A DNA stretch of 52,139 nt from an uncultured Clostridium sp. (GCA_902464345.1 CABQJA010000001.1:1-52139), one strand, 5' to 3'; shown: positions 1 to 52,139, counted from the first letter of the stretch. Notes: generated from the sequence alone by a model not told the origin. A program made the numbers and translations.

Positions 1-498
1 GGTATATTGATTCTGGCAGTGATATTTGATCTTCGGACATATCGGATTCCGAATCTTCTGACACTGATCGGTGTTCTGATCAGTGCGGGTGGCAGCTTCT
101 GTATAAGAGGAAGCGGCGGATTACCGGGTATTCTTGCAGGGATAGGGATTCCGATGATAGCTTTGTTTTTGTTACATCGGGTTCGGGTACTGGGAGCCGG
201 AGATATTAAGTTGCTAACTGTCATAGGAGGAGCAGCGGGGATGGAAGTCCTGCATGTTATGCTTTACTCCTTTTTAGTCGGCGGTGCGCTGGCTATGATT
301 CATATGTTATATCACCGTAATCTGGTGAATCGTTTACAAGTATTCTGGAATTATGTTCGGACCTGTTTGATCACAGGACACATTATCCCATATGATAGCG
401 GATTTGATCGGGGAGATACCCGATACACAGTACATTTCTCCATAGCGATTCTGGCAGGATATGCTATTTGGATGATCAGGAGGTGGCTGGATTTTTGA
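1..498 (+). CDS. A24-family prepilin (Flp) peptidase, CpaA/TadV-like; probably truncated at the 5' window edge
   Basis: The frame is open from base 1. The product is a polytopic hydrophobic protein with both A24 aspartate motifs: IFDLRTYRIPN near the N-terminus and GAGDIKLL mid-protein. It is the first gene of the tad-like cluster. Confidence 0.8.
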   Translation, partial: GILILAVIFDLRTYRIPNLLTLIGVLISAGGSFCIRGSGGLPGILAGIGIPMIALFLLHRVRVLGAGDIKLLTVIGGAAGMEVLHVMLYSFLVGGALAMIHMLYHRNLVNRLQVFWNYVRTCLITGHIIPYDSGFDRGDTRYTVHFSIAILAGYAIWMIRRWLDF

Positions 499-1619
499 AA
501 AGTTATAAGGTGGCAATCTGTGATACCGAGCCATCCTTTACAATTGCACTTATGAATTATATAAACCGGAATGCCGGAATCCCGATTCTGGCAATGGCAT
601 TTACCGGAGTGGAGCAGCTGCAGGAGTATTTGCGACAGCATGAGACAGATATGATCGTAGTAGATGAAGCAATGGTTTTCGGAGCTGCGGCAGCGGATCG
701 GAGCTGTGGGAAATTATCGGATGAGATACTGGCATCTGTGCCGGTACTGCTACTGTTAAGGCGTGGAGAACATCCGGAAGGATCCGGCGAAGTGATCGGC
801 AGGAGCGCTAATGGGATGGCTGGTGGATCGGCTGGTGAGGGGGCTGACAAAATGGTTGGTAAAGTAAAAGGCATCTCCAAATATTCACCGGCGTCGGTTC
901 TGGTAAAGAAGATGCTGGAAGTACTCGGACAGAAGAGGACATTTATCGGTAGCGGACAGGAGGGTGTGGCAATCGGCATATATTCTCCCATCGGAAGAAG
1001 CGGAAAGAGCCGGCTGGCCGGAGCCCTGTGTGAGTATTGGAGCGGGCAGCCGGAGAATTCAAGCGTAGATGACATTGCTATGTCGGGAAGAACCCTATAT
1101 CTTGGCATGGAAGAATACGGCCCGGAAGGGACTGCTATGGAAACGGTGCTTTACTACCTGAAACAGAGATCCGAAAATCTGTCCATGCAGCTGAAGGCAC
1201 TGGCACAGACAAAAATGGGATATGATTTTATTCCCAGTGCGGGCTGCTACCAGGAGTTACGGGAGCTGAGTGCAGAGGATATGGAGTGGTTGCTGCAGAC
1301 GATCTGCCGGGAAGGATATTACGGACATGTAGCTGCGGATATAGGTTCCGGCAGTTTGGCAGAACTGAAGTGCCTTCTTGCATTTGACGTTATTTATATG
1401 CCCTATTTGCAGGAGCAGGAGGCACGGCAGCGGCTGGAGATGTTCATACGCTGTGTGAAACGAATGGGTATCTGGGAGGATCTGAACCGGAGATGTTATC
1501 CGGTGAATGTGGAAGAAGTCCTTGGAAAGACAGATGGAGTCCGGTGGCTGGAGCAGGCACGTGCGGATGGGAGTCTTTCAACACTGCATAGCTGGAGTGA
1601 ACAGTGGAAGGATGAATAG
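468..1619 (+). CDS. TadZ/CpaE-like pilus assembly protein (receiver-like N-domain plus degenerate ParA/MinD-type P-loop domain)
   Basis: It sits between the prepilin peptidase and cpaF. The C-terminal half has a reduced P-loop-like segment, IYSPIGRSGKSRLA. A Gly/Ser-rich linker separates the domains. The start is ambiguous: ATG 468, or TTG 495 downstream of AGGAGG. Confidence 0.5.
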   Translation: MDDQEVAGFLKSYKVAICDTEPSFTIALMNYINRNAGIPILAMAFTGVEQLQEYLRQHETDMIVVDEAMVFGAAAADRSCGKLSDEILASVPVLLLLRRGEHPEGSGEVIGRSANGMAGGSAGEGADKMVGKVKGISKYSPASVLVKKMLEVLGQKRTFIGSGQEGVAIGIYSPIGRSGKSRLAGALCEYWSGQPENSSVDDIAMSGRTLYLGMEEYGPEGTAMETVLYYLKQRSENLSMQLKALAQTKMGYDFIPSAGCYQELRELSAEDMEWLLQTICREGYYGHVAADIGSGSLAELKCLLAFDVIYMPYLQEQEARQRLEMFIRCVKRMGIWEDLNRRCYPVNVEEVLGKTDGVRWLEQARADGSLSTLHSWSEQWKDE

Positions 1620-1625
1620 CAACCG

Positions 1626-1736
1626 AGCAGAACAGAAGCAGTAAAGCAGAGGAAACAGAATAAAGGTAGCAGAACAGAAGTAACAGAGCAAAGATAGCAG
1701 AATAGAGGTAACAGAATAGAAGCAGCAGAACAGAAG
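1626..1736 (+). repeat. Purine-rich intergenic repeat: the 13-mer AGCAGAACAGAAG three times exactly plus one variant (AGCAGAATAGAGG)
   Basis: Copies start at 1626, 1668, 1696 (variant) and 1724, giving spacings of 42, 28 and 28 nt. The region is almost devoid of pyrimidines. It ends directly at the GAGGAGG Shine-Dalgarno of cpaF. Confidence 0.85.
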
Positions 1737-1752
1737 TGAGGAGGTGCAGGTC

Positions 1753-3030
1753 ATGATGCCGGAGAATATAGATACGCTCAGTCGGGAACTGGAGGAAATG
1801 GTACGGGCGGAACTGAATATGAGAGAAGCAGTCAGTGATCTTCAGGTTCAACAGGAGATCGATCGTCAGATCCTGTTGAAGACCGGCGATTGTTATATTC
1901 CATTGAAGGAGAAGCTGGAACTAAAGGAGCGGGTATTCAGCTCGATTCGTGGGCTGGATTGTCTGGCAACGATCATGAGTCGGGAAGATATCACAGAGAT
2001 TATGATTAATAATTATCGGAAGATTTTTGTAGAACGAGACGGGCATCTGGAAAGATGGAAGGGCGGTTTTTCATCGGAAGAGAAGTACATGGATGTGATT
2101 CAGCAGGTGGCAGCGCAGTGTAATCGCATTGTAAATGAAAGCTCACCGATCGTAGACGCCAGACTTTCGGATGGCTCCAGAGTCAATGTGGTACTTGCTC
2201 CGGTTGCACTGGATGGTGCAGTTATGACGATCCGGCGGTTTCCAAAGCATAACTTTAGTGCAAAGGATCTGATCGAACGGGCAATGCTATCGGAGGAACT
2301 GACGCAGCTATTAAGACTTCTGGTCAGAAGCCGTTATAACATTCTGATATCCGGTGGCACCGGTTCCGGAAAGACCACTTTTCTGAATGTAATGGCAGAT
2401 TTCATCCCGAAGGAGGAACGTATTATTACGATCGAAGACTCCGCAGAGCTTAAGTTGCAGGCCATTGAGAATCTGGTACGGCTGGAGGTTCGGAATGCCA
2501 ATGTAGAAGGGAAAAATGCGATTCATATCAAGGATCTGATCCGAAGTTCCCTGCGGATGCGGCCGACCAGAATTATTGTCGGTGAGGTTCGGGGAGAAGA
2601 GGCACTGGATATGCTTCAGGCCATGAATACCGGACATGACGGATCGCTGTCAACGGGGCATGCCAATTCTGCAAGAGATATGTTATATCGGTTGGAAACC
2701 ATGGTTTTAATGGGAATCGAGATGCCTTTGCCGGCAATCCGGCAGCAGATAGCATCTGCCATCGACATCATTGTACATATCGGAAGATTGTCCGACGGTC
2801 GGAGAAAGGTTCTGGAAGTGGTAGAAATACTGGGAATGCAGGAAGGAGAGATAAAGCTTCATACATTGTGTAAGTACCGGAGGCGAGGACAGGAAAAGGA
2901 GGAAACAGATGAAGACTGGAGGTTTAAAGAGCCTGTCTGTCATACAGAGAAACTGGAGGCGGCAGGGTGCCTGGAAGAATATCAGGCATTATATGAAGCC
3001 GGAGTATCTGGCGGTCTGGCTTGTCGGTAG
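1753..3030 (+). CDS. cpaF: CpaF/TadA-family type IV pilus (Tad) secretion ATPase
   Basis: Motifs present: Walker A GGTGSGKTT, Asp box ITIEDSAEL, RIIVGEVRGEEA and TGHDGSLSTGHAN. GAGGAGG lies 8 nt upstream of ATG 1753. The track start, GTG 1744, abuts the SD. Confidence 0.9.
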   Translation: MMPENIDTLSRELEEMVRAELNMREAVSDLQVQQEIDRQILLKTGDCYIPLKEKLELKERVFSSIRGLDCLATIMSREDITEIMINNYRKIFVERDGHLERWKGGFSSEEKYMDVIQQVAAQCNRIVNESSPIVDARLSDGSRVNVVLAPVALDGAVMTIRRFPKHNFSAKDLIERAMLSEELTQLLRLLVRSRYNILISGGTGSGKTTFLNVMADFIPKEERIITIEDSAELKLQAIENLVRLEVRNANVEGKNAIHIKDLIRSSLRMRPTRIIVGEVRGEEALDMLQAMNTGHDGSLSTGHANSARDMLYRLETMVLMGIEMPLPAIRQQIASAIDIIVHIGRLSDGRRKVLEVVEILGMQEGEIKLHTLCKYRRRGQEKEETDEDWRFKEPVCHTEKLEAAGCLEEYQALYEAGVSGGLACR

Positions 3031-3706
3031 TCTGGTCTGTCTGGTCCTGGGATGGTTATTCTATGACTCATGGAAGATGGGACTGCTGCTATTTCCTGCA
3101 AATATATGGTTTCTGAAGTTATATGAGAAGAAGCGGCAGGAGTATCAGGCGACGTTGCTATTGAGCGAGTTCAAGGAGCTGCTGCAGATATTGACAGCGA
3201 ATCTGAAGGCAGGGGCTGCGTTAGAGCATGCATGGAAGGCAGCAGAAAGGGATTTTGCGGATTTACATACGGGAGACAGTCCGATGGATAGGGAAGCACG
3301 GAAGGTTATTCAGAAGATAGAGCTGAATATTCCGATTGAGCAGGCAATGTTTGAATTCGCAGAGGAAAGTGGTCAGGAAGATATTCTGAGTTTTGCAGAG
3401 GTGTTACGGACGGCCAAGCGAAGTGGCGGTAATCTTGTGCAGATTATGGAAAATACCACCGGAATCATAACAGAAAAAATAGAAATCGGACAGGAGATTC
3501 AGGTAATGCTGTCCGGAAAGAGGCTGGAACAGCGGATTATGTGTGGAATGCCACTTTTTATGCTGTTGTATCTGCGTATCGGCAATCCGGGATATCTGAA
3601 CGGACTATATCATAATGCGACCGGCATGCTGATCATGAGCGGTTGTATGTTGGGAACGATTCTGGCGTTCTGCTGGGGAAACCGGATTATGAGAATCGAG
3701 GTGTAG
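2993..3706 (+). CDS. tadB: TadB-like type II secretion system F-family membrane protein
   Basis: It has an N-terminal TM segment, a soluble helical T2SS-F-like region and C-terminal TM helices, and it follows cpaF. An alternative start at ATG 2909 has a strong AAGGAGG SD but would overlap cpaF by 122 nt. Confidence 0.7.
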   Translation: MKPEYLAVWLVGSLVCLVLGWLFYDSWKMGLLLFPANIWFLKLYEKKRQEYQATLLLSEFKELLQILTANLKAGAALEHAWKAAERDFADLHTGDSPMDREARKVIQKIELNIPIEQAMFEFAEESGQEDILSFAEVLRTAKRSGGNLVQIMENTTGIITEKIEIGQEIQVMLSGKRLEQRIMCGMPLFMLLYLRIGNPGYLNGLYHNATGMLIMSGCMLGTILAFCWGNRIMRIEV

Positions 3707-3710
3707 CTTT

Positions 3711-5063
3711 GTGAGCAGAAAATATACTGAGAAAACGGCAGGGCGGCTTTATCGGTGGCTGCGGGCAAACAGACTGCTTCGTGTAGAGCCGGTTCAGAAG
3801 GATCTGGTGCAGCTATATGGAGGAAATCCGACACAGACGGAGCAATTACTTCAGGACTATTATACGGAGCTGATACGTAAGACAATGCTTGCAGCTGTTG
3901 TAATAGGAATATTTGTATTGGCAGTCATCCTTATGGAAAATCTGCAGCAGACAGATGAGATTCATCTGGAACGGATGCCGTATGGAGAAGATGCAACGGA
4001 ATATTCTTTGCAGGCAGTTGAGAACGGCAATCGAAAACTGGAACTACAGGTAGAAGTACCGGCAGTGCGTTATACCGAGCAGGAACTGGAGGCACAGTTT
4101 CAAAACGGTTTTCAATATCTGGAGGAAGAAATGCCGGGAGAAAATGAAGATATGGAACAGATTACAATGGATCTGAATCTGATAAAAAGCATTCCGGAAA
4201 GCGGTATCGGTGTGCGATGGATCAGCAGTGACTATGAACTTCTGGAGGAGAATGGAACGCTTCATAATCAGACATTGAAGGTGCCGACAGAGGTTGTGCT
4301 GCAACTGGAATTATCCTATGAGGATGAGGTAAGAACCAGAGAGTATCAGCTAATGATTTATCCCGGAATACTGACCGGTGAAGCGAGGCAGAAGCAGGAA
4401 CTGGCAGAGGCTGTTTCCAGAGAGATAGAAGCCCAGCAATATGAGGCTGATATTACGCTTCCGAAGGAGATCAATGGCTATCGGATTGAGCTGCCATCTC
4501 AGACAGGAAGGGTGATTGCGGTTGTACTGACAGGAGGAATCCTGATCATGCTGATGCTTTGGATGCGAAAACGGGAAAATCTGCATCTTGAAGTAAAAAA
4601 GCGCAAGCAGAAACTGTTGATCGCCTACCCGGGATTTATGAACCAGCTACAGTTATATCTGGGAGCGGGAGCAACCGTTCAGGGTGCCCTGGAGCGTGTT
4701 ATGGAACAATATGAAAGGAACCGACAGACAACACAGGTGCTTTATCAGGAGCTGGATATTCTGCGGAATGAAATCCGTTCCGGAATCACACAGGAGGAGG
4801 CATACCTGCGACTCGGCAAAAGAACCGGTCTGGCTCCGTATATGAGGCTGGCATCATTATTAAGTCGTCAGCTCCGCACGGGTGGACAGGAGATTCGACT
4901 GCAACTGGAGGAAGAGGTGCAGGCTGCATTTACATTTCGAAAGGAGCAGGCAAAGAAGGCAGGCGAAGAGGCAGGTACGAAGATGCTGTTGCCTATGATC
5001 CTGTTAATGATCATTTCGATGGTGGTAATCATAATTCCGGCATGGAAGGATTTTGCTTTGTGA
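3711..5063 (+). CDS. tadC: TadC-like type II secretion system F-family membrane protein with an extended N-terminal region
   Basis: The start is GTG, after GAGGTG. The C-terminal ~170 aa are T2SS-F-like (LQLYLGAGATVQGALERV, terminal TM LLPMILLMIISMVVIIIP). One central TM segment is present. The gene follows tadB. Confidence 0.7.
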   Translation: MSRKYTEKTAGRLYRWLRANRLLRVEPVQKDLVQLYGGNPTQTEQLLQDYYTELIRKTMLAAVVIGIFVLAVILMENLQQTDEIHLERMPYGEDATEYSLQAVENGNRKLELQVEVPAVRYTEQELEAQFQNGFQYLEEEMPGENEDMEQITMDLNLIKSIPESGIGVRWISSDYELLEENGTLHNQTLKVPTEVVLQLELSYEDEVRTREYQLMIYPGILTGEARQKQELAEAVSREIEAQQYEADITLPKEINGYRIELPSQTGRVIAVVLTGGILIMLMLWMRKRENLHLEVKKRKQKLLIAYPGFMNQLQLYLGAGATVQGALERVMEQYERNRQTTQVLYQELDILRNEIRSGITQEEAYLRLGKRTGLAPYMRLASLLSRQLRTGGQEIRLQLEEEVQAAFTFRKEQAKKAGEEAGTKMLLPMILLMIISMVVIIIPAWKDFAL

Positions 5064-5111
5064 CAATGTAACAAATAGATTTATGAAATATGACGGAAGG
5101 AGAATACGAAT

Positions 5112-5294
5112 ATGGAAGAAATCAAGGACTTTTTAATGGGTGAACACTCAGAAGATGGTATGGGTGTGGTAGAGGTATTATTGATCATTGTTGTTCTGGT
5201 CGGACTGGTTATTATTTTTCAGAAGCAGATTACGCAGCTGGTAAATAAGATCTGGAAAGCAATCAACAGAGATGCAGCTACCGTATATAAGTAA
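5112..5294 (+). CDS. flp: Flp-family type IVb pilin precursor
   Basis: The 60-aa product has a charged leader ending SEDG, followed by MGVVEVLLIIVVLVGLVIIF. This fits the G|xxxxE(V/Y) processing motif plus a hydrophobic helix. GGAAGGAG SD upstream. It lies immediately downstream of tadC. Confidence 0.75.
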   Translation: MEEIKDFLMGEHSEDGMGVVEVLLIIVVLVGLVIIFQKQITQLVNKIWKAINRDAATVYK

Positions 5295-5311
5295 AACAGG
5301 AGGCCGGAACC

Positions 5312-6856
5312 ATGAGAGGAATGCAGAATAAAGGACAGATCACGGTGTTTGTATGTTTGATCGTATGTGTGTTTCTGATACTGATACTTACAGTTTTGCA
5401 GGGAATACGCATCCGGGAAGGAAAAGCGAAATGCAGTCAGTCGGTTTCTGCGGCCTGTAGAAGTATAAAGGGTGATTATCAGCCGGACCTGTTCCGGCGA
5501 TATCACATCCTTGCTCTGGATAAGACATATTACGGAAAGGGAGAAGGCTTTTTGGAGCAAAGAATAGAGGACTTTCTGGAATATAATCTGGAGCCGGATA
5601 AGACACCCTATCATTTCCGGGTACAGGAGGTAGTGCTGACAGACAGTCAGTCATTAACGGAGGATTCTCTAAAGGGATTTCGTCAGCAGATTCATGAGTA
5701 TATGAAGCTTCGGGTTCCGCAGCTGGTGATAGAAAGGATACTGCAAAAGACAGAGTCCGGTCAGAAGCTGGATCGAGATGCTGTGCAGCAGGAACTGGAA
5801 GATCAGTCTGAGCATACGGTGACGATAGAACCCGGACAGGCAATGAATGGACAGAATCAGAATATATCTGTGGAGACCATTGGAGATTCGGTTACGGAAA
5901 CAGAAGACGGAGAAGCAATGATAGATCCGAGAGGGGCAATGAAGCTATTGCTCGGCATGGATATTCTGGATCTGGTTCTTCCGGATAAGGTGATGGCAAT
6001 ATCCACAGAAACCGTAAGACTGAAGGAAATGCCGTCTGCAGAGTATCCAACATCGGGCAAGGGATTTTGGATATTTGAAGGTGACGATCTCGGACTTTCG
6101 GATATGGCAGATGTATTTAAGCAGGAGACATTCTGGAATGATATTGGAGGTCTGACGGCCGGTGGAGATGATAATGGTCAGGGTGGTTATAGACCGGAAG
6201 CTGCGTTGTATGCGATAGATACCTTTCAGAATGCGACCAATTGGGACGGTGAGAATAATCAGCTGCTGGAATTTGAAGTGGAGTATCTGCTTGCCGGAAA
6301 GGAGTCGGATCATAAGAATTTATCACAGGTAGCTACGCAATTGTCCTGGATCCGGTTTATTCCCAATATGTGCTATGCCTGTAGCAACCAGACAATGAAG
6401 GATGAGACATTGGCAGTAGCAACACTGCTGCTTACACCGGTTGGACTGGTAGAACTGGCAGAACCGGTATCCTATATCATTCTGGGAGGCTGGTCCTATG
6501 GTGAGAGTCTGGTAGATGTAAAGGCATTGTTGCATGGGAAAACAGTTCCGGTTACCAAGGACGAAACAACCTGGAGTCTATCTTTGCGGAATCTTGCTGA
6601 CATTAGTCAGATATCCGGAAAAGAATGTGACGATAGTCGGGGATTACGGTATGAGGAGTATTTATTTCTGATGCTGGCATTACAGGACACCGAGCTACAG
6701 TGTTACCGGATGTTGGATGTGATGCAGGTGAATATTCAGGAGACCATACCGGAATTTGAAATAAAGAACTGTATTGTAAGCTTTGAAGTGCAGGTGACCG
6801 TGCGGGAGGACAACCGGCAATGGCATTTTCAGGCTTCAGACGGATATATAGAATAA
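5312..6856 (+). CDS. Large Tad-associated membrane-anchored protein (DUF5702-like by recollection); function unknown
   Basis: AGGAGG SD upstream. The N-terminus MRGMQNKG|QITVFVCLIVCVFLILIL resembles a pseudopilin leader plus TM. The rest is a large acidic extracytoplasmic region with no catalytic motif that I recognise. Confidence 0.6.
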   Translation: MRGMQNKGQITVFVCLIVCVFLILILTVLQGIRIREGKAKCSQSVSAACRSIKGDYQPDLFRRYHILALDKTYYGKGEGFLEQRIEDFLEYNLEPDKTPYHFRVQEVVLTDSQSLTEDSLKGFRQQIHEYMKLRVPQLVIERILQKTESGQKLDRDAVQQELEDQSEHTVTIEPGQAMNGQNQNISVETIGDSVTETEDGEAMIDPRGAMKLLLGMDILDLVLPDKVMAISTETVRLKEMPSAEYPTSGKGFWIFEGDDLGLSDMADVFKQETFWNDIGGLTAGGDDNGQGGYRPEAALYAIDTFQNATNWDGENNQLLEFEVEYLLAGKESDHKNLSQVATQLSWIRFIPNMCYACSNQTMKDETLAVATLLLTPVGLVELAEPVSYIILGGWSYGESLVDVKALLHGKTVPVTKDETTWSLSLRNLADISQISGKECDDSRGLRYEEYLFLMLALQDTELQCYRMLDVMQVNIQETIPEFEIKNCIVSFEVQVTVREDNRQWHFQASDGYIE

Positions 6857-6893
6857 TTAGCGGAAATCGGTAGAAGAAGAGAGGTGTTTTGAA

Positions 6894-7967
6894 ATGTATA
6901 CCGGCTCATCAAATTATCACAGAAGCCTGTCAGGGATGCACAAAAAGACAGGTGGGTCAAAGCAGAGGCAGAAGATCTCAAAAAATAAGAAAAAGTTATC
7001 GCTTTGTTACAGGACTCCGTTCGGAAGTAACCGGTATGGCCGGATATTTCTGGAAGATCTGATACTTCTGAATCAGGACCGGATTGTGAAAGCCCCCCCG
7101 GTGAGTCAGTATACAGTTCAAAGCACCTCTGCAGATGAGGAGAAATCAGAGGAAACAGCAACAGAAAATCAAGATTTAAAAAATCAGGATCTGAAAAATC
7201 ATGGGTGGAAAAATCAGGGCTCTGCTACTCTGGAGGTGACGCTGATTCTTCCGATATTACTGTTTGCTCTCTGGATGTTTTATTCTATGGGGCAGATTTT
7301 TATCATGGAAAATCAGATTTACCAGGCGGTAAATAATACCGCTGACAGTATGGCGGAGACTGCGTACCTGAAACAGGTAGTTGAAGAAGGAATAGAAGTA
7401 GAGGGGAGCCGTGTTTTAGACTGGGGAGAAGCCTTTCTGCAATTTCGGACATTCCTTGGTGAGAACGAGAGAGTAGAACGGTATGTATTTGGCGGAAGAA
7501 ACGGGATTCTGCTGGATGGCACTCCGGTCCTGGATGAAGAAGGATTTATCTGCATTGGGGTAAAATATCTGGTGCGAATACAGGCACCGTTTTTTCGAAG
7601 TATCCATGTGCCTGTTCAGGCACACATCCGACAAAAGGCATATGTAGGATACGTGAAATCGGAGGATCCGACAGATCAGACATATGTATACGTGGCAGAG
7701 CATAGTACGGTTTATCATCTGAGCAGGAGCTGCAGCCATTTAAAGCTGACAATCTATACAGTATCATCAGCGGTATTAGATGAGAATTATCCCGGCCTGC
7801 GGGCATGTGAATATTGCGGAGAGAGGCCGGCGGATATTTATTATGTTACACCGACCGGGGATTGCTATCATACATCCAGAGAATGCAGTGGATTAAAGCG
7901 GACGGTTCGCCGTGTGTTGAAAAGTGAAGTGCCGGGATACGCTCCTTGTTCCAGATGCGGATCCTGA
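6894..7967 (+). CDS. TadE-like pseudopilin with a long repeat-containing leader and a C-terminal duplicated H-C-C-C motif domain
   Basis: WKNQG|SATLEVTLILPILLFALWMFY matches the TadE N-terminal motif at aa 105-130. The C-terminus carries two copies of YHxSRxCSxLK...CxxC. The start is uncertain: ATG 6894 with a GAGAGG SD, or GTG 7086. Confidence 0.65.
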   Translation: MYTGSSNYHRSLSGMHKKTGGSKQRQKISKNKKKLSLCYRTPFGSNRYGRIFLEDLILLNQDRIVKAPPVSQYTVQSTSADEEKSEETATENQDLKNQDLKNHGWKNQGSATLEVTLILPILLFALWMFYSMGQIFIMENQIYQAVNNTADSMAETAYLKQVVEEGIEVEGSRVLDWGEAFLQFRTFLGENERVERYVFGGRNGILLDGTPVLDEEGFICIGVKYLVRIQAPFFRSIHVPVQAHIRQKAYVGYVKSEDPTDQTYVYVAEHSTVYHLSRSCSHLKLTIYTVSSAVLDENYPGLRACEYCGERPADIYYVTPTGDCYHTSRECSGLKRTVRRVLKSEVPGYAPCSRCGS

Positions 7968-8018
7968 GCATGAAATGAAGATACAGTCAGAAACGGAGGC
8001 AAAGACAGAAGCAGGATG

Positions 8019-8233
8019 GTGAATAGCAATAGAAAAGCCGACAGGAGTAGAACGGTAGATAGAAACGAAAAAGCCGACAGGAGCAGAACGGTGGATAGAA
8101 ACGAAAAAGCCGGCAGGAGTAGAATTATGAACAGAAACGAAGAGGCAGGTGGGATAGAACCGTGAATAGAACCGGAAATACAAGTAAGTGTAGAACCGAG
8201 GATAGAAGCAGGAAGCCGCACAGAAATAGAAAT
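8019..8233 (+). repeat. 36-bp tandem repeat, about 6 copies (copy 4 is 35 bp), spanning the intergenic region and the 5' end of the next pseudopilin gene
   Basis: Units start at 8019, 8055, 8091, 8127, 8162 and 8198. The consensus is roughly GTGGATAGAAACGAAAAAGCCGACAGGAGCAGAACG. Units 1-3 each carry AGGAG followed 7-8 nt later by GTA, GTG or ATG. Confidence 0.9.
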
Positions 8234-8560
8234 CAGGGGAGCACGATCATAGAGGTGACATTAATTATGAGTCTGGTTCTGGTTGTGATTTTTCTGATAC
8301 TGACCATGCTGCTTGGCGTGTGGAAGCAGGCAGAGGCACATGCAGATATGATGACTGTGGAACAGGACGAGACTGCACAGCAGGATCATGAGATTTGTAC
8401 AGAGGTTGCCGGGGATCGGATCATATATTCAAAAAAGGTATGTGTGGAGCTGGTGCGGGGATACGCAGTTAAGAGCAGAGAGTACCAGATTGAGCGGAAT
8501 ACAGAGACAGAGCAGCGCTTAAGGAGGTGGCAGTTATTTGGAAACCTGTTATCAGACTGA
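8162..8560 (+). CDS. Small TadE-like (possibly DUF4320-like) pseudopilin
   Basis: RNRNQG|STIIEVTLIMSLVLVVIFLIL fits the G|xxxxEV motif plus TM. The GTG start lies 8 nt after AGGTGGG. The leader is encoded by repeat units 5-6. Confidence 0.7.
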   Translation: MNRTGNTSKCRTEDRSRKPHRNRNQGSTIIEVTLIMSLVLVVIFLILTMLLGVWKQAEAHADMMTVEQDETAQQDHEICTEVAGDRIIYSKKVCVELVRGYAVKSREYQIERNTETEQRLRRWQLFGNLLSD

Positions 8561-9896
8561 AGGTTTTCGGCAGTATATGGTTCTGAAGGGAGAAAGTAAG
8601 GATGTCGATGACTTTCAATTAAATATGTTGATGCGATATGAAGGAAGTGGATTATTGCCATTAGAAATCCAGGGCTGTGACGGACAGTTTCAGATCGCAT
8701 ATGATACCAAGGGGACACAGACATTATCACAGATGAGTGAAGAGCAGGAGCTTGACTTTCCTGTATTGCGGCAGCTGTTTACAGATTTATGGAACTGCTA
8801 TAAGGAGATGGAAGAATATCTGCTCCCTTTGGAGGGGATTCTGACAGCACCGGAGATGATATATTACCATGCCGGAAAAAGGCGGTTTCGGTTCTGCTTT
8901 CGGATGGGAGGTCAGGGGGAGTTTCATGCCTCTCTGATCATGCTGGTGGAGTTCTGCATGAAACACACCCGGCATCAGGATACGGAAGCCGTTATGTATA
9001 TATACGGATTATACCGGCTGTTACAGGAAGAAACAGCCGGTATAGAAGAGGTACAATGCTTTCTGGAGAATATGGAGAAGCAGATGAAGAAGGAACCGGA
9101 TGATATAGGTCTTGTTATGAACGCAAAGAGGAGTAATGAGCCGGAAAGAGAAGAAATCGGAAAAACAGAGGGACCGGATGCAACACAGAGGGCAGAAAGG
9201 ACGGAGGAGATAAGCAGAGAAACCGATGGGAAAAAGGTATGGATATACAGAATACTCACCGGATTTTCTCTGATTGCTGTCGTCATTTATGCTTGGCGAT
9301 ACTGGGTGTTTCTGGGTTATGACCGCGATTGTAAATTTATGATATTCAGCATGATCCTGTTTTTATTTTTCCTTTACAGTACGATAAAACTCCGGCGCAG
9401 GCAGAATAGACATAAGGTTCAACAGAGGGCAGAGGAGTCCGGAGAAGAAAGACGGGAAAAAGAAAAAACGGGAGAGGGACTCCATAGATCGGTGGTAGAG
9501 CTGGTGGAGCCATTATCCGGAGAAACCGGTGTTATAGGGAGAATATATGATGGGGAGACCGGGCTGATACAGGTGACCGGGCAGGATGCGTGGCAGCTAA
9601 AGGGAGCGGGAACGCAGGATATTTTGTTGAAGGCACTGCCCGGAATCATTGGTCGATCCAATCTGGCTGAGTACCCATTGGAGGAAACGGGGATTAGTCG
9701 GAAGCACGCCCGTGTATTTCAGCAGGATGGTGAGCTTTATATCGAGGATCTGGCATCTACAAATGGTACCTACTGTAATGGCAGACGGATCTCCAGAGGG
9801 AAACCGGTGCGGCTGGAAGAAGGTACCAGACTGGTGCTGGGAGCAAACCATTACATTGTTGAAAAGGTTAAGAAACATTGTGGGAGCAATGTCTGA
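8538..9896 (+). CDS. Membrane-spanning FHA-domain protein (N-terminal DUF6382-like domain, two TM segments, C-terminal FHA)
   Basis: The C-terminus IGRSNLAEYPLEETGISRKHARVFQQDGELYIEDLASTNGTYCNGRRI is a canonical FHA signature (GR..., SR.H, N-G). TM segments: ILTGFSLIAVVIYAWRYWVF and FMIFSMILFLFFLYSTI. TTG start 8 nt after AAGGAGGTGG, overlapping the upstream gene by 23 nt. Confidence 0.8.
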   Translation: METCYQTEGFRQYMVLKGESKDVDDFQLNMLMRYEGSGLLPLEIQGCDGQFQIAYDTKGTQTLSQMSEEQELDFPVLRQLFTDLWNCYKEMEEYLLPLEGILTAPEMIYYHAGKRRFRFCFRMGGQGEFHASLIMLVEFCMKHTRHQDTEAVMYIYGLYRLLQEETAGIEEVQCFLENMEKQMKKEPDDIGLVMNAKRSNEPEREEIGKTEGPDATQRAERTEEISRETDGKKVWIYRILTGFSLIAVVIYAWRYWVFLGYDRDCKFMIFSMILFLFFLYSTIKLRRRQNRHKVQQRAEESGEERREKEKTGEGLHRSVVELVEPLSGETGVIGRIYDGETGLIQVTGQDAWQLKGAGTQDILLKALPGIIGRSNLAEYPLEETGISRKHARVFQQDGELYIEDLASTNGTYCNGRRISRGKPVRLEEGTRLVLGANHYIVEKVKKHCGSNV

Positions 9897-9917
9897 AAAT
9901 TAAGAAAACAATCCGGC

Positions 9918-9945
9918 GGGGCAGTTGCTTTTATGCCCCCTTTCC
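9918..9945 (+). terminator. Weak hairpin terminator candidate after the tad cluster
   Basis: GGGGCA-N10-TGCCCC stem-loop followed by CTTTCC. The U-tail is short. Confidence 0.35.
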
Positions 9946-10022
9946 GCTATAATAAGATGGAGTGTTTGTGTATTGAAATATGATGATTCATACAGGAAAA
10001 GAAGTACAAAGGAGCGGTTCTG

Positions 10023-11018
10023 GTGAAGATAAACATCTATTATGGCGGACGGGGTCTGATTGAGGATCCTACGTTATATGTCATTGGGAAAATAACAGAA
10101 GTATTAGAAGAGCTTCGTGTAGATGTGAGAAGATATAATCTGTACGAGGATAAGAATGCGATAGCAACTCTTCCGGCGACATTGAAGGATGCAGATGGAG
10201 TAATTCTGGCCGTTTCGCTTGAATGGTTTGGAATTGGTGGATATATGCAGCAATTCCTGGATATGTGCTGGTTGTATGGAGACAAAGAGAAGATTGCGAC
10301 ACTTTATATGCTTCCGGTTGTTATGGCAACCACATACGGAGAACGGGATGCAGAGACCTCTGTGGTAAAGGCCTGGGAAACACTTGGAGGAACAGCCTTA
10401 AAGGGACTGACCGCATATGTGGAAAATCATACGGAGTTTGAGACCTCTGCGACATATCGGACACTGATCGAGAAGCAGGCAGAGAATTTATACCGGGCGA
10501 TTCATCAGAAAACACCGGTATTTCCGAATAGTAATGTTGCAGTCAGAGAGAATGTATCACGGACAAAGACCATTGATCTGACACCACAGGAAAGTGAGCA
10601 GCTGTCCCGATTTGTATCGGATGATGCATATGTAAAGCAGCAGAAGAAGGATATTGAAGAATTATCTGCAATGTTCAAGTCTATGCTGGGGGATGAACCA
10701 CAGGAGAAGGAAGGCGAGTTCATCCGGGAATTCCGGACAAACTATTATCCGCTTGCGGATTTTTCGGCGAAGTATATTATTATTATACCGGATCGGGAGT
10801 CTACCTTATCAATTGAGGTAAACCCGGAGGGCATTAAGTGCTGGTATAGTGATGATACGGAAGCAGATGTGGTAATGCGGGCAGAAACAAAGGTATTAAA
10901 AGCAATTTTGCATGGCAAAAATACATTCCAGAGGGCATTTATGTCCGGCGAGATAACAGCAAAGGGGAATTTTAAGACCCTGCGTATGTTAGATCAGATA
11001 TTTCGGTTTCGATATTAA
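10023..11018 (+). CDS. Flavodoxin-like / NAD(P)H-dependent oxidoreductase fold fused to a C-terminal SCP2 sterol-carrier-like domain
   Basis: GTG start 8 nt after AAAGGAG. The N-terminus MKINIYYGGRG...DADGVILAVSLEWFG is flavodoxin-like. The C-terminus AFMSGEITAKGNFKTLRMLDQIF is SCP2-like. Confidence 0.6.
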   Translation: MKINIYYGGRGLIEDPTLYVIGKITEVLEELRVDVRRYNLYEDKNAIATLPATLKDADGVILAVSLEWFGIGGYMQQFLDMCWLYGDKEKIATLYMLPVVMATTYGERDAETSVVKAWETLGGTALKGLTAYVENHTEFETSATYRTLIEKQAENLYRAIHQKTPVFPNSNVAVRENVSRTKTIDLTPQESEQLSRFVSDDAYVKQQKKDIEELSAMFKSMLGDEPQEKEGEFIREFRTNYYPLADFSAKYIIIIPDRESTLSIEVNPEGIKCWYSDDTEADVVMRAETKVLKAILHGKNTFQRAFMSGEITAKGNFKTLRMLDQIFRFRY

Positions 11019-11044
11019 CAGTCAGCAGATAGGATGTGAATGAA

Positions 11045-12646
11045 ATGTCATATAAAGCGTTATACCGTAAGTGGAGACCGGATACATTTGAGGAAGTAAA
11101 GGGCCAGGAGCATATTGTAACGACATTGCGGAATCAGATCACGCATGACCGGATCGGACACGCATATTTGTTCTGCGGAACAAGAGGTACCGGAAAGACA
11201 ACCGTAGCGAAGCTGTTTGCGAAGGCAGTGAACTGTGAGCATCCGGTAGATGGAAGTCCGTGTGGAGAGTGTGCGAGCTGCAGATCGATCGCAGAAGGCT
11301 CGTCTATGAATGTGATCGAGATCGATGCTGCATCGAACAATGGTGTTGATAATATCCGGGAGATCCGGGATGAGGTGCAGTATTCACCGACTGAAGGAAA
11401 GTATAAAGTATATATTATAGATGAGGTGCATATGCTCTCGATCGGAGCATTTAATGCACTGTTAAAGACACTGGAGGAGCCGCCGTCTTATGTGATTTTC
11501 ATTCTGGCAACTACAGAATCACATAAGGTTCCGATTACGATTTTATCCCGTTGTCAGAAATATGATTTTCGTCGGATTACGGTTCAGACGATTTCGGATC
11601 GGCTCATGGACCTGATGAACCGGGAAGGTGTATCGGTTGAGAAAAAGGCGATTGATTATATTGCCAAGGCTGCAGACGGTTCCATGCGAGATGCATTGAG
11701 TCTGCTGGATCAGTGCATAGCCTTTTATCTGGGCGAGACCCTGACCTATGAGAAGTGTCTGGATGTACTGGGAGCGGTTGATACAGAGGTATTCATCCGG
11801 TTGTTAAGTACCGTGGAAGAAAAGAATGTAGACGGAGCGATCGCATTAATTGATGAGATTATCTGGCAGGGGCGGGAGCTTGGACAGTTTATCCTTGACT
11901 TCACATGGTTCATGCGGAACCTGTTACTGTTAAAGAGCTCCGCAAATGCGAGAGATATGTTGGATCTGTCAAAGGAGAATCTGGATGCCATGGAGCAGAT
12001 GGCAGCGAAGGTATCTCTGGATGAGCTGATGCGGTACATCCGTATTTTTTCGGAACTTTCGAATAATATTAAATATGCAAGTCAAAAACGGGTAATACTG
12101 GAATTAGCAGTCATTAAGCTGTGTGTTCCGGAGATGGAACAGAATTATGATTCTATTATTCAGCGTATGGATGATTTAACCAGACGGCTGGATCTGATAG
12201 AGAAGAGTCCGCCGAAGCAGGTGGTGGGGAATGTAGTGCAGACAGCAGCGACAGAATCGAATGGTGCCAAAGAGCCATCTGAAGCGGAGCTGGTCAAAGC
12301 ACTTCCGGAAGCAACCCTGCAGGAGCTGAAAAGCATAGCGGCACATCTGCCGGTGGTTTATGAGAAGCTGGAGCCGGCACTAAGAACATTATTACAGATG
12401 TCAGATGTGCGGGTGGATAAAGAGCATATGTCAATTGTAATTCTGCTGGATGAGACCAATCAGGGACTTCTGGCAGAAGGTGGAGAAGATCAGGAAGCAA
12501 TCCGGGAGGCCTTTGTGCAGGCTTCTGAACGGAATCTGACGGTGGAATTTCGAAAGAAGTACCAGAACAATGCCGGGCAGCAGGATCTGATCCGATTGAA
12601 TATTTTTGAAGAAATGAATATTCCAGTGGAATATGATGATAATTAG
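11045..12646 (+). CDS. dnaX: DNA polymerase III subunit gamma/tau
   Basis: N-terminus MSYKALYRKWRP. Walker A GTRGTGKTT, Zn module CxxxxxxxxCGxCxxC, DEVHML and SRCQ box. It sits in the conserved dnaX-ybaB-recR arrangement. Confidence 0.95.
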   Translation: MSYKALYRKWRPDTFEEVKGQEHIVTTLRNQITHDRIGHAYLFCGTRGTGKTTVAKLFAKAVNCEHPVDGSPCGECASCRSIAEGSSMNVIEIDAASNNGVDNIREIRDEVQYSPTEGKYKVYIIDEVHMLSIGAFNALLKTLEEPPSYVIFILATTESHKVPITILSRCQKYDFRRITVQTISDRLMDLMNREGVSVEKKAIDYIAKAADGSMRDALSLLDQCIAFYLGETLTYEKCLDVLGAVDTEVFIRLLSTVEEKNVDGAIALIDEIIWQGRELGQFILDFTWFMRNLLLLKSSANARDMLDLSKENLDAMEQMAAKVSLDELMRYIRIFSELSNNIKYASQKRVILELAVIKLCVPEMEQNYDSIIQRMDDLTRRLDLIEKSPPKQVVGNVVQTAATESNGAKEPSEAELVKALPEATLQELKSIAAHLPVVYEKLEPALRTLLQMSDVRVDKEHMSIVILLDETNQGLLAEGGEDQEAIREAFVQASERNLTVEFRKKYQNNAGQQDLIRLNIFEEMNIPVEYDDN

Positions 12647-12658
12647 GAGGATGTAAAA

Positions 12659-13015
12659 ATGGCAAAACGTGGTGGTGGATATCCCGGAGGAATGATGCCG
12701 GGAAATATGAACAATCTGATGAAGCAGGCACAGAAGATGCAGAAGCAGATGGAAGAGGCAACAAAGGAGCTGGAAGAGAAGACCTATGAAGCAACTGCAG
12801 GCGGCGGAGTCGTAAAGGTAGTTGTGAATGGCAAGAAAGAGATTCAGTCGATTGAACTGGACGAAGAGGTTGTTGACAAGGATGATATTGAGATGCTGCA
12901 GGATCTTATTATTGCGGCAGTTAACGAGGCACTTCGGGCACAGGAAGAGGATTCCAATAAGGAGATGTCCAAGATCACAGGTAATATGGGTGGACTGGGA
13001 GGCTTTCCGTTCTAG
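12659..13015 (+). CDS. ybaB: YbaB/EbfC-family nucleoid-associated protein
   Basis: 118 aa with [18 protein letters not shown]...[15 protein letters not shown], located between dnaX and recR. Confidence 0.9.
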
Positions 13016-13017
13016 TC

Positions 13018-13617
13018 ATGAATTATTATGGTAATGAGATTAATAATTTAATAGAACAGTTATCTCATTTGCCGGGAATTGGCGGTAAGTCAGCACAGCG
13101 ACTGGCATTTCATATTATTGATATGCCGATGGAGCAGGTGGACCAGCTGGCTAATACCATTCAGACGGCAAGGAAGAATGTCAAGTATTGCAGTACCTGT
13201 TATACCTTGACGGACAAGGAGATATGCCCGATCTGTGCATCGCCGAACCGGGATCACAGCACCATCATGGTGGTGGAGGATACCAGAGATCTGGCCGCGT
13301 ATGAACGTACCGGTCGCTATAATGGTGTTTATCATGTTCTTCATGGAGCACTGGATCCTGCGATGGGGAAAGGACCGGAGGATATCAAATTAAAAGAGCT
13401 GCTGGTGCGTCTGCAGAATGAAGAGGTAGAAGAGCTGATCATAGCAACCAATTCAGATGTTCCGGGTGAAGCAACGGCTATGTATATCAGTAAGCTGGTG
13501 AAACCGTCCGGAATCAAAGTCAGCAGGATTGCCAGCGGAGTACCGATTGGCGGGGAGCTGGAATGTATTGATGAAGTAACTCTGTTCCGTGCATTAGAAG
13601 GCAGAGTTTATTTATAA
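13018..13617 (+). CDS. recR: Recombination protein RecR
   Basis: HhH motif [16 protein letters not shown]4 zinc finger [16 protein letters not shown], and a Toprim-like region. Confidence 0.95.
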
Positions 13618-13643
13618 AACATAAGAAAGAGAAGGTGGTTCGT

Positions 13644-14720
13644 ATGAAGAGAATAGGAATGTTGACCAGTGGTGGAGATTGTCAGGCATTGAACGCAACC
13701 ATGCGGGGAGTTGTCAAAGGATTGTATGGCTCTTTTAAGGATGTGGAGATATACGGATTTCTGGAAGGCTATAAGGGCTTGATGTATGGGAATTACAAGC
13801 AGTTAAAGGCCGAAGATTTCTCAGGTATTCTGACACAGGGCGGTACGATACTGGGAACCTCCAGACAGCCGTTTAAGTTAATGCGGCAGCCGGATGCCAA
13901 TGGCATGGACAAGGTAAAGGCAATGAAGGATACCTATAAAAAGCTGAAGCTGGACTGTCTGGTTGTTCTGGGTGGAAACGGTTCACAGAAGACGGCCAAT
14001 CTGTTAAGCGAAGAAGGATTAAATGTCATCGGATTACCGAAGACCATTGATAATGATTTATGGGGCACAGATATGACATTCGGTTTCCAGAGTGCAGTAG
14101 ATATTGCGACAGATGCAATTGATTGTATTCATACGACAGCGGCTTCTCATGGCAGAGTCTTTATTGTAGAGATCATGGGACATAAGGTAGGATGGATCAC
14201 ATTATATGCCGGTATTGCCGGTGGTGCGGATATTATTCTGATTCCGGAGATTCCGTATGATATTAAGAATGTCTGCAAGGCATTGGACAGACGTGCACAG
14301 CAGGGCAAGCGATTCTCTATTCTGGCAGTTGCAGAGGGCGCTATTTCAAAGGAAGTTGCTTCTCTGCCAAAGAAGGAGCGAAAGGCAATTCTGGAGAATC
14401 CGAAGTATCCGTCTGTAGCATATGAGATTGCAGAACAGATTAAGTCTTATGGCGGACAGGAGGTCCGGGTAACCGTTCCGGGACATACACAGAGAGGTGG
14501 AAGTCCATGTCCATATGACCGTGTTTTATCAAGCCGTTTTGGTGCAAAGGCAGCAGAGCTGATCAAAGAGGGCAAGTATGGAGAGCTTGTTGTATTGAAG
14601 AATGATGAGGTAACCTCCATTCCGTTGTCTGAATCAGCAGGAAAGTTAAAATATGTTTCACCGGAGGACAGCATTGTACAGAATGCAAGAATGTTAGGTA
14701 TTTCCTTCGGTGACGAATAA
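13644..14720 (+). CDS. pfkA: 6-phosphofructokinase
   Basis: Motifs MKRIGMLTSGGDCQALNA, GGNGS, PKTIDNDL, MGHKVGW and PGHTQRGG. ATG 13644 follows GAGAAGGTGG. Confidence 0.9.
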   Translation: MKRIGMLTSGGDCQALNATMRGVVKGLYGSFKDVEIYGFLEGYKGLMYGNYKQLKAEDFSGILTQGGTILGTSRQPFKLMRQPDANGMDKVKAMKDTYKKLKLDCLVVLGGNGSQKTANLLSEEGLNVIGLPKTIDNDLWGTDMTFGFQSAVDIATDAIDCIHTTAASHGRVFIVEIMGHKVGWITLYAGIAGGADIILIPEIPYDIKNVCKALDRRAQQGKRFSILAVAEGAISKEVASLPKKERKAILENPKYPSVAYEIAEQIKSYGGQEVRVTVPGHTQRGGSPCPYDRVLSSRFGAKAAELIKEGKYGELVVLKNDEVTSIPLSESAGKLKYVSPEDSIVQNARMLGISFGDE

Positions 14721-14802
14721 GATAAAATAGCAACAAATCACCCTCCATGCATACAATATTCTGTAAGAGATGATTCTGGAATCAGAATGCAGGAGGGTGA
14801 AT

Positions 14803-15192
14803 ATGAGTAGTTTTCAGGATTATTTACAGCAGGCATCTCAGAAGCTGTGGCCGGATAAATTCAATCTGGATCAATTAGAAATGTCGGAAGAAGATGCCTA
14901 TCAGGATTATGAAAGAATGAAACGCATGTATCCGAGAGAAGCCAGATTTATAGCCGCCATGGTGGAGGATATGTGCGATCAGTTAGAATATGAGGGTAGT
15001 CCGATGTTTGATGAACAGCCGGATGCTGTCAGCATCTATCGGATGGCGGAAGAGGTCTGGATTCGTATGAAAGGACGGGATGCAGGGAGTCCCAAGCCGG
15101 ATGATCCGGTGATACAGCTTTCCCTGATTTTAATATGTAACGAATTTCATATGCGTCGGTGTCGGTATCGACAGAGGAGACGACTTTTTTAG
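14803..15192 (+). CDS. Hypothetical protein (acidic core, Arg-rich C-terminus)
   Basis: CAGGAGGG SD 5 nt upstream of ATG 14803. There is no TM segment and no motif I recognise. Confidence 0.55.
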   Translation: MSSFQDYLQQASQKLWPDKFNLDQLEMSEEDAYQDYERMKRMYPREARFIAAMVEDMCDQLEYEGSPMFDEQPDAVSIYRMAEEVWIRMKGRDAGSPKPDDPVIQLSLILICNEFHMRRCRYRQRRRLF

Positions 15193-15213
15193 GATATATT
15201 CGGGAGCAACGAA

Positions 15214-17736
15214 ATGATAAAGGATATTATTATAAAGATAGTTGTAGCAGTGCTGGTATTTCTGGCTACAGTGTTTTTAGTAAATAAATGGGATAATACA
15301 GGAATGGATGAGGTGTCGGCAGAGATGGATCAGCCTACACTTCCTTTGGTTTATATGGAAGCCGGCAGTAATGAAGTCAATTGTCTGCATGGATACACCT
15401 CTTCCATTGATGCGTCGCTGTTTCATGATTCGATTACACCGATCGGAACAGATCAGACGGTGAACTTTCAGATAGAGACGATCAAAAGTGAGATCGACAC
15501 GGTTGGTTATGAAGTAAGAACGGTAGATGGCAGTTCATTGATCGAGAATGGGGAAGTAGATGAGATTCAGGAGGAGAACGGGGTCCAGCATGTAAAGACG
15601 ACATTGCGTATGAATCTGCAGGAGTTACAGGAGTACACCTTTATTGTCTGTATCACCATGAAGGATGGACGGGAGGTACGATATTATACAAGGCTGATTC
15701 CGTCAAATCGGCTGTATACCGGTCAGTTCTTACAGTTTGTGAACGAGTTTCATGAGGCAACCTTTAACAAAGAGAGCAAGATGGCTATCACGAAATACAT
15801 TGAGCCGAATGACAGCGGAGAGAATGAGAATCTGTCCCATATTGATATCCATTCTAATTATGAGTCATTTACATGGGCGAATCTGTCCATGATGCGGATT
15901 TCCAGAATGACACCAACGATCAAAGAACTGGATGAGAAGAATGCGACCATTGAGTTAAAATATGTTGCGATTTCCGGCGAGGTGGATAATGCACAGTATT
16001 ATAATGTCACAGAGGTATATCGGTTGAAATATGTGGACAGTACCACGATCTATCTGATGGACTTTGACCGTAATGTTGAGACGATATTTGACCGGTTTAA
16101 TGTAAACACATTGAAGAACTGGTTTTTCCTTGGAATTTCAAATGCAGATAATTTCCAATATCGGATCAGTGATGAAAATGAAAAGGTTGCATTCGTGAAA
16201 GAAGGACAACTGTGGTACTACGATTATGGTTCTACAACCATGACAAAGGTCTTTGCATTCTGGCAGGATACACCGACCGATATTCGTTCCGCATATGACC
16301 AGCATGGAATTAATATTGTCAAGCTGGATGACGATGGAAATATGGTATTTACGGTATACGGTTATATGAACCGTGGTGAGCATGAGGGTGAGAACGGAAT
16401 CGCAGTATATCGGTTCCTGGCCAGCACCAGCCGATTGGAGGAGGTATTATTTATCTCCTGTGATGAACCATATGAGATTTTGAAAGAGGATGCGTCCAGA
16501 TTAACATATTTGAACGATAAGAATGAGTTCTTTTATATGCTGGGTGATAATGTAATGAAGATCGACCTGGCAACCGGAGAATCCAGCTATGTGATCCAGG
16601 GGATTCCGAAGGAATATCTGGCAGTCTCTGACAGTGAGTATCTGCTGGCCTATCCAAATGCACCGGTAGACAGAGACAGTACGCAGGTTACGATCATGAA
16701 TCTTGAGACCTATGAGGAGCATACCGTAGATGCGGGAAGCGGTCAGAGAATTAAGGCAATCGGTTTTATTGAGAATGATCTGGCATATGGACTTGCCAAT
16801 GAATCGGAAGTGGTATTAAATACAGACGGAAGTACGATATTCCCGATGCATACTTTAAGGATTGCAACGCTGGAGAATCAGGTTGTGAAGGAATATACGA
16901 AGGCCGGCACCTATGTAATGGATGCACGGACCGGTAAGCAGGTCATCCATATGACCAGGGCAACAAAGTCCGGAGATAACTATATTGAAGCACCGGATGA
17001 CTTCATTACGTTTAAAGAAGCAGATGGAGACGGCATTCAGGTCAGCTATCAGTATACCTATGATGCATATAATCAGTTATATATGATCTTCCCGAATTAT
17101 ATGTATGTGACCTCGGTACCGGAGCTGATCATGACCAAAGAGGTCCTGAACGATGATAATAAGAGCATTGCGGTAGACAGCGGAGAGAAATCCGAACGCT
17201 ACTATGTATATGCGCAGGGAACGATGCAGCGGTCGTATTCTACACCGCGTGGTGCGATTCTTGCGGCATATGAGGAAAGCGGGCTGGCACTGGACAGCAG
17301 CGGCAACTGTATCTGGAGGATCAGTGGCTTGCTGGAGTATGCAGAGGTCACGGAAGGGTTACAGGAGATTACATGTGCGACCCCGGCAGAGTCCCTGCAG
17401 AAGTGCATTGAGATGATATTGCAATATGAGAATGTTGAGATACCGGAAGCTATGGACATGAGCGGAAATGCGAACGATATCCTGCAACGGTATCTGGATA
17501 AAGCGGGTGTGAATCTGGTGGGCTGTGATGTGGATAATGCATTGTTCTATCTGTGTCAGGGAGCACCGGTAGTGGCGAAGCTGGATGCAGACACCTATGT
17601 GCTGATCATCAGCTATAATGAGACAACCATCCGATATTATAATCCGGTAACCGGTGAGGAAGTACGGGAACTGCGATATGAGCTGGAGAAGACGTTTGCG
17701 GAACAGGGCAATCAGTTCTTTACGTATGTTCATTAG
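15214..17736 (+). CDS. Large N-terminally membrane-anchored hypothetical protein (840 aa)
   Basis: A long uninterrupted ORF with a single N-terminal TM, IIIKIVVAVLVFLATVFLV. The extracytoplasmic body is rich in beta-strand-like segments. The C-terminal ~130 aa are vaguely C39/papain-like. Confidence 0.7.
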   Translation: MIKDIIIKIVVAVLVFLATVFLVNKWDNTGMDEVSAEMDQPTLPLVYMEAGSNEVNCLHGYTSSIDASLFHDSITPIGTDQTVNFQIETIKSEIDTVGYEVRTVDGSSLIENGEVDEIQEENGVQHVKTTLRMNLQELQEYTFIVCITMKDGREVRYYTRLIPSNRLYTGQFLQFVNEFHEATFNKESKMAITKYIEPNDSGENENLSHIDIHSNYESFTWANLSMMRISRMTPTIKELDEKNATIELKYVAISGEVDNAQYYNVTEVYRLKYVDSTTIYLMDFDRNVETIFDRFNVNTLKNWFFLGISNADNFQYRISDENEKVAFVKEGQLWYYDYGSTTMTKVFAFWQDTPTDIRSAYDQHGINIVKLDDDGNMVFTVYGYMNRGEHEGENGIAVYRFLASTSRLEEVLFISCDEPYEILKEDASRLTYLNDKNEFFYMLGDNVMKIDLATGESSYVIQGIPKEYLAVSDSEYLLAYPNAPVDRDSTQVTIMNLETYEEHTVDAGSGQRIKAIGFIENDLAYGLANESEVVLNTDGSTIFPMHTLRIATLENQVVKEYTKAGTYVMDARTGKQVIHMTRATKSGDNYIEAPDDFITFKEADGDGIQVSYQYTYDAYNQLYMIFPNYMYVTSVPELIMTKEVLNDDNKSIAVDSGEKSERYYVYAQGTMQRSYSTPRGAILAAYEESGLALDSSGNCIWRISGLLEYAEVTEGLQEITCATPAESLQKCIEMILQYENVEIPEAMDMSGNANDILQRYLDKAGVNLVGCDVDNALFYLCQGAPVVAKLDADTYVLIISYNETTIRYYNPVTGEEVRELRYELEKTFAEQGNQFFTYVH

Positions 17737-17783
17737 GCAGTTGTTTGAATTTGTATAAATATATTTGAAAGAGGAACTTACAG

Positions 17784-18536
17784 ATGGCGGAGATAGAAGA
17801 ACAGCAGTTGCGAAAACGGTTTGCAGAGCTGGCGGAGCAGAGTTATCAGAATAGTGCATATTATTTTACAGACTTTCTGTCAGCAACCGATGCTGCACTT
17901 GTATATTCGGTAGCAGAGGAATCAGAGTTTACTCTGTGGGGTGGCGCGGAAGGCTGTGAGCGGCAGATGATCCGCTTTGGTAATCCGGAGGATTTTGGAT
18001 ATGAGGTTGCATTTCCTATTCAGATCCTGAAGGTGGAGCCGTTACTTCGGAAATTTGCAGAAGAACTGACGCACAGAGACTTTCTGGGTGCGATCATGAA
18101 TCTCGGGATTGAGCGGGATACGATCGGTGACATTGTAGTAAAGGATAAGGTCGGATATGTATTTGTAGTAGAGCGTATCGGAGATTATATTCGTGAGAAC
18201 TTAAGCCAGATCCGTCATACTCATGTAAAATGTCAGGTTCTGGATACGATGCCGGAGGATGTGAAGCCGCAGCTGGAGTCGGTGGAGCTGATCGTGTCCT
18301 CCATACGACTGGACTCGATTGTGGCAAAGCTGTATCATTTGTCCAGAAATCAGTCCCTGGATCTGTTCCGTAAGAAATTAATTCTGGTCAACGGAAGAAT
18401 TATGGAGAATAACAGTGGAAGTCCCAAGGATGGGGATGTGATCGCAGTCCGTGGATATGGGAAATTCATATTTCGGAACATTCAGTATGATACCAGAAAA
18501 GGGAAGCAGGCGATTCTGGTCGATCAATATGTATAA
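17784..18536 (+). CDS. YlmH-like RNA-binding S4-domain protein
   Basis: The size and layout match YlmH-type proteins, with a C-terminal S4-like segment RLDSIVAKLYHLSRNQSLDLFRKKLILVNG. Confidence 0.6.
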   Translation: MAEIEEQQLRKRFAELAEQSYQNSAYYFTDFLSATDAALVYSVAEESEFTLWGGAEGCERQMIRFGNPEDFGYEVAFPIQILKVEPLLRKFAEELTHRDFLGAIMNLGIERDTIGDIVVKDKVGYVFVVERIGDYIRENLSQIRHTHVKCQVLDTMPEDVKPQLESVELIVSSIRLDSIVAKLYHLSRNQSLDLFRKKLILVNGRIMENNSGSPKDGDVIAVRGYGKFIFRNIQYDTRKGKQAILVDQYV

Positions 18537-18568
18537 CGCAGATAAGGGTTAGAAGGAAGAGAATATAT

Positions 18569-18745
18569 ATGGCAGATAGATGTGATAGTTGCATGAATTT
18601 TGAATATGATGATGAGTATGAGTGCTATACCTGCGTCATGGAGCTGGATGAGGATGAGATGAGCCGGTTTTTAAGCGGCAATTATAAGGAATGTCCGTAT
18701 TATCAGCTGGGTGATGAGTATAGAATTGTAAGACATCAGATGTGA
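18569..18745 (+). CDS. Small acidic CxxC...CxxC zinc-ribbon-like protein (58 aa); absent from the ORF track
   Basis: Translated by hand: MADRCDSCMNFEYDDEYECYTCVMELDEDEMSRFLSGNYKECPYYQLGDEYRIVRHQM. A purine-rich GAAGGAAGAG lies upstream. The ORF fills an otherwise empty 220-bp gap. Confidence 0.6.
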   Translation: MADRCDSCMNFEYDDEYECYTCVMELDEDEMSRFLSGNYKECPYYQLGDEYRIVRHQM

Positions 18746-18791
18746 TCCGGGCATAGCAGTGAAACAGGCTGCATATATTAGTTACAACAAA

Positions 18792-19226
18792 ATGACAGGT
18801 CAGGCAGACATGAGTACAAACAGGCGAGTAATTGCGGGGATTCTTTTATCTATACTTCTGGTATCGAATATCTTTTTGTTAAATGGCTGTAATTCAAAAA
18901 CAGAAACTGAAAATCTGGATTTTACGGTATGTGAAGAAGGCCGTTTACCGGCCGAACTGGTGAAAATCATTGAAGAAAAAAAGGCGGAACCATTTAAGCT
19001 GACGTTTACGACAAGAGAGTACATGTACATTGTTGTGGGGTATGGCGCTCAGCCGAGAGGCGGCTGTTCCGTGACGGTAGAGGCCCTGTATAAAACGGAT
19101 GATGCAGTCTACATTGACACGAATCTGGTAGGTACGGAGGACAGTGAGATCAAGATCGATGGGATGTCCTATCCGTATGTGGCAGTAAAATGTGAAAACC
19201 AGGAGCTGCCGGTGGTCTACCGGTAA
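18792..19226 (+). CDS. PrcB-like (protease complex subunit PrcB C-terminal domain) lipoprotein
   Basis: Lipobox LLNGC. The segment YIVVGYGAQPRGGCSVTVEAL resembles the PrcB C-terminal domain. The start is ambiguous (18759, 18792 or 18810). Confidence 0.55.
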   Translation: MTGQADMSTNRRVIAGILLSILLVSNIFLLNGCNSKTETENLDFTVCEEGRLPAELVKIIEEKKAEPFKLTFTTREYMYIVVGYGAQPRGGCSVTVEALYKTDDAVYIDTNLVGTEDSEIKIDGMSYPYVAVKCENQELPVVYR

Positions 19227-19297
19227 GAATCAAAAAACAGGAATATTTCTATCATCTTCTCATAGAATAGTATCAGTGAACATGGGAGGGACGATCG

Positions 19298-20848
19298 ATG
19301 CAGTTAATCAAAAAAGAAATTCGTACCAATAATCATAAAGCAGAGAAACAGGTGCAGTTAACCATTGATGAGGATTTCAATGTGCCGGATACGAAGCAGG
19401 ATATAGACAAGATTATTACCAGCAGGGGACAGGTCGTGATTGATGATACGGAGCCGATGGTAGACCGTCTGCGTGTTCGGGGACATGTGAGCTATCGGAT
19501 CCTGTATTCTGTGGCTAAGGTAGAGGGGGAACTGGATGCCATGGAGGGAAGCGTTCCGTTTGAAGAGATGATCAATGTGGATGACCTGCTTCCGTCCTAT
19601 GATACCAGTGTCAGCTGTGAAATAGAGGACCTGAATATTACAATGATTCATTCCCGGAAGGTTGAGGTAAAGGGCCTGATCCAGATGAAGATTGACGTAA
19701 CGGAACAGGATGTGTTGGAGGGTGCCGAAGGGATTGAAAACGGAGATGGGATCCAGTGTCTGTATAAGAAGGTACCATATACACGAACGGTTGCAGATCA
19801 GAGAGATGTGTTCCGGGTACGGGAAATGGTGCCGATTCCGCAGAATAAACCTAATATTCGTCGGATGATCTGGTATTGTGCGACTTTAAATGACGTGGAA
19901 ACCAAGCCGCTGGATAATAAGATTGATATCCGAGGAGAACTGGAGGTTTTTCTGATCTACCGGGCGGAGGAGCAGATGCCGATCCAGTATCTGAATCTGG
20001 ATATTCCGTTTAGTGGTGAGGTGGAATGTGTGGGTTCCATGGAGGGAATGACGGCAGATATAGGAGTGAACCTTGGCGAAACGCAGCTAAATGTGGAACC
20101 GGATGAGGATGGTGAGGAACGGGTTCTGAATCTGGAGGCAAATCTGGAGCTGGCGATTCGTATTTATCAGGAAGAAGAGCTGGATCTTCTGGGGGATATG
20201 TTTTCCACCTCGGCATGTATTCAGGTAGAAACCGAGCAGTTTGATTATGAATCACTGTTAACCAGAAACAATGCAAAGACCAGAATCGTGGAGCGAATCA
20301 AGCGCAAAGAGAATCAGGCCGGAATCCTGCAGGTATGTTATGTGGAGGGTACGGTAAAGGTGGATGATATCCGCACAACGGAGGAAGGTGTCGTTGTGGA
20401 TGGAGCAGTGGAAGTGCGGCTGTTATACATAGCGGAGGATGATACCAGGCCAATGAATTCCATGACCGGATATCTGCCGTTTACTTATCTGGTGGAGGCG
20501 AAGAATTTGTCGCCGGATACGATTTTCCATATTACGCCGACACTGGAGCAGATCAGCAGCATCATGCTGGGCAGTGATGAGGTGGAGATCAAGGCAGTTG
20601 TGAATTTAAGTATTATTGCTTTTGCCCGGAAGCAGTGTCCGGTTATTGTGGATATGAGTGTAGCGGAAATCGATTATGAAAAAATGAATCAATTAGCCGG
20701 CATTATCGGATATATGGTGCAGGAAGGGGATACACTATGGACCATTGCAAAACGCTATTTTACATCCATTGACAGTATCCGTAAGGTGAATCAGCTCGAG
20801 CGGGATGAGTTATCACCGGGCCAGAAGCTGGTAATCGTGAAGGGTTAA
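19298..20848 (+). CDS. SPOCS (DUF3794) repeat protein with a C-terminal LysM domain
   Basis: GGGAGGG SD upstream. The beta-rich body is repetitive. The C-terminus YMVQEGDTLWTIAKRYFTSIDSIRKVNQLERDELSPGQKLVI is a LysM motif. Confidence 0.7.
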   Translation: MQLIKKEIRTNNHKAEKQVQLTIDEDFNVPDTKQDIDKIITSRGQVVIDDTEPMVDRLRVRGHVSYRILYSVAKVEGELDAMEGSVPFEEMINVDDLLPSYDTSVSCEIEDLNITMIHSRKVEVKGLIQMKIDVTEQDVLEGAEGIENGDGIQCLYKKVPYTRTVADQRDVFRVREMVPIPQNKPNIRRMIWYCATLNDVETKPLDNKIDIRGELEVFLIYRAEEQMPIQYLNLDIPFSGEVECVGSMEGMTADIGVNLGETQLNVEPDEDGEERVLNLEANLELAIRIYQEEELDLLGDMFSTSACIQVETEQFDYESLLTRNNAKTRIVERIKRKENQAGILQVCYVEGTVKVDDIRTTEEGVVVDGAVEVRLLYIAEDDTRPMNSMTGYLPFTYLVEAKNLSPDTIFHITPTLEQISSIMLGSDEVEIKAVVNLSIIAFARKQCPVIVDMSVAEIDYEKMNQLAGIIGYMVQEGDTLWTIAKRYFTSIDSIRKVNQLERDELSPGQKLVIVKG

Positions 20849-21010
20849 TGGGATAAATAATCAGGAAGAATCGGAAACGGGGAAAACACGCAGAAACAGA
20901 AGGAATCCTGCGGCGAAAGCCGGTGGCGGACGGTTGCAGGATTCCGGGAATTGTACTATACTTAGTGCGAGTTAAACTTGATCTAAGATACCGAGACAGG
21001 AGGAATTATA

Positions 21011-22390
21011 ATGGAACGACCAAATGCATGGAAAACATACACGAAGAATCAGTTAGAAGAATTGGAAACGCTGAACGATCAGTATCGGGCATTCTTAAAT
21101 GTCGGAAAGACCGAGCGCGAATGCGTGAAGGAGATTGTGAAGCAGGCGGAAGCAGCCGGTTACGTGAACTTTGAGAAAGTACTTGCCGACAAGCAGACGG
21201 TGAAAGCAGGGGACAAGCTCTATGCAGTATGCATGAAGAAGACCATTGCTTTATTCAACATTGGAACAAAGCCTATGGAAGAGGGAATGAATATTCTGGG
21301 CGCTCATATTGATTCCCCACGATTGGATGTAAAGCAGAACCCACTATATGAAAATGATGATATGGCGTATCTGGATACCCACTATTATGGCGGTATCAAG
21401 AAGTATCAATGGGTAACACTGCCACTGGCCATCCATGGTGTTGTAGTGAAAAAGGACGGTTCCGTTGTTGATGTAGTGATTGGTGAGAAGGAAGAGGATC
21501 CTGTATTCTGCATCACGGATCTGTTAATTCATCTGGCTGGTGAACAGCAGGAGAAGAAGGCAAATAAAGTAATTGAAGGAGAGAATCTGGACATTCTGTT
21601 TGGCAGCATTCCGTTAAAGGATGAGGAAAAGGAAGGCGTCAAGAAGGGTGTGCTGAAGCTCCTGAAAGAGCAGTATGATATGGAGGAAGAGGATTTCCTG
21701 TCAGCAGAGCTGGAGGTAGTTCCTGCTGGAAAGGCAAGGGAGGCCGGAATTGACCGGAGCATGATCATGGCATATGGTCAGGATGACCGGGTATGTGCGT
21801 ATACCTCTATGGTAGCGATGCTGGAAGTAGAAAATGTAGAAAAGACAACCTGTTGTCTGCTGACCGATAAGGAAGAGATCGGCAGTGTCGGAGCAACCGG
21901 TATGCAGTCCAAGTTCTTTGAAAATACAGTGGCAGAGCTGTTAGGAGCAATGGGAGATTATTCAGAGCTGATACTGCGCAGATGCCTGAAGAATTCCCGG
22001 ATGCTGTCTTCGGATGTCAGTGCAGCTTATGATCCGCTGTATGCAGCAGCCTATGAAAAGAAAAACGCTGCATATTTTGGCCGGGGCATGGTATTTAATA
22101 AGTTTACCGGTGCGAGAGGTAAGTCAGGCTCAAACGATGCCAATGCAGAGTATATGGGCGCATTAAGAAAGATTCTGGACGATGCACAGGTTGCATATCA
22201 GACAGCAGAGCTTGGTAAAGTAGATGTCGGTGGTGGCGGAACAATTGCATATATCCTGTCCTTATATGGTATGGAAGTGATTGATAGCGGTGTGGCAGTG
22301 CTGAATATGCACGCTCCGTGGGAAGTGACCAGCAAGGCGGATGTATACGAAACAAAGAAAGGATATATAGCATTCCTTCAGAACGCATAA
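21011..22390 (+). CDS. M18-family aminopeptidase (aminopeptidase 1-like)
   Basis: AGGAGG SD upstream. Features: N-terminus ...YRAFLNVGKTERE, GAHIDSPRLD, DKEEIGS and NMHAPWE. Confidence 0.75.
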   Translation: MERPNAWKTYTKNQLEELETLNDQYRAFLNVGKTERECVKEIVKQAEAAGYVNFEKVLADKQTVKAGDKLYAVCMKKTIALFNIGTKPMEEGMNILGAHIDSPRLDVKQNPLYENDDMAYLDTHYYGGIKKYQWVTLPLAIHGVVVKKDGSVVDVVIGEKEEDPVFCITDLLIHLAGEQQEKKANKVIEGENLDILFGSIPLKDEEKEGVKKGVLKLLKEQYDMEEEDFLSAELEVVPAGKAREAGIDRSMIMAYGQDDRVCAYTSMVAMLEVENVEKTTCCLLTDKEEIGSVGATGMQSKFFENTVAELLGAMGDYSELILRRCLKNSRMLSSDVSAAYDPLYAAAYEKKNAAYFGRGMVFNKFTGARGKSGSNDANAEYMGALRKILDDAQVAYQTAELGKVDVGGGGTIAYILSLYGMEVIDSGVAVLNMHAPWEVTSKADVYETKKGYIAFLQNA

Positions 22391-22394
22391 GGGA

Positions 22395-22850
22395 TTAGTC
22401 AGCCATCAGCAGTGGTAACTGGTATTCATACAGCTCACTGTTGATGGCTTCTATATTATAATTCCGGTTATTTACATAAGTGGCAATGATCAGATCACGG
22501 GGATCCTTCAGATAAAGCTCCCGGTGCTGAAACGTCTCTAAAGTGCGGCGGATCATACGGCGGTCCATATGTGCACTCAGGCATAATACCAGAATAACAT
22601 CCCGGCTTGGATGTTTTGCCGTGGTTCCATTTAAAATATCATAGGCATAAGAACGGGAGAGATAGCCGGAGCAGTTCCGGATGATCTGGGCAGTTGTGAT
22701 GCCTTCCGGATTTTGTGCAATATAATCTGAAAAAATATTCCGATTCGGATAAGTATCTTTGGCTTCTGAAACATAATCAGATAAATTTTCTGCAGTAATC
22801 TGATTTTGATCCAATACATTTAAAAGGTTTGTAGTTGAAATATCTTTCAT
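22395..22850 (-). CDS. Hypothetical protein with a putative HTH (XRE-like) segment
   Basis: GAGGAG SD 9 nt upstream of ATG at 22850; the track start at 22868 contains the SD itself. The segment ITTAQIIRNCSGYLSRSYAYDILNG is HTH-like. It is divergent from the kinase gene. Confidence 0.5.
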   Translation of the reverse strand: MKDISTTNLLNVLDQNQITAENLSDYVSEAKDTYPNRNIFSDYIAQNPEGITTAQIIRNCSGYLSRSYAYDILNGTTAKHPSRDVILVLCLSAHMDRRMIRRTLETFQHRELYLKDPRDLIIATYVNNRNYNIEAINSELYEYQLPLLMAD

Positions 22851-22990
22851 AGGATTCCATCTCCTCATTCATCATCAATAGTTGCCAGACGTATCATTTA
22901 TAGTGTATTATACATGAATAGAGTGATAATAGGCAAGTATGGCATGACCGAAATTGTGTTATACATGCGGACGGAAGGATAAAGAGGGAA

Positions 22991-24106
22991 ATGACACTGG
23001 AAGAGAAATATGAATTGTCCTGTTATCAGGAGCTTACAAAACTACATACAAGTAAAGAAATTTATCTGGTACAGCATGTCGACACCGGAGAAATCTGTGT
23101 GAAAAAGGTGATCGATACCTATAACAAGCCGGTCTATCAGGCATTAATGGAGTTGAAGATCCCGAATGTGCCACGGATTCAGGCACTTTTTGAAGCGGAA
23201 GATCACTTGATCGTAATCGAAGAATACATACATGGGGAGTCTCTGGAGAAACGGATGAAAAGCTGTGGTATCATGCAGGAGGAAGAGGTCGGCCGCATTA
23301 TGATGGCGGTCTGTGATATTCTCCAAAAGCTTCATGAGCATCAGCCGCCGATCGTACATCGGGATATTAAGCCATCGAATATCATGCTTAGTCAGGATGG
23401 TGTTGTAAAACTGGTTGATTTCAACGCAGCAAAGGAGTATGCGGACGGCAAAAATGAGGATACAAGGCTGATCGGCACGCAGGACTTTGCGGCACCGGAG
23501 CAGTATGGATTTGGCCAGTCTTCCCCGCAGACGGATATCTATGCACTTGGAGTGACGATGAACTATCTGCTGACCGGTGATTATCCGAAGAATCAGTTAT
23601 GGAATGGCAGACTGAAGACGGTGATCCGGAAATGTATCCAGATCAATCCCAAAGAACGGTACACAGGTGTGCTGCAGCTGAAGACTGCCATTGAGACCGT
23701 CATGCGGACGAAGAGCAGGAATATTCTGGTGCGAAGTCTTTATCCCTATCAGAAATATGCTCCGGTTGGGTTCCGAAGTGGCGCATTATGGAAGATGCTG
23801 TTGGCAGTAATCGGATATCTATTTCTATTGGCAGCAGTCGTTACGTCCAATGTAGAATATCAGGGACAACCGGCAACCGGAATCGTGTTATGGATGAACT
23901 GGTTCGCCTATGCGGCTGCACTTCTGGGTGTTGTGTTCTTTATAGGAAACTATGGAGGCGTCCGGTATGCATTTCCGTTTATGAAAGGGAACAAGGTTCT
24001 TCATTGGTTTCTGGCAATTATCTATTGCTTACTTTATGTATTCGTAGTTGCTTTTATCATGGCACTGATATTAACCACGTTTGAGTATGCATTCAAAGGC
24101 CTGTAA
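22991..24106 (+). CDS. Hanks-type Ser/Thr protein kinase with a polytopic C-terminal membrane domain
   Basis: Catalytic motifs VHRDIKPSNIML, DFNAAKE and GTQDFAAPEQ. The C-terminal ~110 aa hold 3-4 predicted TM helices. No PASTA repeats are present. Confidence 0.85.
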   Translation: MTLEEKYELSCYQELTKLHTSKEIYLVQHVDTGEICVKKVIDTYNKPVYQALMELKIPNVPRIQALFEAEDHLIVIEEYIHGESLEKRMKSCGIMQEEEVGRIMMAVCDILQKLHEHQPPIVHRDIKPSNIMLSQDGVVKLVDFNAAKEYADGKNEDTRLIGTQDFAAPEQYGFGQSSPQTDIYALGVTMNYLLTGDYPKNQLWNGRLKTVIRKCIQINPKERYTGVLQLKTAIETVMRTKSRNILVRSLYPYQKYAPVGFRSGALWKMLLAVIGYLFLLAAVVTSNVEYQGQPATGIVLWMNWFAYAAALLGVVFFIGNYGGVRYAFPFMKGNKVLHWFLAIIYCLLYVFVVAFIMALILTTFEYAFKGL

Positions 24107-24212
24107 ATAATTTCAATCAATCGTTCTGTAAAATGTCCGCTGCATAGCGGACGAAAACTTTCCTCGATATAGCTAAAATAAACAATATATGTTTTGGCAG
24201 GGAGGAATCGGT

Positions 24213-24665
24213 ATGAAGCAGGAAAAGTGTATAGCATTTGCAATGCTTCATACCCTGATTCCGCTGTGCGTGGGAACCGGGATCTATATCTTGGTCCGGC
24301 CCGGAACATATATAGCGAGAGCCTGTACCTTTCTGATTCCGTGGCTGGGTGAGCTGCGAATCCGAATGAGGACAGATCTGTTTCATATGTTTTTAAGAAA
24401 TTATGCTTGTGACATGCTGTGGGCATATGCTCTGACGATCGGACTGCTCTGGTACGGAAGACTGACCGGGCAGAAGGTATGGAAGTCGGCATTGATCAGT
24501 GGTGGATTCGCGGTGCTTATGGAAGGACTGCAAATTCTGCCGGTAATCCCCGGAACCTTTGACGGGATGGATGTGGTTGCGGAGATTTTGGCAACGCTTA
24601 TCGCAGGATGCGTGAGCATGATTTTTTATAAATACAAGGATAAGGAAAGAGGAGAGCATGTATGA
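24213..24665 (+). CDS. Small polytopic membrane protein (weakly VanZ-like)
   Basis: GGGAGG SD upstream of ATG 24213. Four hydrophobic segments. The C-terminal EGLQILPVIPGTFDGMDVVAEILATLIAG resembles a VanZ-type motif. Confidence 0.45.
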   Translation: MKQEKCIAFAMLHTLIPLCVGTGIYILVRPGTYIARACTFLIPWLGELRIRMRTDLFHMFLRNYACDMLWAYALTIGLLWYGRLTGQKVWKSALISGGFAVLMEGLQILPVIPGTFDGMDVVAEILATLIAGCVSMIFYKYKDKERGEHV

Positions 24666-25618
24666 AAAAGAACATTATGAAAAAGCTTGGTGTATTTGCG
24701 ATATTGTTTGCATTTGGACTGAGTGCATTAGGCAGTGGGGAATCAAATGATAGCACAAAGGAGATTGTATCCGCAAGCGAGGCAGGCAGTGACGCGGCGT
24801 CTGATGCGAGTGCAGATGATTCGGCAGGAGCCGTGGATGGTGCAGAAGAGGATGCGGATCTGTCCATCGAAGAGCAGGTCTTGATCGATCAGGATGGAAT
24901 CAAGGTAACAGCCACCGGAATAGAGCATGACGCATTCATGGGAACCGGTGTGAAGCTGCTTCTTGAGAACAATACGGATAAAAATGTGATGGTAGGCTGC
25001 ACTGCACTGATTGTAAACAACTACATGATCTCAGACCTGTTTGCGTCCGAGGTAGCAGCCGGCAAGAAGGCCAATGACACCATGTATATGATGTCATCCG
25101 ATCTGAAGGCGGCAGGTATTTCCAATATCGGACAGATTGAGATTTATTTCCATGTATATGATTCGGATACATATGATGCACTATTTGATTCCGACGTGGT
25201 TACCATCCAGACATCGAAATACAATGAGATGGATCTGCAGGCAGACGAGGAAGAGAGTGGATATGAGCTGTGGAATCAGGACGGTGTACGCATCGTCGGT
25301 AAATATGTAGATGAAAACAGCTTCTGGGGAACCGGTGTCCTGTTATACATAGAGAATACCTCCGGAAGAAATATCGGAATTAACTGTGACGATATGTCCA
25401 TCAACGGATTTATGGTAGACCCGGTGTTCTCTGCAACGGTATATAACGAGAAGAAATCTTTTGATGACATTACGATTTTCTCATCCGATCTGGAGGAGAA
25501 TGGCATCGATAAGGTCAATGATATCGAGCTGAGCTTCCATATTTATGATGCTGACAGCTGGTCAACTATCTGCGACACCGGTGCCATTACATTCTCTGTG
25601 GATCAGGCGGCGGAGTAA
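24662..25618 (+). CDS. Secreted protein with an internal ~90-aa domain duplication; function unknown
   Basis: The ATGA overlap with the upstream stop indicates coupling. The signal peptide MKKLGVFAILFAFGLSALG has no lipobox Cys. There are two homologous halves (GTGVKLLLENNTDKNV... and GTGVLLYIENTSGRNI...). Confidence 0.7.
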   Translation: MKKNIMKKLGVFAILFAFGLSALGSGESNDSTKEIVSASEAGSDAASDASADDSAGAVDGAEEDADLSIEEQVLIDQDGIKVTATGIEHDAFMGTGVKLLLENNTDKNVMVGCTALIVNNYMISDLFASEVAAGKKANDTMYMMSSDLKAAGISNIGQIEIYFHVYDSDTYDALFDSDVVTIQTSKYNEMDLQADEEESGYELWNQDGVRIVGKYVDENSFWGTGVLLYIENTSGRNIGINCDDMSINGFMVDPVFSATVYNEKKSFDDITIFSSDLEENGIDKVNDIELSFHIYDADSWSTICDTGAITFSVDQAAE

Positions 25619-25663
25619 AGTGATGGCTCTTGAAGAAAGCCTGTAAAAAATAAATCCATAAAC

Positions 25664-25702
25664 AAAAAAAGCCGGACCTCAACTATCGGGTCCGGCTTTT
25701 TT
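25664..25702. terminator. Bidirectional intrinsic terminator between convergent genes
   Basis: AAAAAAA-GCCGGACC-loop-GGTCCGGC-TTTTTT. The perfect GC-rich stem is flanked by A and T runs. Confidence 0.85.
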
Positions 25703-25706
25703 CTAT

Positions 25707-26942
25707 CTACTCATATCGTTCATCAATAACACGTTTTGACTTCTTTTCGCTTCGTGGCAGGACGCCCAGTTCAACGACCTTGACTAACGGTGTGAAGCCG
25801 ATCTTGCTCTTAACAGTGGCGGCAATGTGGTCACTTAATTCCAGGAAGTCGACACTGCCGTTGGTCTCTACATAGATACGCAGAGTATCCTTGCCATCCA
25901 GATGGGAAATACGGATCTGGTACTCACTGGATACCTCAGGGAACTGACGCAGAATCTCTTCAATCTGGCTAGGGAATACATTGACACCCTTAATCTTCAT
26001 CATATCATCGGTACGGCCCATAATGACATCCAGACGAGGGAAGTGACTGCCGCAAGGACATTCACCGGGAATGATCCGGGACAGGTCATGTGTACGGTAA
26101 CGGATCAGAGGTGCACCCTCCTTTACCAGCGTGGTGATAACGATCTCACCCATCTCGCCGTCCGGCACCGGAGCACCTGTTTCAGGATCAATGATCTCAA
26201 TGTAAACGTAATCATCCCAATAGTGCATGCCGCAGTCGTGCTGGCAGCTGATGCCGATGCCGGGACCGTAGATCTCGGTCAGACCATAAATATCATATAA
26301 TTCAATGCCAAGCTCGGAAGATATTCTCTGACGCATCTTGGCACCCCAGCGCTCCGAACCGATGACACCCTTCTTCAGATGGATCTTGTCCTTGATACCA
26401 CGTTTCTCGATTTCTTCTGCCAGTAGCAATGCATAAGAAGAAGTAGAGCATAGAACAGAGCTCTTCATATCCATCATCATCTGCAGCTGCTTATCGGTAT
26501 TGCCGGGACCCATTGGGATAACCATGGCACCGAGCTTTTCGGCACCGTTCTGGAATCCGATACCTGCAGTCCAGAGACCGTAGCCCGGAGTTACCTGAAT
26601 ACGATCCAGATTGGTAATGCCCGCCATCTCATAGCAACGCTTGAACATGATTGCCCAGTCGTCAACATCCTTGGCAGTATAAGGAATAATGATCGGGAGA
26701 CCGGTGGTGCCGGAGGAAGAATGGATCCGGACGATTTTCTCTTCAGGAGCGGTCATTAATCCGAGCGGATATGCTTCCCGTAAATCCTTTTTCTCAGAGA
26801 ATGGGAGCTGTTCAAAATCCTCTGCAGAAGAAATCTTTGAAATGCCTGCTTCATGCAGCTTCTTTCCATAGAAGCTGTCAGCAGAAATCAGAGCTTCAAT
26901 CTGCTTATTAACATGTGCAATTTGTGTTTCTGTAATCTTCAT
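25707..26942 (-). CDS. paaK: Phenylacetate-CoA ligase family protein (PaaK-like adenylate-forming enzyme)
   Basis: Motifs HSSSGTTGLPI, YGLTE and KIKGVNVFPSQIE. It lies downstream of iorAB. Confidence 0.85.
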   Translation of the reverse strand: MKITETQIAHVNKQIEALISADSFYGKKLHEAGISKISSAEDFEQLPFSEKKDLREAYPLGLMTAPEEKIVRIHSSSGTTGLPIIIPYTAKDVDDWAIMFKRCYEMAGITNLDRIQVTPGYGLWTAGIGFQNGAEKLGAMVIPMGPGNTDKQLQMMMDMKSSVLCSTSSYALLLAEEIEKRGIKDKIHLKKGVIGSERWGAKMRQRISSELGIELYDIYGLTEIYGPGIGISCQHDCGMHYWDDYVYIEIIDPETGAPVPDGEMGEIVITTLVKEGAPLIRYRTHDLSRIIPGECPCGSHFPRLDVIMGRTDDMMKIKGVNVFPSQIEEILRQFPEVSSEYQIRISHLDGKDTLRIYVETNGSVDFLELSDHIAATVKSKIGFTPLVKVVELGVLPRSEKKSKRVIDERYE

Positions 26943-27002
26943 AATGCGTCCTTTCTGTTATGTTATTTTATAATAAATGTACTTTTATGCGATATTGTTT
27001 GC

Positions 27003-27074
27003 TGCAATAATGCTATTTACTGCAATAGCGTCATCGGTTGTAATAATGCTATCTGCGGCAATAGCATTGTCTGT
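27003..27074 (-). repeat. Two copies of a 36-nt tandem repeat, each folding into a stem-loop in the iorB-paaK intercistronic RNA
   Basis: In + strand coordinates: GCTATT(27012-17)/AATAGC(27024-29), and AATGCTAT(27045-52)/ATAGCATT(27061-68). The two 36-mers match at about 28 of 36 positions. Confidence 0.8.
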
Positions 27075-27085
27075 TGAAATATTGC

Positions 27086-27658
27086 TTACCGGCTGTAATC
27101 GAGTGCTCGGAAGTTTAACTCATGGAACCGTTCCGGCAAGGTACGCCGGATGGCATCCTTGATATCCTCTTCGGTAAGACCGATCTCTCCGGTACGGATA
27201 GCGGCACCGAGCAGAACCATATTTAATACTTTAGCAGAGCCAATCGCCCGGCAGGCGGCATCGCCGTCAACCAGAGTCAGGTTCGGCACCTGGGCCTTCA
27301 GGTATTCGATCATTTCCTCACTATGGTAGGAGGCACCCTGCAATGTGGCAGTTACCGGCTGGATGGCACGGATGCTGACAACTACGTGGCCACCCTTGCG
27401 TAAGAATGGAAGCATACGGACAGTTTCTCCCGGTTCAAAGCCGAGGATCATGTCTGCTGTTCCGCTTTGGATCATTGGAGAATAGAGATTATCACCTAAG
27501 CGCAGATGGCTGAAAACACTTCCGCCACGCTGTGCCATACCAATCGTTTCTGCACTCATAACCGAAATGTTTTTCGCCATGGCGGCTGAGGCAATCAGCT
27601 TGGAAGCAAGCACGGTTCCCTGACCGCCGACTCCGCACAACAGAATATTCTTATTCAT
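27086..27658 (-). CDS. iorB: Indolepyruvate:ferredoxin oxidoreductase subunit beta
   Basis: N-terminus MNKNILLCGVGGQGTVLAS. Its ATG overlaps the iorA stop (ATGAATAA). The upstream extension in the ORF track is spurious. Confidence 0.85.
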   Translation of the reverse strand: MNKNILLCGVGGQGTVLASKLIASAAMAKNISVMSAETIGMAQRGGSVFSHLRLGDNLYSPMIQSGTADMILGFEPGETVRMLPFLRKGGHVVVSIRAIQPVTATLQGASYHSEEMIEYLKAQVPNLTLVDGDAACRAIGSAKVLNMVLLGAAIRTGEIGLTEEDIKDAIRRTLPERFHELNFRALDYSR

Positions 27659-29474
27659 GATCGTCACCTCCTGTAATCGCATGTACCGGGCATACCTGGC
27701 TACATAATGTACAGCCGGTGCAGAGAGAGGAATCAATCTGTACCTGACCGTCATGGATCACAATGGCAGGACAGCCTAATTCCCGGATACATTTCTTGCA
27801 GTTGATACAGGTATCTGTTTCAACGTGCAGCGGTTTATCCGGCTTTGTGATCGCGATGCAAGGGGACTTGAAGATAATCGCCTTGACACCCGGTTCTGCA
27901 GCAACCCGTTTCACGCAGTCAACGGAAGCCTCCAGATTCAAAGGATTCATGGTCTCTACGGTAGTCAGGCCGATTCCGCGCAGAACGGCTTCAATGCTGA
28001 CCTTGGCAACGATTTCACCCATCATGGTGTGACCGGTGCCGGGATGCGGCTGGTGTCCGGTCATTGCAGTTGTGGAATTATCCAGTACGATCAGAACCAT
28101 ATTAGCCTGATTATAGACTGCATTTACAACACCGGTGATCGCAGATGCGAAGAAGGTGGAATCACCGACGAAGGCGAAACAGGTGGTATCCGGTTCTATC
28201 CGGCCGACACCCTGTGCAATATTTAATCCGGCACCCATGCACAGACAGGTATCAACCATATCTAACGGCATGGCATTGCCGAGTGTGTAGCAGCCGATAT
28301 CACCGCAGAAAATAGTCTTTTTGCCCTGCATAGCCTTCTTTACGGCATAGAAGGAAGCACGATGAGGACAGCCGCTGCATAAAACAGGCGGGCGGACCGG
28401 AAGCTCCGGTGGAGTCGGAAGAGTCTCTGTTTCCGGAAGCGGAAGCTCCAGAAAGCGGTAGAGACAGGCACTTACACTGTCACGGGTGTTTTCACCTGCA
28501 TTTGCTACATGATGTGTCAGCTTGCCGAGGATCTTCACAGGCAGCTGATACTTTCCACAGATGTAAGTAAGCTCACGTTCGATAACCGGATCCAGTTCTT
28601 CGATACACAGAACCTCATCCAGCCCCTCCAGAAACCGGACAGCCAGCTGCTCCGGAAACGGATGCGGAGTGGCGACCTTCAGAGTCCGGTACATACCGAT
28701 CGTCTGCATGGTTTCCATGGTATATGTAAAGCTGATGCCACCGGTTGCGATTCCTCTGCGGACATCGGCATGCTCCGGTGCGGCAGGCAGGATCTGATTT
28801 CTGGAATAAGAGGAGAAATCTTCTGCCAGAGTCACATTCCGGGCCTCGATCTTCTGATGGTTGGCATAGGATAGACGTGGAAAAATGACCCAGCGCTTAG
28901 AGTCCTTGATAAAACCATCCGGTGTATGGATCTGATATTCGGATTCATCCTTTACGGTAATGGAAGCGTAGCCGTGGCAGACGCGAGTAGTCGGCCGGAG
29001 GAAGACCGGTGTTCCGTATTTCTCGGAATACTCATAAGCCTCCTGTACCATCTCATAGGCTTCCTGTGCGGATGACGGATCAAAGCACGGGAGCTTGGAA
29101 AAGGCGGCAAAGTGTCGGGTGTCCTGCTCGGTCTGAGAGGAGATCGGACCCGGATCATCCGCTACCAGAATGATCATACCGCCTTTGATACCGACATATT
29201 CAAGGCTCATTAAAGGATCGGAAGCGACATTTAATCCGACCTGTTTCATAGTAACCATAGTTCTGGCACCACTGTAGGAGGCTCCGGCAGCCAGCTCAAG
29301 AGCGGCTTTCTCATTAACCGACCATTCTACATATGTGTGCTCCGGGCGATGCTTGGCAATGGTTTCCAATACTTCTGTGGATGGTGTGCCCGGATATCCG
29401 GCCACCAGATTGACTCCGGAAGCAATGGCGCCCATAGCAATGGCAGCATTTCCCATTAAAAATTCGTTGTGCAT
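27651..29474 (-). CDS. iorA: Indolepyruvate:ferredoxin oxidoreductase subunit alpha (TPP- and 4Fe-4S-binding)
   Basis: N-terminus GNAAIAMGAIASGVNLVAGYPGTPSTE. TPP motif GDSTFFASA...N. Two C-terminal CxxCxxCxxxCP ferredoxin motifs. Confidence 0.9.
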   Translation of the reverse strand: MHNEFLMGNAAIAMGAIASGVNLVAGYPGTPSTEVLETIAKHRPEHTYVEWSVNEKAALELAAGASYSGARTMVTMKQVGLNVASDPLMSLEYVGIKGGMIILVADDPGPISSQTEQDTRHFAAFSKLPCFDPSSAQEAYEMVQEAYEYSEKYGTPVFLRPTTRVCHGYASITVKDESEYQIHTPDGFIKDSKRWVIFPRLSYANHQKIEARNVTLAEDFSSYSRNQILPAAPEHADVRRGIATGGISFTYTMETMQTIGMYRTLKVATPHPFPEQLAVRFLEGLDEVLCIEELDPVIERELTYICGKYQLPVKILGKLTHHVANAGENTRDSVSACLYRFLELPLPETETLPTPPELPVRPPVLCSGCPHRASFYAVKKAMQGKKTIFCGDIGCYTLGNAMPLDMVDTCLCMGAGLNIAQGVGRIEPDTTCFAFVGDSTFFASAITGVVNAVYNQANMVLIVLDNSTTAMTGHQPHPGTGHTMMGEIVAKVSIEAVLRGIGLTTVETMNPLNLEASVDCVKRVAAEPGVKAIIFKSPCIAITKPDKPLHVETDTCINCKKCIRELGCPAIVIHDGQVQIDSSLCTGCTLCSQVCPVHAITGGDDHE

Positions 29475-29541
29475 AACTTCACCTCTGGAATTGAAAAATT
29501 AAAACATACTGATAAAATTATACCATCATATGAAAGATGAA

Positions 29542-30408
29542 TCAACTGAGTCCGTTGCTCTGTTTCCGGTATTGGGACGGAGAACAGCCCTTCAGTTTGT
29601 GAAAGAGCCGGCTGAAATACAACGGATTATCGTAACCGACGATTTCCGCAATTTCATTTATGGAATAATTCGTAGTCTCCAGCAGGATCTGTGCATTGGT
29701 GATACGAAGCGTGGTGAGGAATTGCAGTGGTGTGGAGCCGAAATGTATCCGGAAGCTACGGATAAACCAGCTGATGCTCATTCCTCTGGAGGCGGCATAG
29801 GCTTCAATACTGATCGACCGGTGATAATTCTCATTAAAGTAAGAAGCAGCCAGCTCCATTTCGCGTTCCAGGTACTCGTTTTTCGGTATCCGTTCTCTGG
29901 TAATTTCCCGGTGCATGGTGATCAGCAGCTGGGTAAACAGCAGAGAGAGCATCTCTTTATAATCCGGCTGACAGCGTTCCAGCTCCAGAATGATCTGCTT
30001 GAAAATACGTTCATATTCGAGTGAAGTGCCGACCCGGAAGATATGCTGATCATCCCGGAGACCGTATCGGCGCAGGATGTTCTTCACATCATAGCCGGTG
30101 AAATGGATCCAGTAGACCTCCGGCTTATCTGCACCATAATATTCATATTTCTGCAGCTCCTTCGGACGAAACAGGACGATGTTTCCGGCAGCGACAATAG
30201 TCTCATTCTCTACCGTATCGAAATGAAAATGACCGACACCGGAGGTGACATAGATGATCTGATAGTCCAGGCGGCCTTTTGGACGGTAGGTGGGTAGCTT
30301 AGGCTGGGTATCCAGCCGGTAATTGCCACAGCTGCGGATGCTTAAGGGCTGGCTTTTATCTTTGACATTCGTGAGTGCATCGTGAATATAACCTGTGTTC
30401 ATGTACAT
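29542..30408 (-). CDS. AraC-family transcriptional regulator (cupin sensor domain plus HTH)
   Basis: AAGGAGGG SD 7 nt upstream of ATG at 30408. The C-terminal dual HTH includes INEIAEIVGYDNPLYFSRLFHKLKGCSPSQYR. It is divergent from lacZ. Confidence 0.85.
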   Translation of the reverse strand: MYMNTGYIHDALTNVKDKSQPLSIRSCGNYRLDTQPKLPTYRPKGRLDYQIIYVTSGVGHFHFDTVENETIVAAGNIVLFRPKELQKYEYYGADKPEVYWIHFTGYDVKNILRRYGLRDDQHIFRVGTSLEYERIFKQIILELERCQPDYKEMLSLLFTQLLITMHREITRERIPKNEYLEREMELAASYFNENYHRSISIEAYAASRGMSISWFIRSFRIHFGSTPLQFLTTLRITNAQILLETTNYSINEIAEIVGYDNPLYFSRLFHKLKGCSPSQYRKQSNGLS

Positions 30409-30595
30409 AACAGAACCCTCCTTATAAAGAAAGTATATATAAATGAAGTGTATCATTTTGTGCATATTTTGTCTATGAATATTCATGGATTTAAAAGTAG
30501 AAAAACGCTATGATAAATATACAAACAAACGAAATCGACCGATAGAAAACAAAATTACAAATAAAGCAAAAAAGACATAAAGAGGAGGAATTATT

Positions 30596-33500
30596 ATGAT
30601 CGTGCCACAGTACTATGAAGATCTTCATATCCTGCATGAAAATACCATGCCGGCCAGAGCCTATTATGTGCCGGCGTCCGATCGGATGGATGATCCGGTG
30701 GAGCACAGGGAGCAGTCGGACCGGCTGCAGCTGTTAAACGGTAACTGGAGATTCCGGTATTTTAAGAGCATTTATGATGTAAATGAAGAATTTTACAACA
30801 TGGAATATGATTGCTCCGGATTTGATGAGATTGCGGTGCCGGGTACCTGGCAGATGGCAGGTTATGATACCCATCAGTATACGAATATCCGGTATCCGTT
30901 TCCATTTGATCCTCCGTATGTACCGCAGGATGTGCCGTGTGGGGCATATGTGCACACGTTTGATTATCAGCAGGAGGAGAAGGCGCCGAAAGTATTTCTG
31001 AATTTTGAAGGAGTGGACAGCTGCTTCTATGTGTGGCTGAACGGTGTGTATGTAGGATACAGTCAGGTAGCACATGGAATGAGTGAGTTCGATGTGACGG
31101 CACAGATCAGGGAGGGTCGGAATACCCTTGCCGTCCTGAATCTGAAGTGGTGCGATGGCTCTTACCTGGAAGATCAGGATAAGTTCCGGATGAGCGGTAT
31201 TTTCCGCGATGTCTATCTGCTGAAACGCCCAGCGCAGGCAATCCGCGATTACCATATCACTACAGAGATTATCGGAGGCACAGAGAAAACGGCAATCGTT
31301 CGATTGGAGCTGATGATGGCTCAGGCTATGGCAGAACCACAGGTAGAGATTCGGATCGAGAATGCAGCCGGCAGAGTGGCAGCAGAGGGGCGGTCGGATA
31401 CACATGGAGTTGCGGAACTGAAGATAACGGATCCGCAGCTCTGGAATACAGAGAACCCGTATCTGTATACCGTAATTCTTCGGACAGAGGCAGAGACGAT
31501 CACAGAACGGCTGGCATTACGGACGATCGAGATCCGGGACGGTGTGATCTATCTGAACGGACAGAAGATAAAATTCCGGGGCGTGAACCGGCATGATTCG
31601 GATCCGTATACCGGACCGGTCACTAATGTGGAACAGATCCGGACGGATTTAAGACTGATGAAGCAGCATAATCTGAATGCGATCCGCTCCAGTCATTATC
31701 CGAATGCACCGTACTTTTATCAGATGTGCGAGAAATACGGATTTCTGGTAATTAACGAGGCTGATATTGAGGCACACGGACCATTTATGCTGTATCGGCA
31801 GGAGGATACGGAACAGAATCGGTTTCAGCGCTGGAATGAAGCAATCGCAGATAATCCGGCATGGGAGGCTGCAATCCTTGACCGGGTACAGCAGATGGTA
31901 GAAAGAGATAAGAACCGGTTCTGTATTGTAGTCTGGTCCATGGGCAATGAGAGCGCATATGGTTGTAATTTTGAGAAGGCTCTGGCATGGACAAAGGCAT
32001 TCGATCCTTACCGGATCACACAGTATGAGAGTGCGAGATATCGTAATGATAAGAAGACTTATAGCTATGAGAATCTGGATCTATACAGCCGGATGTACCC
32101 GGCATTATCGGAGATCCGGGAGTATCTGGACCGGGGGGAAAGGAAGCCGTTTCTGCTGGTGGAGTACTGCCACAGCATGGGGAACGGACCGGGAGATCTG
32201 GAGGACTATTTCCGGATGATTCAATCAGATGACCGGATGTGCGGTGGTTTCGTGTGGGAATGGTGTGACCATGCGATCGCTGAAGGGTACAGTGAGAATG
32301 GAAAGGTCCGGTATCTCTATGGCGGAGATCATGGTGAGAGCATCCATGACGGGAACTTCTGCGTGGACGGTCTGGTATATCCGGATCGGCGGCCGCATAC
32401 CGGACTGTTGGAATATAAGAATGTCTATCGTCCGGCAAGAGTTGTCACATATGAGCAGGAGAGCGGCAGACTGGTACTGCACAACTATATGGATTTCGAT
32501 AACCTGGAGGATTATGCAGAGATAGCGTATGAGGTGACACTGGACGGAGTCGTGATCCGGTCAGGAAAGCTGGAAACTATATCCGTGGCACCGCACCGGG
32601 ACGGACAGACGCAGTTAAGGCCGGAGGTGCCACAGGCAGGGCAGGTGTATCTGAGGCTGATCTATCGGTTAAAGAAGCGGATTCCATTGATGGAGCCGGG
32701 GCAGATTCTGGGCTTTGATGAGATCCGGCTGCAGAATGCGGATGACAGGAATCAGAGAGCGGATAGACGGATAGCAGAACTGAATCAGGAAACAACGGAG
32801 ATGAATGTTCGGGAGACCGACCGCTCCATTGTGCTGGAATCGGATGCTTTCACATATGAGATCGATAAACGAACCGGTATGTTTACGAAGTTGCAGGTCG
32901 GCGGCAGGGATTGTCTGACACATCCGATGGAACTCAATATCTGGCGGGCACCGACAGACAATGACATGTACAGAAAGGAAATCTGGAGAAAGGCACATTA
33001 TCATGAGGCGGCAGTCCGGGCATATCAGACGGAGATCCGACGAGAGGAAGGGAGTGTCCTTGTTCATAGCACAGCGGCCATTGTAGCACCGACGGTACAG
33101 CGGATCATGGATGTGGAGCTTACATGGGAAATTGCACCGGATGGAAAGATCCATGCTCACATTACCGGAAATAAGAATCCGGAATTTCCGGAGCTGCCAC
33201 GGTTCGGTGTGCGGATGTTCCTGAATAAGCAGGCGGACCGGGTGACTTACTATGGCATGGGGCCACAGGAGAGCTATTGTGATAAGCATCAGGGTGCCGG
33301 TCATGGCTGGTACCGGGTAAGTGTAGAAGAAATGCATGAGGATTATATCCGGCCGCAGGAAAATGGCAGTCATTATGACTGTGATTATGTGGAGGTTGCA
33401 GACGGACAGACCGGACTGGCAGCGACCGGCAGGGCATTTTCTGTAAATGTTTCACCATATACACAGGAGGAGCTGGAGCGGACAGCCCATAACTATGAGC

Positions 33501-33667
33501 TGACAGAGGCAGACAGTACCATACTCTGTCTGGACTATGCATTAAACGGAATCGGTTCAAACAGCTGCGGTCCGGAGGTGGCAGAGCCATACCGGCTGGA
33601 TGGAGAGAATATTGATTTCCGGTTTATATTGGTTCCGTTTAATCGGGAAAGGAGATGGAAGGATTGA
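30596..33667 (+). CDS. lacZ: Beta-galactosidase, GH2 family
   Basis: 1023 aa. Features: RxSHYP (AIRSSHYPN), WSMGNES (acid/base region), EYCHSMGN (nucleophile region), and a C-terminal small-chain domain. Confidence 0.9.
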   Translation: MIVPQYYEDLHILHENTMPARAYYVPASDRMDDPVEHREQSDRLQLLNGNWRFRYFKSIYDVNEEFYNMEYDCSGFDEIAVPGTWQMAGYDTHQYTNIRYPFPFDPPYVPQDVPCGAYVHTFDYQQEEKAPKVFLNFEGVDSCFYVWLNGVYVGYSQVAHGMSEFDVTAQIREGRNTLAVLNLKWCDGSYLEDQDKFRMSGIFRDVYLLKRPAQAIRDYHITTEIIGGTEKTAIVRLELMMAQAMAEPQVEIRIENAAGRVAAEGRSDTHGVAELKITDPQLWNTENPYLYTVILRTEAETITERLALRTIEIRDGVIYLNGQKIKFRGVNRHDSDPYTGPVTNVEQIRTDLRLMKQHNLNAIRSSHYPNAPYFYQMCEKYGFLVINEADIEAHGPFMLYRQEDTEQNRFQRWNEAIADNPAWEAAILDRVQQMVERDKNRFCIVVWSMGNESAYGCNFEKALAWTKAFDPYRITQYESARYRNDKKTYSYENLDLYSRMYPALSEIREYLDRGERKPFLLVEYCHSMGNGPGDLEDYFRMIQSDDRMCGGFVWEWCDHAIAEGYSENGKVRYLYGGDHGESIHDGNFCVDGLVYPDRRPHTGLLEYKNVYRPARVVTYEQESGRLVLHNYMDFDNLEDYAEIAYEVTLDGVVIRSGKLETISVAPHRDGQTQLRPEVPQAGQVYLRLIYRLKKRIPLMEPGQILGFDEIRLQNADDRNQRADRRIAELNQETTEMNVRETDRSIVLESDAFTYEIDKRTGMFTKLQVGGRDCLTHPMELNIWRAPTDNDMYRKEIWRKAHYHEAAVRAYQTEIRREEGSVLVHSTAAIVAPTVQRIMDVELTWEIAPDGKIHAHITGNKNPEFPELPRFGVRMFLNKQADRVTYYGMGPQESYCDKHQGAGHGWYRVSVEEMHEDYIRPQENGSHYDCDYVEVADGQTGLAATGRAFSVNVSPYTQEELERTAHNYELTEADSTILCLDYALNGIGSNSCGPEVAEPYRLDGENIDFRFILVPFNRERRWKD

Positions 33668-34941
33668 GAACAGAAGCAGTGATTCAGGCAATTGAGAACG
33701 GAGAGTATGATGAGCGGTTCTCAGAGATTTATATGGATGCGACCCGGAGTGTACGGCAGAAAGAACGCTATATCAGAGCGGTAAAGGAGTATGTCGGACA
33801 GTTTGGGGCCGGTGAGGTAGCGATATTCAGTGCACCCGGCAGAAGTGAGATCGGAGGAAATCATACCGATCATCAGCATGGGGAGGTTCTGGCGGCATCC
33901 ATTAATCTGGATGCGATCGCAGTCACAGAAAAGACGGCGGAACCGACCGTAAGACTGGTATCTGATGGATGCGAACCGATCATAATTCCGTTGAATGATT
34001 TACAGAAGCGGAACGAAGAGGAAGGAACCACAGAAGCCCTGATCCGGGGTGTGCTGGCCGGTGTGGAAAAGAACGGCTACCGGATCGGCGGATTTCAGGC
34101 ATTTGTAACCAGTGATGTACTGATCGGAGCCGGCCTGTCATCCTCTGCGGCATTTGAGACATTGATTGGCACGATCATATCGAATCTGTATAATGAAGGA
34201 AAGATTACGGCAATGGAAATTGCGCAGATCGGACAGTATGCGGAGAATGTATATTTCGGCAAGCCATGCGGGCTGATGGATCAGATGGCATGCTCTGTCG
34301 GGAGTCTGGTACACATCCGGTTCGCGGATCCGGAGCATCCACAGGTAGAACGACTGAATCTGGATCTGGCAGTACAGGGATATAGTCTGTGTATCACGGA
34401 TACCAGAGGCTCTCACGCAGATCTGACACCGGACTATGCAGCGATTCCGGCAGAGATGAAGCAGGCAGCAGAGTGTCTCGGCAGAGAGGTACTCGGTCAG
34501 ACGACCAAAGAGGAGGTGCTTGCTCATCTGACGGAGATCCGGCAGAAGGCAGGCGACCGGGCAGCACTTCGTGCCTTGCATTATGTTTGTGAGAATGAAC
34601 GGGTGCAGCAGGAGACGGAGGCATTAAAGCAGGACCGGTTTGCGGAGTTTCTGCGGTTGGTAAAGGAGTCCGGAGATTCTTCTTATAAATATCTGCAGAA
34701 TGTATTTACCTGCCATGATGTGACACACCAGAATGTGTCGGTGGCACTGGCAGTCAGTGATATTGTGCTTGGAAGAAAGGGTGCGAGCCGGGTTCATGGC
34801 GGTGGATTCGCAGGTACGATTCAGGCGTTTGTGCCGACAGATATGGTTACCCGGTATCAGGCAGAGATGGAGCGGGTGTTTGGAACAGGAGCCTGTACGC
34901 AGCTGATGATTCGAAAGTACGGAGGCATCCGGGTAGTGTAG
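33655..34941 (+). CDS. galK: Galactokinase
   Basis: Galactokinase signature GRSEIGGNHTDHQHG and GHMP motif GAGLSSSAAF. The start is ATG 33655 or TTG 33664; TTG overlaps the lacZ TGA and has better SD spacing. Confidence 0.9.
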   Translation: MEGLRTEAVIQAIENGEYDERFSEIYMDATRSVRQKERYIRAVKEYVGQFGAGEVAIFSAPGRSEIGGNHTDHQHGEVLAASINLDAIAVTEKTAEPTVRLVSDGCEPIIIPLNDLQKRNEEEGTTEALIRGVLAGVEKNGYRIGGFQAFVTSDVLIGAGLSSSAAFETLIGTIISNLYNEGKITAMEIAQIGQYAENVYFGKPCGLMDQMACSVGSLVHIRFADPEHPQVERLNLDLAVQGYSLCITDTRGSHADLTPDYAAIPAEMKQAAECLGREVLGQTTKEEVLAHLTEIRQKAGDRAALRALHYVCENERVQQETEALKQDRFAEFLRLVKESGDSSYKYLQNVFTCHDVTHQNVSVALAVSDIVLGRKGASRVHGGGFAGTIQAFVPTDMVTRYQAEMERVFGTGACTQLMIRKYGGIRVV

Positions 34942-35027
34942 ATTTGTCTATCACGAATAGACATAGCATCGAATGGATCGGTTCGAAGGCCGGATTAGGA
35001 TTGGAACGGTATAAAGGAGGAAGGAAT

Positions 35028-36023
35028 ATGAGCAGTATTTTAGTATTAGGCGGTGCAGGATATATTGGTTCGCATACGGTATATGAGCTGATTGCGGCAG
35101 GAGAACAGGTAGTGGTTGCAGACAATTTGCAGACCGGATTCCGGGCGGCGGTTCATCCGGCGGCAAGGTTTTATCAGGGAGATATCCGGGATCGTGCATT
35201 TTTGGACTCGATATTTGAGCAGGAGGAGATCGATGGCGTGATTCATTTCGCAGCGAATTCTCAGGTGGGCGAAAGCATGATAAATCCGCTGAAATATTAT
35301 AACAACAACCTGTGCGGGACAGAGGTGCTTCTGGAAAGCATGGTGGCACACAAGATTGACAAGATCGTCTTTTCTTCGACTGCAGCCACTTATGGAGAGC
35401 CGGAACGGATTCCGATTCTGGAAACGGACCGCACTCTGCCGACGAACTGCTACGGAGAGACCAAGCTTTCCATGGAGAAAATGTTCCACTGGACGGCACA
35501 GGCACATAATCTGCGGTATGTATCCCTGCGGTATTTCAATGCCTGTGGAGCACATCCGAACGGACAGATCGGTGAAGCACATGAGCCGGAGACACATTTG
35601 ATTCCGTTAATCCTGCAGGTGCCGAATCATAAGCGGGATTATATATCCATATTTGGTACGGATTATGAGACAAAGGACGGTACCTGCGTCAGAGATTACA
35701 TCCATGTAAACGATCTGGCACAGGCACATATTCTTGCCATGAAGTATCTGCGCGACGGCAATGAAAGTGATATTTTCAATCTGGGAAACGGTGTCGGATT
35801 TACAGTGAAGGAAGTGATCGAGGCAGCGAGAACCGTGACCGGGCATCCGATTCCGGCTAAGGTGGAGCCGAGACGTGCCGGAGATCCTTCGACCCTGATC
35901 GCTTCTAGCGAGAAGGCGAAAAAGATTCTTGGCTGGAAGCCGCAGTATGACGATCTGGAGACGATCATTTCAACGGCATGGAACTGGCACAGCAATCATC
36001 CGAACGGATATCAGACCATGTAA
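35028..36023 (+). CDS. galE: UDP-glucose 4-epimerase
   Basis: N-terminus MSSILVLGGAGYIGSH, active-site YGETK, and AAAGGAGGAAGG SD. The N-terminal extension in the track is spurious. Confidence 0.9.
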   Translation: MSSILVLGGAGYIGSHTVYELIAAGEQVVVADNLQTGFRAAVHPAARFYQGDIRDRAFLDSIFEQEEIDGVIHFAANSQVGESMINPLKYYNNNLCGTEVLLESMVAHKIDKIVFSSTAATYGEPERIPILETDRTLPTNCYGETKLSMEKMFHWTAQAHNLRYVSLRYFNACGAHPNGQIGEAHEPETHLIPLILQVPNHKRDYISIFGTDYETKDGTCVRDYIHVNDLAQAHILAMKYLRDGNESDIFNLGNGVGFTVKEVIEAARTVTGHPIPAKVEPRRAGDPSTLIASSEKAKKILGWKPQYDDLETIISTAWNWHSNHPNGYQTM

Positions 36024-36036
36024 GGGAGGGATCAGA

Positions 36037-37527
36037 ATGATAAATGTATGGATCAGTGAACTGGTAGCTTATGGCCTGAAAAGCGGGCTGGTGGCACCGG
36101 AGGATAAAATATATGTGACGAATTCCATTCTGGAATTACTGGAAATCAATGATTATTCGGAGCCGGAACAACCGGCAGCACCGAGAGCTCTGCATGAGAT
36201 TCTTGAGGATCTGACCGGCTATGCGAGAGAGCGGGGAATCCTTGAGGATGACACGATCACGGTCAAAGATTTATTCGACACAAAGCTGATGGGAAGACTG
36301 ACACCGCCACCATCCGTTGTGAGAGGCCGGTTTACGGAGGCCTATGCGGTATCACCGAAAGCGGCAACCGATTACTACTATCGGTTCAGTCAGGCAACGA
36401 ACTATATCCGGACGGACCGGATTGCAAAGGATGAGAGCTGGGTGACGGATACGGAGTTCGGTCCTATGGATATTACGATCAATCTTTCCAAGCCGGAAAA
36501 AGATCCGCGGGATATTGCAAAAGCCGGTGTGGCAAAGAAATCCGGATACCCGAGTTGTCTGTTATGCAAGGAGAACGAGGGTTATGCAGGACATATTACA
36601 CACCCGGCAAGACAGAATCACAGAATTATTCCGGTTACCTTACAGGGTGAGAGCTATTACCTGCAGTATTCGCCATATGTTTATTACAATGAGCATTGCA
36701 TTATTTTCAATGACAGGCATATTCCGATGATCATTGATAAGGGAACTTTCGGAAAATTACTGGACTTTGTTCGTCAGTTTCCGCACTACACGGCCGGTTC
36801 CAATGCAGATCTTCCGATCGTCGGTGGGTCGATCTTAAGTCATGATCATTTCCAGGGTGGCGGATATACATTTGCAATGGCAAGGGCACCGTATGAGAAA
36901 GAGTTCTGCCTGAAGGATTATCCGGATGTGAAAGCAGGGACGGTGAAATGGCCGATGTCGGTCATCCGGCTGCAGGGCAGCAATGCAGATACCGTCACGG
37001 ATGTGGCTGCTCATATTCTGGAGGTGTGGCGTGGCTACACGGATGCCGATGCATATATTTTCAGTGAGACAGATGGCATTCCGCATAATACGATCACACC
37101 GATCGCACGGATGCGGGGAGAGCTCTATGAGCTGGATCTGGTGCTTCGCAATAATATCACGACAGAGGAATGTCCGATGGGACTGTATCATCCGCATGCA
37201 CAGTATCATCATATCAAGAAAGAGAACATCGGTCTGATCGAAGTGATGGGACTGGCGGTCCTTCCGGCCAGACTGCACAGGGAGCTTCAGCTGCTGGAGA
37301 ATGCGATCCTGCAGGATAAGCCGATTCGGGAAAATCCGGAGATCGAGAAGCATGCTGACTGGGTAGATGAATGGAGAGGCAAGTATAATATTACGGAAGA
37401 GAATATCCATTCTATTCTACAGGACGAGGTAGGAAAGGTGTTTGTAAAGGTTCTGGAATGTGCGGGAGTATATAAGCGAACCGAGAAAGGTGATCAGGCA
37501 TTTGAACGATTCCTTGCATGCCTGTAG
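36037..37527 (+). CDS. galT: UDP-glucose--hexose-1-phosphate uridylyltransferase (type 2 GalT)
   Basis: About 496 aa, the Gram-positive-type GalT. It completes the Leloir cluster. GGGAGGG SD upstream of ATG 36037. Confidence 0.85.
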   Translation: MINVWISELVAYGLKSGLVAPEDKIYVTNSILELLEINDYSEPEQPAAPRALHEILEDLTGYARERGILEDDTITVKDLFDTKLMGRLTPPPSVVRGRFTEAYAVSPKAATDYYYRFSQATNYIRTDRIAKDESWVTDTEFGPMDITINLSKPEKDPRDIAKAGVAKKSGYPSCLLCKENEGYAGHITHPARQNHRIIPVTLQGESYYLQYSPYVYYNEHCIIFNDRHIPMIIDKGTFGKLLDFVRQFPHYTAGSNADLPIVGGSILSHDHFQGGGYTFAMARAPYEKEFCLKDYPDVKAGTVKWPMSVIRLQGSNADTVTDVAAHILEVWRGYTDADAYIFSETDGIPHNTITPIARMRGELYELDLVLRNNITTEECPMGLYHPHAQYHHIKKENIGLIEVMGLAVLPARLHRELQLLENAILQDKPIRENPEIEKHADWVDEWRGKYNITEENIHSILQDEVGKVFVKVLECAGVYKRTEKGDQAFERFLACL

Positions 37528-37551
37528 GATGAAGTGATATATGACAAACAA

Positions 37552-37604
37552 AAACTCCGGAGTGGAATGCCTCATAGAGGAATCCACATCCGGAGTTTCT
37601 TTGT
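37552..37604. terminator. Bidirectional intrinsic terminator between convergent galT and a hypothetical gene
   Basis: AAACTCCGGAGTGGA...TCCACATCCGGAGTTT long stem, flanked by an A-run on one side and TTTCTTTGTT on the other. Confidence 0.8.
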
Positions 37605-38212
37605 TATTCTGTCTCGGTGCCTTTGGCCCATTCATCCAGCTTCTTCATAGTAGCATCATAGGTCTTCTGAGAAATCTCAGGAAGCTCTCCGCCCCACAGC
37701 TTCTTAGCCTCATCAAAACCTTTCTTGATCGCACTTCTCATGGACTCGATCTTGCTGCTGTCACCACCGGTTAAAGCTTTCGCAAAATCAACTAATCGAT
37801 CAGAGGTCTGGTTCACACCCCAGTATCCGTCATCTGCAATATCTGCCTGCGCCTGTGCAGCTGTTTCGGCATCAACGGTAAAGTTGCCGGTACGGATCGC
37901 ATTCCAGAATGAAGAATCGTTTAAGAGATCCTCATTGGAAGAATTGGCCCAGGCAAAGGTCTGTCCCTGCTTGGTAATGACCTTTTCAACCAGGCTCTTT
38001 AAGGAATTCAGTCTGGCCTCCTGATCCGCCTTTAACTGAGCAACAATCGCAGAGCGGTCAGTAGACTTTGTCTTGTCGGAGCCGGTTTCTGTGCTCTTTT
38101 CATAAACTGCAGCGGTATCATCCGTCTTAGTTGCAGCGGTGTTGGCAGCTGCAGCAGCTGTCTTGTCAGTAGCAGCCGGTGTATAAGTAGTATTGGATAC
38201 ACCTTGTATCAT
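37604..38212 (-). CDS. Hypothetical protein with an Ala/Thr-rich N-terminus and a helical C-terminal domain
   Basis: AAGGAGGG SD 8 nt upstream of ATG at 38212. There is no TM segment and no signal peptide. I do not recognise the family. Confidence 0.6.
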   Translation of the reverse strand: MIQGVSNTTYTPAATDKTAAAAANTAATKTDDTAAVYEKSTETGSDKTKSTDRSAIVAQLKADQEARLNSLKSLVEKVITKQGQTFAWANSSNEDLLNDSSFWNAIRTGNFTVDAETAAQAQADIADDGYWGVNQTSDRLVDFAKALTGGDSSKIESMRSAIKKGFDEAKKLWGGELPEISQKTYDATMKKLDEWAKGTETE

Positions 38213-38444
38213 AATTATCACCCTCCTTGGTTTGTCCTAACTGCGTCATACAGTCGTTATGGCATCCTGCCGGTTTTATTTTACTTATTTATCGGCAGAA
38301 ATGGAAGAAATATTTATAAAAACTTCATTAAAAAACTTGTTAATTCGTGCAAATTTAATTACATATGCTATACTCTTGAACAGAAGAAGGCACAATAAGA
38401 TATAAAAGATTGTGGAGATTGCAGAAAGAAGGGAGGAGGACGGC

Positions 38445-39923
38445 TTGAAAATCGCAGATAAAATTAAAATGCTTGTGATTCCGCTGGTACTGATCCCGTT
38501 TGTGATCATATTGTTTGGCTGTTTTGTATTCGGACGGATATATCTGAAAACGACATATGGAATCGGTGGAAATATGCTGATTGAGTCTTATTCCAATTCG
38601 CCGGTTACGGTCAACCGGGTTACAGAAGCCTTGATCGAGGATGTATATAAGAATCCGAATCAGCTTTTAAATAAAGAATATCTGGACGATTTGAACAGTA
38701 AGCTGGAGGATGATAATTCTTTTCTGCTGGTAAGGATCGGAGATGAGATCAGCTATCAGGGAGTCGACGACATCTCCGGAATCAAGGACCTGCTTCCGAA
38801 ATACGGTGACAACAATCAGATTGAAGGTGGTCTGTTTGTAGAGGCGGACAAACCGATGTATCTCAGACAGAAGGATGTGACACTGAGTGACGGACAGACA
38901 GGTACCCTGTTTGTTATCACATATCTGGATAGTCTGGAGACCGGTATGCGTAAGATCATGATTCAGCTGATGATTATGGTCACGGCGGTACTGCTTCTGG
39001 TTAACGGATTCATTTCCCTATATATATACTGGATATTCTTAAGGCCGCTCCGGCTGCTGCAGGAAGGAACCGAGCGGATCAAGGAGGGCAATCTGGAAGA
39101 GGATGTAGAGATCCTCTCAGATGATGAGATCGGAGAGGTATGTCAGTCCTTTAATGAGATGCGGCTGAAGTTAAAGGAATCTGTGGATGACCGGATGCAT
39201 TATGAGAAGGAGAACCGGGAGCTGATCAGTAATATTTCTCATGACCTGAAGACTCCGATCACAGCCATCAAGGGCTATGTTGAGGGAATCATGGACGGTG
39301 TGGCAGATACACCCGAGAAGATGTCGCGCTATATACGAACGATCTATAATAAAGCAAATGAAATGGATGCTCTGATCAATGAGCTGTCGTTGTATACGAA
39401 GATTGATAATAATGCGATTCCGTATAATTTCGTAAAGATTAAGGTATCATCTTATTTTGACGACTGTATCGAAGATGTATCGGTAGATATGGAGGCGGCG
39501 GGAGTGACCTTTGAGTATGAGAATTCCTGTGCGGCAGATACCTGTGTAGTTGCCGATCCGGAGCAGATCCGGCGGGTGATCGGTAATATCGTAACCAATG
39601 CGGTAAAATATAATTCCAAAGAGGAACGGAGCATTCGGATTGAAGTAAAACCATATGAGGATCAGTACATTTATATCGGGATCCGGGATAACGGCAATGG
39701 TATCTCGAAAGAAGACTTGCCGCTGATCTTCAAGCGGATGTATCGGACAGATGCTTCCCGCAATTCATCGACCGGAGGAAGCGGTCTGGGACTGGCGATC
39801 GCAAAGCGGATCATTGAAGAGCATGGTGGTAAAATCTGGGCAGAAAGTGAAGAAGGAAAAGGAACGCTGATTGCATTTACACTGAAGAAATATGAAGAAT
39901 CAGAAGATAAGGAGGAACTATGA
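38445..39923 (+). CDS. Sensor histidine kinase (two TM, extracytoplasmic domain, HAMP, HisKA, HATPase_c)
   Basis: TTG 38445 lies 5 nt after GGGAGGAGG. H-box SHDLKTPIT, N-box NAVKYN, G-boxes DNGNGI and GGSGLGLAI. Confidence 0.85.
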   Translation: MKIADKIKMLVIPLVLIPFVIILFGCFVFGRIYLKTTYGIGGNMLIESYSNSPVTVNRVTEALIEDVYKNPNQLLNKEYLDDLNSKLEDDNSFLLVRIGDEISYQGVDDISGIKDLLPKYGDNNQIEGGLFVEADKPMYLRQKDVTLSDGQTGTLFVITYLDSLETGMRKIMIQLMIMVTAVLLLVNGFISLYIYWIFLRPLRLLQEGTERIKEGNLEEDVEILSDDEIGEVCQSFNEMRLKLKESVDDRMHYEKENRELISNISHDLKTPITAIKGYVEGIMDGVADTPEKMSRYIRTIYNKANEMDALINELSLYTKIDNNAIPYNFVKIKVSSYFDDCIEDVSVDMEAAGVTFEYENSCAADTCVVADPEQIRRVIGNIVTNAVKYNSKEERSIRIEVKPYEDQYIYIGIRDNGNGISKEDLPLIFKRMYRTDASRNSSTGGSGLGLAIAKRIIEEHGGKIWAESEEGKGTLIAFTLKKYEESEDKEEL

Positions 39924-40612
39924 GTAAGGTATTGATTATTGAAGATGAACAGTCGATCGCAGCATTGGAGAAGGATTATCTGGAGCTGTATGATTTTGAG
40001 GTATCGATTGAGAATGACGGACAGAAAGGTCTGGATCGGGCATTGCTGGAGAATTATGATATAGTGATCGTAGATCTGATGCTCCCGACCGTAGACGGAT
40101 TCGAGATCTGTAAGAGGATCCGGGAGGTTAAGGATATTCCGATTCTGGTCGTATCTGCGAAGAAGGAGGATATCGATAAGATCCGGGGACTGGAGCTTGG
40201 TGCAGACGATTATATCACAAAGCCATTCAGCCCAAGTGAGCTGGTAGCGCGTGTAAAGGCACATCTGTCACGGTACGAGCGACTGAGAGGCAACGGTGGC
40301 GTACAGGAAAATGAGTTCATTGAGATCCGGGGAATCAAGATCGATAAAACTGCCAGACGGGTATTCGTCAATGGCGAGGAAAAGATTCTGACAACGAAGG
40401 AGTTCGATCTCCTGACCTTCCTTGCAAGCAATCCGAATCATGTATTTACCAAGGAGGAGCTGTTCAAGGAAATCTGGAACATGGACTCCATCGGAGATAT
40501 TGCAACGGTTACGGTGCATATTAAGAAGATCCGCGAGAAGATAGAGTTAAATACAGCCAAGCCGCAGTATATCGAGACAATCTGGGGCGTTGGCTACAGA
40601 TTTAAGGTATAA
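39920..40612 (+). CDS. OmpR/PhoB-family response regulator
   Basis: ATGA overlap with the kinase stop. Receiver domain (IVDLMLP, KP) plus a winged-helix C-terminus ending ...IETIWGVGYRFK. Confidence 0.9.
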   Translation: MSKVLIIEDEQSIAALEKDYLELYDFEVSIENDGQKGLDRALLENYDIVIVDLMLPTVDGFEICKRIREVKDIPILVVSAKKEDIDKIRGLELGADDYITKPFSPSELVARVKAHLSRYERLRGNGGVQENEFIEIRGIKIDKTARRVFVNGEEKILTTKEFDLLTFLASNPNHVFTKEELFKEIWNMDSIGDIATVTVHIKKIREKIELNTAKPQYIETIWGVGYRFKV

Positions 40613-40614
40613 AG

Positions 40615-41391
40615 ATGACAAATTATAAGCTTACACTTGCATATGATGGCAGCCGCTATGACGGCTGGCAGAAACAGGGAAACACAGACCGGACGATCCA
40701 GGGGCGACTGGAGACATTGGTGAGCCGGCTGGCAGGAGAGCCGACGGAGGTTCACGGAGCCGGGCGGACAGATGCCGGTGTCCATGCCAGAGGGCAGGTC
40801 TGCAACTTCCATCTGCGAAAGGACTGGCAGGAGGAAGATCTGCGGGATACTATCAATGAATACCTCCCTGCAGATATTGCCGTGCTGAAGGTGGAGAAGG
40901 TGCCGGAACGGTTTCACGCCAGACTTTGGGCAGCCGGGAAGACTTATTGTTACCGTATCCGCACCGGTAGAGTTAAGGATGTGTTTGAGCGGAATTACGT
41001 ATATCAGTATGGGAAACCGCTGGATATACAGGCAATGCGGAAGGCAGCAGAGTATTTTACCGGTGAGCATGATTTTAAGAGCTTCTGTTCCAATAAGCAT
41101 ATGAAAAAGTCTACGGTGCGTAGACTATATGGCATTGAAATAGAATCGGATACGGATGAAGTCCGGATCTATTTTCATGGGGAAGGCTTTCTTTACAATA
41201 TGGTGCGGATCCTGACCGGAACCCTGCTGGAGGTAGGGGCCGGAACACGCAGACCGGATAGTATGCCAGAGATTTTGGCGGCCAGAGACCGGCAGGCGGC
41301 AGGGGTGACAGCACCGCCACAGGGACTGACATTATGCAGCGTGTATTATGAGAAGGAAGAGATTCCGGGTTATAGGACCGGAACTGAATGA
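40615..41391 (+). CDS. truA: tRNA pseudouridine(38-40) synthase
   Basis: N-terminus YKLTLAYDGSRYDGWQKQ, catalytic GAGRTDAGVHA, and NMVRILTGTLLEVG. Confidence 0.9.
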   Translation: MTNYKLTLAYDGSRYDGWQKQGNTDRTIQGRLETLVSRLAGEPTEVHGAGRTDAGVHARGQVCNFHLRKDWQEEDLRDTINEYLPADIAVLKVEKVPERFHARLWAAGKTYCYRIRTGRVKDVFERNYVYQYGKPLDIQAMRKAAEYFTGEHDFKSFCSNKHMKKSTVRRLYGIEIESDTDEVRIYFHGEGFLYNMVRILTGTLLEVGAGTRRPDSMPEILAARDRQAAGVTAPPQGLTLCSVYYEKEEIPGYRTGTE

Positions 41392-41413
41392 TAGAAGCAG
41401 GAGACAGGAGATT

Positions 41414-42118
41414 ATGAAGAAGATACCAGTAATATATGAAGATAATGAGTTGATCGTCTGCGTGAAGCCGCAGGGAGTTTCCAGTCAGGCAGATAAGAGC
41501 AATGATGAGGATGTGTTGGATTATTTTAAGAGCTATCTGTATGACCGGGATGAGCTGGACGAGGAGCCGTATCTGGCCATCATTCACCGGCTGGACCGGC
41601 CGGTTGGCGGCCTGATGGTGCTGGCGAAGACGAAGCAGGCAGCCGCTGATTTAAGTGATCAGGTGCAGGATGGCACGATGATCAAATATTATCAGGCAAT
41701 TCTGACCGGAGAGCTGCCGGAGGAGTGTGGATGTCTGGAGGACTATCTGGTGAAGGATGGGAAAACCAATCTGTCCAAGGTAGTGCCGAAGGGTACCAAG
41801 GGTGCGAAAAAGGCGGTTCTGAATTATGAAGTATTAGATGTATTTGAAACGGATGAGGGTGTGATCTCTTATGTGCTGATCGAGTTGCTGACTGGCAGAC
41901 ATCATCAGATCCGGGTTCAGATGGCGAATCAGGGAGCCGGAATCTGGGGCGATACGAAATACAATCCGAAGTTCCAGAAGGTGAAGCGCAGATACCAGCA
42001 GATCGGACTTTATGCGACCCGTCTGGAGTTTGAGCATCCGGTAACCGGTGAGCATCTGGTGTTTAAGAATGAACCGGAGGGAGAAGCCTTCGATATTATT
42101 GAAATGGAAGATTTTTAA
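41414..42118 (+). CDS. RluA-family pseudouridine synthase
   Basis: N-terminus MKKIPVIYEDNELIVCVKPQG, catalytic HRLDRPVGGLMVLAK, and TGRHHQIRVQ. Confidence 0.85.
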   Translation: MKKIPVIYEDNELIVCVKPQGVSSQADKSNDEDVLDYFKSYLYDRDELDEEPYLAIIHRLDRPVGGLMVLAKTKQAAADLSDQVQDGTMIKYYQAILTGELPEECGCLEDYLVKDGKTNLSKVVPKGTKGAKKAVLNYEVLDVFETDEGVISYVLIELLTGRHHQIRVQMANQGAGIWGDTKYNPKFQKVKRRYQQIGLYATRLEFEHPVTGEHLVFKNEPEGEAFDIIEMEDF

Positions 42119-42189
42119 ATAGCATTTTAGAATAGAGTCTTTCCCGGTAACTCATACTAATCTACAGGACGGTAGAAGGTGGGTTATGC

Positions 42190-43266
42190 ATGAAGGATTT
42201 TTTCAATGAGGTAAAAGAAAATAAAGAACTGAAAAAAGGAATCCTCCTTGCAGGAATCGGACTGGGAATCTTTCTGGGTTTCCGGTATCTGCTTCCGCTG
42301 GTGATTCCTTTTTTGATTGCATTTATTCTGGCGGGAGTTCTGCGCCCGGTCGTAGATGGACTGATCCGGCTGATTCATTGCTCGGAAATGATCGCGTCCG
42401 TTCTGGTGTTGGTACTGGTGGCGGGAGCCGGATGGCTGGTATCACGTTGCGTGTTTAATGGCATCTGGCGACAGATGGAGAATCTGGTTACCTATCTGCC
42501 GTTTTATCGGGAGCAGTTTCTGGCAGGCTTAAATGTCTGCTGTAATTATATTGACACCGGCTTTCATTTAAAATCCGGAGCGTCCCTGCTGTATGCCACA
42601 GAGACTCTTGCAGGGATATTTTCGGACTTTCAGACGACATTGCTGCCCAGGGTGACGAATGGCACGGTGAATATCTTAAAACAGGCAGGCTCGGCTATCC
42701 TGCTTCTGTTTATTATGGTGTATTCCATGCTGTGCATGTTAAAAAATTATCCGCGTCTGCTGAAAGGGGGAGCCGTTGGCAGGTGGCTGCAGAAAATATG
42801 GGGAAGGACTGCAAGGCTTCTGCTGCTGTATATCAAGGCGGAAGGAAGTATTGCTTTGATCCAGGCAGGTATCTGCAGCCTCGGTCTTTGGATCCTGGGG
42901 AATCCATATTTTCTGTTGCTGGGGGGCTTTATAGCAATCGTAGACGCACTTCCGGTACTGGGGAGCGGAACCGTACTGATTCCGTGGGGCATCCTGCGGC
43001 TGTTGGCCGGGGATGTAAAGATGGGGGTCGGGGTGCTTCTGCTTTATCTGTTGTGTACGGTGAACCGTCAGCTGCTGGAACCGCGTCTGATTGGACGCCA
43101 TCTGGGCATGAGCACACTACTTACATTATTTCTGATGTATGTCGGTTTTAAGCTGTTCGGAATTCTGGGGTTTCTGCTGGGACCGGTCGGATTTATCCTC
43201 GGGCGGGAAATCTATCTGACACTGGTGGAGAGTATCACAGAGCACCACGGTGAAGAACCGGGATGA
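42190..43266 (+). CDS. AI-2E family transporter / YtvI-like integral membrane protein
   Basis: A polytopic protein of about 8 TM, with the characteristic IVDALPVLGSGTVLIPWG segment. Confidence 0.65.
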   Translation: MKDFFNEVKENKELKKGILLAGIGLGIFLGFRYLLPLVIPFLIAFILAGVLRPVVDGLIRLIHCSEMIASVLVLVLVAGAGWLVSRCVFNGIWRQMENLVTYLPFYREQFLAGLNVCCNYIDTGFHLKSGASLLYATETLAGIFSDFQTTLLPRVTNGTVNILKQAGSAILLLFIMVYSMLCMLKNYPRLLKGGAVGRWLQKIWGRTARLLLLYIKAEGSIALIQAGICSLGLWILGNPYFLLLGGFIAIVDALPVLGSGTVLIPWGILRLLAGDVKMGVGVLLLYLLCTVNRQLLEPRLIGRHLGMSTLLTLFLMYVGFKLFGILGFLLGPVGFILGREIYLTLVESITEHHGEEPG

Positions 43267-43307
43267 AGACAATAGCAAGATAATAAGAAGAATAGATAGA
43301 GGTGGAC

Positions 43308-43337
43308 TTGACGAATAGAAAATGATAGGTATATAAT
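43308..43337 (+). promoter_or_regulatory. Sigma-A-type promoter candidate for the ABC transporter operon
   Basis: TTGACG (43308-13), 18-nt spacer, TATAAT (43332-37), about 70 nt upstream of ATG 43408. Confidence 0.6.
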
Positions 43338-43407
43338 AAGAATCCGAGTTAGTATATTCTAATAAAAGTTAAATGACACTTACAAAAGAAGGGAAAGGGG
43401 ATGTCAT

Positions 43408-44106
43408 ATGTTTTTAGAGATACAGGGATTAAAAAAGCATTTCGGAGAGGGCGATAGCCGGGTAGAGGTATTGCGGGGAATCGACTTGTCAGTAGAACAG
43501 GGAGAATTCTGTGTGCTGCTTGGACCCTCCGGTTCCGGAAAATCCACATTGCTGAACATCATTGGTGGAATCGATCAGGCGGATGAAGGAAGTATCACGA
43601 TTCAGGGAGAGCGGACAGCGGATATGAATGAAAAGAAGCTGACGACTTACCGTCGGAAGCATCTAGGCTACATTTTCCAGATGTATAACCTGATTCCGAA
43701 CCTGACAGTACGGGAGAATGTGGAGGTTGGAGCGTATTTAAGTGATGCTCCGCTGGATGTAGATGAAATTCTGGAAACGCTGGGGCTGACGGCGCATGCG
43801 AATAAACGCCCGAATCAGTTGTCCGGCGGACAGCAGCAGAGATGTGCGATCGGACGGGCAATCGTAAAGAATCCGGATATATTATTGTGCGACGAGCCAA
43901 CCGGAGCATTGGATTATGCGACATCTAAGGAAATTCTGAAATTAATCGAGACAGTCAATCAGAAATATGGCAATACAGTTATCATGGTAACTCACAATGA
44001 CGCAATTAAAAATATGGCCGACCGGGTAGTGAAGTTAAGAGATGGTCAAATTCGGAAGAACTATCTGAATGAAGAAAAGGTAGCGGCAGAGGATCTGGAT
44101 TGGTAA
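43408..44106 (+). CDS. ABC transporter ATP-binding protein (MacB/LolD/FtsE-like)
   Basis: Walker A GPSGSGKST, Q-loop, signature LSGGQQQR, Walker B LLCDEPTGALD. Confidence 0.9.
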   Translation: MFLEIQGLKKHFGEGDSRVEVLRGIDLSVEQGEFCVLLGPSGSGKSTLLNIIGGIDQADEGSITIQGERTADMNEKKLTTYRRKHLGYIFQMYNLIPNLTVRENVEVGAYLSDAPLDVDEILETLGLTAHANKRPNQLSGGQQQRCAIGRAIVKNPDILLCDEPTGALDYATSKEILKLIETVNQKYGNTVIMVTHNDAIKNMADRVVKLRDGQIRKNYLNEEKVAAEDLDW

Positions 44107-44118
44107 GGGAGGCAGAAG

Positions 44119-46440
44119 ATGAAAAATCCATTGAGAAAACGACTCCTGAGAGAGATTACGGGAGATATTGGAAAATATCTGGTTATTTTCATAATGCTGG
44201 TTCTGTTTATCGGCTTTGTGTCCGGGTTTATTGTGGCTGACAGCAGTATGCTGAAGGCATATAATGATGGTTTTACCAAATATAACATAGAAGACGGTCA
44301 TTTCCTGACGGTTACAGAGATGAACCGTGCACAGAAAAAGGCAGTAGAAGCTCTCGGTATCACCGTGTATGACCAGTATTATGTCGAGAAACAGATGGAG
44401 AATAATACAAAGTTACGTATTTATGCCGATCGGAAGGAAGTCAATACGCTATGCGTGATGGATGGCGTGATGCCGTCAGCAGAGGATGAGATCGCATTGG
44501 ACCGGATGTATGCGGAGAACAACGACTTAAAGGTGGGTGATACTGTTTCGGATGGCGGAATTACATGGAAGATTACTGCACTGGTAGCGCTTCCGGATTA
44601 CAGCTGTCTGTTTGAGGATAACAACGACACGATGTTTGATTCTGTGAAGTTCGGTGTTGCGGTTGTAAGTGACAAGGGATTTGAGCGGTTTGATACCAAT
44701 AGCCTGAACTATGACTATGCATGGAAATATCACGAGAAACCGGCCGGCGAGGTACAGGAAAAGGAGATGTCGGAGGATCTCTTAAAGGGGCTGGCAGATG
44801 AAGTGACACTTTCAGAATATCTGCCGTTATATCAGAATCAGGCAATTCAGTTTACCGGTGATGATATGGGCGGTGATATGGCAATGATCGTAGTTATGCT
44901 TTATATGGTCATTGTGATCCTGGCATTTGTTTTCGGCATTACAACGCTGGATACGATCGAGAAGGAGGCCAGTGTCATCGGTACCCTGCGGGCATCCGGC
45001 TATACCAGAGGCGAGCTGGTCAGACACTATATGCTGCCACCGGTTCTGGTAACGGTCATCGGTGCGGTCATCGGTAATATTCTGGGGTATACGGTATTTA
45101 AGGATGTCTGTGCAAATATGTACTATGGAAGCTACAGTCTTCCGACCTATATTACAGTCTGGAGTGCGAATGCATTCTGGGAGACCACGGTAGTGCCTAT
45201 GGTGATCATGTTGGTCGTAAACTACATAATCTTAAGCCGGAAGCTGAAGCTGGAGCCTCTCCGGTTTCTGCGGCATGATCTGTCACGGAAGCAGGGGAAG
45301 CGGAGTGTTCGTCTGAATAAGCATATTCCGTTTTTCAGCCGATTCCGTCTGCGGATCGTGTTTCAGAATGTGGGTAACTATATTCTGATCCTGATAGGTA
45401 TCCTGTTTGCTAATGTTCTGCTGATGTTCGGTCTGATGCTTCCAACGGTTCTGAGCCACTATCAAGATACGATCCAGGACAGTATGCTGAGTAATTATCA
45501 GTATGTGTTGACCATGCCGACGGCAACGGTAGATGAGGACCGGAAGCTGGAGACCATGATAGCACTTCTGGCATTTCAGAATGCAGTGGATACGGAAAAT
45601 GAAGATGCGGAAAAATTCAGTGCCTATACTCTGGATGCGCAGGGGAAAGGCAGCAGTATTATAGATGAGATTATGTTTTACGGAATCGAACCGGATAGCC
45701 GGTATGTTCATCTGAATCTGGCAGCGGATGATGTTTATGTATCGAAGGCATATGCAGATAAGTATAACATCAAAGTCGGAGATACGATTCAGCTGAAGGA
45801 GCATTTTGAGGATAAGGATTATCAGTTCCGGGTGACCGGAATTTATGATTATGAGGGTGCCCTGTGTGTATTCATGACCAGAGATCATCTGAACGATGTG
45901 TTTGATCTCGGTGACGGAATGTTTGGCGGGTACTTCTCAGATACGGAGATTACGGATATTGATTCCGAATACATCGGCAGTGTTATTGATCTGGAATCTC
46001 TGACCAAGGTCAGCCGGCAGCTGGAGAAGTCCATGGGATCGAATATGCAGCTGATGTACGGATTTGCAATTCTTCTGTTCATCGTACTGATCTATCTGCT
46101 GTCCAAGGTTATTATTGAAAAGAATGCACAGTCCATTTCCATGACGAAGATATTAGGCTACAGTGGTGGTGAGATCAGTCGTCTGTATATCGTCTCTACA
46201 TCTATTGTGGTAGTGCTTTGTATCCTGATCAGTATTCCAATCGAGGATAAGCTGATGCAGATGATCTGGAATACTTATGTATCAAAGGCAATGAGCGGAT
46301 GGCTGCCGTACTACCTGGATCCTTCGGTGCCGATTAAGATGTTTGTAATGGGTGTCTTAAGTTATCTGGTGGTGGCAGTACTGGAAATGTACAAGATCAA
46401 GAAGGTGCCGATGAGTATGGCATTAAAGAATGTGGAGTAA
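44119..46440 (+). CDS. Duplicated FtsX/MacB-type ABC permease (773 aa)
   Basis: Two modules, each with TM1, a large extracytoplasmic domain and a 3-TM FtsX-like bundle. It follows the ATPase by 12 nt. Confidence 0.85.
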   Translation: MKNPLRKRLLREITGDIGKYLVIFIMLVLFIGFVSGFIVADSSMLKAYNDGFTKYNIEDGHFLTVTEMNRAQKKAVEALGITVYDQYYVEKQMENNTKLRIYADRKEVNTLCVMDGVMPSAEDEIALDRMYAENNDLKVGDTVSDGGITWKITALVALPDYSCLFEDNNDTMFDSVKFGVAVVSDKGFERFDTNSLNYDYAWKYHEKPAGEVQEKEMSEDLLKGLADEVTLSEYLPLYQNQAIQFTGDDMGGDMAMIVVMLYMVIVILAFVFGITTLDTIEKEASVIGTLRASGYTRGELVRHYMLPPVLVTVIGAVIGNILGYTVFKDVCANMYYGSYSLPTYITVWSANAFWETTVVPMVIMLVVNYIILSRKLKLEPLRFLRHDLSRKQGKRSVRLNKHIPFFSRFRLRIVFQNVGNYILILIGILFANVLLMFGLMLPTVLSHYQDTIQDSMLSNYQYVLTMPTATVDEDRKLETMIALLAFQNAVDTENEDAEKFSAYTLDAQGKGSSIIDEIMFYGIEPDSRYVHLNLAADDVYVSKAYADKYNIKVGDTIQLKEHFEDKDYQFRVTGIYDYEGALCVFMTRDHLNDVFDLGDGMFGGYFSDTEITDIDSEYIGSVIDLESLTKVSRQLEKSMGSNMQLMYGFAILLFIVLIYLLSKVIIEKNAQSISMTKILGYSGGEISRLYIVSTSIVVVLCILISIPIEDKLMQMIWNTYVSKAMSGWLPYYLDPSVPIKMFVMGVLSYLVVAVLEMYKIKKVPMSMALKNVE

Positions 46441-46451
46441 GGAGGCAGGAT

Positions 46452-47861
46452 ATGAAGAAACTATATATGAAAAAGATCATGACAATTGGAATGGCAGTGC
46501 TTCTGGCAGCCGGAATGACTGCCTGTGGCGGAGCGGAAGGAAATGATACATCTGCGGCAACAGATTCGGAGACGTCTTCGGAATTAGAACCGGCAGACGG
46601 TGCAGATACTTCGGTTGTGTACGAATACCGGGAAAGCCAGATGGAGCATGACAAGGAAGAATCCGTATATGTGAAGGCAGATGCTTACGGATCTCCGACA
46701 GAGATCACGGTGACCACGACCCTGAAAAATCCGGGTGAGAACCAGAAGATCACAGACTTTACGACCCTGACCGACATCAAGAACAAGAATGGCGATGAGG
46801 AATATACACTGGATGGTGCGGGAAATCTGGTCTGGGAAAATCACGGAGAGGATATCCGGTATGATGGAACCGCAGATGCAGACAAGGAGCTTCCGGTTAC
46901 GGTAAAGGTAAGCTACTATCTGGATGATACAGAGGTGACACCGGAGGAACTGGCGGGAGCCACCGGCAGAGTCCGGATCCGGTTCGATTATACCAATAAC
47001 ACCGGAAGTGAGACAGATGATACAACAGATGAAATCATTCCGTTTGTTGCAGTGTCAGGCCTGATGCTGTCACAGGATGTGGCATCTGACATAACGGTAA
47101 CGAATTGCAAGATCAAGAGTATGGATGACAATTATCTGATCTTCGGATATGCAGCACCGGGAGTCAAGGATGCACTGGATCTGGACAGTATCGATTCTTT
47201 TAAAGATGATGATAAGGAAGAGGATGCTGACGAAGAGGACGATTCCGATGAGAAGGAAACCTTCCCGGACTATATGGAGGTTAGCTTTGATGCAAAAGAC
47301 TTTGAACTGGATTTCACGGCTACTATGATCAGTAATGGTCTGTTGACGGACATGGATACAGAGAAGATGTCAGAGAAGGTCGATGATCTGGCAGACGGTT
47401 TCAGGGACCTGTATAACGGTACCAGTGAGCTGACGAATGCTCTGCAGCAGTTAAGCACATCCGGAAATGATCTGGTGAGCGGTGCAGAAGGCTTACAGGG
47501 CGGACTACAGTCTTTGAATGATGCACTTTCACAGATCCCGGCGGAAATGCTGGCGCAGGATCCGACTCTGGCACAGACCGTGGCGGCGGTTGCAGCACTG
47601 GCAGAAGGCAGTAGTCAGCTGACCGATGGTATCCGGGCATATACCGGCGGTGTGACACAGGTGTATAACGGAAGCGTGCAGCTTAAAAACGGCACCTATA
47701 AGCTGGTGGAGAGTGCAGATGATCTAAAGACTTTAAGGGATCGGCTCGAGAACCTGAAGAGTGCGGATTCTTCTTATGAGAACTTCGGCGGAATCGAAGA
47801 AGGCAAGACCGGCAGTGTATACTTTCTGGTTGAAACAGCAGAGATCAAGTCGGAAGATTAA
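46452..47861 (+). CDS. Lipoprotein with acidic linker regions and a YhgE/Pip-like heptad-repeat C-terminus
   Basis: Lipobox AGMTAC. Asp/Glu-rich tracts. The C-terminus NGTSELTNALQQLSTSGNDLVSGAEGLQGGLQSLNDAL... resembles YhgE/Pip N-terminal repeats. Confidence 0.65.
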   Translation: MKKLYMKKIMTIGMAVLLAAGMTACGGAEGNDTSAATDSETSSELEPADGADTSVVYEYRESQMEHDKEESVYVKADAYGSPTEITVTTTLKNPGENQKITDFTTLTDIKNKNGDEEYTLDGAGNLVWENHGEDIRYDGTADADKELPVTVKVSYYLDDTEVTPEELAGATGRVRIRFDYTNNTGSETDDTTDEIIPFVAVSGLMLSQDVASDITVTNCKIKSMDDNYLIFGYAAPGVKDALDLDSIDSFKDDDKEEDADEEDDSDEKETFPDYMEVSFDAKDFELDFTATMISNGLLTDMDTEKMSEKVDDLADGFRDLYNGTSELTNALQQLSTSGNDLVSGAEGLQGGLQSLNDALSQIPAEMLAQDPTLAQTVAAVAALAEGSSQLTDGIRAYTGGVTQVYNGSVQLKNGTYKLVESADDLKTLRDRLENLKSADSSYENFGGIEEGKTGSVYFLVETAEIKSED

Positions 47862-47995
47862 ACAGAATTCTTCACATAGCTGACATACAAAAGCATCATA
47901 TTTCTTTCGTTTTGTCCCGTACTATTTACATAAATCAGATAGTAAGGTACTATTAAAAAGTATTCAAAGAATACGAATAATGAGAAAGAGGTGTC

Positions 47996-48358
47996 ATGAT
48001 GATGAAGAAGAAACTAATCGCACTCGTAATGGGTATAATGTTCTGTATCGGATTACTCGGAGGCTGTGGACAGACTGAGGTGAAGCCGGATAATGCCGCA
48101 ACAAGCAGCAGCGAGGAAGGAAATCAGGATGGAACAGCAGAAGAAAAAGAATTGACAGGCACGATTGATGAGATAAAAGATTTCATGTTTGTCATTACGG
48201 ATAAAAATGACACACCATATAGTTTCAGCTTTGAAAAAAAGCCGGAAGGTCTGGAGAATGTCAGCAACGGAGATACGGTGACTGTAAAGTATACAGGAAC
48301 GATCTCAGAGGTGGATCCGTTTGATGGAGAGATACTATCTGTTGAAAAGATGAAATAA
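47996..48358 (+). CDS. Small lipoprotein, function unknown
   Basis: Lipobox LLGGC, AGAGGTG SD, 120 aa. Confidence 0.65.
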   Translation: MMMKKKLIALVMGIMFCIGLLGGCGQTEVKPDNAATSSSEEGNQDGTAEEKELTGTIDEIKDFMFVITDKNDTPYSFSFEKKPEGLENVSNGDTVTVKYTGTISEVDPFDGEILSVEKMK

Positions 48359-48398
48359 AATCAAAAAATACTATTTACAAGAAGTCCATTTAAAGGAG

Positions 48399-48436
48399 AA
48401 TCAAGCAGGCACTTATCAGAGAGTGCCTGCTTGATT
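48399..48436. terminator. Strong hairpin between convergent genes (14-bp stem)
   Basis: AATCAAGCAGGCAC-N10-GTGCCTGCTTGATT. A second small hairpin, AAGGG-TGAAAG-CCCTT plus a T-rich tail, follows at 48443-48458. Confidence 0.75.
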
Positions 48437-48459
48437 GAAAGTAAGGGTGAAAGCCCTTG

Positions 48460-49338
48460 TTATTTGTTCTCATTATCTGCATCGATCACAGATTGGATCT
48501 GGTTCATCAGAGTATCATAGTTGTCCTGATTATCGATTCCTCCGAGCAAAGGCTCTCCCACAATATTACCGTTTCTGTCGACTAATATAGTTGTAGGAAA
48601 TGCCATGATATCAGAGGCATATTTACCTGCATCTGAAGCAGAGTCAATGGAAAGATTGCGGTATTCAGCACCCTGCTTTTCAAGAATAGCCGCAGCTTCC
48701 TTAATAGCAGCTTCATTTCCGTCGAAGGTTTCTGTGTTGATGCCGATTACTTCGCCCCCCATTGATTTGATCGTATCGTTTAATTCGTTAAGCTTAGATA
48801 ACTCTGCAACACAAGGCTTGCAGCCGGTAAACCAGAAATTAATAACAGTTACTGCATTTTCGGAGAACAGGCTTTCATCCACAGAATTACCATCAAAATC
48901 CTGACCGGAAAAATTCCTGAAAGGAGATGCAGTATCAGAATTGTTTTCCCGGTCGGTATCATCCGATGCCGCATTTTTCGCTTCAATTTCAGCAATCTGT
49001 TCCTCGATTTTTCGTATTGCTTCAATATCATCGGTAAGTGTTTTCAGCTCATCCTCAGTAAAGGCATCCTTGTTTGATTCGACGGTATCAGCCAGATAAT
49101 CGGCATAATTTGCAGTTGGATCAGCATTGCTTTTATTCATCATGCCGAAGGCCTTGTTCCATACATCCGCATGATCTGCAAAGAGCTGGTTTTCCTGCTG
49201 ATATAGATCATCCAGCTTAGAATCGGAATTTGTTATGGCGGAATTTGTTGTGTCTGCAGCTTGTTTTCCGCCGCATGCTGTAAGCATCAATGCTATGCAG
49301 AGGGTAAAAATAGAAATAAACGTTTTTTTGATTTTCAT
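48460..49338 (-). CDS. TlpA-family thiol:disulfide oxidoreductase lipoprotein
   Basis: Lipobox MLTAC. Thioredoxin-fold active site WFTGCKPC in the C-terminal domain. AAGGAG SD upstream. Confidence 0.8.
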   Translation of the reverse strand: MKIKKTFISIFTLCIALMLTACGGKQAADTTNSAITNSDSKLDDLYQQENQLFADHADVWNKAFGMMNKSNADPTANYADYLADTVESNKDAFTEDELKTLTDDIEAIRKIEEQIAEIEAKNAASDDTDRENNSDTASPFRNFSGQDFDGNSVDESLFSENAVTVINFWFTGCKPCVAELSKLNELNDTIKSMGGEVIGINTETFDGNEAAIKEAAAILEKQGAEYRNLSIDSASDAGKYASDIMAFPTTILVDRNGNIVGEPLLGGIDNQDNYDTLMNQIQSVIDADNENK

Positions 49339-49351
49339 AATAATGGCTCCT

Positions 49352-50218
49352 TTATTTTATATTATAGTGAATTGCATTTTTGGGACAGGCTTTTATACAG
49401 GCACCGCATCGTATGCATTCCGGATGATTTGGAGTTTTGCACACATCGACATCCATTTTACAAGCCTTTGCACATTGGTTACATCCGACGCATTTACTGT
49501 TTTCGACCTTAATCTGAAGAAAGCTGACCTTATTAAACAGGGAGTAGATTGCGCCAAGAGGACAAATCCATTTACAGAAGGGTCTGTAAAATAAAACACT
49601 TAACACGACAACTGTAATTAAAATAAGGCATTTAAAAGAAAACAGTGGTCCCAGCGCAGAACGTATAGAGGCGTTTCCCAGCGATAGCGGAATAGCCCCT
49701 TCCAAAACACCCTGAGGACAAATATATTTACAGAAGAACGGATCTCCCATCCCTATCGAGTTCGTTACAAGCATCGGAAGAAGGATAACGAAAACGATAA
49801 GAATAATATATTTCAGATATCGTAGCGGCTTCAGCTTCGCTGTGGAAAATTTCTTTCCGGGGATTTTATGAAGTAAATCCTGAAACCATCCAAACGGGCA
49901 CAAAAAACCACATATAAATCTTCCAAGTATCACACCGAGCAGAATAAAGAACCCGGTTATGTAGTATGAAAACTTGAATTTGGACGATCCGACAACTGCC
50001 TGAAATGCTCCGATCGGGCATGCACCTGTCGCAGCGGGACAGGAATAACAGTTTAAGCCCGGCACGCATACTGCCTTAGCATTTCCCTGATATATTTTGC
50101 CCTTAAATAAATTGGGGATATGAATGTTGGTGAACAGCGTGGCGGCTGCCTGTATCCATCCGCGTATTCCGGCTATTATTTTTGATAGTAATTTCTTTTT
50201 TTTATCCAATTCCGACAC
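49352..50218 (-). CDS. Polytopic 4Fe-4S-binding membrane protein (NapH/MauN-like)
   Basis: Membrane CxxCP-type motifs (CYSCPAATGACPIG, CKYICPQG, CKWICPLG) plus C-terminal CVGCNQCAKAC and CIRCGACIKACP ferredoxin motifs. GTG start as given in the track. Confidence 0.8.
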   Translation of the reverse strand: MSELDKKKKLLSKIIAGIRGWIQAAATLFTNIHIPNLFKGKIYQGNAKAVCVPGLNCYSCPAATGACPIGAFQAVVGSSKFKFSYYITGFFILLGVILGRFICGFLCPFGWFQDLLHKIPGKKFSTAKLKPLRYLKYIILIVFVILLPMLVTNSIGMGDPFFCKYICPQGVLEGAIPLSLGNASIRSALGPLFSFKCLILITVVVLSVLFYRPFCKWICPLGAIYSLFNKVSFLQIKVENSKCVGCNQCAKACKMDVDVCKTPNHPECIRCGACIKACPKNAIHYNIK

Positions 50219-50342
50219 ACTCCAGACATAGTTTTATTGCTTTGCCAAGTACGGTAACCGCTTCACCTCTGATCACACCATAGACCATCATGGTAATGCC
50301 TGCAATGAGCAGAACGATCTGACATATTTTTCTGCACTTCAA
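50202..50342 (-). CDS. 46-aa membrane mini-protein with a C-terminal CxxC (CD1871A-like by recollection); absent from the ORF track
   Basis: Translated by hand: (TTG)MKCRKICQIVLLIAGITMMVYGVIRGEAVTVLGKAIKLCLECVGIG. GAAGGAG lies 10 nt upstream. The 3' end overlaps the start of the 4Fe-4S gene by 17 nt. Confidence 0.6.
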   Translation of the reverse strand: MKCRKICQIVLLIAGITMMVYGVIRGEAVTVLGKAIKLCLECVGIG

Positions 50343-50373
50343 GATATTGGTACTCCTTCATTTGTTGTATTTA

Positions 50374-50402
50374 TTGACCAGCTGACATTGGTATTATACA
50401 AT
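50374..50402 (+). promoter_or_regulatory. Sigma-A-type promoter candidate for the second two-component operon
   Basis: TTGACC (50374-79), 17-nt spacer, TACAAT (50397-402), about 40 nt upstream of TTG 50444. Confidence 0.5.
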
Positions 50403-50443
50403 AGTTGATGTAAAATTTTTGTTAAGAAACAGAGGAAAGAATT

Positions 50444-51124
50444 TTGGGATTATTAATTGTTGAAGATGAGAAGCAGATCTGTGACAAAGTTGCGAAAAGC
50501 CTATATGATGCAGGATATGAGGTGGATACCTGTTATGACGGGGAAGAGGCTCTCGAATGTATCCTGACGGAAAATTATGACCTGATCGTTCTGGATCTGA
50601 ATCTGCCCGGCATGGATGGAATGGAGATTTTAAAGGAACTCAGACAGAGTAATGAGGAGACAAAGGTTCTTATATTATCTGCAAGGGGACAGATTGCGGA
50701 TAAGGTCGAAGGACTGGATGCAGGGGCAAATGATTATATGGAAAAACCATTCCATCTACAGGAGCTTGAGGCACGGATCAGAAGCCTGACACGAAGGAAA
50801 TTTGTACAGAGGGATGTATGCCTGGAAAGCGGCGAGATTAGGTTTGATACGATAAGACGTGAAGCATATGCAAAAGGGGAAGTGGTTTCCCTCACAAGAA
50901 AAGAAAGTGGTATCTTGGAGTATTTGCTTCTTAATCTGGGGAGACCGGTAAGCCAGGAGGAATTGATGGAGCATGTCTGGGATGCATCAGTGGATAGCTT
51001 TAGTGGAGCTATCAGAGTGCATATGTCTTCTCTTAGAAAAAAGCTGAAGGCTGTGCTTGGATATGATCCGATTATGAACAAGGTGGGAGAGGGATATAAA
51101 ATACGAGAGGAGACCGATAGATGA
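50444..51124 (+). CDS. OmpR/PhoB-family response regulator
   Basis: TTG start. Receiver domain (LLIVEDE, IVLDLNLPGMDG, KPF) plus a winged-helix output domain ending ...VGEGYKI. Confidence 0.9.
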   Translation: MGLLIVEDEKQICDKVAKSLYDAGYEVDTCYDGEEALECILTENYDLIVLDLNLPGMDGMEILKELRQSNEETKVLILSARGQIADKVEGLDAGANDYMEKPFHLQELEARIRSLTRRKFVQRDVCLESGEIRFDTIRREAYAKGEVVSLTRKESGILEYLLLNLGRPVSQEELMEHVWDASVDSFSGAIRVHMSSLRKKLKAVLGYDPIMNKVGEGYKIREETDR

Positions 51125-52139
51125 AAAGAATGTCACTGCAGTGGAGACTTACCTGTATAATTACATTATATATTGCAGTTATATGCGGATGTCTGACTAT
51201 GTTTGTTTATAAAAATGGTGTACATTATATGGATACTCTGCAAGAGACCGTTGATGCACAGGGGGATGATAACGGAGACCGGTCGGATGAAATATATATC
51301 AGCATTCCGGAGGATAAGTGGGATGAGTTTGCGAATGATTTTTCCGTTCAAGTGTACAATAATAAGGCGGACTACAAGAGGGATAGCCTGATAATTTCAG
51401 CTTTGCTGGCTCTTCTTGGTGGAGTGGCTACATATTTTATAAGTGGGAAGGCACTCAAGCCGATCAGTGAGTTTTCTGACAAAATCGAAAAGGTGCAGGC
51501 ACAGAATCTGGCAGATTCACGAATCGAAGAAAACAAAGTAAAGGAACTGAACCAGCTTAGCATTTCTTATAATAAGATGCTTGAGCGGCTTTCGGATGCC
51601 TTTGAGATACAGAGACAGTTTACGGCAAATGCGGCACATGAGCTGCGTACCCCATTATCTCTAATGCAGGTACAGCTTGACCTATATAATTCCGCTCGGC
51701 ATCCGGGTAGTGATACCGATACCGAACAAACGATAAAGATGGTTACTGAGCAGAATGACAGACTCAGCAAAATGGTAAAGACACTTCTCGACATGAGTGA
51801 GCTTCAGACCGTAGGGCGGGATGAAGTTATCATAGTTGATGCACTTGTTGATGAGGTATTGGCAGATCTGGAACCGCTTGCACAGGAAAAGAACATAAAA
51901 CTGATTGGGAAATGTAAGGATATAACGATGATCGGAAGTGATATTCTTATTTACAGGCTGGTATATAATCTTGTTGAAAATGCTATAAAATATAATCATT
52001 CAGGTGGACAGGTTACAGTAACTGCATATAAGGAGCAAAAACACATTTACCTGTCAGTAGCGGATACAGGAAGTGGAATCCCGAAAGAGCTCAGGGAGCG
52101 TGTATTTGAACCATTCTTTCGCGTGGATAAGTCCAGAAG
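51121..52139 (+). CDS. Sensor histidine kinase, 3' partial (runs off the window)
   Basis: It is not in the ORF track because it has no stop codon in the window. ATG 51121 overlaps the regulator stop (ATGA). By hand translation: two TM segments, H-box AAHELRTPL, N-box ENAIKYN, G1 box DTGSGIP. Confidence 0.85.
   Translation, partial: MKRMSLQWRLTCIITLYIAVICGCLTMFVYKNGVHYMDTLQETVDAQGDDNGDRSDEIYISIPEDKWDEFANDFSVQVYNNKADYKRDSLIISALLALLGGVATYFISGKALKPISEFSDKIEKVQAQNLADSRIEENKVKELNQLSISYNKMLERLSDAFEIQRQFTANAAHELRTPLSLMQVQLDLYNSARHPGSDTDTEQTIKMVTEQNDRLSKMVKTLLDMSELQTVGRDEVIIVDALVDEVLADLEPLAQEKNIKLIGKCKDITMIGSDILIYRLVYNLVENAIKYNHSGGQVTVTAYKEQKHIYLSVADTGSGIPKELRERVFEPFFRVDKSR

Follow-up and report, generated by a model that had tools for sequence, protein, structure and literature searches.

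The second pseudopilin gene of a Tad/Flp pilus operon in an uncultured Clostridium sp. carries at its 5′ end a head-to-tail array of six units of 36 or 35 nt (8019–8233, plus strand; all positions are those of the window, i.e., the whole stretch of 52,139 nucleotides that was analyzed). With a probability of approximately 0.7, this array is a species-specific and still unstable minisatellite that originated from a duplicated translation-initiation module and that leaves an intact gene with its start at GTG 8162. Most likely, the minisatellite is tolerated and has at most a modest effect on translation.

Anatomy and alleles of the array

The six units start at 8019, 8055, 8091, 8127, 8162, and 8198 and are 36, 36, 36, 35, 36, and 36 nt long, respectively. 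Re-reading and slicing of the units reproduced the six units, the coordinates, the translations, and the QG|STIIEV that follows them, as given in a sequence-only reading of the window; the unit translations also bore out the codon-phased periodicity, and both the spacing (35 nt) and a gapped alignment gave the same shortened length of unit 4. Units 1–3 (8019–8126, plus strand) are near-identical young copies, with 28–31 identities out of 36. The AGGAG modules that had been noticed in them were found at 8043–8047, 8079–8083, and 8115–8119, each 7 nt before GTA 8055, GTG 8091, and ATG 8127, respectively. Unit 4 (8127–8161, plus strand) splits the upstream units from the pseudopilin frame and carries the Shine-Dalgarno site of GTG 8162. 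The left edge of the array is formed by a degenerate unit 0 (7983–8018, plus strand), which contains ATG 8016 and has its homologue in the one module that lies between the genes in the sister species L011; its likeness to the consensus is marginal (p = 0.03), and an independent repeat search placed the start of the repeat family at 8004.

Tandem Repeats Finder detected a repeat with a period of 36 at 8033–8124 (2.6 copies, 92% matches) and gave a second call with a period of 72 at 8004–8141, and the independent search returned five in-register copies with spacings of 36, 36, 35, and 36. The lag-36 autocorrelation over 7975–8240 had a z value of 9.2 against dinucleotide shuffles. When the weaker units were compared with the consensus of units 1–3, the p values from shuffles were <0.0005 for unit 4 (0 of 2000 shuffles), 0.0005 for unit 5, and <0.0005 for unit 6. 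The unit was absent elsewhere in the 52-kb window and is not a dispersed repeat, and no inverted repeats were found in 7900–8300.

Exact matches to the first pseudopilin, the second pseudopilin, or the Flp pilin gave the locus in approximately 30 public assemblies, and a genome scan added one more; 23–24 contigs each were read out of the 66 blocks listed for the second pseudopilin and the 111 listed for Flp. Ten distinct alleles were recovered over the segment from the last codons of the upstream gene to the EVTLIM codons of the pseudopilin. Copy number had been expected to vary between strains, and alleles of 6, 5, and 2 units were found. The array thus combines significant head-to-tail periodicity with a copy number that differs between strains of one species, which are the features of a minisatellite.

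The 6-unit allele is the haplotype of the window and was present in the window and approximately 15 records. The 5-unit alleles, which are one strong unit short of this haplotype, occurred in six records, namely all of the diverged lineages (L012, L013, L019, and L147) and the near-identical L003 and L007. The 36-nt indel between the 6-unit and 5-unit alleles falls in units 1–3, and the different variants of a polymorphic site that L003 and L007 retain suggest that such events have been recurrent.

The 2-unit allele (L143 and L148) differs from the window by an in-register deletion of 143 nt (36 + 36 + 35 + 36), the ends of which lie at GAAA 8032–8035 (positions 14–17 of unit 1) and GAAA 8175–8178 (unit 5). 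Since 143 is 2 modulo 3, the upstream ATG (the equivalent of 8016) regains the pseudopilin frame, and the leader becomes MMNSNRNTSKCRTEDRSRKPHRNRNQG|S, with 27 aa. On these alleles, gene callers chose a wrong internal ATG and reported a 97-aa protein that lacks the signal peptide. An origin of the allele by deletion, rather than an ancestral state, is favored by its single hybrid unit, in which the 5′ part of unit 1 is fused to the 3′ part of unit 5 with the register kept, and by the lack of the GGCAGGT Shine-Dalgarno segment, which is common to the array alleles and the sister species; the reverse order is less favored but conceivable. In none of the alleles recovered was the whole array in frame.

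Start codon, leader, and pseudopilin family

Upstream of the G|S site, GTG 8162 alone provides a canonical start in the pseudopilin frame; no other in-frame ATG, GTG, or TTG was found between the two. The 132-aa open reading frame (8162–8560, plus strand) was confirmed, and the claim that the pseudopilin can start only at this codon held. The Shine-Dalgarno region GAGGCAGGTGGG (8142–8153, plus strand) has its core, AGGTG, at 8147–8151, 10 nt before the start. The predicted anti-Shine-Dalgarno pairing for GTG 8162 was −11.8 kcal/mol, the strongest in the region (ATG 8016, GTG 8091, and ATG 8127 gave −5.6, −8.4, and −7.8 kcal/mol, respectively) and comparable with the −10 to −15 kcal/mol of the other pilus-operon genes; these energies refer to an assumed canonical Firmicute 16S rRNA 3′ tail, which may not be that of this genome. 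The arrangement GG(C/T)AGGTGGG-N8-GTG was kept in all array alleles, where the Shine-Dalgarno region is conserved save for C/T at 8146 and the flanking sequence varies freely, and the segment GGCAGGT is shared with the Shine-Dalgarno site of L011. Pairing and conservation both point to GTG 8162 as the working start that is actually used by the ribosome.

The leader read from this start (8162–8239, plus strand) comprises units 5 and 6 plus CAG GGG, and its last Gly precedes the predicted prepilin peptidase site. Its sequence, MNRTGNTSKCRTEDRSRKPHRNRNQG|S, is hydrophilic, basic, and Gly-terminated. The mature second pseudopilin (8240–8560, plus strand) begins with STIIEVTLIMSLVLVVIFLILTMLLGVW and has Glu5 and a long hydrophobic helix: the start S-T-I-I-E5 is followed by a hydrophobic tract of approximately 21 residues. 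G26, S27, and E31 (i.e., Glu5) are invariant in alignment A1. Class III signal peptide leaders are hydrophilic, basic, and Gly-terminated and have 6–26 aa (PMC4471445), so that the 26-aa leader lies at the top of this range. The genomic context agrees with this class, since a prepilin peptidase and an assembly machinery are encoded nearby. The presumed leader-removing enzyme is the Peptidase A24 protein (7–498, plus strand; Pfam PF01478, E = 1.2e-11), and we infer that it cleaves the leader.

The pN/pS values of the mature part were 0.016/0.070 against L012, 0.020/0.085 against L019, and 0.050/0.321 against L011. The mature pseudopilin is therefore under purifying selection (pN/pS of approximately 0.16–0.24), and the gene is not a pseudogene.

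The match of the window protein to Pfam TadE (PF07811) scored 14.3 bits (E = 0.047) and did not reach the gathering cut-off of 22.9 bits. TadE matches at E ≤ 0.1 were obtained for 4 of 10 family members (best E = 0.018), none of which reached the cut-off, and the matched stretch, residues 26–57, is the expected N-terminal helix. Since the score is below the cut-off, we call the protein TadE-like by motif and context rather than a formal member of the Pfam family. When 1.84 billion cluster representatives were searched with a profile, only 75 relatives were obtained at E ≤ 0.001. The G|x motif was present in 78 of the 81 family sequences, and the called leaders had a median of 11 aa; a few leaders exceed 30 aa, and these look over-called, as most contain a nearer internal Met.

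Repeats also occur in the leader-coding DNA of two unrelated members of the pseudopilin family. L152 has a 15-nt tandem repeat (3.3 copies, 94% matches) that encodes MTRSSRLTSSRLTSSRLTNRG|S, and L153 has a 15-nt tandem repeat (2.8 copies, 81% matches) that encodes ...RKVNQRKIHQRKANRRNRNKG|S. The upstream neighbor, i.e., the first TadE-like pseudopilin of the operon (357 aa; 6894–7967, plus strand; Pfam TadE, E = 4e-4), has its G|SATLEV after an N-terminal extension of approximately 108 aa, and a species-specific, copy-number-variable 15-nt repeat lies just before its own G|S site. These repeats indicate that expansion in the cleaved leader is recurrent and evidently tolerated; the prepilin leader is permissive for it, and at least three family members, as well as the neighboring pseudopilin, acquired it independently. 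The present array is special in two respects: the Shine-Dalgarno site and the start codon were part of the duplicated segment, and a base was lost from one of the units. The earlier remark that such an array would be unusual for a TadE-family gene is thus partly true but overstated, since the leader of 26 aa is within the canonical range and two relatives have leader repeats.

Origin of the unit and competing explanations

The locus of the sister species L011 (pS of approximately 0.35; mature protein 90% identical) has no array. A 46-nt spacer precedes an 8-aa leader, and the single module reads AAGGCAGGT-N7-GTG GAC AGA AAT AGA AAT CAG GGG|AGC, with ...GAAATAGAAAGGCAGGTAAAAACT running directly into the start. 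The first 12 nt of the unit (GTG GAT AGA AAC) match the L011 start and first leader codons, and its 3′ half (GCCGRCAGGAG-N7; GGCAGGTGGG-N8 in unit 4) corresponds to GGCAGGT-N7 of L011, i.e., to the Shine-Dalgarno site with its spacer. These matches indicate that each 36-nt unit is a copy of a translation-initiation region with the first leader codons, and as a consequence nearly every unit begins with GTG, GTA, or ATG and ends 7 nt after an AGGAG-like site. The proposal that the array provides multiple Shine-Dalgarno-plus-start modules best fits the anatomy and the origin, L011 having one such module.

The relatives found in genome collections were Clostridium sp. CAG:632 and Lachnospiraceae metagenome-assembled genomes. 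Clostridium sp. CAG:632 and its relatives have the leader MRKGSRERNAG|S, and two Lachnospiraceae metagenome-assembled genomes have MKDNRG|S and MQEKKKGKNRG|S, all with no array; leaders outside the species (L011, CAG:632, and the two Lachnospiraceae genomes) span 6–11 aa. The array is restricted to one species. A scan of JGI metagenomes with the exact unit-5 pattern gave no match. A degenerate EVTLIM-coding pattern gave at least 119 matches there and, among the matches listed, all were chance matches as judged by translation.

In the proposed sequence of events, a module consisting of the Shine-Dalgarno site, a 7-nt spacer, GTG, and the first codons of a basic x-D/N-R-N leader would have been duplicated in tandem. 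Translation would now begin at GTG 8162, which is the start copy of unit 5, via the strong Shine-Dalgarno site in unit 4, and would yield a pre-pseudopilin with a two-unit leader of 26 aa that the A24 prepilin peptidase of the operon would cut at QG|STIIEV. Units 0–4 would be leftover copies of the module that jointly read as an upstream open reading frame of 49 codons; ribosomes that initiate there would stop at TGA 8163–8165, atop the real start, and may add some reinitiation as a by-product. Slippage or unequal recombination between units would keep altering the array. Two circumstances would make the array tolerable: the mature protein no longer contains the leader, and no constraint acts on the intergenic spacer. 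We infer that it has no regulatory role. If this account is correct, the locus is a clean natural example of how duplication of an initiation region relocates a start codon with no loss of function.

The same present state could also have been reached by a different history, in which a long leader of approximately 60–75 aa, read from ATG 8016 or GTG 8019, would have decayed through the loss of 1 nt in unit 4, and an internal GTG (Val) of unit 5 would have been captured as the start. We regard this history as possible but rather doubtful. The unit length is a multiple of 3, and the frame of the array (8016–8165) is broken by a single stop, TGA 8163–8165. The first pseudopilin and other members of the family have in-frame repeats in their leaders, and the extension of the former (approximately 108 aa) indicates that long extensions are tolerated here. 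An array that was once translated as a leader would likewise be consistent with the unit length and with the return to frame in the 143-nt deletion, and to this extent both count against the minisatellite reading. However, the in-frame form was found in no extant allele recovered and in no database protein: of 5.8 billion proteins searched with the fused 181-aa sequence, nine matched, and none of these extended over the upstream part. The suggestion that other strains still have a leader of approximately 75 aa was thus not borne out. Sequence resembling a Shine-Dalgarno site is also found in the units, as it should be if non-coding DNA upstream of the start was part of the duplication, and the youngest units (1–3) lie upstream of the frameshift and still vary, so that the expansion, at least in its recent part, happened outside the pseudopilin reading frame. 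The sequence-only reading had itself made a coding leader dependent on the presence of repeat arrays in orthologues, and the orthologues outside the species were found to have none.

The upstream open reading frame of 49 codons (8016–8165, plus strand), which is formed by units 1–4, was confirmed by an open reading frame search. GTG 8091 and ATG 8127 are starts inside this frame, and the stop, TGA 8163–8165, overlaps GTG 8162–8164; gene callers never called the frame in complete loci. It is conceivable that this frame is regulatory, i.e., that ribosomes start at GTG 8091 or ATG 8127, stop at TGA 8163–8165, and reinitiate at GTG 8162, so that the coupling would set a low level of the minor pilin and the copy number would tune it. 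We consider such a role unlikely. The AGGAG-N7-start modules and the GTGA overlap are present, and the purine-rich region is unstructured: its predicted minimum free energy was −31.1 kcal/mol, and its shuffles averaged −35.1 (z = +1.13), so that it folds slightly less stably than they do. The spacing to GTG 8162 (10 nt) is longer than optimal, whereas that of the AGGAG before GTG 8091 and ATG 8127 is ideal (7 nt), so that some initiation at the upstream frame is likely; it could even be substantial and hence have a real effect on pseudopilin translation. However, the overlap is not conserved. In L019, the stop TGA is replaced by TGG, which extends the upstream frame by approximately 85 nt into the pseudopilin gene, and the frame is missing both from L143 and L148, where the gene is nevertheless intact, and from the other species. 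Moreover, evolution is neutral for the peptide and for most of the sequence. The 12 substitution events in 8016–8161 comprise 9 nonsynonymous and 3 synonymous events in the upstream frame, which is close to the neutral expectation, and no purifying selection on the peptide was seen across the alleles. The upstream frame is best seen as a by-product of the repeat, and its peptide would have no function of its own. The idea that a short upstream frame couples translation into the pseudopilin therefore stands for the frame and the GTGA overlap in the window and falls on conservation; coupling may be incidental to the allele of the window and not a conserved device.

The fold value given above rules out a structured leader or riboswitch. 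Rfam gave no family for the region at a permissive threshold or for the whole window at the gathering threshold. A promoter scan of 6800–8700 gave only a 9-of-12 match inside unit 3, no better than shuffles, and no terminator was found in the array in the scan of the same interval. Two minus-strand open reading frames of 117 aa (7868–8221) and 96 aa (7893–8183) were rejected; they are Leu/Ser/Phe-rich read-throughs of the pyrimidine-rich complement and are uncalled in any assembly.

The array might instead serve as a tuning cassette for translation initiation, in which slippage would shift the pseudopilin between initiation contexts, but we consider this quite improbable. The two contexts would be a strong Shine-Dalgarno site and GTG behind a variable upstream frame and, once the 143-nt deletion has occurred, a weak Shine-Dalgarno site and ATG with no such frame. 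If this were true, and taken together with the arrays at 1620–1737 and 7165–7201 described below, the species would vary the dosage of its Tad pilus and the stoichiometry of its minor pilins, and the array would represent a minisatellite-based contingency system that acts on translation rather than on the reading frame. The two other polymorphic arrays of the operon hint that repeat instability here might be more than accidental, which counts against the reading as a tolerated minisatellite.

A programmed −1 ribosomal frameshift or transcriptional slippage that would join the 49-codon frame to the pseudopilin and give a leader of 75 aa is highly improbable and was rejected. The two frames do overlap in a −1 relationship, and the substitutions of L012 and L013 at 8137 and 8146 are synonymous in the pilin frame, but a pair of substitutions is too few to count statistically. 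When the frame-0 codons at 8115–8165 were inspected, no X XXY YYZ slippery heptamer was seen in the overlap (8120–8165), where A runs reach 5 at most; a stimulatory structure was not predicted either, and a strong conserved Shine-Dalgarno site and GTG lie exactly at the junction.

Finally, the odd length of unit 4 is all that points to a sequencing or assembly artifact, the chance of which is practically negligible. The 35-nt unit is the same in all of the approximately 21 array-bearing records, which come from different samples, studies, and assemblers and include lineages approximately 6% diverged at synonymous sites (pS of approximately 0.06), and the base loss sits outside any homopolymer run. 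The suspicion that this copy was mis-sequenced therefore fails. In regard to annotation, the frameshift is a fixed natural feature that needs no correction, and the pseudopilin gene is intact.

Related systems and the operon

TadE and TadF of Aggregatibacter are Tad/Flp pseudopilins that are processed by the TadV prepilin peptidase. The protein described here resembles Tad/Flp pseudopilins with class III (type IV prepilin) signal peptides in its hydrophilic and basic leader with a Gly end, in Glu5 and the approximately 21 hydrophobic residues, and in its operon with a Flp pilin, an A24 peptidase, a T2SSE ATPase, and TadB/C-like proteins. It differs from them in that two 12-aa repeat units form the leader and four out-of-frame copies precede it, and in that Pfam TadE is matched below threshold only; the cleavage is here a predicted one.

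The array shares with bacterial minisatellites the head-to-tail 36-nt units, a strain-polymorphic unit number, and in-register deletions and duplications. In contrast to these, the unit copies the initiation region of the gene itself, each copy having a potential ribosome-binding site and start, and the 35-nt unit divides a non-coding from a coding part. The array can be regarded as a bacterial minisatellite that is located at a gene's 5′ end and has an uncommon unit content; it requires no new mechanism, and the finding opens no long-standing question.

Translational coupling through ATGA or GTGA overlaps has a parallel here in the TGA of the upstream frame that overlaps GTG 8162. This frame, however, is no gene but a product of the repeat that is not conserved, and L019, L143, L148, and the other species do not have the overlap. 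Tandem direct repeats immediately 5′ of start codons have been reported as TAACTGA heptamer arrays in Beggiatoaceae, where an effect on translation was suggested (PMC4679880). The present array is likewise a tandem direct repeat immediately 5′ of a start codon; unlike the Beggiatoaceae arrays, which are a genome-wide 7-nt family at many genes, it occurs at a single locus and has a gene-derived unit of 36 nt. Simple-sequence contingency loci also have a repeat tract of varying length at the 5′ end of a gene for a surface structure. In the present case, however, changes of 36 nt never alter the frame, and units 1–3 lie outside the open reading frame. Since these changes are frame-neutral and all of the observed alleles leave the pseudopilin translatable, the array is not an ON/OFF switch.

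The first 10 kb of the window represent a Gram-positive Tad/Flp pilus operon. In addition to the peptidase and the two pseudopilins, it encodes a 383-aa protein with no Pfam match (468–1619), a T2SSE ATPase (1744–3030), two T2SSF proteins (2909–3706 and 3711–5063), a Flp pilin (Flp1_like; 5112–5294), a DUF5702 protein (5312–6856), and a DUF6382-FHA protein (8538–9896). Many gut metagenome assemblies contain a protein identical to the second pseudopilin. The operon also has two other polymorphic arrays rich in purines, one upstream of the ATPase gene (1620–1737) and one in the leader of the first pseudopilin (7165–7201). Together with the array described here, they are usable as strain markers for this gut species.

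Leader of the first pseudopilin

The first TadE-like pseudopilin carries an N-terminal extension of approximately 108 aa (window 6894-7220), which precedes the predicted prepilin peptidase cleavage site G|SATLEV and is far longer than the canonical leader of 6-26 aa (PMC4471445). The extension is conserved between species as an ORF: it measures 92 aa in the group of Clostridium sp. CAG:632, and the loci L021 and L022 have it too. In the comparison with the public locus L015, the synonymous divergence (pS) of the extension was 0.29, much below the value of 0.78 for the mature part. A 15-nt repeat coding for ENQDLKNQDLKNHGWKNQG is located directly before the cleavage site (window 7165-7201). Comparison with L015 and L020 indicates that this repeat is a species-specific insertion, and its copy number varies, the protein of the diverged lineage L147 being 362 aa rather than 357 aa (5 additional residues). 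Two distant members of the second-pseudopilin family also contain 15-nt tandem repeats within the leader-coding segment, coding for three copies of SSRLT (L152, 143-200) and of xNQRK (L153, 2569-2610), respectively.

Internal ATG and labelling of public records

The second pseudopilin contains an internal ATG at 8267, preceded by AGAGGTGA (window 8252-8269), for which the predicted pairing with an assumed canonical Firmicute 16S rRNA 3' tail was -10.1 kcal/mol. This ATG falls within the conserved EVTLIM motif. In the deletion alleles L143 and L148, the gene callers selected the counterpart (7497-7515), so that the called protein is 97 aa long and has no signal peptide; this call is likely a systematic mis-annotation. 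The record for L019 (CAVFXS010000063.1) is titled "Bacteroidales bacterium H4". Its locus, however, carries this same Tad operon of Clostridia/Lachnospiraceae type, with a pseudopilin that shares 92% identity with the window's. The bin probably either bears a wrong label or is contaminated.

Other tandem repeats in the window

A purine-rich tandem array with a period of 14/28/42 takes up the space that separates the 383-aa gene from the T2SSE ATPase gene (window 1620-1737). The array is hypervariable inside the species (window versus L142, L143, L144, L148, and L151): the window has the longest version, L143 and L148 have intermediate lengths, and 103 nt are missing from most strains (L142, L144, and L151). 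Furthermore, the minus strand carries 2.2 tandem copies of a 36-nt unit (window 27006-27086), in the intergenic gap between the minus-strand genes 27086-27754 and 25707-26942. A short hairpin (AATGCTAT...ATAGCATT) occurs in each copy of the unit, and the sequence is unrelated to that of the pseudopilin array.
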